A program made the position numbers and the translations under genes. Positions 1 to 64,000 of a stretch of 64,000 nucleotides of DNA are shown here, in pieces. Source of the stretch: Raja brachyura (Eukaryota); NCBI GenBank assembly GCA_963514005.1, contig OY740814.1, forward strand, positions 13,950,001-14,014,000, written 5' to 3'. Numbering within the stretch: position 1 is the first letter of the stretch; each line of letters begins with the position of its first letter. Below the pieces are notes generated by a model. That model worked only from the letters and a program-made list of their open reading frames with translations. It was not told the origin of the DNA and made no database searches.

Positions 1-84
1 ATGCCGATATTTGCTTTAAATTCCAGGTGCTGAGGTAGGATGCAAACTGTTGGCTCCGGCTCAATAGTCCAGGACAGTTCCAGT

Positions 85-368
85 GGTGGGAAACCACAGG
101 GCACAGCCTCAGAATAAAAGGATGTACCTTTAGAATGGATATGAGGAAGAATGTCTTCAGCCAGAGGGTGGTGAATCTGTGAAATTCATCGCCACAATCC
201 AGTCATTGGGTATTTTTAAGGCGAATGTCAACAGTTATGTTGTGGGGGGGGGGTGGGTGGGAGGCAGGGGAATGGGATTGAGAAGGAAAATAGATTAGCC
301 ATGATTGAATGGCAGAACAGACTCAATGGGCCGAATGGTCTAATTTTGCTCCTCGGCCTTATGTCTCT
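85..368 (+). mobile_element. CR1-type LINE 3' end fragment
   Basis: ttcagccagagggtggtgaatctgtg (F-S-Q-R-V-V-N-L-W motif) and gggccgaatgg tail. Confidence 0.7.
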
Positions 369-466
369 GGAGTATAATCAAGCAAATTAACCACCATCCT
401 AATCTTCTGGAATGGATTTTCGACTAGCAAGTGAAGTATATTCAAGACAAAACTTCAAAAAAATCT

Positions 467-472
467 TTTATT
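467..472 (-). promoter_or_regulatory. Candidate distal polyadenylation signal AATAAA
   Basis: Followed on the minus strand by a U/GU-rich tract (gattttttttgaagttttgtcttg). Confidence 0.55.
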
Positions 473-1100
473 AGATTAAATGATGTACAAAATTTATGCA
501 GCATGATCCCATTAGCGCTTGGCCTTTACCATCCAACCTATGTAAAACCACCATCTTATTTTGTGTTCGTGCCTTAGATACAGTATCTATAAGATACATC
601 TATTAGATTAAAAATTATACAGCTCTTCATATAAACACCCTTGTTTTAAAAATGACAATAGTACCTCTGTAACATAGAAAAGATGCCCGATGCCACCATT
701 TACATAAATATTTTAAGGTTGACATGCGGCTTCATCGTGCTGACAATTCAACCAATTCAGGTCTCATTATTTGCATAAAGATAGATTGCAATCTGCCCAT
801 TACCATATATACAAGGATTTCAATACTTCCTTTTAAATTCATTCTGCATGTACCACAAATTCTAGCATTACAACGGAAATTCATTAAAATCAGATTACCA
901 GAACATTCTTTTGACTGTGCTGACTAAACAATTCTTGCTTGTTTCATGTGTTAGTTTAATTGATCGGCTTATTAAAAACCTGCCATATTGTCAGACATAA
1001 CACTACTTCACATTTTATAGAGGATTTTTCTGCTTGGTAATTTGTAGTTTAAATATTATTTGCATCTTGGTACAATTGAGCTTGTACCAATATACATGGC

Positions 1101-1106
1101 TTTATT
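1101..1106 (-). promoter_or_regulatory. Candidate proximal polyadenylation signal AATAAA
   Basis: tttatt on + strand, about 430 nt after the stop. Confidence 0.45.
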
Positions 1107-1536
1107 AAATAAATTGATTAAAAATGATTTAAAATATATGCATTGTGAAGACTTAAAACCAGCATTTAGCTTTAAAGTTTAAAATCTTTACACTTCAATT
1201 AAATTTGCTTTCAACATGGATTGCTCTGTAGAGAACAGATAATTTCAGTTCATTAACCTCAACATCGCTTGCTGCAATTCTCACAACAGGTCAATTACAC
1301 AACAACAAAATAGCTAGTTACATTTAGATTGCACTGCAAATGCATCAGGCAAGACTACAGACAAGTCACAACATTCTTTACCCTTTGTTTTTGTTTCAAC
1401 AAATCGTCCGTGATTAGATTTTGGGAACTTGCTTCCACAGAACTCTTGGCAGCCCTTCTGATTCAGCGATAAAGGCGACTTCAGGCAATTTCAAGTTTCT
1501 GGCAGCGGGAGACTGTCTCTGTACCATTCTCAGTGC

Positions 1537-1658
1537 CTAAATCATTAGGCGTATTGAGTTTCGTACATCTTTGGTACCGCTGCCAGACTGGATTGCAACT
1601 TCTACATCATCTTGAGCTAGTACCACTTTGTCTGGCGTATAATCATTCCTTTTGATAT
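1537..1658 (-). CDS. TRPM7: TRPM7 last exon, coding part DIKRNDYTPDK...NSIRLMI*
   Basis: cttag acceptor; TAG at 1537-1539. Confidence 0.95.
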
Positions 1659-2234
1659 CTAAGTACAGAAAATAAAATATGACATATTAATTATGCAATG
1701 GATCAAAAAAAGTTTTAAAAAGATTAACTTGCCTCCATGTCTGGGGAAATAGGGAGGAATGACTCCACTGTAGATAACCATGCTATATATCGCCACTGAC
1801 GGCAATATTTACTAAAAGGCAGATTAAACTCATCATTCGTTTCATCAGTATGTTTAATCATCTGTATTTCTCAATTGGTATGGAAGGAAATTCAAATGAT
1901 CAGAAACATCCAAGGCAAATTATGTCACAGAACATATGGGCCACCAGTATCAATGGGGCCTTTAGAGATGCATCCATTCACAAGATAGGATAGCAAATGT
2001 ATTATATCAGATGAAAACCATGAAAACAAAAATGCATTGCTGGAAATCTGAAATAAAAATGGAAAGTGCTGGAAGGAGTCAGCAGGACAGACCGTGGGAA
2101 AGGAAAGAGCGTTGACATTTCAGATCTCAGAGCTTTGACAAAAAGTTTTGGACCTGAAATATTAACTGTTTCCCCTCACAGCTTGACCCAAGTGTTTGCA
2201 GCATTTTATGCATAGTCCATTAGTATGTTTCATT

Positions 2235-2735
2235 AGACAGTTGTAAGAGTGGGGATGTCATGTTGCAACTGTGCAAGATGTCTGAGACCACACGTGGAGT
2301 ATTTTGTGTAGTTCTGGTTGCCATGTTATAAGGAGGATGTGATTTAAAGAGGGTACAGAAAATATTCACAAGGAAATTACTGAGACTGGAGGGCATGAGT
2401 TATATGGGGAAACTGAATAGGTTGGGCCTGTTTTCCCTGGTGCAAAGGAGGCTGAGGGGTAGAGGTTTACAAAACCAAGAGGGGCAGAACAACTTTAACC
2501 ACATCAGTGGAATCTAAAACTAGGGGACAGAGATTTCAGATGAGAGGGGAAGGATTTTCCACACAGAGATTGGTTGGTTTATGAAACAAACTGCCTTAAG
2601 GGTTGATAGAAGTGGATACAATTACAATGTTTAAACGGTACACGGATAACAAAGGTTTAGAGAAAAATGGGCCAACACAAGCAAATGGGAATAGTATGGA
2701 TTAATTGAATCAAAGGGCTGTGTAATTATGACTCT
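2235..2735 (+). mobile_element. Degraded CR1 LINE ORF2 C-terminus and 3' UTR
   Basis: Similar to the reverse complement of the intact CR1 copy at 17800-18400. Confidence 0.7.
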
Positions 2736-3718
2736 AACTTGGACCTCTGGATCAAAAATATTTTCCATCCATACACACACTTATCTACCACAATAAATCC
2801 ACACTGGCTCGTGTAATCTGGTCAGATTTTCCCAAATGCTTAGTGTGCAGCAGATGTTACATAGCTGCAGTGAAATGGGTTTATTGGGACCTCTAATGCT
2901 GCGGAGTTTGTTCTCTGTAACTGCATTTTTCCAGGTGATCTATATCCTGAATACTTTTTGGATGGCAGGTTTACTGGCCATTATTAATAGCCCCAATAGT
3001 ACATGATGATAGAATCGGCGGGGGGGGGGGGGGGTAATGGACATACATATACCAGATAAATTTGAGGAAATTAAGTGGGAGAATGGGATTAAAGGAATGA
3101 TCAAGATTCATCCCTCGAGTCGTGATCATTCCTTTAATCCCAGTCTCCCAATTCATGTGCTGAATTAGCTCTCTAGGACATATGTAAATATACAAGAGAT
3201 TTGAGTAAAATTTCATAAACTGAAATTAATCCAACAGGTATTATTTCTCTGAACTCCCCACACCACCTTCATACCAAGCTTCAATTTCATCTTTGGCTTG
3301 GAAAAATGTGAAGACCTGTTAAAGGCAGCTTGTGATCAATCTGACAGAACACAGAGAACGACAATGTACTGTGGCTCAGTAGTGGTGAAAAATAACTGGA
3401 GTGATTCAATGATGGGCAGAAAGGAGAACAACCTGGAGGTGTGCATGTATTTAATGAAAAAGAACAGCCGAACATGTTTTCAAGAATTGATAGCAGCAGA
3501 ATATGAGACAAGAGTAAATATTTAATCTTTCTGTTTTGATGCACCAATAATGGCACAACAGAGATAATTTAAATGATTGACCAATAAGTTTGCTGCAGGG
3601 AAGGAAAAAAGGGTCTAAAGTAAAATAAAAATTGCAGCAATTGCATTTGGATATTTTGACCAAATGCACGTCACACCAGCAGAGATCTTCACATTATCCA
3701 ATTTATTATCCTTTAGGT

Positions 3719-4641
3719 CAGGGGTCAGCAACCTACGGCCCACGGGCCGGATCCGGCCCATAACCCAAAATCATCCAGCCCGCAGGCATTTTTTTCCCTG
3801 TCATCTAGACGTCTTTAGACTGTCTAATACAGCGACATTTAATATGGCCTGCGACATAAAGACTTGCTTTAATGCTCCTAGAAACCCTGTTTGTGGATAC
3901 AAAAAATCGGAATGGATAAAATCCCACGAACTGGGCAAAAGGTTAGTTGGATTGGTTGACGCGGTTCCACTGAGGTAAAAGGGTAGTTGCAGTTGCAGCG
4001 GCTGTGGTGCTCAGCGTGCCCCTGAACCATCTGTCCCCGCGCTTCACCCGGGGAAGGGTTAGGGCCAGGACCAGGACCGCCCGCCTCAAAGATGGCGGTG
4101 CTGCTGGCCATTGGTTCATGTGGACACGCCAGACAGGAATCCAGCAATAAATGGACGGGACTGGACCTTGGAGAGGACGGAGGTGGGGAGGGAGAGGATG
4201 GGGGGAAAGGGAGAGAGGAGTAGAGAGGGAATGGGGAAAGTGAAGAGGAGGGAGGAAGGGGAAAGGGGGGAGGAGAGAGGAGGGAAGATGGAGAGAGGTG
4301 GGGAAGGTGGAGAGTGGGGGAAGAGGTGGAGGGCAGATGGAGAGAGGGGGTGGAGAGAGGATGAGGAGAGGTGGAGAGAGGATGAGGAGAGGTGGAGAGA
4401 GAGGGGAAGGGAGAGGGTGAATGGGGGGGGGGGGGGGGAGGGGGAAGAGAGGGTAACAAAGGGTCTGCATGAAGTTTAGGACGGAGGGGTGAGATTAGTT
4501 TCAATACCAGTGTCTCAAACTAACTGCTATGTTCAGTAGACATAATATTGCTTAAATATATAAATATTTATATATGTGGCCTGCCATCCACTCACAGACA
4601 TGGGTCCTGGCCTGTATGCAGAACAAGGTTGCCTACCCCTG
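3719..4641. mobile_element. Non-autonomous hAT (Charlie-like) DNA transposon
   Basis: TIRs caggggtcagcaacc / ggttgcctacccctg; perfect 8-bp TSD ctttaggt at 3711-3718 and 4642-4649. Confidence 0.85.
4165..4455 (+). repeat. Polypurine G/A low-complexity tract inside the hAT element
   Basis: Almost pure GA with ggagaggtggagagaggatga repeats and a poly-G run. Confidence 0.85.
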
Positions 4642-4984
4642 CTTTAGGTTAAACGTGTATATTTAGTTGTGTAACACCAAATGGCTTTCTTCATAAATAT
4701 ACTGCGGAAATAAACCATCTAGTTCAGCTCTGAAACTCAATACTTGGATATGCTACATTAGCTAAAACCCAGACTTAACAGCTCAAAGCTGACCAGGTGT
4801 GAAGCAACTTCAATGCCACAGTTGCTGCTTGAACGGAGGAATAAGGATTTCATGAGGATTCTGCCCATGATCCAAACATCCCAGTTATTGTGCAGCTCAC
4901 CACAGGGGTTTCAGGGTTTGTACAGTAATGAGTCATTGCTCACAGAGAGAAAATAATTAAGAAAAATAATAATAATAAGCTTAC

Positions 4985-5091
4985 CAGGAAGTTTAAGTCT
5001 CCCGCAGCAAGAATTACAATGGTGTTTTGATCGAAAGTTTTTAACTGCATCTTCTCCCAAATTGGCAGGTCCAAATACCATGTCATGTGAC
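4985..5091 (-). CDS. TRPM7: TRPM7 exon ~38 (107 nt) [12 protein letters not shown]...[13 protein letters not shown]
   Basis: tttcag acceptor, G|gtaagc donor; GPANLG and Zn-finger HxCxxxC. Confidence 0.96.
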
Positions 5092-5863
5092 CTGAAAGAA
5101 ACAGCGTAAACTTGGATATTGCAGTCACTTACAGAATGCAGGTAACAAAGCATTAGCTTAAAGTCTGTCTGCAGGTTCACCTCCAGCAAGAGTGCTTGGT
5201 ATGCACCATAAGATAGGATTCACTGCTCAGATCAATAGATACATGGACATTAAGGAAAACCAAGGGTTAGGAGGACGGTGCTGGGAAGTGACATTGAGGT
5301 AGGTGACATGTGACCTTTATGAATGTGGAGCAAGCCTGAAGGACCGACTCCCATTTCTACTGCTCTTCCATATGATAACATTTTCAGATTTAAGGAATCC
5401 AGGGACAACATGTTAGTGTTAGCAAGTAGCACGGAGATAAACACCACATACAACTGGGTGGTGAAGCAGGTGCGTGTTGAATGTACTGTTCCTTAGGCTT
5501 TATTTAGTAAAACATCCAAGAAAAAACAAATAAAGTAACATAATTTTTGAAGGAAAATATAAAAAAAGATTGATTTATTGAGCTTGATCACAAATCCGCC
5601 ATGACACAATGAATGGCGAAACAGCATCAGGAGGAAATGACCTACTCCTCTTCCTATTTTCTAGCAATTGTAGTAAATCATTTTTGCAACCTCTAAAGAC
5701 CGACATTTTCCCCGAGTAATTCCCAGAACGAAAAATGATTCGACTAATTTTCCTGCCAAGAAATTGAAGTTACTGCATTGCCAAAGACTTTAGGTACAGA
5801 TCACTGCACTACCAAAGTATGTGTCGCGGAAGGAGGAAAACTGATATTTAAATTATTACTCAC

Positions 5864-5915
5864 TGTTTCTCCTCAGACTTTATTACCGAAGGATCAGTTA
5901 AGTTCTCCCCAACAC
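5864..5915 (-). CDS. TRPM7: TRPM7 exon ~37 (52 nt) VGENLTDPSVIKSEEK
   Basis: tatag acceptor, CA|gtgagt donor; TDP motif. Confidence 0.95.
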
Positions 5916-6944
5916 CTATAAAAGTAAATATACAAAACTAAATTAAACTACCCCTCTTACAAATATATCAATGTAGACATGAAATAAATGCACCTACCGG
6001 AAATAGATACAAAAATGCTGAGGTCAGGCAACATCAGTGGAAAGGGAAAGACTTAATGGTTCGGGTCCGAGACCCTTCTAAGTCTGAGACACATAACATT
6101 ATTTCATCTGCTCAATGTTTCCAGCGTTTTCTGTTTTTATATCAATATGGATTTATGTCCTTTGGGCTTCAATGGCAATCCCATGACAAAGAAGCTCGAC
6201 CCCATTTACATGCTATGGTCTTCACATTCAGTCAGCTTCAGTTTCAGGCTATGACATTTTTCCGATTGCACGTCCTATCACCATGGTAAATGTAAGGACA
6301 TTTTGGATGCTGCTACACTCTTCATTTTGCCTGGTGTTTGTTTCAAGTTTTGTGTCTAGACCTGTTCATGGCATTCATTCAACGGGTTCTCTTCCTCCCT
6401 TGTGTCAGCAAATGCTTTCATAACTTGTCTAAATAATGGTAGTTTCCTTTATTGTACACTTTAACAATTTACGTTCCACTTTCTAGACTGATTAGCAGCT
6501 TTGACATTAATTTGTCTTATGCATTAAGTAGACGTCATTATCAACACCCGTCAAATGTCTCCGCCTACTAATTATTTACCAGACCCTATCATAGAGTTTA
6601 CTTTTGGGGACAGAAATCTGAAATACTCATGCCAAGCTGCATCCAAGGGATTTTTGTTCGATATTAAGAGAACCAAAGGATAAGGGGTAGTGTAGAAAAA
6701 TGACAGGGCTAGAAGGTCAGCCATTATATTCCGCAATAACAGCAACGTAGGAGCAAGTGGTCAAATGGCATTATCCTGTTACGTAGAGAGAGAAACAGAA
6801 TCATGCTAATGACATTCCATCAGATTCTGTCGTGAGCAGAGTTTTTCAAACATTATATTTTTCATGTGTTTTATATACATTATAAAAACATCCATTCCAT
6901 TGAGTTCATGTGAACTCCTGGCACATAAATTTCATTAGTCCCAG

Positions 6945-7260
6945 TCTTCCCTTTAGCCATAGAGTGTCACTATCACACAGCATGGAAACTTATGGATCAT
7001 GCCTCCTACATGCACGTCCAAATCATTCATGTACGTTGCTAAAAACAATGGTTCCAGCCCCAATCTTTGTGGACCACCACCAATCACAGGCATCCAATCA
7101 CGAAAACCTTCTACCATCACCCTCCTATTACCAGCCGTTTGGATCCACATTGCCAACTTGGCCTGGATACCTTTTGGACCAGTCTCCATTGTGGGTATCT
7201 CATCAAAGGCCCATCAATGTAATCCACACCTACATCACTGCTCTCATCAATAGACTTAAT
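6945..7260 (-). mobile_element. CR1 RT fragment
   Basis: Decayed PQG...PLLF..YMNDLD motif in ORF 6953-7189. Confidence 0.65.
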
Positions 7261-7580
7261 TGTTCTCTCACATGCCCAATCTCCCTTTTTAAAAAAAACT
7301 ATTTTTGCCATTTACCTACATCAAGGGGCAATTTGCAGTAGCCAGTTCACCCATCAACAATAGAGGAAACCAGAGCAGCAACTGGACAGAAACTCGCACG
7401 GTCGCAGAGAGAATGGGTGGTATCGACAGACACAGGAAGCATTGATGAAGTAAAGAAGTTATTTAATCCAAGCACAGCTTGCTTCAGATTTAACGGTCAA
7501 AGCAATTTACTTCATAACCAGGAGCAGATTATTTTATCACAAACTCTAACTTTACTTTAACAAAAGCTTATCGTACTCAC

Positions 7581-7786
7581 CCTGCAAGTCCAGAACCAAT
7601 AGTTCACCTCTCGTATACTCATAGGTCCAGTGACTAAAGGCAAGCATGGTCTCCTCCAGCATGTTGTTTGGACGGATCTCATCACCACTGTTATGATTAA
7701 ATTTCCGGAACTCCCCAGTCATACATTCTTCAATTGCAAACCATTGGCTTGCTGAATGACAATACAGAAGGAACACTTCCAGGAAC
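7581..7786 (-). CDS. TRPM7: TRPM7 exon ~36 (206 nt) [11 protein letters not shown]...FSHWTYEY...VLDLQ
   Basis: ctcag acceptor, G|gtgagt donor; catalytic DLQ and Zn-ligand His. Confidence 0.96.
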
Positions 7787-8019
7787 CTGAGGTTAATCAG
7801 ACATTTATTCCATACGACATAGGAGACAACTATACTATATAACTATATAGATACAAACAATATGATGAAGAATTATATAGTGGGAGCAAACTGACTCTTC
7901 CTGACAATATTATAATGAAAAACCAATTCTTGTACTGTTAAGGAAAAACATAAATTCTTTCTCTCCTAGGGACTTATTCACATTAAAGGTGCTGCACAAA
8001 TACACATAATAATAGAGCC

Positions 8020-8330
8020 AAGCAACATGGAAACAGGCCCTTCAGCCTAATCAAGTTGCATCATCCAAGCTAGTGCCATTTGCCACACCTGGCCCATATT
8101 CCTCTAAACCTTTCCTATCCATTTACCTGTCCAAATATTTTTTTAAACTTTGTTATAGTACAACTACATCATCTGGCAACTTGTTCCATATACCAACCAC
8201 CCACTGTGTGAAAAGGTTGCCCCTTGGATTCCTATTCAGTCTTTGCCCTCTCACCTTAAATCTGTGCCCTCTAGTTCTTGATTTTCCTCCCCAGGGAAAA
8301 AGACTATGCATTCACCCTATAGATTCACAT
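8020..8330 (-). mobile_element. CR1 3' end fragment
   Basis: catggaaacaggcccttcagcc tail and ctcaccttaaa motif. Confidence 0.7.
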
Positions 8331-9068
8331 TGATAGGTTTTCTTTTAGATACAAAGAATCAGGGAATATGGCGATAGTACACCGAGGTATCAATGACTGG
8401 CAGAGCAGGCACAGTGGGACTGAATGGTTTATCACTGCTTCTGTTCCTTATGTGTACAATATTCCTCATATCTTTCCATCCTGTAGCAATCGATGAAGCA
8501 GTAAAGTTATACCAATCTTATCCGAAAATAATACTGGGATGAGAATAACTGGCAATTGTTTTCAAGGCCATTACTTCTTCTGTTAGGGAAGTATGGCAAG
8601 CAAGCTCAGAAACCATCTATTTGCATCTGAAGATTCTGTTCCTCATTACTGATCAGATGATGATTCAGCATTCATGACAATTGTGCAATTAATACCGTGC
8701 TTTTTTCCACATAACAATGTTTGCAGGTCTTCTACAACACCAAATAACTGTCTATATAACTCAAGCAAATCAATGTCACATTCAGCCTCCACAAGTATTG
8801 ACGGTTTGGCAATTAGGAAACATTTGGTAAATTATTCCATTCTATAATTCTATCTATGCTATACTTCTGTTGGTGTTCCATCTTCACACTGAAATGCTGC
8901 TCTTCCAACAAAACTGAGCTACCTGAATTACAGTTTAAACTTTAATGTTATTTTGTGATTAGAAAATTGGAGTAAAGACTTTATAATAAAAAGTTGGAAA
9001 AACTTTATAGACATGCAAGGTTAAAAAAAAAGTAGATTGTGGATGCCGACTCAATTATTTCTCCTCAC

Positions 9069-9151
9069 CTTGGAGAGTATGGAATGGTCTTTGGTTTCAT
9101 TTGGTTGAAGGCAAAGGCGAGCTTCTGTGCAGCCCTCTGCTGCTGAATCTC
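9069..9151 (-). CDS. TRPM7: TRPM7 exon ~35 (83 nt) EIQQQRAAQKLAFAFNQMKPKTIPYSP
   Basis: ttctag acceptor, AG|gtgagg donor. Confidence 0.95.
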
Positions 9152-9213
9152 CTAGAAACAAGAGATTGGCTGGTAACATGTTCTGACAAATCGACAAGAT
9201 AGCATCTGACATA

Positions 9214-10617
9214 CAGTGGCTTGCAAAAGTTTTCATACCCCTTGAACTTTTCCACATTTTGTCATGTTACAACCACAAACGTAAATGTATTTTATTGGGA
9301 TTTTATGTGATAGACCAACACAAAGTGATGCATAATTGTGAAGTGGAAGGAAAATGATACATGGTTTTCAAATTTTTTTACAAATAAAAAACTGAAAAGT
9401 GTGGCGTGCAAAAGTATTCAGCCCCCTTTACTCTGATACCCCTAAATAAAATCCAGTGCAACCAATTGCCAACCAAAAATATCCCAAGCTTTGAACATCT
9501 CACGGATCCATCATCCGAAAATGGAAAGAGTATGGCACAACTACAAACCTACCAAGACATGGCCATCCACCTAAACTGACAGGCTGGGCAGAGAGAGCAT
9601 TGATCAGAGAAGCAGCCAAGAGGCCCATGGTAACTCTGGAGGAGCTGCAGAGATCCACAGCTCAGGTGGGAGAATCTGTCCACAGGACAACTATTAGTCG
9701 TGCACTCCACAAATCGGGCCTTTATGGAACAGTGGCAAGAAGAAAGTCATTGTTGAAACAAAGCCATAAGAAGTTCCGTTTGCAGTTTGCCACAAGCCAT
9801 GTGGGGGACACAGCAAACATATGGAGGAAGGTGCTCTGGTCTGATGAGACCAAAATTGAAGTTTTTGGCCTAAATGCAAAACGCTATGTGTGGCGGAAAA
9901 CTAACATCACCCTGAACACACCATCCCCACTGTGAAATGTGGTGGCAGCATCATGCTGTGGGGATGCTTTTCTTCAGCAGAGACAAGGAAGCTGGTCAGC
10001 GTTGATGGGAAGATGGATGGAGCCAAATACAGGGCAATCTTGGAAGAAAACCTGTTAAGAGTCTGCAAAAGACTTGAGACTGGGGCGGAGGTTCACCTTC
10101 CAGCAGGACAACGCCCCTAAACATACAGCCAGAGCTACAATGGAATGGTTTAGATCAAAGCATATTCATGTGTTAGAATGGCCCAGTCAAAGTCCAGACC
10201 TAAATCCAATTGAGAATCTCTGGCAAGACTTGAAAATTGATGTTCACAGATGCTCTCCATCCAATCTGACTGAGCTTGAGATATTTTGCAAAGAGGAATG
10301 GGCAAAATTTTCAGTCCCTAGATGTGCAAAGCTGGTAGAGACATACCCCAAAAGACTTGCAGCTGTAATTGCAGCGAATGGTGGTTCTACAAAGTATTGA
10401 CTCGGGGGCAGAATACTATTGCACGCCACACTTTTCAGTTTTTTTATTTGTAATAAAATTTGGAAACCATGTATCATTTTCCTTCCACTTCACTATTATG
10501 CACCACTTTGTGTTGGTCTATCACATAAAATCCCAATAAAATACATTTACGTTTGTGGTTGTAACGTGACAAAATGTGGAAAAGTTCAAGGGGTATGAAA
10601 ACTTTTGCAAGCCACTG
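9214..10617 (+). mobile_element. Tc1 (DD34E) transposon, IR/DR type, frameshifted transposase
   Basis: About 210-bp near-identical TIRs cagtggcttgcaaaagt; left TA (right TG); [14 protein letters not shown] and SPDLNPIE with 34-aa D-E spacing. Confidence 0.93.
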
Positions 10618-11454
10618 TGGCATTCCACCAAACCAGCGACATTAGCCAGTCAGACAGTTTAACGTATGATTCTACAACTGTTACGTAGAAAATCCCATAG
10701 GAAACACAATATCTCTTTAAAGCACAAAACCATCCAGTTTCATTTAATACCAAACTATATTCATCAATCCTGAATGGATCATGTTCTGCCAATTGCAGCA
10801 CATCTGATATCACTGGCCAGTATAATCCCAACTACTGGTTTAGAAGAAATAAAATGATTTTAGGATTTTAGTAGTAATTATGTAGTGCAGTTTCTAGTAA
10901 AATGCTGAAAAAGTATAATGCTTCCATTAACTTTGAAAATAGTTTAGATTTAAAAAAAATACAAGTAGAAGACTGCTACCTGAACAATCAAACATACAGA
11001 AATAAAGTTTATTTTTCAGCAGTAACGTGTTAACTTCACCTCTTCAATAAAAGCATTAGGAATCACATCTGACAATTGCTAATTGAGGGAAATAGTCTTA
11101 AATCCTGACTTATTCAAGGACCCCTTCTGAATATTAAAAAAAACTTTGAAACAGTCAAACAGTAAGAAAATAGATCATTTGGCCCATAGTTCCCACTGAC
11201 CACCTATTCTAAACCTACTCTAATCCCATTTTATTTTCTCCACACTCCAATCAATTCAAAGCCTCACTGAGGTACTAGAGGCAATTTACAGTGAATAAAT
11301 TAACACAACAACTAAGCAGTCACAGGGGAACATGTAACTCCAGAGTGTATGGGATGCTACAGTTAACAGCTTACTAGTAATGAAAAAATCCCGCAACCTT
11401 CTCTTGCCCACTGAGCCAACATGCAGTCCAAAAATGTATACGATGAGCACGTAC

Positions 11455-11738
11455 CTTCAAACACAGATGTAATACAGTATCTTCCTTGTAGATTCTCTTC
11501 CACGTGTTCACTACTTCAGGAAGAAAAGATTTCACAATATACAGCTGACCTGGTTTTAATATATCAAACTCAGACCATGTGCACTCTACTTTTAAAGCTC
11601 GCCTCAATCCTCCTCCCATTTCTTCTTTACTTAAGAACTCAATCTTGGCACATCGGCCCTGTTGTGACCAGGAAGACATGCTGTTGTTCAAACTGACTGG
11701 TGAGCTCTCCTCAAGTCGATATATTGTCACAGGTTCAC
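11455..11738 (-). CDS. TRPM7: TRPM7 exon ~34 (284 nt) alpha-kinase N-lobe [13 protein letters not shown]...MGGGLRRA...YIVKSF...HLCLK
   Basis: ttaaag acceptor, AAG|gtacgt donor; ATP-binding Lys in VKSF intact. Confidence 0.96.
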
Positions 11739-12739
11739 CTTTAACACAAAAGCGAAGCAAGCATTTCAAAACAGTCCACTATTATAATAATAGTTTCAAG
11801 CTTTTCAATATTGTCTCAGTTTAATCTATTCTTTTGTCTAAATTGTAAATACAGCAAACTTCACACCAACTTTGTTTGGCCTAACTCCACAAATGCTGTC
11901 TGATCCACTGGCTATGATTACATTGGTTTCAGATTTCCAACAACTGGTAATAGAATCGTATAACATAGAAATGGGTCAATTTAGCCACCTCATCCATGCT
12001 GATAGTGTTACCTATCTACACTAATCCCATACATCATGCTTGTATTTCCTGTCCAAACACCTTTTAAATCTTGTAGTTGTACCCACATCCAGCACCTCCT
12101 CTGAGAGCTCATTCCTGATAATAACCAGCCTCTGCTTGAAAAGCCTGCCCTTCAGAGCTCCCTTAAACTGTGCTGTATAGTCCTAAACTCCCTTGCCTTG
12201 GGGCAGAGACTGGCTATATATTTTATCTGTGTCCCTCATAAATTTCACCATCCTCATCTCAGACCAGTAAGCAGCATTAAGACAACACTGCTCAAGATTG
12301 AGAAATAAGTCAATGCTACCCACGCTGACGCACTCGGAGAATTATTTACATTGAATGGTTGGCAGCAGTTTGGCATTCTGCCTTAAAAGAGCAGAGGATG
12401 CGAAAATCCTCATTTTAAAAAAAAGTACAAGGCACATAATGCTGCCGATCTAGGACTGGGAAATGGTCTTAAGCCAGAAAATGTTTTAGAGCCATCACAG
12501 ACGGTTCAGACTGAATTAATCATGGAATAAATTTAAGCTTCCGAAGTAGACCAAAGTATAACACAATGTTACATACAATTAACATCCAGTAGATGGCAGT
12601 CTAAACCACGTTTTCACTGCAAAAAAAAAAACAGCGTATGAAGAAGGGTCCTGGTGTAATATTTCATCTGTCCATTCCCTCCCAGATGTTGCCTGACCTC
12701 TGCTAAGTTCCTCATTCTGTTTTTTTTTTAAGACCCAAT

Positions 12740-14000
12740 CATACAGCAGGGAAACAGGCTCTTCGGCTCAACTAGTAGATGCTGACCAAGATTCCCAATC
12801 ACAAGCTTGTCTGCATTTGGTCCATAACCCTCTAAATCGTTCCTATTTTATCCAAGCGTCTTTTAAATGTTGGTTTAGTACCTACCTCAGCTATTTGCTC
12901 TGGCAGTTCATTCCATATACAACCACTCTGAGTGAAAAGATTGCCCATCTAGTTCTCTCCCCTCACATTTTAAACCTACTTGGGTTCTTGATTCGCCTAT
13001 AATCACTGGGAAATATAATCTGTGTAGTTACCCCATCAATTGCTTCATGAATTTATACACCTCTATGAGAGCACCTTTAAACCTTCGCCACTCCAAGGAA
13101 TAAAGAACTAGCCTGCACAACATCTCACTATAGCTCCAACCCTCAAGTCCTGGCGACCCTCGCAAATCTTCTCTGTATTCTTTGCAGCTTAACCTGTTAA
13201 TTGCTAAGTTTTTTTCTTCACTTGTATAATCTGACCAGAGTATACTCGGGGGTGGCACTGAACAGGTTAATGACATTCTTCCTAGAGCAGGGTGACCAAA
13301 ATTGAACATAATACTTCAAATGCAGCCTCACCAACGTCTTGTACAACTGTAACAGAATGTCCAATAGTCAATACCCTGACTGATAAAGGCAAATATACTA
13401 AAAGCCTTCTTTACCAGCCTTTCTACTAATGATGTCACTTTCAGGAAACTGTGCACCTGTACTCCTAAATCCCTCTGTCTACAACATTCTGTCTTCATCA
13501 GCATATTCAATTTTGAAGTTGGGTTATGTTACTGTTGGACAAGACATTGGTGAGGCCACATTTGGAGCACAGATGCTCCTCGACTTACGATAACTCGACT
13601 TACGATATTTCGACTTTACGATGGTGCAAAAGCGATACACATTCAGTAGAAAAATACTTTTGAATTTTGATCTTTTGCCGGGCTAGCGATATGCGGTACA
13701 ATACTCTCTCGTGATGCTGAGCAACGGCAGCGAGCCGCAGCTCCCAGTCACATGGGGTAAATGCATGGAATCTTTTATTCCGAGTAGGGGAATCAAGGCA
13801 TAGGTTCAGATGAGTGGGGTAAAGATTTAATAGGAATCTGAGGGTCAACATATTACACAAAGGGTGGTGGGTATATGGAGCCGCCAGAAGAGGTAGTTGA
13901 GTCAGGTACTATCACAACGTTTAGATGGGTGTAGATGGGCCATGTTGGTCAGCATGGGTAAGTTGGGCCGGAGGGTCAGTTTTCACGCTGTTTTGACTCA
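12740..14000. mobile_element. CR1 fragments in opposite orientations (minus to about 13510, then plus)
   Basis: ORFs 13028-13309 and 13328-13510 resemble the CR1 ORF2 C-terminus (RDLGVQVH, YSLE.RR..G.LIEVYK). Confidence 0.7.
13570..13750 (-). mobile_element. Tigger/pogo MITE fragment (MER47/Tigger5-like) nested in CR1
   Basis: Terminus cagatgctcctcgacttacgat with repeated tcgacttacgat subterminal motifs; CpG-rich; family assignment from recall. Confidence 0.7.
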
Positions 14001-14195
14001 TGACCCAGATCAACTAACAAGCAAATTAAGAGTAAGGGCTGAAAAGTTCTCTTGGACCTGATGGCCTGCATCATAATTCTTTAAAGAAGTGGCTGCAGAG
14101 AAAGTGGATTTATTGGGAGTGATCTTTCAAAAACCCTTACATTTTGGAAACCGTCAAGCAAACTGAAAACAGAAGTTACTTTGCAATTCAAAAAG

Positions 14196-14197
<2 letters not shown>

Positions 14198-14233
<36 letters not shown>
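14198..14233. repeat. (GA)n microsatellite
   Basis: About 18 perfect GA units. Confidence 0.95.
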
Positions 14234-14236
<3 letters not shown>

Positions 14237-14619
14237 AGGTGGAGGGAGAAATGGGGAGAATAAGAAACCATGGTTCAGTAATCTACCAATTATAGGTGAA
14301 ATGCTGGAATCCATCATTAACCTTGAATCTTTGAAACACATATTTTCTGCCTACGTCACCCATGCATCTGAATAGGCAGTCGGGCCTTATCTAGTGTCTC
14401 ACTCAGAAGCCTTCAATATATCAAAACCTCCTAAATAATTTGCAAAATTGTAACATTGGGTTATGAGCTCAAGTATCAGGTGCTCCCTAAACTGTCCACC
14501 TATTGCACAAAAGCCGAGTAAAAGCTACACATTTTGTCTGCGTTTATAATCTTGCATTGCATTGAAGACCAAATGTTTTCTTAAAACAAATAAGTAATCC
14601 CCAAAACATGGAATCGTAA

Positions 14620-15090
14620 TGCACAGAAAGGGGCCTCTATCAGCCCACCTCCTTTAAATTTTATCTCCCTCATCTTAAACCTCTGTCTCTAGTTCTAGAT
14701 TCCCCTGCCTTGGGGAAAAGACTCTGACCATTTATCTTATCTATCACCACTCAGCTGCCTACGTTTGAGTGAGAATAAACCCAGCCTAACCAATCACTCC
14801 ACATAATTACAGCCCTCCTTTCCAGGTCACATCCAAGTGAATCTCTTTGCGCTTTGTTGCCACCATAGCCTTTCTGCAATGTGCTAACCAGAAATATACG
14901 GATTACGCTAAATGAGGGCCACCCAATGTTTGGTACAGCAACAACATTTGCCATCTCTTGTACTCAATAGCTCGGCTTATGAACGCAAGCATGCCAAATG
15001 CTGCCATCACTACTTTCAGTGAGCCATTGGACGTGCACTCCCAAGTCTGTCTGTATATTAATGTTCCTACAGTCCCTGCTGTGTACATGC
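14620..15090 (-). mobile_element. Degraded CR1 3' fragment
   Basis: AFGMLAFISRAIEYK in ORF 14903-15088. Confidence 0.7.
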
Positions 15091-15863
15091 TTTAAGGAAC
15101 ATGAGGAGTACTGGTGCTGCTGGCAAAGCCACTATTTATTTCTAATCTTAATTTTCTTGGGAAAGTAGAGAAAATACTGCAACCTTTAATTTGAATTGAG
15201 GATGCCAGGAGTCTTTCAGGAGAATACAGTCTCTCAGCGCAAGCCAAAAATAAACATTACAGGAATTAAAGCTATTGAAAACTTACTACGTGCAGCAGTA
15301 TGTTGGTGATCTTATGTGCTCCAATGTGAACAATAAAACCAAAGTCAAAGGGTTTTAGTCAGACAAGGGAAGACATTTTCCCACTGACTGCATAGATTAA
15401 GGAAGGTGAAAAGAAGAGCTGTGATTATTGAGCGCAAAAAAGGTCAACTGTGTGTAACCCTAGTGCAAACAAACTGATAACTTTCAAAGTGACAAATGAT
15501 TTCTGAAAACATATGGCCATACTGTCATTTAAAGACAAGTCAAAAGATAAATGAAAATCAAGCAAAAAGACAACCGCCAAAAATAACAATACATGAACAG
15601 ATTATTGAAAACATTTGGGCATGAATATAGAAATTAAATTAGTTGCCGGAAATTACAAACATTGACTTTAAGATGCGATAATGTGCTTTATCCTAATCAT
15701 AATGGCTGACAGAGCAAAAAAATAAAAAGGTTTATATTTGCACCCTCAATGGAAGATACCAAAACCTGACAATAGTAGAACGTGTCAACAAGAATGGGCA
15801 ATCAAGCGTTTTACATATAGGTAAAAAGATGTGTTATTTCAAGTTGCCAGAAATTCTACTCAC

Positions 15864-15929
15864 CCCTGTTTGGAAGAGGAGTAAATGGAATAGTCTGAGA
15901 AAGCCGCATCAAATTATTCCTCTCAACAG
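15864..15929 (-). CDS. TRPM7: TRPM7 exon ~33 (66 nt) kinase dimerisation segment VERNNLMRLSQTIPFTPLPNR
   Basis: ttacag acceptor, G|gtgagt donor. Confidence 0.95.
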
Positions 15930-16020
15930 CTGTAAAGAAAGACACACAGAGCTCATCATTAGTCAAGTGAAACAGCAGTTAAATAAACATCGATGAAGCT
16001 TAATCTCTAGTCACACTGAC

Positions 16021-16071
16021 CTGAATAGTAGTAATTTACATCCAGTGCAGGTTTAAAAGGAGAACCAATCA
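16021..16071 (-). CDS. TRPM7: TRPM7 exon ~32 (51 nt) IGSPFKPALDVNYYYS
   Basis: cttag acceptor, G|gtcagt donor. Confidence 0.92.
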
Positions 16072-16318
16072 CTAAGAAGCAAAGGAGGGGAAAAAGAGAC
16101 ATAGCACTTTTAAAATGAAACATAACAGTTCTTGCAAAAACAGTGATGGTTTACTATTATATATACACGAGTCATATTTACACCAAGTAAAATAATTAAT
16201 TTTCCCTGACATTTTTAAATCTTTAAATGCTATTAATTTCTGTTATAAAACAAAAACGAAATGAGAGTCCATTTAAAAACTGTGCTTTGAGAAGCTGAAA
16301 ATATCAATATCATCTTAC

Positions 16319-16372
16319 CTCCCATTTTTCTTTGCCTTGCATGAGATTGATGAGCATTGTAAAAGTGTTGTG
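16319..16372 (-). CDS. TRPM7: Candidate extra cassette exon (54 nt) (A)QHFYNAHQSHARQRKMG
   Basis: tctccatctttttcag acceptor, GAG|gtaaga donor; symmetric phase 1-1 and stop-free. Confidence 0.5.
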
Positions 16373-17385
16373 CTGAAAAAGATGGAGATCAAGATCCTTA
16401 AACTCTCCCTACACAAAGCCAACGTGGTAGATTATCAAAAGATAGATGGGCTTGGAACACATCAGAATTCCAAAAAGCATTGAAGTCAATCACTTCACAA
16501 AATCATATTCTTCATGCACATCAGTATGTATTTCAGGACAGAATAAACATGTTCACACAAGCTGCCATTTGTCCAGAGTAATGGAGGCCGGTGTTAACAA
16601 CTATGACCATCATTAACAGGACTGCGTCGACCATTGATTTCGGGCATCTTGCTGGAAAGCTGACAATTTCTCAGTTGGTCTGCTCTTCTTTGAGTGGCAC
16701 AGGTATTTTCCAACATCCAAGAAAGATTTTAAATACTGAGAATACTGTTGCCCAACTTGCTGTGTACTTCAATTATCCGGTCTTTAATTAACATTTAAGA
16801 TATGTAATACACAATAAAGTACGGAGCATTTAAATAAATACCTGATAAATAATCAGTTTGAAGTATGTAATAATACTTTGTCTACATAGGGAAAGTTAGC
16901 TAAGCAGAAAGCAAGTAAAGGTATTATGTGAAGCTAATGAAAGAAAAGGATTAGTGTATGCAGAGAAATAAATCCAATTATGTCCTTGCAGCACAGCAAA
17001 CTTAACAGGGTCTGAAAAAAGTTTAAGTATTTTAATTATCAGAGGTTTATTGGGATTAGGTTTTATAACCAGATTTTGATTATTGGCACAAGGCACTGCA
17101 TTCTTTTCCAAAACACTAACTAAAGCTCCATAAAGGTAAAAAAGTTGTCGGTTTAGCATTGTTAAACACATGGTGTATGAATACGAAGTAGCTTGGACAC
17201 AAAACAAGCCAAGATTACTAAATAAAAGTCCTATCGTTGCATAATCACAAAGCTGAGAAAGCTGGAACAAAGCACTGGCGCTCACTACAATAGTAGAGTT
17301 ACATTTTGAGACAGTTTAAAATCAAATGGTTTCAATAAAATATATTATGGAGATTCAATTAGCACATGTTGAATTCAAGTCTTAC

Positions 17386-17411
17386 CACTTAAGGCATCTT
17401 CACCAACAGCC
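17386..17411 (-). CDS. TRPM7: TRPM7 microexon ~31 (26 nt) AVGEDALS
   Basis: catttcag acceptor, G|gtaaga donor; phase 2 to 1; resembles human PSEEGTLN. Confidence 0.78.
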
Positions 17412-17797
17412 CTGAAATGAAAAATCAAAAAGATTCACAATTGATCAAAAAGATTTAAAACTAGAATCAATTACTTACATGCCAAGTAAATTATTTAAGC
17501 ATGTAGAAAACTTTACCAAATAGGTTTTCATAATTCGTAATTAGCTAAATCTGTGTTGCGCTTATGCAGGGTTTAATGAGAGAAAGATAGATCAGCCATG
17601 ACTGAATGGCGGAGTAGACTTGAATGGCTGAATGACCTAATTCTGCTCCTATGACTTATGAATATTTGGGACAGTCGGTTCACAGACTATTAATAATAGA
17701 TTAATAACATTATAGGTATTAATGTAATTATAACATTTGTCATCCAAAGTAGCAATGACCAGAAATAGAAAATGATTTATATACATATAATTTTATT

Positions 17798-20160
17798 CCA
17801 TATAACCATATAACAATTACAGCACGGAAACAGGCCATCTCGGACCTTCAAGTCCGTGCCGAACAACTTTTTTCCCTTAGTCCCACCTGCCTGCACTCAT
17901 ACCATAACCCTCCATACCCTTCTCATCCATATGCCTATCCAATTTATTTTTAAATGATACCAACGAACCTGCCGCCACCACTTCCACTGGAAGCTCATTC
18001 CACACCGCTACCACTCTCTGAGTAAAGAAGTTCCCCCTCATGTTACCCCTAAACCTCTGTCCCTTAATTCTAAAGTCATGTCCTCTTGTTTGAATCTTCC
18101 CTATTCTCAAAGGGAAAAGCTTGTCCACATTAACTCTGTCTATCCCTCTCATCATTTTAAAGACCTCTATCAAGTCACCCCTTAACCTTCTGCGCTCCAG
18201 AGAATAAAGACCTAACTTATTCAACCTATCTCTGTAACTTAGCTGTTGAAACCCAGGCAACATTCTAGTAAATCTCCTCTGTACCCTCTCTATTTTGTTG
18301 ACATCCTTCCTATAATTGGGCGACCAAAATTGTACACCATACTCCAGATTTGGTCTCACCAACGTCTTGTACAATTTTAACATTACATCCCAGCTTCTAT
18401 ACTCAATGCTCTAATTTATAAAGGCTAGCATACCAAAAGCTTTCTTTACCACCCTATCTATATGAGATTCTACCTTCAAGGAACTATGCACGGTTATTCC
18501 CAGATCCCTCTGTTCAACTGTATTCTTCAATTCCCTACCGTTTACCATGTACGTCCTATTTTGATTTGTCCTGCCAAGGTGTAGCACCTCACATTTATCA
18601 GCATTAAACTCCATCTGCCATCTTTCAGCCCATTTTTCCAACTGGCCTAAATCACTCTGTAGACTTTGGAAATCCTCTTCATTATCCACAACACCCCCTA
18701 TCTTGGTATCATCTGCATACTTACTAATCCAATTTACCACCCCTTCATCCAGATCATTGATGTACATGACAAACAACAAAGGACCCAACACAGATCCCTG
18801 AGGCACCCCACTAGTCACCTGCCTCCAACCCGACAAACAGCCATCCACCATTACCCTCTGGCTTCTCCCATTCAGCCACTGTTGAATCCATCTTGCTATT
18901 CCTGCATTTATACCCAACAGTTGAACCTTCTTAACCAACCTTCCATGAGGAACCTTGTCAAAGGCCTTACTGAAGTCCATATAGACAACATCCACAGCTT
19001 TACCCTCGTCAATTTCCCTAGTAACCTCTTCAAAAAATTCAAGAAGATTAGTCAAACATGACCTTCCAGGCATAAATCCATGTTGACTGTTCCTAATTAG
19101 ACCCTCTTTATCCAGATACTTATATATATTATCTCTAAGTATCTTTTCCATTAATTTGCCCACCACTGAAGTCAAACTAACCGGTCTATAATTGCTAGGT
19201 TTACTTTTAGAACCCTTTTTAAACAATGGAACAACATGCGCAGTATGCCAATCCTCGGGGACTATTCCAGTTTCTAATGACATTTGAAATATTTCTGTCA
19301 TAGCCCCGGCTATTTCTACACTAACTTCCCTCAATGTCCTAGGGAATATCCTGTCAGGACCTGGAGACTTATCCACTTTTATATTTTTCAAAAGTGCCAG
19401 TACTTCTTTTACTTTGAAACTCATAGTATCCATAGCTACTCTACTAGTTTCCCTTACCTCACATAATTCAATATCCTTCTCCTTGGTGAATACCGAAGAA
19501 AAGAAATTGTTCAATATCTCCCCCATCTCTTTTGGCTCTGCAGATAGCTGTCCACTCGGTCTCTCCAATGGACCAATTTTATCCCTTGTTATCCTTTTGC
19601 TATTAACATAGCTGTAGAAACCCTTTGGATTTACTTTCACCTTACTTGCCAAAGCAACCTCATATCTTCTTTTAGCTTTTCTAATTTCTTTCTTTAGATT
19701 CTTTTTACATTCCTTATACTCCTCAAGCACATCATTTACTTCATGCTGCCTATAATTATTGTAGATCTCCCTCTTTTTCCGAACAAGATGTCCAATTTCC
19801 CTTGAAAACCAGGGCTCTTTCCAATTTTTACTGGTTCCTTTCAACCGAACAGGAACATAAAGATTTTGTACTCTTAAAATTTCCCCTTTAAATGTCCTCC
19901 ATTTCTCCTCTACATCTTTCCCATAAAACAAAATGTCCCAGTTCACTCCTTTTAAATCATCTCGCATCTCGTTAAAGTTAGCCTTTCTCCAATCAAAAAT
20001 CTCATCCCTAGGCCCAGTTCTGTCCTTCTCCATAATTATATTGAAACTAATGGTATTGTGATCACTGGACCCGAAGTGCTCCCCTACGCATACCTCCACC
20101 ACCTGTCCCGTCTCATTTCCTAACAGGAGGTCCAGCACTGCCCCTCCTCTAGTAGGCACC
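17798..20160 (-). mobile_element. Young 5'-truncated CR1 (HER1-like) LINE; RT ORF broken only by one in-frame stop at 18411-18413
   Basis: 582 aa plus 168 aa in the same frame; NYRPVSL, DFSKAFD, GVPQGSVLGP and YADD motifs; short tandem catataac tail. Confidence 0.95.
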
Positions 20161-20529
20161 CTATTCCCTATTATATTTTCACATTATCTTATGAAATAGA
20201 AGATCGTATGGAACAACCAAATCTATGCTAGCTCAGCATTTTTTTGGTCTCGTTTTCAGCAACAACTTTTCTCCCACATCCTTCAACGCCCGTGAGCCTT
20301 CCTGGATGTAGTCCTAACCTTCCAATCTACCTCGGAGCACTATTCACACTTTTTGTTTATCTGCACTTTCTCTGTAGCTGCAAAATTATATTCTGGATTG
20401 TTAATTTTCTCTTTTGCACAACCTTTTGCATTCGGGTACAGTATGACCTGCCTGGATAACACACAAAGTTTTTCATTCGATTTTAGTTTACATGACAATA
20501 ATAAACTAATACAAATACCAATTCTCCAT

Positions 20530-20970
20530 GAATACACTCACTGCCCACTGGTCTGCACCTGGACCATATCCCTCCAAACCTTTCCTATTTATGTACTCGT
20601 CTAAGTGTCTTTTCAATATTGTAACTGTACCCACCTCTTCCACTTCCTCTGGCACCTTATTGTCCAAACCCATCATCTTCTGAATGAAGAAATTGCCCCA
20701 CCGATCCCTTTTAAAGCTCTCCTCTCTCACTTGAAAACCTGCTAGGTTGCGATTCCCCTGCCATGGGAAAAGGCTGTCCCTCATGATATTATATAACTCT
20801 ATAAGATCACCACCCAGCTACTTATTTTTCAGGAGAAAAAAGACACACCCGATCCAGACTCTCCTGATAACTTGAATACTCCAGACCCAGCAACATCCTA
20901 TTAAATCTATTTTGTGCCCTTTCCAGTTTATAGCATTACTAATGGAATAGAATTGTGTGCAGTCATCACC
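20530..20970 (-). mobile_element. Degraded CR1 3' fragment
   Basis: GNFFIQ...LKRHLDEYINRKGLEGYG in ORF 20506-20784. Confidence 0.7.
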
Positions 20971-21138
20971 AACATGCTCACCTCTGACCTCAAGATGGAA
21001 GGAAGATTATTGATGAAGAAGCTGAACACAGTTGGGTCAAGGAAACTGCCCTGAGGAACCCCAACAGTGATTGAATGAGTGATTGATCTCCAATAACCAT
21101 GCCTTAATTTCTAGGAATCTATTAAATTATCCACTTAC

Positions 21139-21179
21139 ATTTGACTACTGGATGCAACAGATTTATCTTCCAGACGACC
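21139..21179 (-). CDS. TRPM7: TRPM7 exon ~30 (41 nt) GRLEDKSVASSSQM
   Basis: gtttag acceptor, AT|gtaagt donor; phase 0 to 2 as required. Confidence 0.78.
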
Positions 21180-21879
21180 CTAAACCAAAATGGAAAAAAT
21201 GATGGTGCACATGAACACATTGATAAACATAATGTACAATATGCTTTAATTGACATTGTTCTCATGCTGTGTGCAGATCCAGTGCTTGGTATAAAGTTAG
21301 TTTATGCTCTAGTTCATTTAAAATCAGGAGGAATTTAATGTAAATAGTTGTTCCTGGAATGGAATTTGGCTGCAACCATATCACGTCTTTACCTGGAAAT
21401 TACTACTTTTACTTAAAGTCTGTTCATTTCATTTTTCAGTTCTAATGAATATCTGATAAGTGATAACCATTTTTTTCTCTTTGCCAATGCTACCCGACCT
21501 GTTTTTAATTCTAGTCCCTTTAAGGATCTGTTTTGGAAACAAACAAATCATTTCAGTAAAGCTCATCCTGAAAGTAATGTAATTTTTGATGGATACTCAA
21601 ACAGATTAGTCAATTATTGAACATTTTCTTGAAGAAAATGTGCTAATTTGTAAGTGAAGATAAATTAACACTGAGGGCACCTTAATGTAAATTGACATTT
21701 TCCCATCAAGAGGGAGGAGGAATTTCCAGTAAATCTCAAACAGCCCAAAAGTTTAGGATCTTGCTCCTTGTTTTGGACTGAAAATAGCAGTCAAAAAGAG
21801 GCACAACACATGAAAAAATGAATGCTTCAAAGAACGTCAGGAAGGTGAGCAGAGGCTTACAATGTTAGCAAGAATGTAT

Positions 21880-22420
21880 TTGACTCTATTACTTTTTCTG
21901 GCAGCTTGTTCCATACACTGTGTGAAGAAATTGCTCCTCAGGTCACTTTTAAAGTTTTACCCTCTCACCTTAAACCTATGCCCTTTTTGACTCCCCTACC
22001 CTAGGGAAAAAACTGTCCCTCGAGATTTTATACACCTCAATAAAGGTCAACCTTCAGTCTCCTGCATTCCAGGAAAAAAAAGACTCGACTGACAACTCAA
22101 ATCCTTCAGACTTGATTAACATCCTCGTAAATCTTTTTTTGCGCCCTTTCCAGTTTAATGACATCCTTCCTGCAGCAGGGCGACCAAAACTGTACACAGT
22201 ACTCCAAATGTGGCTTGCCTATGTCTTGTGAAGCTGAAACATGACATCCTAACCCCTGTACTCAATGCACTGACCAACAAGCATGCCCAACAACTTCTTT
22301 ACTACCCTGTTTGTCTACTTGCATTCCAACTTCAATGCACCAGTAAAGTTATTTCTGAACTATAACACTGCCCTATCATTTATTGTGCAAATCCTACGCT
22401 GGCTTGTCATACCAAAATGA
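21880..22420 (-). mobile_element. Degraded CR1 fragment
   Basis: Similar to 18000-18550 (acatccttcc...gcgaccaaaactgtacac..tactcca). Confidence 0.7.
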
Positions 22421-22779
22421 TATTTTATTTATCTCCCTTCATTGACGATACAATTTGAATGACTGGAGGACATTGTATGAATTTAGGAAGTTTACACAGT
22501 TGGTCAAAACCATGTTGCAGCAAACAAAAAAAATTGCTTTATGAAACAAGTCAGGTACAGATTATACAATTTAGCAAGCAAGCTTTGGCAGCATGCAACC
22601 AGAATGAAGTCACATCCTTTTATTGAACATTACCAGATTGCAGCAGTCTTTGTAGTAATGCTCATGGTAATTAGTGTGTTGTATTTAGTATAACATTATG
22701 CCAAGCAGAACAGACAGAATGGAGATATGTGAAAGACAAATGACCTGTTGACTATATAAGCCAAGCTAGGGGACGGTTG

Positions 22780-23790
22780 CAGCATATAAAAGGGAATGAG
22801 GAGAGACAGGTAATGGAGGGATGCTTTTCTGACTGGATGTATATGACTAGTGCAGGAAGTGGTGCCGAACCTTCTGTTGTTTAATATATATATTAATGGC
22901 TTGGATGTAAATGTACAAATTATGATGAATCCACAATGAGATGTAAATTGGTGTTGTTATGAATAGCATGAAAAGTTACCTCAGGCAACAGCAGGATATA
23001 AACCCACGGGATGTTGTGCAGAGCATTGCAAGTGGAATTAAATTCCGACAAATGCAAGGTGTTTCACTTTGTAAAGTCAAACAGTGGTAGAATATTTACA
23101 ATAAAAGGTAGAAATTATGATAAACAGAATGACCTTCAGTGTGCATGTCCATCATTGGTGGATAGGGTGGTGTAGAAGGCATATGGCATGCCTCCCTTCA
23201 TAGATCAGGGAATAGAATACAAGAATTAGGGGATTACATTGCAATGTAACTTAACAGACTTGGAATATTATGTTCAGTTCCGGTCACCACACCATAGAAA
23301 GGATGTGATTGCACCAAAGAGAGAGAAGAGACCAGGAAGTTGTCTCGATTCAACTTTAATTATGGGGAGAGATTGCATAAACTGGCCTCGTCTTCCCTGA
23401 AGCCAAGGAGGCCGAGGGGTCACCCAATAGAGGTACCGTATTTTGTACTGTCCACTGGCCGCTCGCAGCCACCCGAGCCAATTTGTCAGCCCAGGCCTTG
23501 AAGACCCGGGCCAGACTCCCCACACGCTATGAAAGGGACTCTTCTCCCCCCTCCCCCTCCCCCCCCCCCCCCCCCCCGCGGCGCTGTCCTTTTACAGCTG
23601 CTTCCCATCAGCTGTCAGCAATGTGGGATAGACTTGGCTAACAACCTAACCTTCGGGCTCAAAGACGCAGGTAAATTTTTGTGCCTTCTTTTTGGGTAAA
23701 AAATAGCATCTTCATTGCCAGGAAATACGGTATATAAAATCATGAGCAGCATGGAAATGATGGACAGTCAGACTGGTTTTCCCTTTTGTA
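22780..23790 (+). mobile_element. Degraded CR1 RT/C-terminal fragment interrupted by a MITE
   Basis: gcaagtggaattaaattccgacaaatgcaaggtg (Q-V-E-.-N-.-D-K-C-K-V) and gttcagttccggtcacc motifs. Confidence 0.7.
23436..23730. mobile_element. Tc2/pogo-type MITE
   Basis: TIR ccgtattt / aaatacgg; TA duplication; removing it restores the CR1 sequence atagaggta-tataaaatcatgag. Confidence 0.75.
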
Positions 23791-24275
23791 TAAAGAAAAG
23801 AGGAGCAATTTCAGATAACACCTAGAATTCATCATCATGAAAACAAGTTAAGGAGTATCCAAAGAGAAACAGAATTAAAGTTTTAACAAAGACTTTTTGG
23901 CGTATGACCCTTCTAGGCCTATTGAAATGTTAACCATTTCCCTTGCCAGTTTCTGCCTCAACTATGAATTGTTTCCGCACATTTTTTGATTTCCAGCATT
24001 TGCAATTTTTAAATTCTCATCATCAGCTTGTGTATTGATGGAGAACAATTAAAATAGATGGCATCAGTCAAGGAAAGGCCCAATAAAAACACAAGGATTC
24101 AAAACGTGCATCAAATAGAGGAGATTTGTGTGCCACATTATAAAATCACAGACCCACTGGGTTTAAATGCTATTTTTTAAATCCACCCATGAACATACTT
24201 TAAAATGTTTGCTTTTCAAAATTAATATTGCATTAACCAACATTATTTGATAACAAGCATAGCAATCGAACTGAC

Positions 24276-24361
24276 CTGTAGAGAAGCTTTTGAATTCTCT
24301 CGGTAGAATGTTACATCTTCAGCTGAGGCCCTGGTCCTGTCTTTGCCACCCCTGCCTTGTA
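24276..24361 (-). CDS. TRPM7: TRPM7 exon ~29 (86 nt) QGRGGKDRTRASAEDVTFYRENSKASLQ
   Basis: tttaccag acceptor, CAG|gtcagt donor; resembles human RRPSTED...DSKAAL. Confidence 0.82.
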
Positions 24362-25186
24362 CTGGTAAACAAAAGAAGCACATTAGAGTCATTGTTGTAA
24401 AGACTATATCAGAAAGGCGTCAATGCTGTTTTATGTATTTCCTCATATTTGAGTGCTGGCAGGAAGTCAAAGACCATTGTACAAATACATTGGGAAATAT
24501 CCAAATACATCACTTGCCAATAAAGTTCCTAATGTCAAAACAATTCAATGGCTTTACAAATATAGTCCTACTAGGGATGGGGAAGTGCTAGAGATTGATC
24601 CCAGAGATTGAAGCAGGGTAAATGGGTGTGCACTTTGGAAATAGTGACAACATTAAGTTCCAAAGTAGTTACGGAAAGTGATTGTCTAAATGGGGGCAAG
24701 GTCAATTTCAATATCAATGGACAAGACCTGGCAAACACAGACTGGTTGAAGTTAAATGCAGGTAAAGACTGGGGAACTGAGAGTCATTTACAAATGAAAA
24801 ATAAAGTTCTTAGTCAACACGTTCCAGTAAAGATTATGGATAATAAAGGCAAATGCAGGGAATCATGGATGTTAAATAATAGAGTTTGAAAAAGTAAAAA
24901 ATGGAAGCACATAGTGGATGGAAATGGAGACTCTTCAGGAGCATAGAGTGTAGTGGGGATGCTGACACAAAAATTAGGAGGGCAAAGAAGGGTCTTGAAA
25001 TATCACTGGCAGATAATGTTAAAACAAAATCCCATGGTATTTTATAAATGCCTTAAGGGTAACCAGGGGAGTGGAGCCCCTTAGCCACCGTAGAGGGAAT
25101 CTGTGCATAGATCAAGAGAAATGTGTGAGCGCACTGGAGAGCGCGCAAAGGAGAATCAGCCACATGTTGCCTGGAATGGAGCATCT

Positions 25187-25322
25187 GGGGTGGAAGGTTG
25201 TGACCTTCACGTGGTCCACCCTGTTTCGACTAATGCAATCAACCCGACGTGCACAAACAAATAGATCAAATAGAACAAGTTGACTTGCAACTTTAGGCTG
25301 TGCACACCATACGCAAGAAGAA
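25187..25322 (+). mobile_element. Short retroposon 3' end with (AAG)n tail, Vingi-like
   Basis: 8-bp TSD gagcatct (25179-25186 and 25323-25330); ends ccatacgcaagaagaag; nested in CR1. Confidence 0.6.
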
Positions 25323-25400
25323 GAGCATCTCAGTTATGATGGAAGAGGCTGGGCTTGTATTGGAGAAGAGCAGACAAAGCAGTTCTACTGAGAGAATCTA

Positions 25401-27019
25401 CAGAGCCCTCCATAATGTTTGGCCACAAAGACCCATCATTTATTTATTTGCATCTGTACTCCACAATTTAGGATTTGTAATAGAAAAAAAAAATCACATG
25501 TGGTTAAAGTGCACATTGTCAGATTTTATTGAAGGGTATTTTTATACATTTTGGTTTCACCATGTAGAAATTACAGCTGAGTTTGTACATAGTCCCCCCA
25601 TTTCAGGGCACCATAATATTTGGGACACATGGCTTCAAAGGTGTTTGTAATTGCTCAGGTGTGTTTAATTGCCTCCTTAATGTAGGTATAAGAGAGTCTC
25701 AGCACCTAGTCTTTCCTCCAGTTTTTCTATCACCTTTGGAAACTTTTATTGTTGTTTATCAACACAAGGACCAAAGTTGCGCCAATGAAAGTCAAATGAG
25801 CCATTATGAGACTGAGAAACAAGAATAAAACTGTTAGAGACCTTAGGCTTACCAAAATCAAATGTTTGGAACATCATTAAGAAGAAAGAGAGCGCTGGTG
25901 AGCTTACTAATCACGAAAGGACTGGCAGACCAAGGAAGACCTCCACAGCTGATGACAGAGGAATTCTCTCTGTAATAAAGAAAAATCCCCAAACACCTGT
26001 CCGACAGATCAGAAACACTCTTCAGGAGTCAGGTGTGGATTTGTCAATGACCATTGTCCGCAGAAGACTTCATGAACAGAAATACAGAGGCTACACTGGA
26101 AGATGCAAACCACTGGTAATCCGCAAAAATAGGATGACCAGGTTACAGTTTGTAAAAGAGCAACCACAGTTCTGGAAAAAGGTCTTGTGGACAGATGAGA
26201 TGAAGATTAACATATCAGAGTGATGGCAAGAGCAAAGAGTGGAAGAAAGAAGGAACTGCCCAAGATCCAAAGCATGCCACCTCATCTGTGAAACACGGTG
26301 GTGGGGTGTTATGCCCTGGGCATGTATGGATGCTGAAGGTACTGGCTCACTTATCTTCATTGATACAACTGCTGATGGTAGTAGCATAATGAATTCTGAA
26401 GTGTATAGACACATCCTATCTGCTCAAGTTCAAACAAATGCCTCAAAACCCATTGACCGGTGGTTCATTCTACAGCAAGACAATGACCCCAAACATACTG
26501 CTAAAGCAACAAAGGAGTTTTTCAAAGCTAAAAAAATGGTCAATTCTTCAGTGGCCAAGTCAATCGCCCGATCTGAACCCAATTTAGCATGCCTTTTATA
26601 TGCTGAAGAGAACACTGAAGGAGACTAGCCCCCAAAGCAAGCATAAACTAAAGATGGCTGCAATACAGGCCTGGCAGAACATCACCAGAGAAGACACCCA
26701 GCAACTGGTGATGTCCATGAATCGCAGACTTCAAGCAGTCATTGCATGCAAAGAATATGCAACAAAATACTAAACATGACTACTTTCATTTACGACATTG
26801 CTGTGTCCCAAACATTATGGTGCCCTGAAATGGGGTGACTATGTATAAACACTGCTGTAATTTCTACATGGTGAAACCAAACTGTATAAATATGGCCTTT
26901 AAATCTGACAACGTGCACTTTAAACACGGGATTTTCTTCTAGTACAAATGTCAAATTGTGGAGTACAGAGGCAAATAAATAAATGATGGGTCTTTGTCCC
27001 AAACATTATGGAGAGAACT
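25401..27019 (+). mobile_element. Second Tc1 family transposon (IR/DR), decayed transposase
   Basis: About 230-bp TIRs with direct repeats ccataatgtttgggaca; WTDE and QQDNDPKH motifs; TA flanks. Confidence 0.9.
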
Positions 27020-27488
27020 TATGAAACGATTCCCCATGGCACGGGTATCTAAGACCCGAAGGCCTAAGGTTAAAGTAAGACGTTTAGAGGGGATATGAAG
27101 AAAAACGAATGTTGTAAAGTCTTGGAACACAATAGTACAGCACAGGAAAAGGCTCATCGGCCCATCGTGGAAATTATTCCAATGTGAACCAATCAGATCT
27201 GCCTCCTTACAGCCCATATACCACCTCTTCCCTGCATGTTTATGTATGTCTTATTTTTTTTCTTAAACGTTGCTACAATATCTGTTTATCCCACATTTAC
27301 CACCCTTTGTGTAACAAAAAACTTGGCTCTTAAATCTTTCAACTTTCATCCTCTCTTAAATTTTTGCTCACTAATATTTGTCACTTCCACTGGGAAAAAG
27401 ACTAGTTATCTACTCTACCTATGTCTCTCAATGTTATATATTTTTAATCAGGTCTTTTTTTGCCATCCTAAGCTTCATAAAAACTTAC

Positions 27489-27597
27489 AAGAGAATGCTT
27501 GAGCAGACACAGTAGAAGTTAACTGACTGCCATGAAATTCCGCAAATCCAGCATAAGAATTCACTGTCCTCAAATGATAGTCACCATGGTGGGCACC
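27489..27597 (-). CDS. TRPM7: TRPM7 exon ~28 (109 nt) GAHHGDYHLRTVNSYAGFAEFH...AFS
   Basis: tattag acceptor, T|gtaagt donor; resembles human LKRVSSLAGFTDCH. Confidence 0.85.
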
Positions 27598-27704
27598 CTA
27601 ATAAAGAAAGGAGATATTAATAACATTCAATGAACCTCAATACAAAAAGTAGAGTGTGTGAGGGGTGTGGGGAGAGTGGGAAAAGTAAGTACAAATCAGT
27701 GTAC

Positions 27705-27799
27705 CAAATCATGAATGGCTCCCCCAGTTATTTTCTGGTCTTTGAATTTCAGCACTCCTCCAGTTCCTAACTTTGGCAGCTCCAGTACATCTTTGTGGC
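27705..27799 (-). CDS. TRPM7: TRPM7 exon ~27 (95 nt) GHKDVLELPKLG...IHDL
   Basis: tttcag acceptor, TTG|gtacac donor; resembles human GHRDSMDL; phases fit. Confidence 0.8.
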
Positions 27800-28129
27800 C
27801 TGAAATATTTACATTTTAGATGAACAGAATTTATTTTATGGTTGCTAATAAAATGACAATACAAAAGAAAATGTTAGTAAAATACATGCAAATTTGAAAC
27901 GTTTCCGATCTGACCTCGCACGCCTAATCCCTACCAACACAGGTACACTTGACTGCGAAGTAAATGGAAATTGATACTTAAAATAGCAAACACTTTGATA
28001 TAAAAATGTCTTTTACAATTAGTTTTTAATTTAATATTGTAAATGCTTCAATCCGTATACCGTTTCTAATTAAAGTAACTGATTTTTAATTCAAGACCAA
28101 GCAAAGGTCTTATCAATTCAGTCTTATGG

Positions 28130-28615
28130 AAACCATTCAGATGTCAAATCTAGGGCCAGGTGGGGGATGGGGGGGAAACCTTTTAAAATCTCTTACCCCG
28201 ACGGAGATGCGATTTTTATCTGTATCGTATCTCCGTCTGCACTGCAGCCTAACGTCGAGGAGTTGGCGGCCTCTTGCTGGAGACCAACTTCGGGAGCTCC
28301 AACCACGGGAGCCTGCAAGACTTACCATTGTGGAGCTCGCTTTCTCTGGTTAGAGACTGACTTCAGGAGCTCGAAGCCACAGGACCTACGATCGCCCCGA
28401 CTGCAGATGGTTCGATTTCCCGACCCCGGGAGAATAAAGAGGAAGATGATTGTACTTTATTGCCTTCCATCAGTGACAAATCCACTGTGGTGGATGTTTA
28501 TGTTAACTTTTATGCAGTTAGGTGTCTTGTGGCTTTTTATTTAGTATGGCTGTATGGTAATTTGAGTTTCACTGTACCTTAATTGGTACATATAACAATA
28601 AACTGATATTTGAAA
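28130..28615 (+). mobile_element. GC-rich non-autonomous retroposon, related to 52074-52906
   Basis: Shared blocks cgtatctccgtctgc, gccttccatca and cactgtggtggatgtt; tail ttcactgtaccttaattggtaca..acaataaa. Confidence 0.65.
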
Positions 28616-28870
28616 CTTAGAAGTAAGGAAACATTCAGAATTGCTAAAAGCAAGCATGGGTTTGAGGTACAAATCTGAGACATTTAAGAGGATGTAGAAA
28701 TGTTACTGAATTGGGTAAAACAGAATGGAACAGTAGTGCCTTATTCAAGCAACATAAATATAGGAAAAAGTGCAATAAAACCAAGGAGAGTCCCAAGCAG
28801 TGCACCAACAGTGAAGTCACCTGCAACCAGCAGAAGTCCCGTAAAGTTACAGTGGTACAGGAGCTCAAAC

Positions 28871-29296
28871 CTCTAAATTGGGTTTTGTTCCACAGGTCAC
28901 TCAGATGTCCTGAACAGTTCCCAATATTGATATGTTGACTTTGCAATTCGATAACCTGCATGAAGCAATCGTCCAAATTTCTTTGCTCTTTTCTGTATTT
29001 TTCATGGGTCTCTTTACTGGATATGGTGGCTGAAGTCAACTCGCCTGTTTGCAGAGGTCCATTCTTTTCAAATTGGTTCTCAAAGTGGTGCATGGCACTT
29101 GGGTTACATTCAGTGCTTCGGTCATTATTATTATCAGTGTCTGTGCTACTCTCAGTATCAATGAATGCATGATTGAGATATCCTTCAGTCTCATAGCAAG
29201 GTGTGGTACGATTACAGCAACAGAAGCTGCAAGCAGGATGAGAAGGACAGTAGCAAATTTCTTCAGGTAAAGCACAAACAACTTCACTATACTTAC
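28871..29296 (-). CDS. TRPM7: Candidate in-frame 426-nt extension of exon ~26 via an alternative donor
   Basis: Frame stays open past the canonical donor; AGA G|gtttga has the same phase (1) as the canonical donor; no transcript evidence available. Confidence 0.45.
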
Positions 29297-30024
29297 CAAC
29301 AAAGGCCCCAAATTCAACAGAACTCCCGTCAGCATCTACACCAGTTTTAATTGAATCGACCGAATCTGGCACAAGCTCCAACTGGCTTGAACCGCTTGGC
29401 TGAGATGGGGTACTAACAAAAAATTTGGCAGATGGGGAGGAGAGATTTGGTATGCTATGGAATGACTGTCCTGGTTTCTGGTCATTGGTCAAAGACTGAG
29501 TTTTCCCAAGGCCAACATGGCTTCTATGCCTAAGTTCAGAGAGAGCTGCTGCTTTTGGTAATAAGGCACAGCCGGAGGAACCAGCCTCTTGAAAATTCTG
29601 TTCATTTTGTTGGGAACCTGGAAGTAATTCCAGACCAAATTTTCTGCACACCTCCTTTGAGGAAGAGTTAACATATTCTTGAAGAAAACCATCCGTACAG
29701 ATAGAATTGCCAGTGTTAATCCCTCGCTGAGGAAAAGAAGAGCCAAAATATCTTCCAATGCTGTGCTTCTTCAACGAAGTTTTAAGTGGGACATCAGAAA
29801 CATTCTCTCCCAGATTTTTTGAAATGCTGAGCTCACGAGTAATTTCATTGTGCACCTCTGTGGCCTCCGAAGCTTTTTGAGCAGTCAGTGCTTTCAATGT
29901 ATCCACTGTAAGAGCTGACAAGTCCTGCAAGTGCCCTATTTGACTGTCCAATGTTTGCAATGAACGCTTTATATAATTTACTCGATCACCTACTTCTTTT
30001 AATTGGATGGACATATTTTCAACT
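29297..30024 (-). CDS. TRPM7: TRPM7 exon ~26 (728 nt) coiled coil and S/T-rich linker [14 protein letters not shown]...EFGAFV
   Basis: ttag acceptor, G|gtaagt donor; [10 protein letters not shown] and EFGAFVG motifs. Confidence 0.95.
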
Positions 30025-31107
30025 CTAAATAGAAAAGAGAAGAAAAGTCTTCATTACTTCACACTAAACTAAATAAATGAAGATCACAAAATGTCTCAGA
30101 TATACAAACTGTATTTATGCAGCACCGTTTCCCCCAAAATATTTTGCAAGATTAATAAATGGACACCAAATCAAAGGGCTGGTGATAGAAGTGGAGGCCA
30201 AGCTTGGTCAAAGAGGATTTAAAGGGTCTAAAAGCAGTGAAATGGTGTGGTGGGGTGGTGATAGATGGTAGTTCAGACACAGAATTCTAGAGCCTTAGGC
30301 CTAGGTGAGCGAATGCATAAATAATAGTGGGACAAAGAACAAGTTATACAACATCAAAGGCGTTTCAATGGAAGGCCTGGTAAGTGTGAAGATGGGGTTT
30401 CATAGAGATAAAGATGGCAATGACCAAATAATTCAAACACTGACAACTTCACCTTGAGCGTATCAGCAAGAACAAGAGCAGTAGATGAGCAGGATATGGC
30501 AAGGGCAGAGATGTTGCTGGTTTGAGTTGATTTATAGAGGCAGAGAGTATGTCAAGTGGATAGCTATATCCACAAGATGGGCTATAATAAGAGAGAGGTT
30601 ACTTATGAAAATGACGGAAGCTTGGAGTCTGTGTCAATGATGGTACAAGGTCAATAGCTCAAATTATGTTTAAGTATAAACCTATGTGTCATCTGGTTCA
30701 ACAAGCAATGGTAAGAAGGGTAAATGATTCAGTGGTAAGCCTCAAAGATGATAGGTTCGCAGCACTTAACTGGAAAGTTAGGACTTTTAGATAATAAATC
30801 AATTATGAAGCAAAAATATTTTTGAACTATGGGCTTCAACTTTTGAACCCTTCAGGTGGGACATTACGATAGCTTTGAGAAAACAGTTTCATTGAAGATA
30901 CCATTTATTTCAGTAAGTTAAACTTCAACTGGATACAACTTTTAAAGTAGTTTGAATCGAACTACAATTCAACAACAATGCATTATTGTACTGGATGATG
31001 TGTGCCATCAGATGAGCAGCCAGCTCATGCTTACCTGTGCCAGTGGTTCTCATGAAACAGTTGGCATTCAGGCAATGAAACTAGTCCCAAACTAGTGCGT
31101 GCAAACT

Positions 31108-31218
31108 GTGTAGGAAAGAACTGCAGATGCAGAACTCTTGACCCGAAACGTCACCCATTCCTTCTCTCCAGAGATGCCGCCTGTCCTGCTGAGTTACTCC
31201 AGCATTTTGTGTCTACCG
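31108..31218 (+). mobile_element. Short Penelope-pLTR-derived repeat with partial hammerhead core
   Basis: gacccgaaacgtcacccattcc...ctccagcattttgtgtctac. Confidence 0.65.
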
Positions 31219-32009
31219 AGTGTGCGCAAACTCCGTGACTCACTATTTATACTGCCTAACTTTACATGCAATCCAATGCTGGGATCTGGTCGGTGGAAGG
31301 GCAGAAAGAAGGAATCTCGTTGATCTGGTCATACCTGGTTCATGATCAAACAACCAAATGATTTCAATAGCGACTGTTAAACAAAAGAATAGAGACAAGG
31401 CGGAAAATAAGTTATTTTACATTTTTGCTTCTTTTCCATTGGGAAATATACTTTGGCTTTGTCAACTATTTTTTGTTTCTGTCTGCTTAGTTTTAAGAGC
31501 TTTTCATTTTCTATGAATATCAGAGGCATTCAGAGCCTATTGAAATAATTGCAAAATGTTACTTCTGGCAAAGCTTCATCAGCATTGCTGGCCATCAGGG
31601 ATACTGCCTTTGCGCCGTGCAGCTTGAGGTCCCATCTTTCAGACCATACTGCTGGATTCCAGAGGGCCTGTGAGACAACCGGGCCAATAGGGGATGCCCA
31701 GATGGGGTCAGGGGCACCCCAGACACAATTCTGGGCTAGATCTGTAACGAGACTTTAAATTGTCCTAATCTCTCAGTTACAGAGACTATTAAAGAACCTG
31801 TGCTATTTGTACATACCAAGCCATGAAGCACGTCAGAATGGATTACTTAATCTTTTTGTTCTTTTCGGCAAAACGGCAGCTACATTTGCAAAAATATTAG
31901 TAATTGCGGACTATGATACGTCAGTTAGCTGCACAAGATCAAACTGAATCAAAACTTCAGTTTTAAAATAACTAAATTTGGTACTTTAGTTCTTTAAAAA
32001 ATACACTAC

Positions 32010-32142
32010 CTTTCAGAAGTCACTCGAATTCGTTCCTCACTACCTGAATGAAACCGATCCTCTTTTTCATGGAAATATTTGTCCACACATTGCTCTTCAA
32101 AGTCATGCAATTTTTTCTGGTCATCCTCACTTACAAACAGTT
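32010..32142 (-). CDS. TRPM7: TRPM7 exon ~25 (133 nt) [18 protein letters not shown]...RIRVTSE
   Basis: tgcag acceptor, AG|gtagtg donor. Confidence 0.95.
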
Positions 32143-32672
32143 CTGCAAGAGACAAGATTGATGGAAATGTGCAATTTGTTGAGACAATTTTGACAAACGA
32201 AAGCAACAAATTTATTCATCTAAAAACTCTGAAAATCGTACAGCATATAAATCTGAGAATCTGTGGCCTTATATTCATTGAATTTAGGATACGTTAAATT
32301 CCAGATTAACAGGCAAAGATTGCAGGCATTCCAACAAATGCAAAGAAGCAAGAGTTTTGTTGTGAATAAAGGCAAATGTGAAAAGATCTATGAAAATACC
32401 AATAAAAAAAGAATACAATTCTGCAATGAGGAGATACCGAACAAAAATAGTGCAATCAACCCGGAACAGACAAAAGAGGGAAGAGAATTTAAAGTGCCAA
32501 AATTTGTATGTAGCTTGTCATTACAAAAAGTCAAATATGGACTTTTAATCTCTTTAATAAAATCAACTTCATTTAACAGAAAACATTATGATGCCAACTA
32601 ACATATGCAAGAAATCATGCAACTGTAGATCACAGAATAATAATTTTAGCAATTGACATCCTGAATACACTG

Positions 32673-33918
32673 GTAGTCAAAAATGCTGGAGAAACTCAGC
32701 GGGTGAGGCAGCATCTATGGGGCGAAGGAAATAGGCAACGTTTTGGGTCGAAACCCTTCTTCAGACTGATGTGAGGGTGGGGGGGGGGGGGGGGGGGGTG
32801 CGGGAAGAAGAAAGGAAGTAGAGCCAGTGGGCTGAGGGAGAGCTGAGAAGGGGAGGAGAAAGTAGGGACTACCTGAAATTGGAGAAGTCAATGTTCATAC
32901 CGCTGCAGTGCAAACTGCCCAAGCGAAATATGAGATGCTGCTCCTCCAATTTACAGTGGTCCACACATTCAGAATTTATGTCCTCATTCTTCAGGGAACG
33001 GGGGTACCCTTTTTCTACTATAGATGAGACTCTCACTAGGGTCTCTTCCATACACCGTGACTCTGCTCTCACTCCCCCCCCCCCCCCCCCACTCGTAACA
33101 AGGGCAGAGTCCCCTTTATCCTCACCTTCCAACCTACCAGCAGTCACATACAACAAATACTCCTCCAACATTTTCGCTACCCCCAACATGATCCCACCAC
33201 TTGCCACATCTTCCCATCTCCTCCCCTGTCTGCTTTCCGCAGGGACTGCTCCCTCCGTAACTCCCCTGGTCAATTCGTCCCTTCCCATCCGGGCACTTTC
33301 CCTTGCAACTGCAGGAAATGCTACACTTGTCGTTTTACCTCCCCCCTTGACTCCATTCAAGGACCCAAGCAGCCTTTCCAGGTGCGGCAGAGGTTCACCT
33401 GCACCTCCTCCAACCTCATCTATTGTATCCGCTGCTCTACATCAGTGAGACCAAGCGTAGGCTTGGCGATTGCTTCGCCGGACACCTCCGCTCGGTTCAC
33501 AATAACCAACCTGATCTCCCGTTGGCTCAGCACCTCAACTCCCCCTCCCATTCCGAATCTGACCTTTCTGTCCTGGGCCTCCTCCATGGCCAGAGTGAGG
33601 ACCACTGTAAATTGGAGGAGTAGCACCTCATATTTCGCTTCGGTAGTTTGAACCCCAACAGTATGAACATTGACTTCTCTAATTTCAGGTAGTCCCTACT
33701 TTTTCCTTCCCTTCTCAGCTCTCCCTCAGCCCACTGGCTCCACCTCTTCATTTCTTCTTCCCCCCCCCCCCCCCCTCCACTCTCACATCAGTCTGAAGAA
33801 GGGTTTTGACCCGAAACGTTGCCTATTTGCTTCACTTCATAGATACTGTCTTACCCGCTGAGTTTCTCCAGCATTTTTGTCTACTTTCGATTTTCCAGCA
33901 TCTTAAGTTCCTTCTTAA
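32673..33918 (+). mobile_element. Penelope-like element: GIY-YIG endonuclease remnant with inverted pLTR
   Basis: RQRFTCTSSNLIYCIRC / LYISETKRRLGD; about 290-bp inverted arms 32673-32962 and 33599-33884; 17-bp TSD acatcctgaatacactg. Confidence 0.88.
33790..33824 (+). ncRNA. Minimal type-I hammerhead ribozyme motif in the Penelope pLTR
   Basis: CUGAAGA-A-GGGU(UUUG)ACCC-GAAA-CG-UU; stem I weak. Confidence 0.5.
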
Positions 33919-33940
33919 ACATCCTGAATACACTGCTTAC

Positions 33941-34128
33941 TTGGCCCGCCTTGACCTCTGTCATGTTTCTTTCCTTGACGGCAAATGTTAGAGATCATTA
34001 AAGCGAAGTGGCTGAGTATGATGAGAGGTGGCGGTAGCACAGGTTTTTCATGATATGCCATGATAAAATGGTACCGTTGATATTTCCATACAATGTTTGA
34101 AATGGCCTTCACTTGGAAATACACATTG
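33941..34128 (-). CDS. TRPM7: TRPM7 exon ~24 (188 nt) TRP box WKYQR...VLPPPL...GQGGP
   Basis: tttag acceptor, A|gtaagc donor. Confidence 0.95.
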
Positions 34129-34902
34129 CTAAAAAGAAAAATAGAAAATGTATTACCACACGATGGTTGTATTAGTTTTACTGTGCATTGTGATCATTTT
34201 AAATAATTGAAAAAGGATTTAGGCCATTTTACAAAGTTTAATTGACAGAAATTGTTTTCTCAAAAACATTCAAACGCATTAATTACTGAGCGCTGAAATC
34301 TTATTGCCTGATTAATGTTGGTGTTCAAATTATTTTTTCTAATCAAACATCTGAAGTGTGCAATCTCTTCCTGCTCCCTAGGTGACTCTGCCATCAGCTC
34401 CTTAGTTTGCTCTCCAGAATTTTTCCCATAAACCTTTCACACCGTAGCTCTGAGATCACATCTGTTTGACCAAATGCAATGTCAATCCAAACTCCTTTTT
34501 GACTTAATGCCAATTTTCCCTCTTTAAGGCCTTATTTGCATTAAAAGGTTGCCAAAATAAAAACAAGTTGTTGCAAGTATTTTACGCTGCACTACCATGA
34601 CGAACAAGTTGTATTCATTTCGGAAGTTCAAGAAAAGCTCCATTTATGAAAGTAACAAGGTTTAGCCAAAAGGTTTGCTGAAAAAGTAGGCTTCAAAGAG
34701 GACTTAGTGAATCGGAAAACAAAAGGAATTGAGGGACAGAATTACGGGGTAGGAATAATGACAGCCAATTAAAAAGCTATAAACAGCAAGGTGATGAGTA
34801 ATGCTTGTGCTCCCAGGTTCCCACAGAAGTTATACAATATATAAAACTGACTCAATGTGCCCTTTTAATTAACTGTATAACTGGAAGCAAGGATATACTC
34901 AC

Positions 34903-35035
34903 TTGAAAAAGGCAATGAGAAGATTCACCATGAGAATATACTGTACAAAGAGGTAGACTGCTTGTAAAAATGGCGTTATCCAATATCCAATGACACACCG
35001 TTGCCTTGCACCTTCTTCAGTGTTGTTGGCACAGG
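34903..35035 (-). CDS. TRPM7: TRPM7 exon ~23 (133 nt) outer pore loop and S6 [13 protein letters not shown]...MVNLLIAFF
   Basis: taaag acceptor, AA|gtgagt donor; both pore-loop cysteines present. Confidence 0.94.
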
Positions 35036-35354
35036 CTTTATGGAGAAAGGAAATGCAAGGTTGACTAATATGGATTAATTGGAGACATAACAAGTGCTTT
35101 CTTTACATAAAGCTCTTCTAGCTAATGCAAACTGAAATGTTAATAGACAGGTAATAATTTACAGTGTGGAAGGCCAAAGGATTTGCAAAACAAAATACAA
35201 AAATCCTGCAAAAACTGCCATCTTCATCTGAGAGAAGCAAATCGTAATAGTGTAAATGAACCTGTTTAAATAGTTGTGTGAAAGTAAATTCTTAGGATTG
35301 GCTTAGTTTGTTCTCCGAGTTGTTGCGACGGTTATGAGACAACATTGTTGTTTT

Positions 35355-35365
35355 TGTGTGTGTGT

Positions 35366-35396
<31 letters not shown>

Positions 35397-35433
35397 CGTC
35401 TGTGTGTGTGTGTGCGTGTGTCTGTGTGTGTGT
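35355..35433. repeat. Imperfect (TG)n microsatellite
   Basis: Seen directly. Confidence 0.95.
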
Positions 35434-35499
35434 GGGCAGGGGGCGGAGCAGCCATCCTGGCTTTCTTTGGATCCATTTGCTTTCTTCATTTACACATAA

Positions 35500-38400
35500 A
35501 TGTCTTCTGCTAATTTGAATCCCAGCATTCTTGGTTCAGGCACACCTATTCGTTTTCTCACTTCGAATATACGTGGTATGGCCAATCCTATTAAAAAAAT
35601 CAGTCACCTGAAACAGCTTAACTCTGACATAAGTTTTTTTGCAGGAGACTCATCTTAGACTTAAAGATCATCATTGGCTGCAGTCCTCTTGGATAGGTCA
35701 GGTCTACCACTCCAATTTTAATTCTAAAGCTAGAGGGGTTGCTATTTTAATTAATAAAATAATTATGTTTTTATCTACTGATGTTATTGCTGATAAAAAT
35801 GGTCGATATCTTATAGTTGCAGGTACATTAATGCAAATAATGTGTTGTTAGTATATGTCTATGCACCTAACTTTGAAGATGCTGAATTCTCTAATAGATT
35901 ATTTAGTAATATACCTCAATTAATACCTCAATATACCCCATTTGTTATTTTTTGGTGATCTCAATTGTGTGTTTGATCTAATGTTAGATCGTTCTAGTCC
36001 CCGCACTTTATCCCAATCAGCTATGTCTAAATCTTTTTCTGATTTTATGATCCAGAGTGGTTTGGTTGACCCTTGGAGACTTCCTCAACCAAAAAGTTGT
36101 CTTTCTTTTCTCAGGTACATCAATCATATTCAAGAATAGATTACTTCTTTATAGATAATAGTCTCAACTTATGTGTTGTTTCCTCAGATTATTCAAGTAT
36201 TTTAATATCTGATCATGCACCATTATTTCTAGATATTCAGTTATCCATACTTAAATCTACCCCCCCCCCCCCTGGAGATTTAACTCATTATTGTTGGCTG
36301 ATAAAACATTTTGTGAATTTGATGCAAACTCAATTGATGACTTTCTCTTCTTTAACCAGAGTGAATCTACATATTTTTCATTAATTTGGGAGTCAGTGAA
36401 AGCTTTTCTTAGAGGGCAGATTATTTCATATTCTCCTATTCTAATAAAAAACGCAATACCAGGCTTACATCTGCTATTAAAAGCCTCATCAAGAATGCTC
36501 ATCCGATCCTTCTCCAGAACAATTTAAGAAGTGTCTTAATCTTCATGCGGAGTTTGATCTTATTTCTACCAGAAGTGCTGAGCGACGGCTGTTACAAACT
36601 CATGGCACTTATTATGAACATGGTAACAAAGCAAATCGATTACTAGCACACCAATTGAAGTGTTAGTTCACCTCACGTCTTATATCTAAAATTAATAATT
36701 TTTTTAACACGACTGTTACGGATCTTGTGGAAATTAATGCCACATTGAAATCATTTTATTCTTCCCTATACAAATCAGAATTCCATGCTGATAGTACCAA
36801 AATGAATCAGTTCCTGGCCAATCTTGAGAATCCTACCATTGATTCTGACCGTGCAAAAGAATTGGATGCTCCACTTTCCCTTGAAGAACTACGTTTTGCA
36901 ATTGCAGCAAGTCAATCTAACAATTTCCAATAGAGTTTCTAAAGAATTTTATTGATAAATTAGGACCTCTACTTTTGTTGATGTTCAATGAATCTTTGGC
37001 AAATTGTTTGTTACCTCCCACACCGACTCAAGTGTCAATAGTTCTTCTTTTAAAGAAAGATAAAGACCCCGCTTCCCGTGGTTTTTATAGACCTCTGTCT
37101 TTACTGAATGCTGATGTAAACGTTTTGGCCAAAATTATTGCTCTCCGTCTAGAGAGGGTTTTGTCTAGTAGTATTTCTGAGCAACAGAATGGCTTTATTA
37201 AGGGACGCCATTTATTTTTCAACATTCGTACTCTTATTTATTCAATACATTCTGATAATTTACCTGAGATTGTAATTTCATTAGATGCTGAGAAGGCATT
37301 CGCTAGGGATGAGTGGGGGTACCTATCATGGTATTGAAGAAATTTGGTTTTGGAGATAAATTTATTAGTTGGGTAAGCTGGTGGTCAAACAACTGATATT
37401 CATTCTGAATAATTTGCACTAGAACGTGGGACATGTCAGGGCTGTCCTTTATCTCCATCTCTCTTTGCTTTGGCTATTGAACCAGTGGCCATTTCTTTAA
37501 GGTCCTCCATTTCCTTTAAAGGTGTTATTCGTAACGGTGTTGAATATCGTTTATCTCTGTTTGCGGATGATTTGTTGCTATCAATTCTGGTTATTTTTCA
37601 GGATATAAACAAAATCTTCAAAAGAGTGAATGTTACCCCATTAACAGGTTCGCAACTTCAGGAAGCTGATTTTCCCTTTAAAATCACTAGTTCTGAATTT
37701 AAGTATAATTGGCATCAATATGACGCATACATTCTCAGGTCTTTTCTCTGCCAACTTTACCCTGCTCATGACTAAAGTGACGTCAGATTTTCAGAGATGT
37801 AGTAATCTGCCTCTCTCTTTAATTGGGAAGATTAATCTTGTTAAAATTAATGTTTTGCCTAAATTTCAATCAATTCCCTTATTCTTACCAAAACATTTCT
37901 TTGACTCCTTAGACAAAATGATTAGTTCCATTATTTGGGGTGCGAAGCCCCCGAGGGTCCGTAAATTATTACTCCAACGATGTAAGTTCAGTGGAGGTCT
38001 TTCAATTCTACTACTGGGCTACTCACATACATAAAATACGTTGTTGGGTTGATTTTCCTTATTTAGCTTGGTGCGAACTGGAAGCCGCTCTTGCCCTCCT
38101 TCATCCTCTATATCTGCTCTTATATATTCCTCTCTTCCAACCAAGATTTCATTGTTTATCAACAATCCTGTTGTGCTTAATACTTTAAAATTTGGTATCA
38201 ATTCAGGAAACATTTCAAATTTGTAGCTGCATCTCCCTTAGGTCCATTATGTAACAATCACCTGTTTCCTCCCTCACATTTGGATTCTGTTTTTTTGGTA
38301 TGGCATAACAAAAGTATACAATGTTTTCTTGATATGTTTTCAGATGCTATTTTTATCAGCTTTACCAATTTGTCATCATTGTATGGATTACCAACAAATC

Positions 38401-39420
38401 ATTTTTTTAGGTACTTCCAAGTTAGACACTTTGTTTCTAAATGTTTTTCCAATTTTTCACTTCACCTCCACGACAAATATGGGATAGTTTGTTTACTTTC
38501 AAGACACAACAAAGAGGGATTGTTTCAGAGATGTATAACCACATTCTGGATCTTTGCGATCAGTCCAACTCTAAAACAAGGGCTGCTTGGGAGGACGAGC
38601 TGGGACTTCAACTTACTGAGGAGTGGTGGGATAACGTTGTGGATGGGCTATGTACTGTCACGTCTTGCGCTCGTCTTGCACTCATTCAGTTTAAGGTTAT
38701 TCACAGGGTCCATTTTTCTAAATCAAGACTGTCTGGGATTTATGCAGAGGTGGAGGATAAATGTGATACATGTTCGGGCCCACACTGCCATCTGAGCCAT
38801 ATGTTTTTTTCTTTGTCCACGATGACATAATTTTTGGTCCGGCTACTTTTATATAATGTCTACCACAATGGGAATACCTCTACAGCCCTGTCCATTGATT
38901 GCCATCTTTGGGGCCCCGGATGAGTCAAGGTCGATTAAACTCTGTGCAAAAAGAAATTATTAATTTTACATATTTAATAGCCAGACGTCGCCTACTCCTA
39001 CAGTGGAAACCCCCGAACCCACCCACAGTGGCTCAAAGATGTAATGTTTTTTCTTAAACTTGAGAAAATTAAATATACATTGAGGGGATGTACTGATAAT
39101 TTGTTTCACAAATGGCAACCTTTTTTTATCATGCTTTACAGACTTGCAGGTTCTGCCAGACTAAGGGCTGGTTCGTTAAATGTTGTTATGTGTTGGTGCA
39201 CTCTTCCCTCTTAATTAGCCAGGGTGGGGTGGGTGGGATATGTGACCGATGGTAAGGTTGCATTATATATATAATTTTCTTTTTTAATGTTATATTTCTT
39301 TCATGTTTTTGTATATTTTTGTATTTTTCTTTTGCGTATTATTTGAGTGTTTCTTATTAACGTCCCTTTTCTTTTTTGTGTTGATTTATTTTAAATGAAA
39401 AACTAATAATAATAAAAAAA
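35500..39420 (+). mobile_element. Decayed L1-clade LINE ORF2 (APE, RT, CCHC) with A-rich tail
   Basis: QETHL...KARGVAIL, FGDLN, YSRIDYFF, YRPLSLLN, SLDAEKAF, LFADD and CDTC...HMF across frameshifts; ends aataataataaaaaaa. Confidence 0.92.
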
Positions 39421-40086
39421 GATCATTAATGGATTTTGTTCCTGAGATTTGAAAACAGTTTTTTGCCATTTATATTTACTTTGCAATCAACAATTCTGAA
39501 AAAAACTGGCAAACCCACCCGATAGAATTTATGGCTTCAGCTTTTCATAGGTATCAACAAAAGGGAGCTAACATATAAAAGCAATGTTTTTCTCTTCAAC
39601 TCTTTATACATATGAATCCTTGTTAAACCTCTGAGCTGCAATGAAAAGGTATCAGTTCTGGGCAAGAATACAATTTATCAGATAACACCCTTAAAAACCA
39701 TATACGTGGCAAAAGTTCACCAATCTAAGTAAACCCATTCAATCAGATACCAGACTCTACTACTGTTGGGAACATAATTAGAAAAACAAGCCCATGGTAG
39801 AGCAAGAAATTTATTTTAGAAGTTGTACCATACATGTACAACTTATGTGTGATGGAATGTAAATTTCCATTTGGAAAGCTCACCAATACCAATACACTTG
39901 CTGAAGTTTGCATATTACCTTTCATTCCTCAAGTTAGATTTTTTTTTTACCATATATTTAAATAACAATGGTTCTCATTGACTTGTTTGCCCTGAATAGG
40001 ACATCAGATCAGAACTAAATTATGGAGAATATTTATTTACCTGCTGTCAACTTCTTAACATCCTAAACAACTCATGCAATTACTTG

Positions 40087-40264
40087 GAGGTAGACAAAAA
40101 TGCTGGAGAAACTCAGCGAGTGAGGCAGCACCTATGGAGCGAAGGAAATAGGCAACGTTTCATGTCGAAATCCTTCTTCAGGTCCATAGATGCTGCCACA
40201 CCCGCTGAGTTTCTCCAGCAACTACATTCGATTTTCCAGCATCTGCAGTTCCTTCTTAAACATT
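40087..40264. mobile_element. Fold-back Penelope-derived mini element
   Basis: Inverted pLTR piece followed by a direct pLTR end; 15-bp TSD tcatgcaattacttg (40072-40086 and 40265-40279). Confidence 0.8.
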
Positions 40265-40613
40265 TCATGCAATTACTTGTTATGAGTGCTACACTAACGT
40301 AAACCTGGGGAGAGATGAGAGATTTTGAATCAATTCTTTGATAAGAGGTTCAGCATAAGGATCATAAAATTTTTGCTGGAGAGAACAGGTAGTGTAAATT
40401 ATTCTGATTCTCAAACTTTGCAAGGCAAACATACAAATCATATTTGGCAAATGATTCTGGAGGCCAACAAGACATTTCTATTCATTGGTGTTCTACCTAT
40501 CTCCACAGAACCTTCAAGCTAGATTACCTGATGCTGAGTGGAGGTTATATAATGAGTTACGAGATTTTGTCAGAATAATTCTAAGTAGCAAGAAAATGCA
40601 AAAGGTTACTTAC

Positions 40614-40788
40614 GATCAATTTCATAAGCATATACTTCACCATATATCATCCAATAAGGTTGAAAGACAATATCTTTTGCCAGCTCCCAAGATGGAGATT
40701 CATCTGGGTAAAGGATTGCTTTTCTTGGAACTCCAAAGCTCAGCAAGACCACTGCCATAATTACCACAATATAAAACATATTTGCCAC
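40614..40788 (-). CDS. TRPM7: TRPM7 exon ~22 (175 nt) S5, pore helix and filter ...[14 protein letters not shown]
   Basis: ttacag acceptor, C|gtaagt donor. Confidence 0.96.
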
Positions 40789-41199
40789 CTGTAATTGAAG
40801 AGGTTAAAAAAAGTTTAGATCTCAAACATCCAAGTTAAAAAGGGGAATTTGAAACCTGAATGATAATAAACTTGTGTTTACAGGTGATATATTTAATGTA
40901 GGGTCTCGATCCAAATTGTCAGCGAACATGTATGGAGGCAGAGGGATAGCCGACTAGCAGTTTGATTTGTGCTCCAGATTCCAGCATCTGGGATATCTTT
41001 CATCTCCGGGATATATTTAATCAATTTGGTAAATAACCGTTAGATTTTCAATTGAATAAGAGCTTTTCTTCTATTCATATTCTTTCTATCTAAATCTTGC
41101 CAGACTTCCTACTGTGCCACTCTTCAATAAGTAGCGATAGGGGTAACTCTATTCTGCTTTTCCCCACGTCTTTATCTAGCACTAACTTCCTCAATGAGA

Positions 41200-41330
41200 C
41201 CCAGTCTGGTCTCGACCCGAAACGTCACCCATTCCTTCTCTCCAGAGATGCTGCCTGTCCCGCCGTGTTACTCCAGCTTTTTGTGTCTATCTTCAGTTTA
41301 AACCAGCATCTGCAGTTCCTTCTTACACAA
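41200..41330 (+). mobile_element. Penelope-pLTR-derived repeat
   Basis: ggtctcgacccgaaacgtc...ccagcatctgcagttccttcttacaca. Confidence 0.7.
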
Positions 41331-43087
41331 AGAAAAGCAAATTTAGGTTTGGGAAAGATCCAAGTCTGCAGATAGTTGTGAATGTGTGGAATTCTCTCCC
41401 ACAGAAGGCAGTGGAGGCCAATTCATTGGATGTTTTCAAGATTTAGCTCTGAGGGCTAAAGGAATTAAGGGATATGGGGAAAAAAGCAGGAATCGAGTAT
41501 TGATTTTAGATGATCAGCCATGGTCTCTTGAATGGCAATGCTGGCTCAAAATGCCGAATCCTGTACCTATTTTTCTATGTATTTTTTCTGTTTCTACCAA
41601 TCCAAATCCAAAGTATTTTCTGACATTAAACCAAATGAAATCTCTGAGGTAAAGGAATTATCATTTAACGTAAAATTAAAATTTTAGGACGCACAGACTT
41701 CTACATTTCATCCCTCTGTCCCAACGTGACAAATGCAGAACTCGTGTATAATTTTTGCAACTGGCCAGAAAAATAAGATCTTTCCTAAGAGCATGCAATG
41801 AGGAGGTCAGTCATACTATCCCCTGGTCCACAATACCCCTGCAATCTCAAAATCAACTCCGGCCTCAAAATTGCTAAATGATTCAATATATAAAGCTATT
41901 GGTAGTCGTATATTCCAGATCCACAACTCCAAAGTTCAGCAATACTACTTCATTATCGCTCTTGAATGGGTGCCCCATTATCTTGAAGGTTGATCTCCTG
42001 CTTTAGATAACGAGCAGGATCTTCACAGGATATACTCTGGCAGAATCTTGCATGGTTCAATATCATCTCTCTGGACTTCAGGGAATAGACCAATACTGAC
42101 CACACATTTACTCCAATAAAACTCCTATATCACAGGAATCAATCAGTGTACCTTTGTTATATTGCCTCCAAGTCTTTCCTTAAATACTTTCTTGCTAATC
42201 TTCCATAAAGTTACACCAAGCTTTCTTTGGTTTTACAGAAAACATCAACATTCCATCTGTTTTAATTGTTTGATGTGCTGGCTAACTTTGTTTCCAATAT
42301 GCCAACTCTTATATCTCTCTGAATACCAACATTTAAAGGTCTTACACTATTTAAATATTTTTTATATATATTTCCTACCAAAATACTTAACCTTCAAGTT
42401 TGCCCTGCTGCAATCTTTTTTGCCCAGCTACTAAACCTGTTTATAGTCCTTTGCAGAGCCTGCACTTAACCACCCACTGTCCAAATTATCATCATGTCTT
42501 TAGGACATTGTGAAAATACACTACAGGAAACTATTAAATCAGCTAGTGAATCTTGTAGCAAATAAAGGTTCTGGATCCATTTTTTAATTCCCACTATTAA
42601 AGCATCATTAGAATAAAGGTCAAGTGTTGAATTAGTCATCCTGTCTATATTGATTCTCTCTATATTTCCTTCTTCATTTATCATCCTCTATGAATCGACT
42701 GTTCAGTCTGCATATCCTATTCTGTCACCCTTGCTCCCTAGAAAATAAAGTATTATGCAAACAAATGCACTATCGTAAAAGGAGTGGACTTTTACCCCAC
42801 CAATATCATGTGAACTTAAGTGCTAACAAATAATAGGAAAGAAGGACTTTTGATGTGCAGTAATGAATGAATATGGAGATTGTTGTATTAAAAATCTAAA
42901 TACAACATATGCAATAATTATGCCGGGGCGTTATCTCATACCTTTATTATGGTTTTTATCTTTTTGGCTCCATGTAACATCTCCACAAAAAAAACAATCC
43001 AGATGAGATTTCTGTTAAAATCTAACACCACTTCCTTGTATGTTATTATTACACCTTGTTAAAACAGGTTTCAAGCAATCCACTTAC

Positions 43088-43339
43088 CATTTTACCTATC
43101 ATTGTGACGTAAGGCCCTGCATGCTGATTGACTGCCAGGAAATCCAGAAGTCGCACATACCAAAATATAATATTGAGGCAATACATTGTTCTCCCAGCAA
43201 TCCTCACTTGCCCACTTCCAAACCTCAGTCCAAAACCAACAAAAAATAAAATTATAGCAAGTGCGTCAGTGATGTTGAAATAGTCACTGAAATAGACATT
43301 GATCTTCTGATTTATCTTTCCAGCTTCTGACATGAAGAT
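43088..43339 (-). CDS. TRPM7: TRPM7 exon ~21 (252 nt) S3-S4 IFMSEAGK...GPYVTMIGKM
   Basis: tctag acceptor, ATG|gtaagt donor. Confidence 0.95.
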
Positions 43340-44282
43340 CTAGACAAAAACAAAATAACTTATAATCCCATTGACAAACTATAAATAGCAGGTTAGATTA
43401 GGCAATGCTAGATTTCTGCTTCACGTATCCATTAAACTTCTGGAGTTTGAAATTACAAAATCAAGCAAACTGATGGAGCCACTCTGAAATAATTTATGAA
43501 TAGCAGGGAGTTTCATGAGTGGAGATATGATAACGGTTGGGGTTCGACCTGAGACTACATAGTCGACCTGACTTGAGTGTTTCTTACATTTACTATTTTT
43601 ATTGCAGATTTCCAGCTTTTTTGATTTTCACAATGCCATGTGGATGACAAAAGTTGTTGAGGGAAGAAAACACACGGAAATGTGCAAGAAACTAAAGAGG
43701 TTTCAAAGGACTGCAGATAGATACAAAGTGATGGAGTAACTCAACTGGTCAGGCAGCATCTCTGATGAAAAAGGATGGGTGAAGTTTTGGGTTGTTTGGA
43801 AGTGAGTTTTAGTGGTTACAGGTTGTCAATTGTGCTTCACCCACCATGAATGATAAATATGGGCTCAACATGGAAAATGCAGTAAAGAGATAGGAGAAAT
43901 GATATTCAGTATTGGTGAACTAACCAAAATAATGTGAGGGAGGATGGATTAATAGAGTGGTAGACATTTTGTATAGGGAAGGTTCAAACAGTTATTTAAA
44001 AAAACTATTCTTGGGGAGGGGTAGGGGCTTGCAGATAACAATGAATGAACAATCATGTTTCAATGATGCAAAGCGAATAAAGACTAGATATGTCTAGCTC
44101 AGGACGAAAAGAACCAAAAAGCTACAAAATACAAAATGACTAAAATTGAGAGCCTTGAGGACACCATGGTCCCACACTCAACTTTAGCAGATGTCTTCAC
44201 TGAACAATTTAATACAGAATATTTTACAAACAATGCATACAATATTAAACTATGTATAGAAAATATTAAGAGTGACTCATAC

Positions 44283-44411
44283 CTCTCTAACTTTTTCTAT
44301 GGCTAATGTAAAAATAAAGGCAATCACAATCCATTCCTGTACTGACGGTGACTCTTGCATTCGTACCAAGACAACATATGTGTACAGCATGAGGAATCCC
44401 AAATAAGCCAA
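44283..44411 (-). CDS. TRPM7: TRPM7 exon ~20 (129 nt) S1-S2 [16 protein letters not shown]...IEKVRE
   Basis: ttcag acceptor, GAG|gtatga donor. Confidence 0.95.
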
Positions 44412-44489
44412 CTGAAAATAATAAAAGATACATTAGTGTTTTGAAATGCAGGAGACTCCTCAAGCTAGCAATCTAAACTTCATGCATAG

Positions 44490-45430
44490 TACTACAGCAG
44501 GAAATACTGGAAATACTCAAGCATGTTAAGTTGCATCTGTAGGAAGAGAAACAGGGTTGATATTTCAAGTCAAAGACTCTTTGGTGTAACTGGGAAGGAG
44601 ACAAAAACATTAAGCTAAATGGAGTATGGAGAGGGGAAGTCTCCGATAAGATTAAACACAGGGTGACCATGGGCATAAGGTGTATATGTCAATAGGTCAA
44701 TTGGAGCAGGTTGAGTGCAAAGACGTAGACAAAGGAACACTGACAAAAAAGGTAGGAGTCCAAAATGCAGAGCAGGAGGACATGCCCGGCAAGTCAGGCT
44801 GAAAAAAAAAAGGGGGGGGGGGGGGGGGGGAAACTGCACCAATATCACAGGTAACTGACACTGAATTAGAAATTAAGTTACCCAAAGTTGTAGAATTTAA
44901 TACTGAGTCCAGAAGTTTCCAGATGGAAGATGAAGTGCTGTTCCACAAGCTTGCATTGGGCATCAATCATTGTAACAGTTAAGTCAGCATGAGATGGGAA
45001 ATTAAAAGGGTTGTCAACGAGAAGCTCCTGCAGACTAAACGTAAGTGTTCTACAAAACAGTCACCTAATCTGCGTTTGGTTTTGTCAATGTAGAGGAGAC
45101 CACATTGTAAACAATAAATGCAGTACAAGTGATGCAGTGCAAATGAATCGCTGCTTCACCTGGAAAGATCGTTAGGGTTGTTGAATGGTGGAAAAGGATG
45201 ATCGTTCAGCATAGCAACCTTAAGCAACAGCATCTCATCTTCTGTCTTGACACATTGTAGCCTTCTGGACTCAGTATTAAATTATACAACTTTGGGTAAC
45301 TCGATTTCTCTCTCTGTACCAAATGTTCATCTGTGATATTAGTTTAGTTTTTTCTTCTTTCCTCTGGCAGTGGGACATGTCCAGGCTGACTTGCCAGACA
45401 TGTCTTCAAGCTCTGCATTTCACAAATCCT
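44490..45430 (-). mobile_element. Old Penelope-like element with GIY-YIG remnant and inverted arm
   Basis: Minus strand 45060-45165 reads QVKQRFICT..YCI.C.QCGLLYIDKTKRRLG; 44760-44940 is mirrored by 45225-45420. Confidence 0.7.
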
Positions 45431-45867
45431 TTGTTCCATCTTCATTAAATTTTATTTTGTTGTCAAATAATTAAGCAGATTCCTTTAATCATACTGCAAT
45501 TTGCGTATCCTCCCTGTTTTGCATTCACTTCCGCCCTCAAGCATCTTTGTATTCTGTATAAACTACTATACTGTAGTTGGCCTTTAAGGAATTACAGTCC
45601 AGGTAATGAATCGAAGTTCTCACACTGCACAATTACAACCAAATAATTTTTATATGACTTACTCTTCTAGGAAGACCCTTCTTTTTTACACAGAATCAAT
45701 AATAGAGCTTGAATCTATAAACAGATTGTCTAGTTCCTCACTCAATTAAGGGAAACTGAAGATAATTGATTCTAGAAAGCCTAGATCACCAGCTTCCTTA
45801 AACACAATTTAATAATGATTCTATTTAAAAACAGTGGAATTTTTCATTTGTTTCGCTTGTCACTTAC

Positions 45868-46011
45868 TGTGTTAAACCAAAACTTTGCAATTGGTGCATG
45901 GTAAAAGGAGTAGAACTTTCTTGTGATGGGCAATCTTCTTGGTTTAGTCAGACTTGTATCTTCATGTTTCACTTCATGGTGGTCACAGATTCCTTCTTCT
46001 TTAAATACTTC
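45868..46011 (-). CDS. TRPM7: TRPM7 exon ~19 (144 nt) EVFKEE...FYHAPIAKFWFNT
   Basis: tgcag acceptor, |gtaagt donor. Confidence 0.94.
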
Positions 46012-46996
46012 CTGCAGAAAAAATAGTTCCATATCATATAGCTACAACAGTTGACCATTATGTGCTAATCAGGACAAAAAGATGCATTTTGAACATATCA
46101 ACATTTCAGTCTTATAATTTACTCACTTTTTGGATGTTATAATTCCTTACTTTAATCAGGCCTTTGGATCGACTAAGAGATCAAGTAGTACCTATGTTAC
46201 TTCAATGTAGAATCATATCCAAAAAGTAAAATTATTGCTGATTACTGAACCAGATTGGTTCAAATCTCTTAAATCCCTTAAACCAAGCTGGCGGTTGTGA
46301 CATACTAGACAGAAATGTTACATGATTTTGTCTAGATTTGTTTTTTCATCTTTGGATTGAAATAGCAAATAAAGTAGAACTCAATTAGCTCACACTCACA
46401 GTTTTAACACACAACCATAATTGATCAGTGAAATAATTTGAAGAATCATTTTCTTCCACCTTTTTCCCCCCTTGGTCACCAATTTGATTGTTTCACATGG
46501 CTTTGCCGTACTTCTCAGTCACTGTTAAAACTATTTGCTGCACTTCTGTGTCATTCTCCTGCACCTTTCTACTTCGCACCCCTATTGCTATTCTGCAACT
46601 TTCCCTAAAAAAAGTTATCTTCCAATTCAGTGGCAATTTTTTTTAAACTCCCCGCTACACACAAACACATTGTTGACGTATCCAAACCTGCTGCCCATAA
46701 TATTTATCCACCCACACTTAGGTTTCTGAATTTAAAAATATATATTTCTGATAGCAGAAACAAAAATTAATCAAATACATTTTAAATTTGGGTGAAGGAT
46801 AATTTGCCTCCATCTGGGTTCTGAGGTGGTTGATGAACCAATGTGGAATCGGGAGACTCAGTCACAGAAGGGAATGAGGTGCTTGATGGGGTCAGGGAAA
46901 AGTATGAAACAGTTGCATGCCAAGAGTTATGAAAAATATTCTATCCCAATTGTTTCATCACATAAATGACCCATGTTATATTTGAAGCTATCTTAC

Positions 46997-47152
46997 CATT
47001 GATATTTGATCAGTTGGACTCTGAAAGTTGTGTTCACTGTCCTCCATGTTCATTTGATGTGCATCCTCAGTTTGAGGAATATGAGACATTTCAGCCTTGG
47101 TTTTAAACTCCAGCATGAGAATAGCAGGTGGGAATAGAATACTGAGAATAAC
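46997..47152 (-). CDS. TRPM7: TRPM7 exon ~18 (156 nt) [27 protein letters not shown]...ISM
   Basis: gcag acceptor, ATG|gtaaga donor. Confidence 0.94.
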
Positions 47153-47325
47153 CTGCCCCAAAAAAAAGTAAATGTCAACACACGGATTCTTCAGGTAATG
47201 CTTTCAGTGACTTGTCCCTAATGCCATGGCTTCCATGCTATCTCCTTAGTATGTTCAGATTAGCTCAGTTATCTACTCTTCTTCATTTCTCTTTCCATAA
47301 AACATTAGAACATGCAACATTTTAC

Positions 47326-47554
47326 CTTGTACCATGAATTTTTTCTCATATTCAATCTTCCCATCCACATATCTGACAGCAGCATTTGAGTACAGGTGTG
47401 CGCTACAAACGGCCGAAGTCTCGAATGGACAGCTAACTTGAGGCAGGTCGAATTGCTCCAATTCTTCAGTTCATAAGTCAGCAACTTCATGGCCATGGTT
47501 TCATCTTGTCTGAATGACTGATCCAGTAAATCAACAGCTAATTGTCCAAATTCA
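47326..47554 (-). CDS. TRPM7: TRPM7 exon ~17 (229 nt) [10 protein letters not shown]...RKNSWYK
   Basis: ttcag acceptor, AAG|gtaaaa donor. Confidence 0.95.
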
Positions 47555-48089
47555 CTGAAACACAACAGTAATAAAATCAACAACTTGTTAAGTTTATATG
47601 TAAAATACCTTAAGAAATTGTGCTTAAAGAAAAACTCAGTTAAAGTGATTAGACACAATATAAGCATGCACAGTAGCGCATGCACCATCTTTGATTGCAT
47701 GCTGACAGAGCCCACTTAAACCCTGTACTTGCATGTTTGCAGAGTGAGCTACCAAGGGCAAAGAACAATAGCATACTTGATAAAAGTTCAGCTTAATTCA
47801 GACACCAGGTGTTTTTTTTTAAAAAACCTACTACTAAGAGGTCTTGGTGAGCTTCAAGTGAACACTAACCACATTATAGACCAAATTAAGGAAACAAAAC
47901 AGTGAAAACACCATTAATACTAGTTTACAACAGCACTTGGAACCTATCAGTAGCTTGACCACACTGAATGCATCCTTATACAAGTTCAGCAGGAATAGAA
48001 TACAACCCACAATAATTAAGTTTAAACAATCATTCAAGTCTAAATTGACGCTACACTTCCTCCATCTAAAGATAACATTTCATTCCTAA

Positions 48090-48548
48090 AGTGGCTGTCC
48101 CACTGCGGCGGCCTAATTCGCGAGTTTACAAGAGTTTGAAAAAAAATGTCATGTTGAAGACCTCCTTAGACTTCGTTGAAGACTAGCTTCAGGAAAATTG
48201 GACTCCGAATAGTGGAGAGTGAAGAAGACCTCCTTCGACTATATTGAAGACTATCTGCGACTACCCTCGATTACCTACGAATAACATGCCGACCTACTAC
48301 GACTAAAACTACGAGTAAAAAAAGTATCTATTTTTTCCATGGCGACCTTTCTTTTACTCGCGGGCATTTTTCAACATATTGAAAAATACGCTGTGACCTA
48401 GCTGAGACCTTGAGTACGTGGGGACTACCCTCGAGCATGAAGAATTACAAAGACCTCCTAGGACCTCGTTTCGACCATGCTGCGGGCATGAGTCGAGGGC
48501 AATCTCGCCAGAACTCGCGGATTAAGTTGCCGCAGTGGGACAGCCCCT
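48090..48548. mobile_element. PIF/Harbinger-type MITE
   Basis: About 37-bp TIRs ag(t/g)ggctgtcccactgcggc..; 3-bp TAA TSD. Confidence 0.8.
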
Positions 48549-48894
48549 TAAGAGGGTTTTCCACAAGGGTTGAGGGTTTACACAATATGTCCATACATCC
48601 ATTCATCAATGACTCGAAAAGCAAAAGTCATAATTTTTCTGACTGTACCACAAAATTAATTCCCTTGATTCCATGTACTCCATGACCAATGGCTGACTTA
48701 CCATGTCAATACTGTTGACTACCATGTTATTCAATTTGAACTCCTGACTACATATTCTTTACATTACTATCATGGTCAACTGTTCACCAATTAACTTTCA
48801 CAGCTATATCAGAGATCGATAGCATTACCCAGCTTGGAAGTTGTAAAATCATTTGGTCAATTATCCGACTGCTGGCTATCATACACTAAATTTT

Positions 48895-49163
48895 AGTTTG
48901 AGCATGGAAACAGGCCCTTCGGTCCACTCCATCAATTCCACGCCGACCATCAATCACCAGTTCGCACCCACTCCATACACACTAGGGGAAATTTGCAGAG
49001 GCCAATCCCATACGTCGTTGGGATGTGGTAGGAATCCAGAGCACCAGGAGGAAGCTCACCTGTTCCGGGGAAAACTAGCATATTCCACACAGATAGTACC
49101 CAAGGTCAGGATCGAACCGGGTCTCTGGCACTGCAAGGCAGCAGGTCTACCAACTGTGCCATC
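48895..49163 (-). mobile_element. tRNA-derived SINE (HE1/V-SINE-like) with CR1-type tail
   Basis: A box tggcacagttgg, B box ggttcgatcc, tail gaagggcctgtttccatgct; decayed relatives near 7320-7430, 11180-11370 and 53320-53660. Confidence 0.8.
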
Positions 49164-49374
49164 CTGTTAACAGTTCTAAGATCAGACCATCTACCAGCAT
49201 TCTCAGTTAATGGTTTAAAAAAGGAAATACATAAAATGACAGGTAAATCTGAAATGATTCTTTACATTATAACAGTTAAAATGATTTCAATCACATGAAA
49301 GTGACTTCTTCTGAACTCAGCTATAGGAACAAAGTCCCTAGATATCAAAATTACCGTACTTAATAATGACTAAC

Positions 49375-49655
49375 CTAGAAGATTGCTTCAGCTCTTCAGA
49401 AGTATCATCAACAACATCACTCTGCTTTGCTTCACATGACATAGATCGATTTAGCTTGCATGCAACTAAAGCTTTAGCCATGGACTCTTCTCCATGTTGC
49501 CAAAAGAACATAGCCATTTTCTGCCTCTTCATTAGTACAGCCCACACTAGTAGTTCATTGAAAGGATAGGGAAAACATCTGGTTTCGGGGTCATCAATGT
49601 CGACAATTTCATCTTTGGCTCTCTTTTTCTTTCCCTGATCAACAGAGGATTCGGG
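49375..49655 (-). CDS. TRPM7: TRPM7 exon ~16 (281 nt) [11 protein letters not shown]...[14 protein letters not shown]...KQS
   Basis: attag acceptor, AG|gttagt donor. Confidence 0.95.
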
Positions 49656-49989
49656 CTAATAAAGCAAAAATACAGAGTCAGCATTTCCTTTGCTAAAAAC
49701 AGGGTTAAAAAAAGAACATAAGATAACAATATGCTTGGTGATTCAAATCAAATTGGTTGCTAATTTACTAATGATATGTGCACCTGTCTATTTAAACTGC
49801 AAAACTGTGGAGAGTGCAACATTAGACCTGTTGACTTAGCGGCTGTCACAATGATTCATTAGATCACTTGCTTCTGAGTCTCTGGCTTCTCTCAGTTACT
49901 CCTGGACCTATCAGTTGCTTGACCACATCTCAGATCCAAGCATTTCTGCTGCAGAATTTTGAAAGCTACCATAATTGTCTACATCTCAA

Positions 49990-50460
49990 AAGATGAGATA
50001 GCGCTGATGAGGATGTAAACAAGATTCACTGGGATCTTGCATGGATGAGGCATTTCAATTGTGAGGGGAGACTGGAAAAGCTAGGTCTATGTTCCCTGGA
50101 GTGGGGAGGTGGTTAAGAGGAGACATGATTGAGGCATATAAAATTGAGGGGTATAGATAATGTAGATAGAATCACCCATCTTAAAGGTTGATAAAACTAT
50201 AGGTTAAGAGGGGATTGATTTGAAGGGAACCTATCACCTAGAGAGTAGAGAGTACCTGGTATACGCTGCTGGAGAGAGTGGTGAAAGCAGAGTTGCTGAC
50301 ATCATTTGTGTATCTAAACAGGCACTTGCATTGCAGCGGCACAGAATGCTATAGGCCAAGTGCTGCAAGATGGAATCAATATGGATGGGTGCCCACTGTC
50401 TGGCATATACATGGTGGGCTGCACAATCTCTTTCCCAAGCTGTATTACAACAAGCTTGGG
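49990..50460 (+). mobile_element. Degraded CR1 3' fragment
   Basis: ggttaagaggagacatgattgaggcatataaaat motif. Confidence 0.65.
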
Positions 50461-50529
50461 AAACACTTCTGCTTCTTATGAAAAGTATCCTGCAAAGTGG
50501 TGGGCACTTACTCTAACATACCACATTTT

Positions 50530-50663
50530 AGTCCGAAGAAGGGTCTCAACCCGAAACGTCGCCCATTCCTTCTCTCCAGAGATACTGCCTCACCCGTTGA
50601 GTTGCTCCAGCACTTTGTGTCTACCTTCGATTTAAACCAGCATCTGCAGTTCTTTCTTACACA
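50530..50663 (+). mobile_element. Penelope-pLTR-derived repeat with near-intact hammerhead core
   Basis: ccgaagaagggtctcaacccgaaacgtc...cagttctttcttacaca. Confidence 0.7.
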
Positions 50664-51041
50664 TTTTTAAGAACATGCATACATAGTTTTGTAAGATAAT
50701 TGAAATTCTTGCTAAGTTTAAAGAGATTCCAGATAGAGAAAAATACTCAGCAGAGCAATGAGCATCGGTTCATTGGATTATAGGACTGGTAGTGCGAGAA
50801 CAAAGATTTTAGATTGCAGAATGCCATGGCATTCTTCAAATGCATTTTTTCAAATAAACCAAATGAAAACATGAATAAACTAATGAAAATAAAATGTTCC
50901 TTAGACAGCAAGCTGATGCCCATATCATTGAAATCTATGCACACTTAGTGTGACAACTCGGTTTTTCTGTGTTTAAAATCTAGCAGGTGGTGCATTCACC
51001 TCCCTTATCCTCCAAACATGTTATGCCATGTTTCCCAGTAC

Positions 51042-51176
51042 CTTAGGTTTATAAGGCTGTGCAGTCTTAATGAAGTGATTATGTCGAGTCTTTTCCTTTT
51101 TGTCTGCTCGATTAGTCAGTGACTCCTGATGTTTGCGTAGCTGAGGTATACTGCTTGATGAATGTCGCCCAGATCT
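51042..51176 (-). CDS. TRPM7: TRPM7 exon ~15 (135 nt) RSGRHSSSS...TAQPYKPK
   Basis: ccag acceptor, AAG|gtactg donor. Confidence 0.93.
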
Positions 51177-52073
51177 CTGGATTAAAAGGGTAAAGGAATA
51201 CTCATTAACATTTTCCAATGATATTCAAGTGTTACACAAGTTTAGATGTTAGGGCTGAACATACTCTCCTGCTTTATGGTCACTTTAATTAACAACAGTT
51301 TTAAATTCCTACTATTTTATTTGAATTGCTTTGTGGTCCCTGAGTTATATGTCCAGGCTTCTGGATTATTAATTCAGTAACCACAAAGTGCAACTTTAGA
51401 AATTCTGTCAGACTGGTATTTTGGGCATCTGAATATCAGATGAAATTTACCATAGGGATATGAGAGATAATGTAATTTAGGATGAATAATAGTCACATTT
51501 ATTAAATATTAAAACCTTTTAAGATATAAAAGCAAACGGTCTTGAAGGTTCAAAGGGACTGAATATACTTAAGTGGCCAGCGATATTGCAGGGAATATTC
51601 TTAAAACACTGAAGTTTATTAGAACGTGAAATGCCTAAACAGCTATGATGCACAAAACAGAATGCACATTTATTTTTAAAAATATATATAATTGAAAAAC
51701 ATGTTTGAGAAAACTCAAGAGATTGAAAGTATGAAGATATCTTTATTAAAAGTTCATTTGAAACTAAGAGCTTCATGAAAAGGTATTACCTGATGCAATT
51801 ATTTCTGATTCCCTTACATGCATCTATTGACAAACATGCCAACACAACTATTAATTTACCTAAAGCAGAACTTGAGCAGCATTTTGTCATAACAGGATTG
51901 AATATATAATTTTACTTCAATTCTAAAGAGAGTAATTTGAACATGTTTATAAATGTAGAAAATAATTTCTGACCAAAATCAAAAGCTAAAAACAAGTGCT
52001 ATAATCCATAGATAACGTTGTTAGCAAATGAGAAATATTGCATCTTTATATTCCCCACATGGTGAGCTACTTG

Positions 52074-52906
52074 TTGGAGTGGCGGCGCTGCCTTGGCAGC
52101 TGCAGCTCGCCTGCAGTCCGTCTGTTTTTCCTTTTTTTGTTGTTTTCTTGTTCCATTTTAGCTTGTTAATTTGTTATTAGGTTGTGTATGTGTGTGTGGG
52201 GGGGTGGGAGAAATTTGTTTTAGTCTCTTCCTTCGGGGGGGACGCGACTTTTCTTGTCGTATCCCCCGTCTCCGTCTGCGCTGAGGCCTAATGGCGGAGC
52301 TGGCGGCCTCCGACTGCGACCGATCTCGAGGCTCCGGAGGCAGAGCCAGCCAGGACTTACCAGCGCGAGGCTGGTCGATTTCAGGGCTGTGGTGGGTTCA
52401 GACATTCCGGCGGCCCGACTCGGAGCTGCGGTGGCTTTCTGGTGGCGGCGGCAGCAACTTGGGAGGTTCGGCCGCGGGCCCAGTGGACGACATCGTCGGG
52501 AGCTCGCAGGTCACAGGTTGGTGACCTGTTTTTCTGGAGCTCCTGCGGCAACAGCTTCATCCGCTGAACTGGAGGGCGGCAACTTCGACCGCCCCGAGCC
52601 CCGGAGTTGAACCAGCCCATTCGTGGAGCACGGTTCAGCCGCGGGACTTACTCATCATCACCCAGTGGGGTCACAACATCGGAGGCCTGGATCGCCTCAG
52701 CGCAGAGGAAGAACAAGAAGGGAAGAGACAAGGACTTAAGATTTTTGCCTTCCATCACAGTGAGGTGGTGTCTGGTGAACTCACTGTGGTGGATGTTAAA
52801 TTTGTGTTTATTGTGTGTTTTGTTATTTTATTATATATATGACTGCAAAATTTCGTTCAGGGGACCGAAAGGTCTGAATGACAATAAAGTTTCCATGATT
52901 CCATGA
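52074..52906 (+). mobile_element. CpG-rich non-autonomous retroposon with LINE-type 3' stem-loop and tandem tail
   Basis: 6-bp TSD tacttg; ends ttcag-ggacc-gaaa-ggtc-tgaa...acaataaa followed by (ttccatga)x2. Confidence 0.7.
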
Positions 52907-53081
52907 TACTTGGCAGGCTGGGGCATTAGGATAAATGACCAATAACTTGCAGTCCAAGCACAGGACATTATCAACTCTGCATGTACTTCAAAAACCCTCA
53001 ATGTAATGACTTAGAAATGAACAACGAGCTAGCTGATTATACTTCATATACATGAAATATTCGGGAAAGTAAAGAGCATAC

Positions 53082-53222
53082 CCGAGTGTGTCCATGAAGA
53101 TTGTTGTAGATCATTCTGAAACGTTTCCTTGTGTACGTACATCGATATGTTCCACCCATAAGATATTCGATGACAAGACCCACATCAATCAAAGTGATTT
53201 TATAATCTGAAGGAAGATTCCC
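53082..53222 (-). CDS. TRPM7: TRPM7 exon ~14 (141 nt) [24 protein letters not shown]...HTR
   Basis: catag acceptor, CGG|gtatgc donor. Confidence 0.95.
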
Positions 53223-54236
53223 CTATGAAACATAAATCAAAATGATTAATTCCATGATCAGAGTGAAGTTTCACCCTCAGGGAAATAATACTGAATTAAG
53301 ATCAATGCATCTTTCTAACATAGCTCAGTGGCTCAACTTAAAATATGAAAAGGCATCACCAACAGCAATTGATAAAAATCAAAATTCTTCCAGTGAACCA
53401 GTTTCAAACCTGACCTCCGTAGTTTTTGAAGAAAATGCACATCCTGTGCTCTTTGGTTTCCAGCCACACCCCAAGGATGTGCTGGTGAGAAGGTTAATTG
53501 GCACTGTAAATCACCCCACTATATAAATATGTGCTGGAATCTGAGCAGAAATTTTGGGGGAATAAAATGGGCTGAGTGTAAGGCTAGTTAAACATCAATG
53601 GATGTTTGATAACTAGCGTGGATATGTTAGGCTAAGGGTTGTTTCCATACTGTATGACTCAACGAGGCTGAACTCTTCCTTCAAGTATTCTGCTTGACAT
53701 AACTAAGCATAAATAGCTTCAATTCAAAATGACATTTCTTACTAACAAAACAATGCCATTAAAGAGACGTTGGAAGAAAATCATCTTTATGTTACATATA
53801 TCATTGTCATACATATCTATAACAGGGAATTGCAGAAAGCAAGAAAAATGTTCCATCTACTACTTGTTTTTCCCTTCTCTTTCAACATCTGTCTGTACTT
53901 ATCACGCACTGCCTCCCATCACCCAGTCATTCAATTGCACGTATCTTCTGACAACCTCTGCCTCCCCTCTCTACGCTCAGTCCTGATGCTGCGCCTCGAC
54001 CCAAAACATCGACTGTCCCTTGGCCTTCACAGTTGTTGTTTGATAGACTGAGTTCCCCCAGTAGTTCATTTTTTCCTCCAAATTTCATCATCTGCATTGC
54101 CTTGTGTGTCTGTCTTTACTTGGATATATCTGTTTAACAATCATTGTAAAATATGTATTCTAAAGCTATTTTAAACATTAGTGCGAGATCTCAGTATGTA
54201 GTTACAAAGCTCAAAGATTAGCAAGAGTAAGATTAC

Positions 54237-54290
54237 CTGTTTAACATCTCTCACTAGATGAAGCAATGTTGGATTAGTTGGCCCTTGTTT
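54237..54290 (-). CDS. TRPM7: TRPM7 exon ~13 (54 nt) KQGPTNPTLLHLVRDVKQ
   Basis: tgcag acceptor, CAG|gtaatc donor. Confidence 0.93.
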
Positions 54291-55340
54291 CTGCATTGAA
54301 AGAGCACAAACATACAAATGTAGTTATCCAGCAATGGTCAGGAAAGGCAGAGTAAATATTTTTTCATTGTCCACTTCGACAGAATATCACCAATTTCAGC
54401 AGAGCTAACAAATAGCTCCCGGTGGATGTTTATGTTAAATTTTATTTTATGTGGCTGAATTGTGTCTTGTCGTTTTTCTCACATAGTACGGCTGTATGGT
54501 AACTCAGAATTTCACTGTACCTTAATTGGTACATGTGACAATTAAAAATGATTCATGAATCTTGAAATAAATTCTGTATTTGAAAGACGTTTGTATTAAT
54601 TCATCCTTATAATGTTCACTGTAAAGTACTGTTGAAGTTCAATGTATAGCCACAAAATACATTTTGGATTAATCAATGTATTAACTCTCTCTCTTTAATT
54701 TGATACAAGGTCATACATCCCAGTTTATGTTCTTACAGATCAATTTGAAATATTAAATCCTAAATATTTTCCATACACATAATGCAACACCCCAAACAAA
54801 CTATTGCATTGTAATGCCAAAGCGTTAACCACTGTTTTTCGTTATTGACATTTTGCAGAAACTGCTAGAAAAACTCAGCAGGTCAGGTAACATCAGTGGA
54901 ATATGAAACAGTGTTATCTTTCATGCTGAAGCTCCTGTTCCAGTGCAGTGACAAGCATACATGTTGGTACAAGACAGGGATACAGACGTCCTCGTATCCC
55001 TGTCGTTAGTACATCTTCCCCAGCCAACAATGGGCCATTATGAACTCAACCCTTCCTGAGGTCAATTGTTGCCAGCCCTGTTTTGTTCTGGCCCCTTTAT
55101 CGCATCCAGTCCTCTGTCTCCCTCCCCCCCCCAAAAAATCTGAAGAAGGGTTCCAACTCAAAATGCCACCTATTCCTTTTTTCCAGAAATGCTGCCTGAC
55201 CCGCTGAGTTACTCCAGCATTTTGTGTCTATTTTACTTTTTTATTGATGCTACCCGAACTGCTAAGTGTTTCCAACGTTTTATGTTTTTACTTCAGATTT
55301 GCAGTATTTGTTGTTTTTCTTTGACATTCCTTCCACTTAC

Positions 55341-55475
55341 TGTATTGTATAACTCTTCAAGTCTAGGGATTGTGAGGAACTTGTGCATGCTAACTCCATT
55401 TTCAATGAGAAGTTTCACAAATTCCACTCTGTCCATGACAAGAGCATCCAACATTGCTAGTTCAAGTGATCCAAC
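55341..55475 (-). CDS. TRPM7: TRPM7 exon ~12 (135 nt) [17 protein letters not shown]...EELYNT
   Basis: ttcag acceptor, |gtaagt donor. Confidence 0.95.
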
Positions 55476-55879
55476 CTGAAATATTCAATGACAATTAGAG
55501 GCTGACTTAAAAAAGGTATGCTAAATGCCCATACCTATCTAAATAGAACATAATTAGCAAATAATTGAATATATAAAGAAGTTTTAAATTCAACAGGCGA
55601 CAATTCCATTGTTACCATTACAAATAAGCATTATAAAATTAAAATCCACTTGAAATGTTGAAACAAGTCTTCTGCTGAGACCTGCTAGTGGACATACCTA
55701 TAATTAGGAAATCTCGGGCAGAGGTTTTAATGTTGCCTTCAGCATAGCACAGCTATAAACATAATAAAATCAATGAGAAAAGTTTAATTTTAACAATTTT
55801 ATTTTTCAGAAATCCTAAGTGATTTCTAATGTTCGTGATTTCAAGATTATCAAACACTCAAAAACAATATGACGGGAAG

Positions 55880-56500
55880 AGGCACAAGAAACTGCTGAAG
55901 CTGGTATCTTGAGCAAAAATCAAAATGCTGGGGGAGCTCAGTGGGTCTGGCAGCATTTGTGGAGGGACAAGAACAGAGGGCGTTTTAGGTCAGGACCCTT
56001 CTTCAGATTGATGGAGTAGGGAGGAGAAAGTTGGAAAAGAGAGAAGTAGATGGGCAGTGTTGGCAATTGATAGGTGGATATAGACGAGGGGTGCCGATTA
56101 GCAGATGAGTGCGGTAAGTGTCAAAGGTTGGAGGTGTAATGAAGGCAAAAGGATGTCAGATAAGGAAAGGGGAGTGAAATGTAGAGCTGGAGGGTGGATA
56201 AGTGTGGAACAGGAAGGGGGTAATGGGAAAATATGGGACTCGGGGATGGGAGATTTGCATGCAGAACAGGGCAAATGAGCAGGGTGACTAGGGTTGTGGG
56301 AGAACGTTATGCACATTGGGGTGAGAGGTTAGGGGGAAAAAAAGTGTGGAGGCGGTTACTTAAAATTGGAGAATTCAATGTTCATTCCGTTGGGTTGTAG
56401 GCTATCCAAGGGGAAACATGAAGTACTGTTCTTCCAGTTTGCACGTGGCCTAACTCTGCCAATGGAGGAGGCCAAGGACAAAAAGATCAGTGTGGGGATA
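55880..56500 (-). mobile_element. Penelope-like element 3' portion (EN C-terminus and pLTR)
   Basis: Similar to 32673-32960; contains the reverse complement of ctgaagaagggtcctgacc. Confidence 0.72.
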
Positions 56501-56746
56501 GGTAGGTGTCACGTTTCTTTGCTGTTGATGTAATTCCCGTCACTACAGCTTGTCAGAAGTCCTGTACCTTGATGTGCTGGGAGCCAACCTCCCAGTAAAA
56601 AAAAAACTATGCTCTAGATTGGGCTAGGAGAAATTACTTAGCCCAGGTAGCAGACAAATGGCAAACACAGGGTAGCAGAAGATTTGCTTCATTCATTTCT
56701 CTCTCTGGTTGAATATAAACTTATTTTTTCTGAAATGTGTACATAC

Positions 56747-56847
56747 CAGCCACTGCTGCCCATAAACAAATGCATGATTCTTGGCAATATCCACTCTGTC
56801 CCAGGCAAGTGTTAAGATCAACTGATCAAATGCAGAAGAATTGGTAC
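56747..56847 (-). CDS. TRPM7: TRPM7 exon ~11 (101 nt) [22 protein letters not shown]...QQWL
   Basis: ttcag acceptor, CTG|gtatgt donor. Confidence 0.95.
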
Positions 56848-57419
56848 CTGAATAACGAGTTAAAGGTTTAGGGAAATAGGAGTTTTGAGAACTGGAGTAC
56901 AGTTAAGTAGGTTTTAGAAATAATTCTGTTTTCTTATTCCAAACAACAAAATCGGGTTCCTCTTGACTATCCTTTCACACTCAGAGTAAAAAGTAGACCA
57001 TCAACAGCAAAAATAATTGTTACTGTTACGGGCAGCTTGATTTTTAGGCTAAATATGGAATTATTTCTGACAGATGAAGGCAATGCCCCCAATAATCAAG
57101 GTCACTGGCCACAATGTTCCAAGTAATTAATACATCTGTACATATAATTTGTGAGCAACTATCTGCAAAATTAGATCTGGAAGAATTTATAATGGGGAAG
57201 CAGGAAAATAGCAGACCAAACATTCAAATGTCAAAATAACTTCCCAGAAGTGTAAAAGACCATGAATCTAATGAGGCTGAGGAAGTAAAGGACATTATTA
57301 CTAAGAAAATGGTGCCAAAAAAAAAATCAGATAAATCCCCAAGGCTTGATAATTTCAAATCAGAGTTGTAAAAGAGGTGCCTTGGAAACAATGGTTGTAT
57401 TGGTTACCATTTTCAGGGT

Positions 57420-57610
57420 CCGATCAGAAATGCTGACAAAGGAGGAAATATGGCAGAAAGGAAGCCATGCTTTAGGAAGGAAGATATTTCAGAAAATTTG
57501 GAGCAGAAGTGGTTGAGATGGAGAAATTGGGAAAGGGGGATGACACCATTATAGAAGACAGTGTGGGAGGAAATATGGTCAAGATAGCTGTGGGATTTGT
57601 GGGTTTATTG
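57420..57610 (-). mobile_element. Penelope RT thumb fragment
   Basis: Minus strand reads KPT.SHSYLDHISSH...IPLSQFLHLNHFCS (with a frameshift). Confidence 0.6.
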
Positions 57611-58042
57611 AAGAATAGCAATATAATGTAGTTTATTTTGGCTTCTGCACTAATCCCATTTGTCTACAGGTCATCTTGCGTATTATGACAAGAGATTTAG
57701 GATTGAAAGGATAGATTTCTTCAATAAAAGGGTGATGACCATGCAGAATCTGGAACAATTTTGTACACTGCTGTATTGTCACTGAAAATATATATTTAAG
57801 CACCAGATTGATAAACTTCTGCACACAGAACTCATCAAGAAGACCACTTAACACCGTACACTTATTTGCAAAATTAATTCAAAGGGGGATCTTAAACTTT
57901 CTTAAATATCCTTTTAAGGAACAAATTCTACTATGAATACATCTCACCTACAATGTAATAAAACAAAGCCATAATCTCAGCACCAAATAAAATTAGATTA
58001 AGAATGGTGTTCCAAGAAGCTGGTCAAGCTCAGAATACTTGC

Positions 58043-58115
58043 CTTTCAACAATGCTGTTAGAATGGCCACATCTATATCTTGGTGTTCCTCTGCCCCAAT
58101 GTGATATACAGTAAT
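58043..58115 (-). CDS. TRPM7: TRPM7 exon ~10 (73 nt) ITVYHIGAEEHQDIDVAILTALLK, with GC donor
   Basis: ttcag acceptor; only AAG|gcaagt preserves the frame into the next exon. Confidence 0.92.
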
Positions 58116-58350
58116 CTGAAAATGTAAAATAACATGTTCGATCTCTTCTCCTTAATGAAGCCCATGGTAATGATTTTTCCATGAAAGTTACCACATAGAT
58201 GTCACTTCTATTATTATAGACACGGTTTGTGCAGGTATCAAATTCAAGTAGGTGGATATCCATCTCAGCTGTGCCTAAACGTTCCTCCAATAAATACCTA
58301 CATGCACTTTCGGAGAAGATGCTACTAATTAGTCTAGGATTTGCTCGGTA

Positions 58351-59157
58351 TCTATATAATTAAAAGTCTAAACTTGCCCACTTCCTGTTTGCACTGTATA
58401 TTGATTTTAGAAAAAACTCGACCACTTAAGGCTGTGATTTTTGGCCACCTTACTCAGAGTCCCCCTCCAGCTGTCAGTGCTACATGATTTTTCCCATCGA
58501 TGAAAAATAAAAGACTTATTAATGTTTTTTAAATGTTGGGATTCTCTCTTCTGTCAATCACGCCATGAAGGCCACGTCCCTTCCGGTGGGAGCTATAAAA
58601 CCCAGAAGTGTGGGCATGGCTCAGTCTCTGCACGATGGGGGAGGGAGAGGGCCACGACTCTCAGTCTGAGCTGGAAATCTACAGAACACTAAAAATACAG
58701 ACCTATGAGTGGCCTTTATGTGTTTTTAAACTGTGCCTTTTGCAACTGTGTGGCTATTGAAATGTGTGCCTTTTGCAACGGTGGGCCCTTTGCAACGGTG
58801 GGCCCTTTGCAACGGTGGGCCCTTTGCAACGGTGGGCCCTTTGCAACGGTGGGCCCTTTGCAACGGTGGGCCCTTTGCAACTCTAAAAAAAGGCTGAAAA
58901 TGTCTAAAATTGATTGTCCACCCTCTTCCCATTCTCTCTCAGTCTCTCACCTGTTTTCGGCAGAATATCTGGCAGTTTCTGAGCTGCCAGCCCAAGAATC
59001 CATTCGGCCCACAATGCCCCATGCTAGCACTCCAGAAAGCCCCCCCCCCCCCCCCCCCCGGCCAGCAATCTTGGAATTGGTGGAGAAGTGGAATATTATG
59101 TCGGGGGACCAGCCCTCCCGTGTGAAGCTAGGACCCAACGGGTCCCATTTAGTCCAG
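58351..59157 (+). mobile_element. Non-autonomous Helitron
   Basis: a|TCTATATAAT 5' end; subterminal hairpin GGACCC-AAC-GGGTCC (59131-59145); CCAG|t end (CTAG-like); A/T insertion site, no TSD. Confidence 0.78.
58772..58881. repeat. Minisatellite, 17-bp unit TTTGCAACGGTGGGCCC, about 6.5 copies
   Basis: Six perfect head-to-tail copies plus a partial copy, inside the Helitron. Confidence 0.95.
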
Positions 59158-59377
59158 TATACTATAGATATATACAGGGTAAAATATAGAGAAAATTTCA
59201 AAGCTCTCAACACAAATAAATTATTGGTTGTGAAAGAAAAGGCAGGGATCACATTTCCCTTTGATAAGTGGAAGAGATTATATTAGTTTAAGATGTCAAG
59301 AATGCGATGAGAAAAGAGTTCTTTGCTCATTAAAAGTTAATCTGTGGCAGTCTTTACCCAGGTTCAATGGCTAAATA

Positions 59378-59460
59378 CAGGCAGTCCCCAACTTACTTAA
59401 GAGTTACATTCCGTAAACCTTTATGCGTCAGATTTAATGCAAGTTGGAATCACCTTAAAA
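59378..59460 (+). mobile_element. Tigger-like MITE left end
   Basis: ta|caggcagtccccaacttac terminus; right end not located. Confidence 0.45.
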
Positions 59461-60010
59461 CTAGGTCGAAACAAAGAAATGCACACGAGCCCTTCCTCAA
59501 GAGCTGTCGCACAGTCCGATTGACGTGGCTGTTGTTGCAGCTCGCATTGTAGCCCTTGACCGACAGGGCTTTCATCAGGCTGTTGCCGACAGGACATGCT
59601 CGGTCACCGTCTGTTTCCCGCCCCCCCTCCCCCCCCCCCCTCTTTCCTGGCGGCCGTCATTTTGTCCGCTCCCCCCTCCACCACATCCCTCCCCTGGCTA
59701 ACCAATGTCTTCATCCTGAGCAAATACTGCATTGCTAGAATATGCTCAGCCCTAGTATTGCATTCTGAGCATCACCTATCACCAGTGCCAGTTTTCCTCA
59801 TTCCCAATACAAAGTCTTAAAAGTTCAAGCATGAAATTTTTTTTAAAAAAAAGAATTTTTGTGGAAAAACCAAGGACCTTTACCAAACTCATCCTCGTTA
59901 ACAAGGGTGCAGATATACCCTATTTCATTGCTACGGATCAAATTCAGATCTGGACTTGAAAAATATATCATTTACTAGCTCGCTACAACATACTTTTGTG
60001 GCAAACTTAC

Positions 60011-60134
60011 AAGTTCTCTAGCCTTCATACATTCCATCAGAGTCTGGAATAAATGATATGCTTCATTTTGGCTGAAGTTAAAAGTCTTTTTGATTGTGGT
60101 GAGGATTTCCAATTCCAACCCATCAGGAAGCATA
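60011..60134 (-). CDS. TRPM7: TRPM7 exon ~9 (124 nt) MLPDGLELE...MKAREL
   Basis: caccag acceptor, |gtaagt donor. Confidence 0.93.
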
Positions 60135-60926
60135 CTGGTGGGGAACCAAACAGTCATAATTAATCAGTAAAGTCAGCCAAGCATACTGAATTAGTTATAA
60201 AATATTTTAAAAAGGTTATTCAAGATAAATAATTTCACAAGTCCAGATTTTATGCAGAAAAACAAACTTGTTAATTGGTTACAAGCTAATTCACGATTCC
60301 ACAAGCTAAATACTGTTGGCCTGATTGATCAATAATGTAAACTGTTACCTTGCAAATTCATAACATTCTTATTAATGTTTGCCTCGCATCAGTCTTTCTT
60401 CAAACAAATGAACCTTCTAGCCTAAAGTATTGAATAAATGGCATTGGTGTGTGCTCCAGGATTAAAGGACTTCAACATAGAAAGTGAAAGAGACTACTTT
60501 TGCAGATTGGTAAATTGTTAACAAGGAAGCGACAATTTTTACAAATCACTGGTGGCTAGAATCAATTTTCAGACTTAAATATTTTGCCTCGGTTTCATGT
60601 TAAAACAGTCTTTTTATGTAAAACTAGATATTTGGATAAGGGATTTGTCAAAAGTAGTTAACTGGGTAGTCTTTAATTAAAAAAGAGGGATCAGAAGAAG
60701 TGGCTCAGACAGGTAATCTATTTGGCTCTCATATTCCAGGAAACAATTTAGCATTACTGTAATTTCCATACTTCAGTGTTACAGTGAGACAAGGAGACGC
60801 ATAATTACACAAAAGGCACACGTGGATACACCCCACATTCAGTTTTCCCGAGTGAGAAAAACTGTCTAGGCACAGATTACAGTGATGTTTGTTTCCTTTG
60901 TTGAATAAATTGCATCAGTAACTTAC

Positions 60927-61101
60927 CCTCCCTCCTCAGTCTGCTTGTGCACAAAGGCCAGCAGGTCTGCAGCTCGCCCAGTCCCTTCACAAACAACCAC
61001 AGGTACAGGGGGTGTCTCTAGCAGGTAGTCGAGCACAGTGGGGATGACATTAGGACCACCCTCAAATATTAAAGCAACTACTGGTACACCTTGGCCTATT
61101 C
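60927..61101 (-). CDS. TRPM7: TRPM7 exon ~8 (175 nt) [16 protein letters not shown]...QTEEG
   Basis: ttacag acceptor, GG|gtaagt donor. Confidence 0.95.
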
Positions 61102-61227
61102 CTGTAAAATCAAAGTAACAAATGAATATTTCTCATCAGTATTCACCAGGGATAAGGATATGGATGCAGAGAGTTAAGGGAGGAATTTGCTGATATTATG
61201 ATCATTATAAATGTCTGCAGAACTAAC

Positions 61228-61399
61228 TTGCATGAATCTTCTGGAGGTTGATGTGTTTTTCTAGTTCTCTCCGAAGCTTAACTTCAGCACCATACTTCCC
61301 AACTGTGCCATCATCCACCAGAATGAAATGGGAATGCAAACTATTTAGAACATTCAATTTACTCAGAGGGTTTAACAAGGTCTGGTATGGTACAATAAC
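61228..61399 (-). CDS. TRPM7: TRPM7 exon ~7 (172 nt) [15 protein letters not shown]...RIHA
   Basis: tttcag acceptor, |gttagt donor; [10 protein letters not shown] motif. Confidence 0.95.
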
Positions 61400-61494
61400 C
61401 TGAAAACACAGAAATGTTGAGTCACATCAAAAAGTATTTAAAACCAGACTAAAATTCAACAATGCTCAGTTCAACTTGAAATGTAACCCCTTAC

Positions 61495-61619
61495 ATCTCT
61501 TCCAATGAGGTCATTCCTATTTTCAATAACACCCCAAGGGGCAATTCCAATTGTACAAATCTTCCGAGAAGATCGTGAAATATGTTCTTTCAGTGCATCA
61601 CCAACGTGTTTCACAACGC
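61495..61619 (-). CDS. TRPM7: TRPM7 exon ~6 (125 nt) [12 protein letters not shown]...DLIGRD
   Basis: cttag acceptor, |gtaagg donor; TIGIAPWG motif. Confidence 0.95.
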
Positions 61620-62552
61620 CTAAGAAGAAGAAATATTCCATTTAACACGACAAAACACCAAATTTAAACTTTTGGTGTGCTGGTTCAGTCCAAGGGACCA
61701 AACAGAGAGACATAGACCCTGCTTATATGGATTCTATTAAATACAAATGTAAACAAATCTATTTCATTCTCTTAGTTTGTTACAGCATGCTACAGTGGGA
61801 TGATAATCCATATTTAGAGTCCTTATTGTAGCATAGATGAATATCCTTGTTATTCGCCCACTTGCCACCTATGGATATGCATACTCATGGGGTCAGTGAA
61901 AAACCCCATCTCAATATTTTTTTGAATAACTATATCTATATACATGCATGCATTAATGAAATAAATCATTGTCTATAAATGAATCAGTTGGCAGACCACT
62001 TATGGCAAGTATCTTGCTGCTGTGCAATGTTTTAATATAGTCTTTGTTTTCCAGGCACAACTTGAGATTTCAAACTAATCTTTGCCTGCAAGTTTCAATG
62101 GAAATAGCTAAGAATAAGCATGTCAGCCGTATAATTTGCAACTATTAATCAAAGCTCGTGGATCCTGCTGTAAATTTTGATGAGTAAAAGATGTTTATTA
62201 AATCAATGACATAACTGAATATTTATTCAATGCACAGTTAACATTAACTTACACACCTGCATTACCTGGAAGCAATGGCCCATTTCAATCATTCTCCAAT
62301 TAGTTAACTCATTGGAATCAAACTTAAAATTATCAAAATTAAAGATAGTCTTTAAAAATGTTTAAGTAAACACACAAAAGTTTGTGATATTGCAAGTATT
62401 TAACAAGTCCCTCACAATTCAGCTAGTCTTCTGATCAAATGTATAAGTTGGTGACAAGTGACACACAGATAGGAAATTTGGCAGAAAATTATTGCTGGGC
62501 AACATCTGATTCAGGATTTAAACTTCAATGCTTCAAAGCTTCTTTGTGTTAC

Positions 62553-62766
62553 CTGCGTTCACCCCTCCAGTTAGAATCCAAGCCCCTGTGGTGACTGCTG
62601 CCTTGATCAAGCCTTTTCCAACAACTTGCTTAATGCGCGGATGGAGTTCAAAGTTTTGCATTCCTCCATGCACAGATATGACAAGTTTAGGTAGCTCCAT
62701 CTGCCATTCTTTCAGCATTAATTTTAAAGCAGCTTCAGGTTTCGTGTCATAGGATAATCGCACATA
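62553..62766 (-). CDS. TRPM7: TRPM7 exon ~5 (214 nt) [11 protein letters not shown]...TGGVNA
   Basis: gcag acceptor, G|gtaaca donor; MHR1 sequence. Confidence 0.95.
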
Positions 62767-62927
62767 CTGCATCAATTCAAAACAAAAGGAAAGTTATTGG
62801 AAAAATGTTTAAACTTCCAACAATATAAATGTTTGTATGAAACACAGGACACACTTGCCATGATAGCACTTCTCCATGTGGCAGTCTTAATCAAATGTTA
62901 ATTATTTCAAAGTAATTCATTACATAT

Positions 62928-63070
62928 ACGGGAAAGCGGGACCACAGAGGAAAAGAATCAAAGATGTTCTCAAAACCTCCTCGGAAAAGCGCAACGATTG
63001 CCACTATCTCCTCGGAATCCCTGGACACGAGCACCCCACGAAGGGGCATTCAGGATGGCACAGAGTATAT
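62928..63070 (+). mobile_element. RTE-clade LINE ORF fragment
   Basis: Decayed G-P-Q-R-K-R-.-K-D-V-L-K-T-S motif typical of the RTE C-terminus. Confidence 0.5.
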
Positions 63071-63230
63071 CCAAAAAGAACCTCAAGGTAAATAGTAGAT
63101 AGCAAGTGACTTAGGACGATGGTATTATTAGCCTCTAGTTTCTAAATAATATTTTGTCCATGGAAATTACACCAAGTCATTTTAAGTTAAATTTAACACA
63201 TTTACAAGGAAGATCGCAAATTTTACAAAC

Positions 63231-63429
63231 CTTGGCCCTATAAGAATGTGACCCTCCCTGAAAATTAATAACTCCATAAGCATCTGTTGGACTCTCATTG
63301 GTGTGTTTCTCCACTGACCATTCTTCTTTCTCCAAGTTTGCAGTTTCACCCAGTTTTATATCGGAGTATTTCATTGCCAGACTTGCAGTGAAGCCAAGGT
63401 GCTGCCGGACCAAACGCCCACAGCAACAC
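63231..63429 (-). CDS. TRPM7: TRPM7 exon ~4 (199 nt) CCCGRLVRQH...GGSHSYRAK
   Basis: ttacag acceptor, AAG|gtttgt donor; translation matches TRPM7 N-terminus. Confidence 0.95.
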
Positions 63430-64000
63430 CTGTAAGGAAGTAGTAGATTGGGAATTATGGATTAGTAAAGTACAACATATAGATTTGTTGTTGGATTAAT
63501 ATCATTGAATTTTGTCAAAGGAGAATACACATTTCCTTGGAAAAGATCCATTTTAAACAGCATTAAATGACAATTATACATTTATGCAAGGGAAACAACA
63601 ATGAACAATATGTACAAGAAAAAATATAGGAATATGGGGAAAATGCTGTGAAATTGGATTGGGATAGATGTTCTGAAGAGGCTTGAACTTTTACAAAAGG
63701 GATAAGCTTCATTGTCATCCTTTCACATTTTTATTCATTTGTATATGAACAAAAAGTATCAACGCATGGTCTTTAACGTACTTTGTATTGTCACGGAAAC
63801 TGAGAGATTTTCAGCACACAATGCTACTACCTGACTTATTATGCCCATGTTAGTCAAAGGTCATGGCGCCTCAAGCCAGGTGCTACTTAAAATACGATTA
63901 GTTTCCTCTCTCTACCACCCATTTGGTTGCCAGTTTAATTGTTACAATACTTCCAAATCCACAGCCAGAAATTTGGAGTTTTGCTCGTACCGTAATGTAA

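Follow-up and report, generated by a model that had tools for sequence, protein, structure and literature searches.

TRPM6 and TRPM7 govern the entry of magnesium, zinc and calcium, and their sorting between the surface and vesicles is poorly defined; TRPM7 is located at both sites (PMC10903462). The splice variants that the available part of a review lists for the pair are all channel-less (PMC12799467). A review of TRPM6/7 trafficking names, in the part available, no NxxF signal and no NUMB for either channel (PMC11300232), and NUMB is mentioned only with TRPV6 in the accessible text of PMC8222984. Sorting signals of this type have been described in other membrane proteins. The PTB domain of NUMB binds NxxF/Y and takes the ALK peptide GGHVNMAFSQS with a Kd of 0.7 µM, and NUMB promotes ALK endocytosis (PMC6927325); NPC1L1 exposes YVNxxF to NUMB (PMC11749127), and the FERM domain of SNX17 recognises NPxY/NxxY cargo (PMC9006456). 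All these sources are cited here for the portions available; a further paper (PMC10761173) concerns artificial truncations. We found no publication on a long TRPM7 isoform or on the TRPM6/7 motif described below, most subscription journals lying outside the coverage of the search. Here we describe a ray TRPM7 exon with two working donors, the distal of which adds 142 codons and a motif shared with TRPM6. An alternative donor is an ordinary class of event, and the value of this one lies in the shared motif.

The window (the whole 64-kb stretch of Raja brachyura DNA that was analysed) carries on its minus strand most of one TRPM7 gene, with exons spanning 63431 to 1540 in a tblastn search with Pristis TRPM7. 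All features below are on the minus strand unless stated. By count against human exon numbering we take the exon at 29297..30024 (728 nt in its short form, contig cover 29296-30026) to be exon 26. Its closest relatives are those of sawfish (the Pristis query, 94% identity) and rays (90-92%), and it encodes the last part of the tetramerisation coiled coil followed by the start of the S/T-rich linker, as placed by Pfam TRPM_tetra on the relative P0003. The exon ends at the proximal or 'canonical' donor TTG/GTAAGT (29291..29299, phase 1), joined to exon 27 in contigs of three sequencing runs (X1, X2 and X6). Exon 27 lies at 27705..27799, and its acceptor is common to both donors.

Several other features were observed in the window. 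A short exon of about 18-21 codons (16320-16382, reading ...QHFYNAHQSHARQRKMG) occurs in shark and ray TRPM7; Hemitrygon isoform X4 skips it and the tetrapod rows examined show no sign of it, so that the linker seems to hold two alternative segments. Long intronic open frames at 17877-20183 (minus) and 36921-38830 (plus), one of them open for 590 aa, are presumably LINE-type reverse-transcriptase-like sequences, and we take intronic stretches at 9495-10400 and 25816-26628 (both plus) to be broken Tc1/mariner-like transposase fragments.

The initial annotation had drawn attention to 217 codons that stay open beyond the exon 26 donor at 29297, up to a stop at 28644-28646, and the frame is indeed open throughout. 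None of 200,000 base shuffles was open across the whole stretch, and in-frame runs beyond the ends of the other 32 TRPM7 exon matches were 0-28 codons long. The signal sits in the first 142 codons rather than in the last 75: 4 of 100,000 shuffles of the former were open, as against 3,748 of 100,000 for the tail, which is unremarkable by itself. The boundary between the two parts is the distal donor that had been proposed at 28871, which adds 426 nt, exactly 142 codons, in phase 1. The resulting extension (28871..29296) brings exon 26 to 1154 nt and contains no stop in frame, whereas the two remaining frames have 2 and 23. It had been described as lying in AT-rich intron, which holds in part: at about 41% GC it falls just short of the upstream exon (about 42-46%) and exceeds the downstream intron (32-39%). 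Protein and DNA searches of the genome each returned a single match to it, and an origin from an exonised repeat was rejected, as no similar copies occur elsewhere in the genome. A search against Rfam gave one chance match (20.4 bits, cut-off 50). The distal donor itself, GAG/GTTTGA (28865..28873, phase 1), has a weak consensus, with fewer than six of nine positions matching.

Both donors are used. Four of 24 runs, from four studies, were examined as contigs; they are presumed to be RNA, none of those listed being on record as such, and none is a DNA run. The predicted splice of 28871 to 27799, bounded by GT..AG, was present in three of the four (contig depth 40.2 in X1, 10.2 in X2 and 4.67 in X7), and the short joint was found at depths of 45.1 in X1, 39.6 in X2 and 14.2 in X6. 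Both joints thus occur in X1 and X2, the long one alone in X7 and the short one alone in X6; as contig depth is a poor proxy for expression, we conclude from these values only that both forms coexist. Contigs cover the insert in all four runs, as had been anticipated, those of X7 only from 28870 to 29190. The insert contig of X1 is identical to the window, and the adjoining unique intron bins are empty in that run. With no second genomic copy of the extension, there is nothing that could mimic the 28871-27799 joint. Exon 26 therefore has two working, frame-preserving donors onto one acceptor. That the long form is a real coding isoform seems to us almost certain, its coding status being argued from conservation.

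A search with exon 26 plus the insert returned 1093 matches, of which the best 120 were taken; the search covered proteins of up to 2000 aa, and full-length long forms fall beyond that range. Among these 120, EFGAFVG is followed by KY in 90, KF in 1, HK in 21 and HR in 8. The entire insert is spanned by 49 of the 90 KY models and the other 41 hold fragments. Seven of the 49 are joined to exon 27 in the register of the ray gene, 41 read into the intron and stop, and one joins elsewhere, all of these models being predictions, of which those of Ensembl type are not mutually independent. The exon-27-joined models come from birds, a lizard and snakes, and five further cluster members are joined likewise; for turtle, crocodile and tuatara it is the read-through models that include the insert, and models of the chimaera Callorhinchus contain both of its ends. 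Annotated bird and squamate TRPM7 carry a homologous insert of 133-142 residues with the same end junction, which makes the isoform ancient.

Pairwise BLASTP values between the ray insert and amniote inserts ranged from 1e-13 to 0.005. They were 8e-13 over 140 aa for falcon, 6e-10 for turtle, 8e-13 for crocodile, 1e-13 for tuatara and 8e-7 and 6e-9 for lizards, with 5e-7 for the Callorhinchus end; the Crotalus insert gave no BLASTP match to that of the ray. Searched by itself against proteins of 250-2000 aa, the insert had one match among 31 candidates, a read-through ORF; as full-length long forms exceed this size range, the result does not speak for absence. A profile search of 1.84 billion representatives gave four matches, two of them sauropsid-like read-through fragments and two unrelated repeat proteins, and added no lineage with the insert. 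The conserved frame for which the initial annotation had proposed a search in related loci is therefore present in birds, reptiles and pieces of a chimaera protein; it was absent from the chondrichthyan RefSeq isoforms among the matches of at most 2000 aa. From these matches the Hemitrygon and Mobula isoforms X1 and X2 are missing, isoform X3 of these species being 1912 aa long. The statement of the initial annotation that mammalian canonical TRPM7 does not have the insert agrees with the four mammalian rows, all of which are without it, and it was likely lost from mammalian TRPM7, to judge from these alignments. The Latimeria TRPM7 rows also have no insert, and the best 120 of 1093 matches include no teleost or amphibian TRPM7.

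Such conservation largely refutes an explanation by neutrality, in which the extension would be a relic or a chance open frame exposed by leaky splicing. The insert does evolve faster than the core exon, with 5 of 142 against 4 of 239 residues substituted in P0003, and three of the five changes listed within it for run X2 are non-synonymous. Against this, a batoid and sauropsids have retained the frame, the length (133-142 aa), the end point and the motif, and in X1 the two joints are at nearly equal depth; we regard a neutral origin as very improbable. Residues invariant in the 10-row insert alignment are G1, K2 and Y3 (an invariance partly imposed by the donor sequence), P11, G39, F45, L135 and W136. 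The last two belong to the conserved end of the extension, LWNKTQFR (28872..28895), which reads LWTKSKPQ in birds and LWNCSKVQ in Polypterus TRPM6.

Beyond the distal donor, the open read-through tail (28644..28870, 75 codons to a TAG) had been judged intron-like, and this assessment is upheld: the frame ends early or shifts in the close relatives P0003 and P0004. Contigs pass 28870 in two of the four runs (28569-28899 at depth 14.1 in X2; 28600-28884 at depth 2.47 in X6). The main product might then be a kinase-less channel, or a transcript bound for decay, made by reading past the weak far donor. The X2 and X6 contigs are consistent with this, as are cover of the 3' end of the same intron in X2, the 41 models among the best 120 of 1093 matches that enter the tail and then stop, and a conserved donor-like element within it. 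Tail frame and length, however, vary among amniotes as they do between the close relatives, five of the six tail changes listed for X2 alter the residue, X1 and X7, which have the spliced long joint, have no tail cover, and unspliced pre-mRNA accounts for the tail contigs. We thus consider read-through unlikely as the main outcome and retain the spliced, coding long form. In X2, contigs were observed at both ends of the intron (27772-28252 and 28569-28899), whereas the preceding intron had no cover at 30039-30100; the intron that follows the far donor may thus be selectively retained. The region 28128-28673 holds one or more high-copy repeats with unrelated contig pile-ups to a depth of 5,367, and an AATAAA lies near 28540.

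The donor-like element, CTGGTTGCAG/GTGACT (28815..28830), lies 50 nt past the distal donor and matches the consensus at eight of nine positions, which makes CAG/GTGACT at 28821 the best consensus donor of the region. A splice there would lengthen the exon by 476 nt and put exon 27 out of frame, and no joint at 28821 occurred in the four runs examined. As far as its conservation is visible, namely through translations, the element reads WLQVT in the window and turtle, whereas a close relative has VAGD, crocodile SGCR and lizards either VVGD or VSGD. It thus appears in three frames across species, which suggests conservation as nucleic acid and not as peptide, and it is likely a splicing regulator. 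A hairpin over the far donor was also considered and rejected (z -0.04, no stable structure).

The first residues of the insert are rich in cysteine, as the initial annotation had noted: eight of the first 34 (positions 8, 15, 17, 23, 26, 27, 28 and 34; 29196..29276) are Cys. It had proposed a metal-binding or palmitoylated module, for which partial conservation offers some encouragement. Among the first 45 insert residues, birds, turtle, tuatara, crocodile and lizards have 4-7 Cys, and among nine amniote rows C17 is kept in eight, C27 in six, and C8 and C34 in five each. Acylation beside a sorting motif could, moreover, serve as an accessory role. No Cys is invariant, however, four of the eight ray positions are Cys in no amniote row, snake inserts have just one or two, and in TRPM6 the cluster before the motif is absent. 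The insert has no Pfam match and no PDB match below E 1.8, and the ESM Atlas held no usable match for the ray or the falcon insert. The pLDDT of the AlphaFold model is 43-51 over the Cys-rich stretch and averages 42 over the insert, no residue reaching 70, at an alignment depth of only 10 sequences; it suggests a disordered linker. The invariant Cys/His ligands, fixed spacing and compact fold of a zinc module were thus not found. The known S-acylation site of TRPM7 lies elsewhere, at C1143/1144/1146 in the TRP domain, according to the available part of PMC10903462. The cysteine module as the conserved function is accordingly not supported, and we rate the chance that the insert acts chiefly in this way as slight.

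Conservation peaks instead in the motif GYLNHAF (29163..29183), a hydrophobic-x-N-x-x-F string; both EGYLNHAF and the acidic S/T/N patch directly after it (29121..29159) are present as first described, and in TRPM6 and the amniote inserts the motif is likewise followed by acidic residues. Within the insert, GYxNxxF is the chief conserved element: EGYLNHAFI is the top 9-mer of the 10-row insert alignment (conservation 0.79, median 0.53), and among 16 aligned TRPM6 linkers the motif 9-mer shares second rank (0.86, median 0.42). It is intact in eight of the ten aligned inserts, and both aligned snakes keep the insert with the motif broken (GYAKSGF, GDVNSGF). In TRPM6, G[YFH]xNxx[FY] was found in 117 of 120 proteins, the other three being off by one residue, and its carriers include rays and bichir at one end and macaque and cat at the other; all TRPM6 matches, like all intact TRPM7 matches, end in F. 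None of 50 short-form TRPM7 proteins has the motif after the coiled coil. Its offset from the coiled coil is 240-249 in TRPM7 (n=58) and has a median of 239 in TRPM6 (n=116).

The genome holds a TRPM6 gene for direct comparison. The closest paralogue lies on G000:C3 at 55.4 Mb with a kinase exon 43 kb further on, and each of its best matches is either unnamed or annotated as TRPM6. Good alignment with the insert profile is limited to one part of its exon 26, DGGYINWAFNEDD. With the donor assigned from sequence alone, this exon is 1142 nt long against 1154 nt for long TRPM7, equal modulo 3, and the TRPM6 of Polypterus and Latimeria (bichir and coelacanth) has KLW near the same exon end. A local hhalign comparison of the TRPM6 segment with the TRPM7 insert reached a probability of 63% over 18 columns, and a global one 18%. 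Clear similarity between the two proteins is confined to the motif, so convergence is conceivable; length, phase and position together nevertheless make it likely that exon 26 of the TRPM6/7 ancestor was the long one and ended at the distal donor. The 'canonical' TRPM7 donor would then likely be an internal donor that clips the motif, and canonical TRPM7 a derived form. The shark TRPM6 models P0170 and P0171 cover only 76% of exon 26 and depart from it shortly beyond the motif, a hint that TRPM6 may also have an internal donor, in this case with the motif retained. The coiled-coil exon has a third paralogue; this one (L004, G000:C3:98913000-98913161, minus), with a 508-aa open frame, is presumably the last exon of TRPM3 or TRPM1.

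The position of the motif, cytoplasmic and between coiled coil and kinase, suits a sorting signal. Its NxxF core with an upstream hydrophobic residue (YLNHAF) fits the definition of a PTB ligand (PMC6927325), and the TRPM6 sequence GGYVNWAFS is identical to the ALK NUMB ligand at seven of nine positions. Hydrophobic-x-N-x-x-F/Y strings are common, at 2-6 in each of five proteins checked; since the motif is short, of a common kind and broken in two snakes, the adaptor step is one that we infer. Binding of a PTB or FERM adaptor to it is probable on this comparison, and NUMB itself, suggested by analogy with ALK, is a candidate we take seriously without favouring it. Of the 21 PTB-like matches in the genome, the sole intron-free ORF (PF00640, 218 aa, L013:1280-1936, plus, on the 15.6-kb contig G000:C116) is, we presume, FAM43-like and unlike NUMB.

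With the isoform real, its motif might instead serve another partner or role, such as recycling through the SNX17 FERM domain, a different PTB adaptor or an intramolecular contact, or the insert might work as a spacer, with an effect on autophosphorylation or cleavage of the kinase. The core of SNX17 cargo, NPxY/NxxY, ends in Y (PMC9006456). The ray motif ends in F, which SNX17 may also tolerate. In favour of these options, SNX17 does recognise NPxY/NxxY cargo, the insert lies within an autophosphorylated S/T-rich linker upstream of a cleavable kinase (PMC12799467, available part), and snakes retain its length without the motif. The universal final F in TRPM6 and intact TRPM7 matches, and the Gly-Gly-aromatic lead-in that fits the NUMB-bound ALK peptide, speak against them, and we hold them to be unlikely.

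Our preferred reading is that the two-donor exon 26 toggles a 142-residue insert with a putative PTB-adaptor signal that would alter internalisation or recycling, and we lean towards it. Use of the distal donor adds 142 residues, predicted to be unfolded, that carry GYxNxxF; the motif would bind a PTB-type sorting adaptor, NUMB for example, and binding would alter internalisation or recycling of the channel. Use of the internal donor would remove the motif and leave the kinase in frame, and the weak far donor with the conserved donor-like element 50 nt downstream would set the ratio of long to short forms. TRPM6 would have kept the ancestral long exon and TRPM7 would have gained the internal donor. 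The fullest version, in which the switch predates the split of sharks and bony vertebrates and toggles a putative NUMB endocytic signal that is permanent in TRPM6 and lost in mammalian TRPM7, we put forward tentatively, as more doubtful than any of its parts named above. If true, human TRPM6 has an unrecognised internalisation signal that sets the number of surface channels and magnesium uptake, and there is a sequence-level reason for the differing traffic of TRPM6, TRPM7 and their heteromers. A seven-residue motif that extends from ray to primate in TRPM6 and nearly matches a measured NUMB ligand can be tested on the mammalian protein, and 'canonical' TRPM7 is recast as a likely derived, clipped form.

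Among known systems, the nearest are automated TRPM7 models: XP_040455828.1 (Falco naumanni isoform X2), XP_053128523.1 and XP_053128524.1 (Hemicordylus), XP_058012493.1 (Ahaetulla isoform X3) and KAM4660978.1 (Amazona). Their inserts, like that of the ray, start after EFGAFV, are 133-141 aa long and have the same join to exon 27; they are 15-29% identical to the ray insert by alignment, as predictions only, and the bird and Hemicordylus (lizard) models, like the ray, have an unbroken motif. The insert is thus already in automated bird and reptile annotation, yet apparently undescribed in print. The ray insert differs from these sauropsid models in coming from a cartilaginous fish and having the support of spliced contigs. 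TRPM6 exon 26 resembles the long TRPM7 exon in its near-equal length, phase and motif offset, and in the exon end of Polypterus and Latimeria; unlike TRPM7, it has the motif in essentially all models, has no Cys cluster and has little that aligns outside the motif. As far as the available parts of the sources go, the signals of ALK (PMC6927325) and NPC1L1 (PMC11749127) share with the ray motif the N/F spacing, a hydrophobic residue before N and a cytoplasmic position, and ALK shares the Gly-Gly lead-in as well; NUMB binding has been shown for those two, whereas the ray motif is known from sequence and is switched by splicing. The described splice variants of TRPM6 and TRPM7, N-terminal segments fused to the kinase, drop the channel (PMC12799467, available part), whereas the long form of the ray keeps both channel and kinase and lengthens the linker between them.
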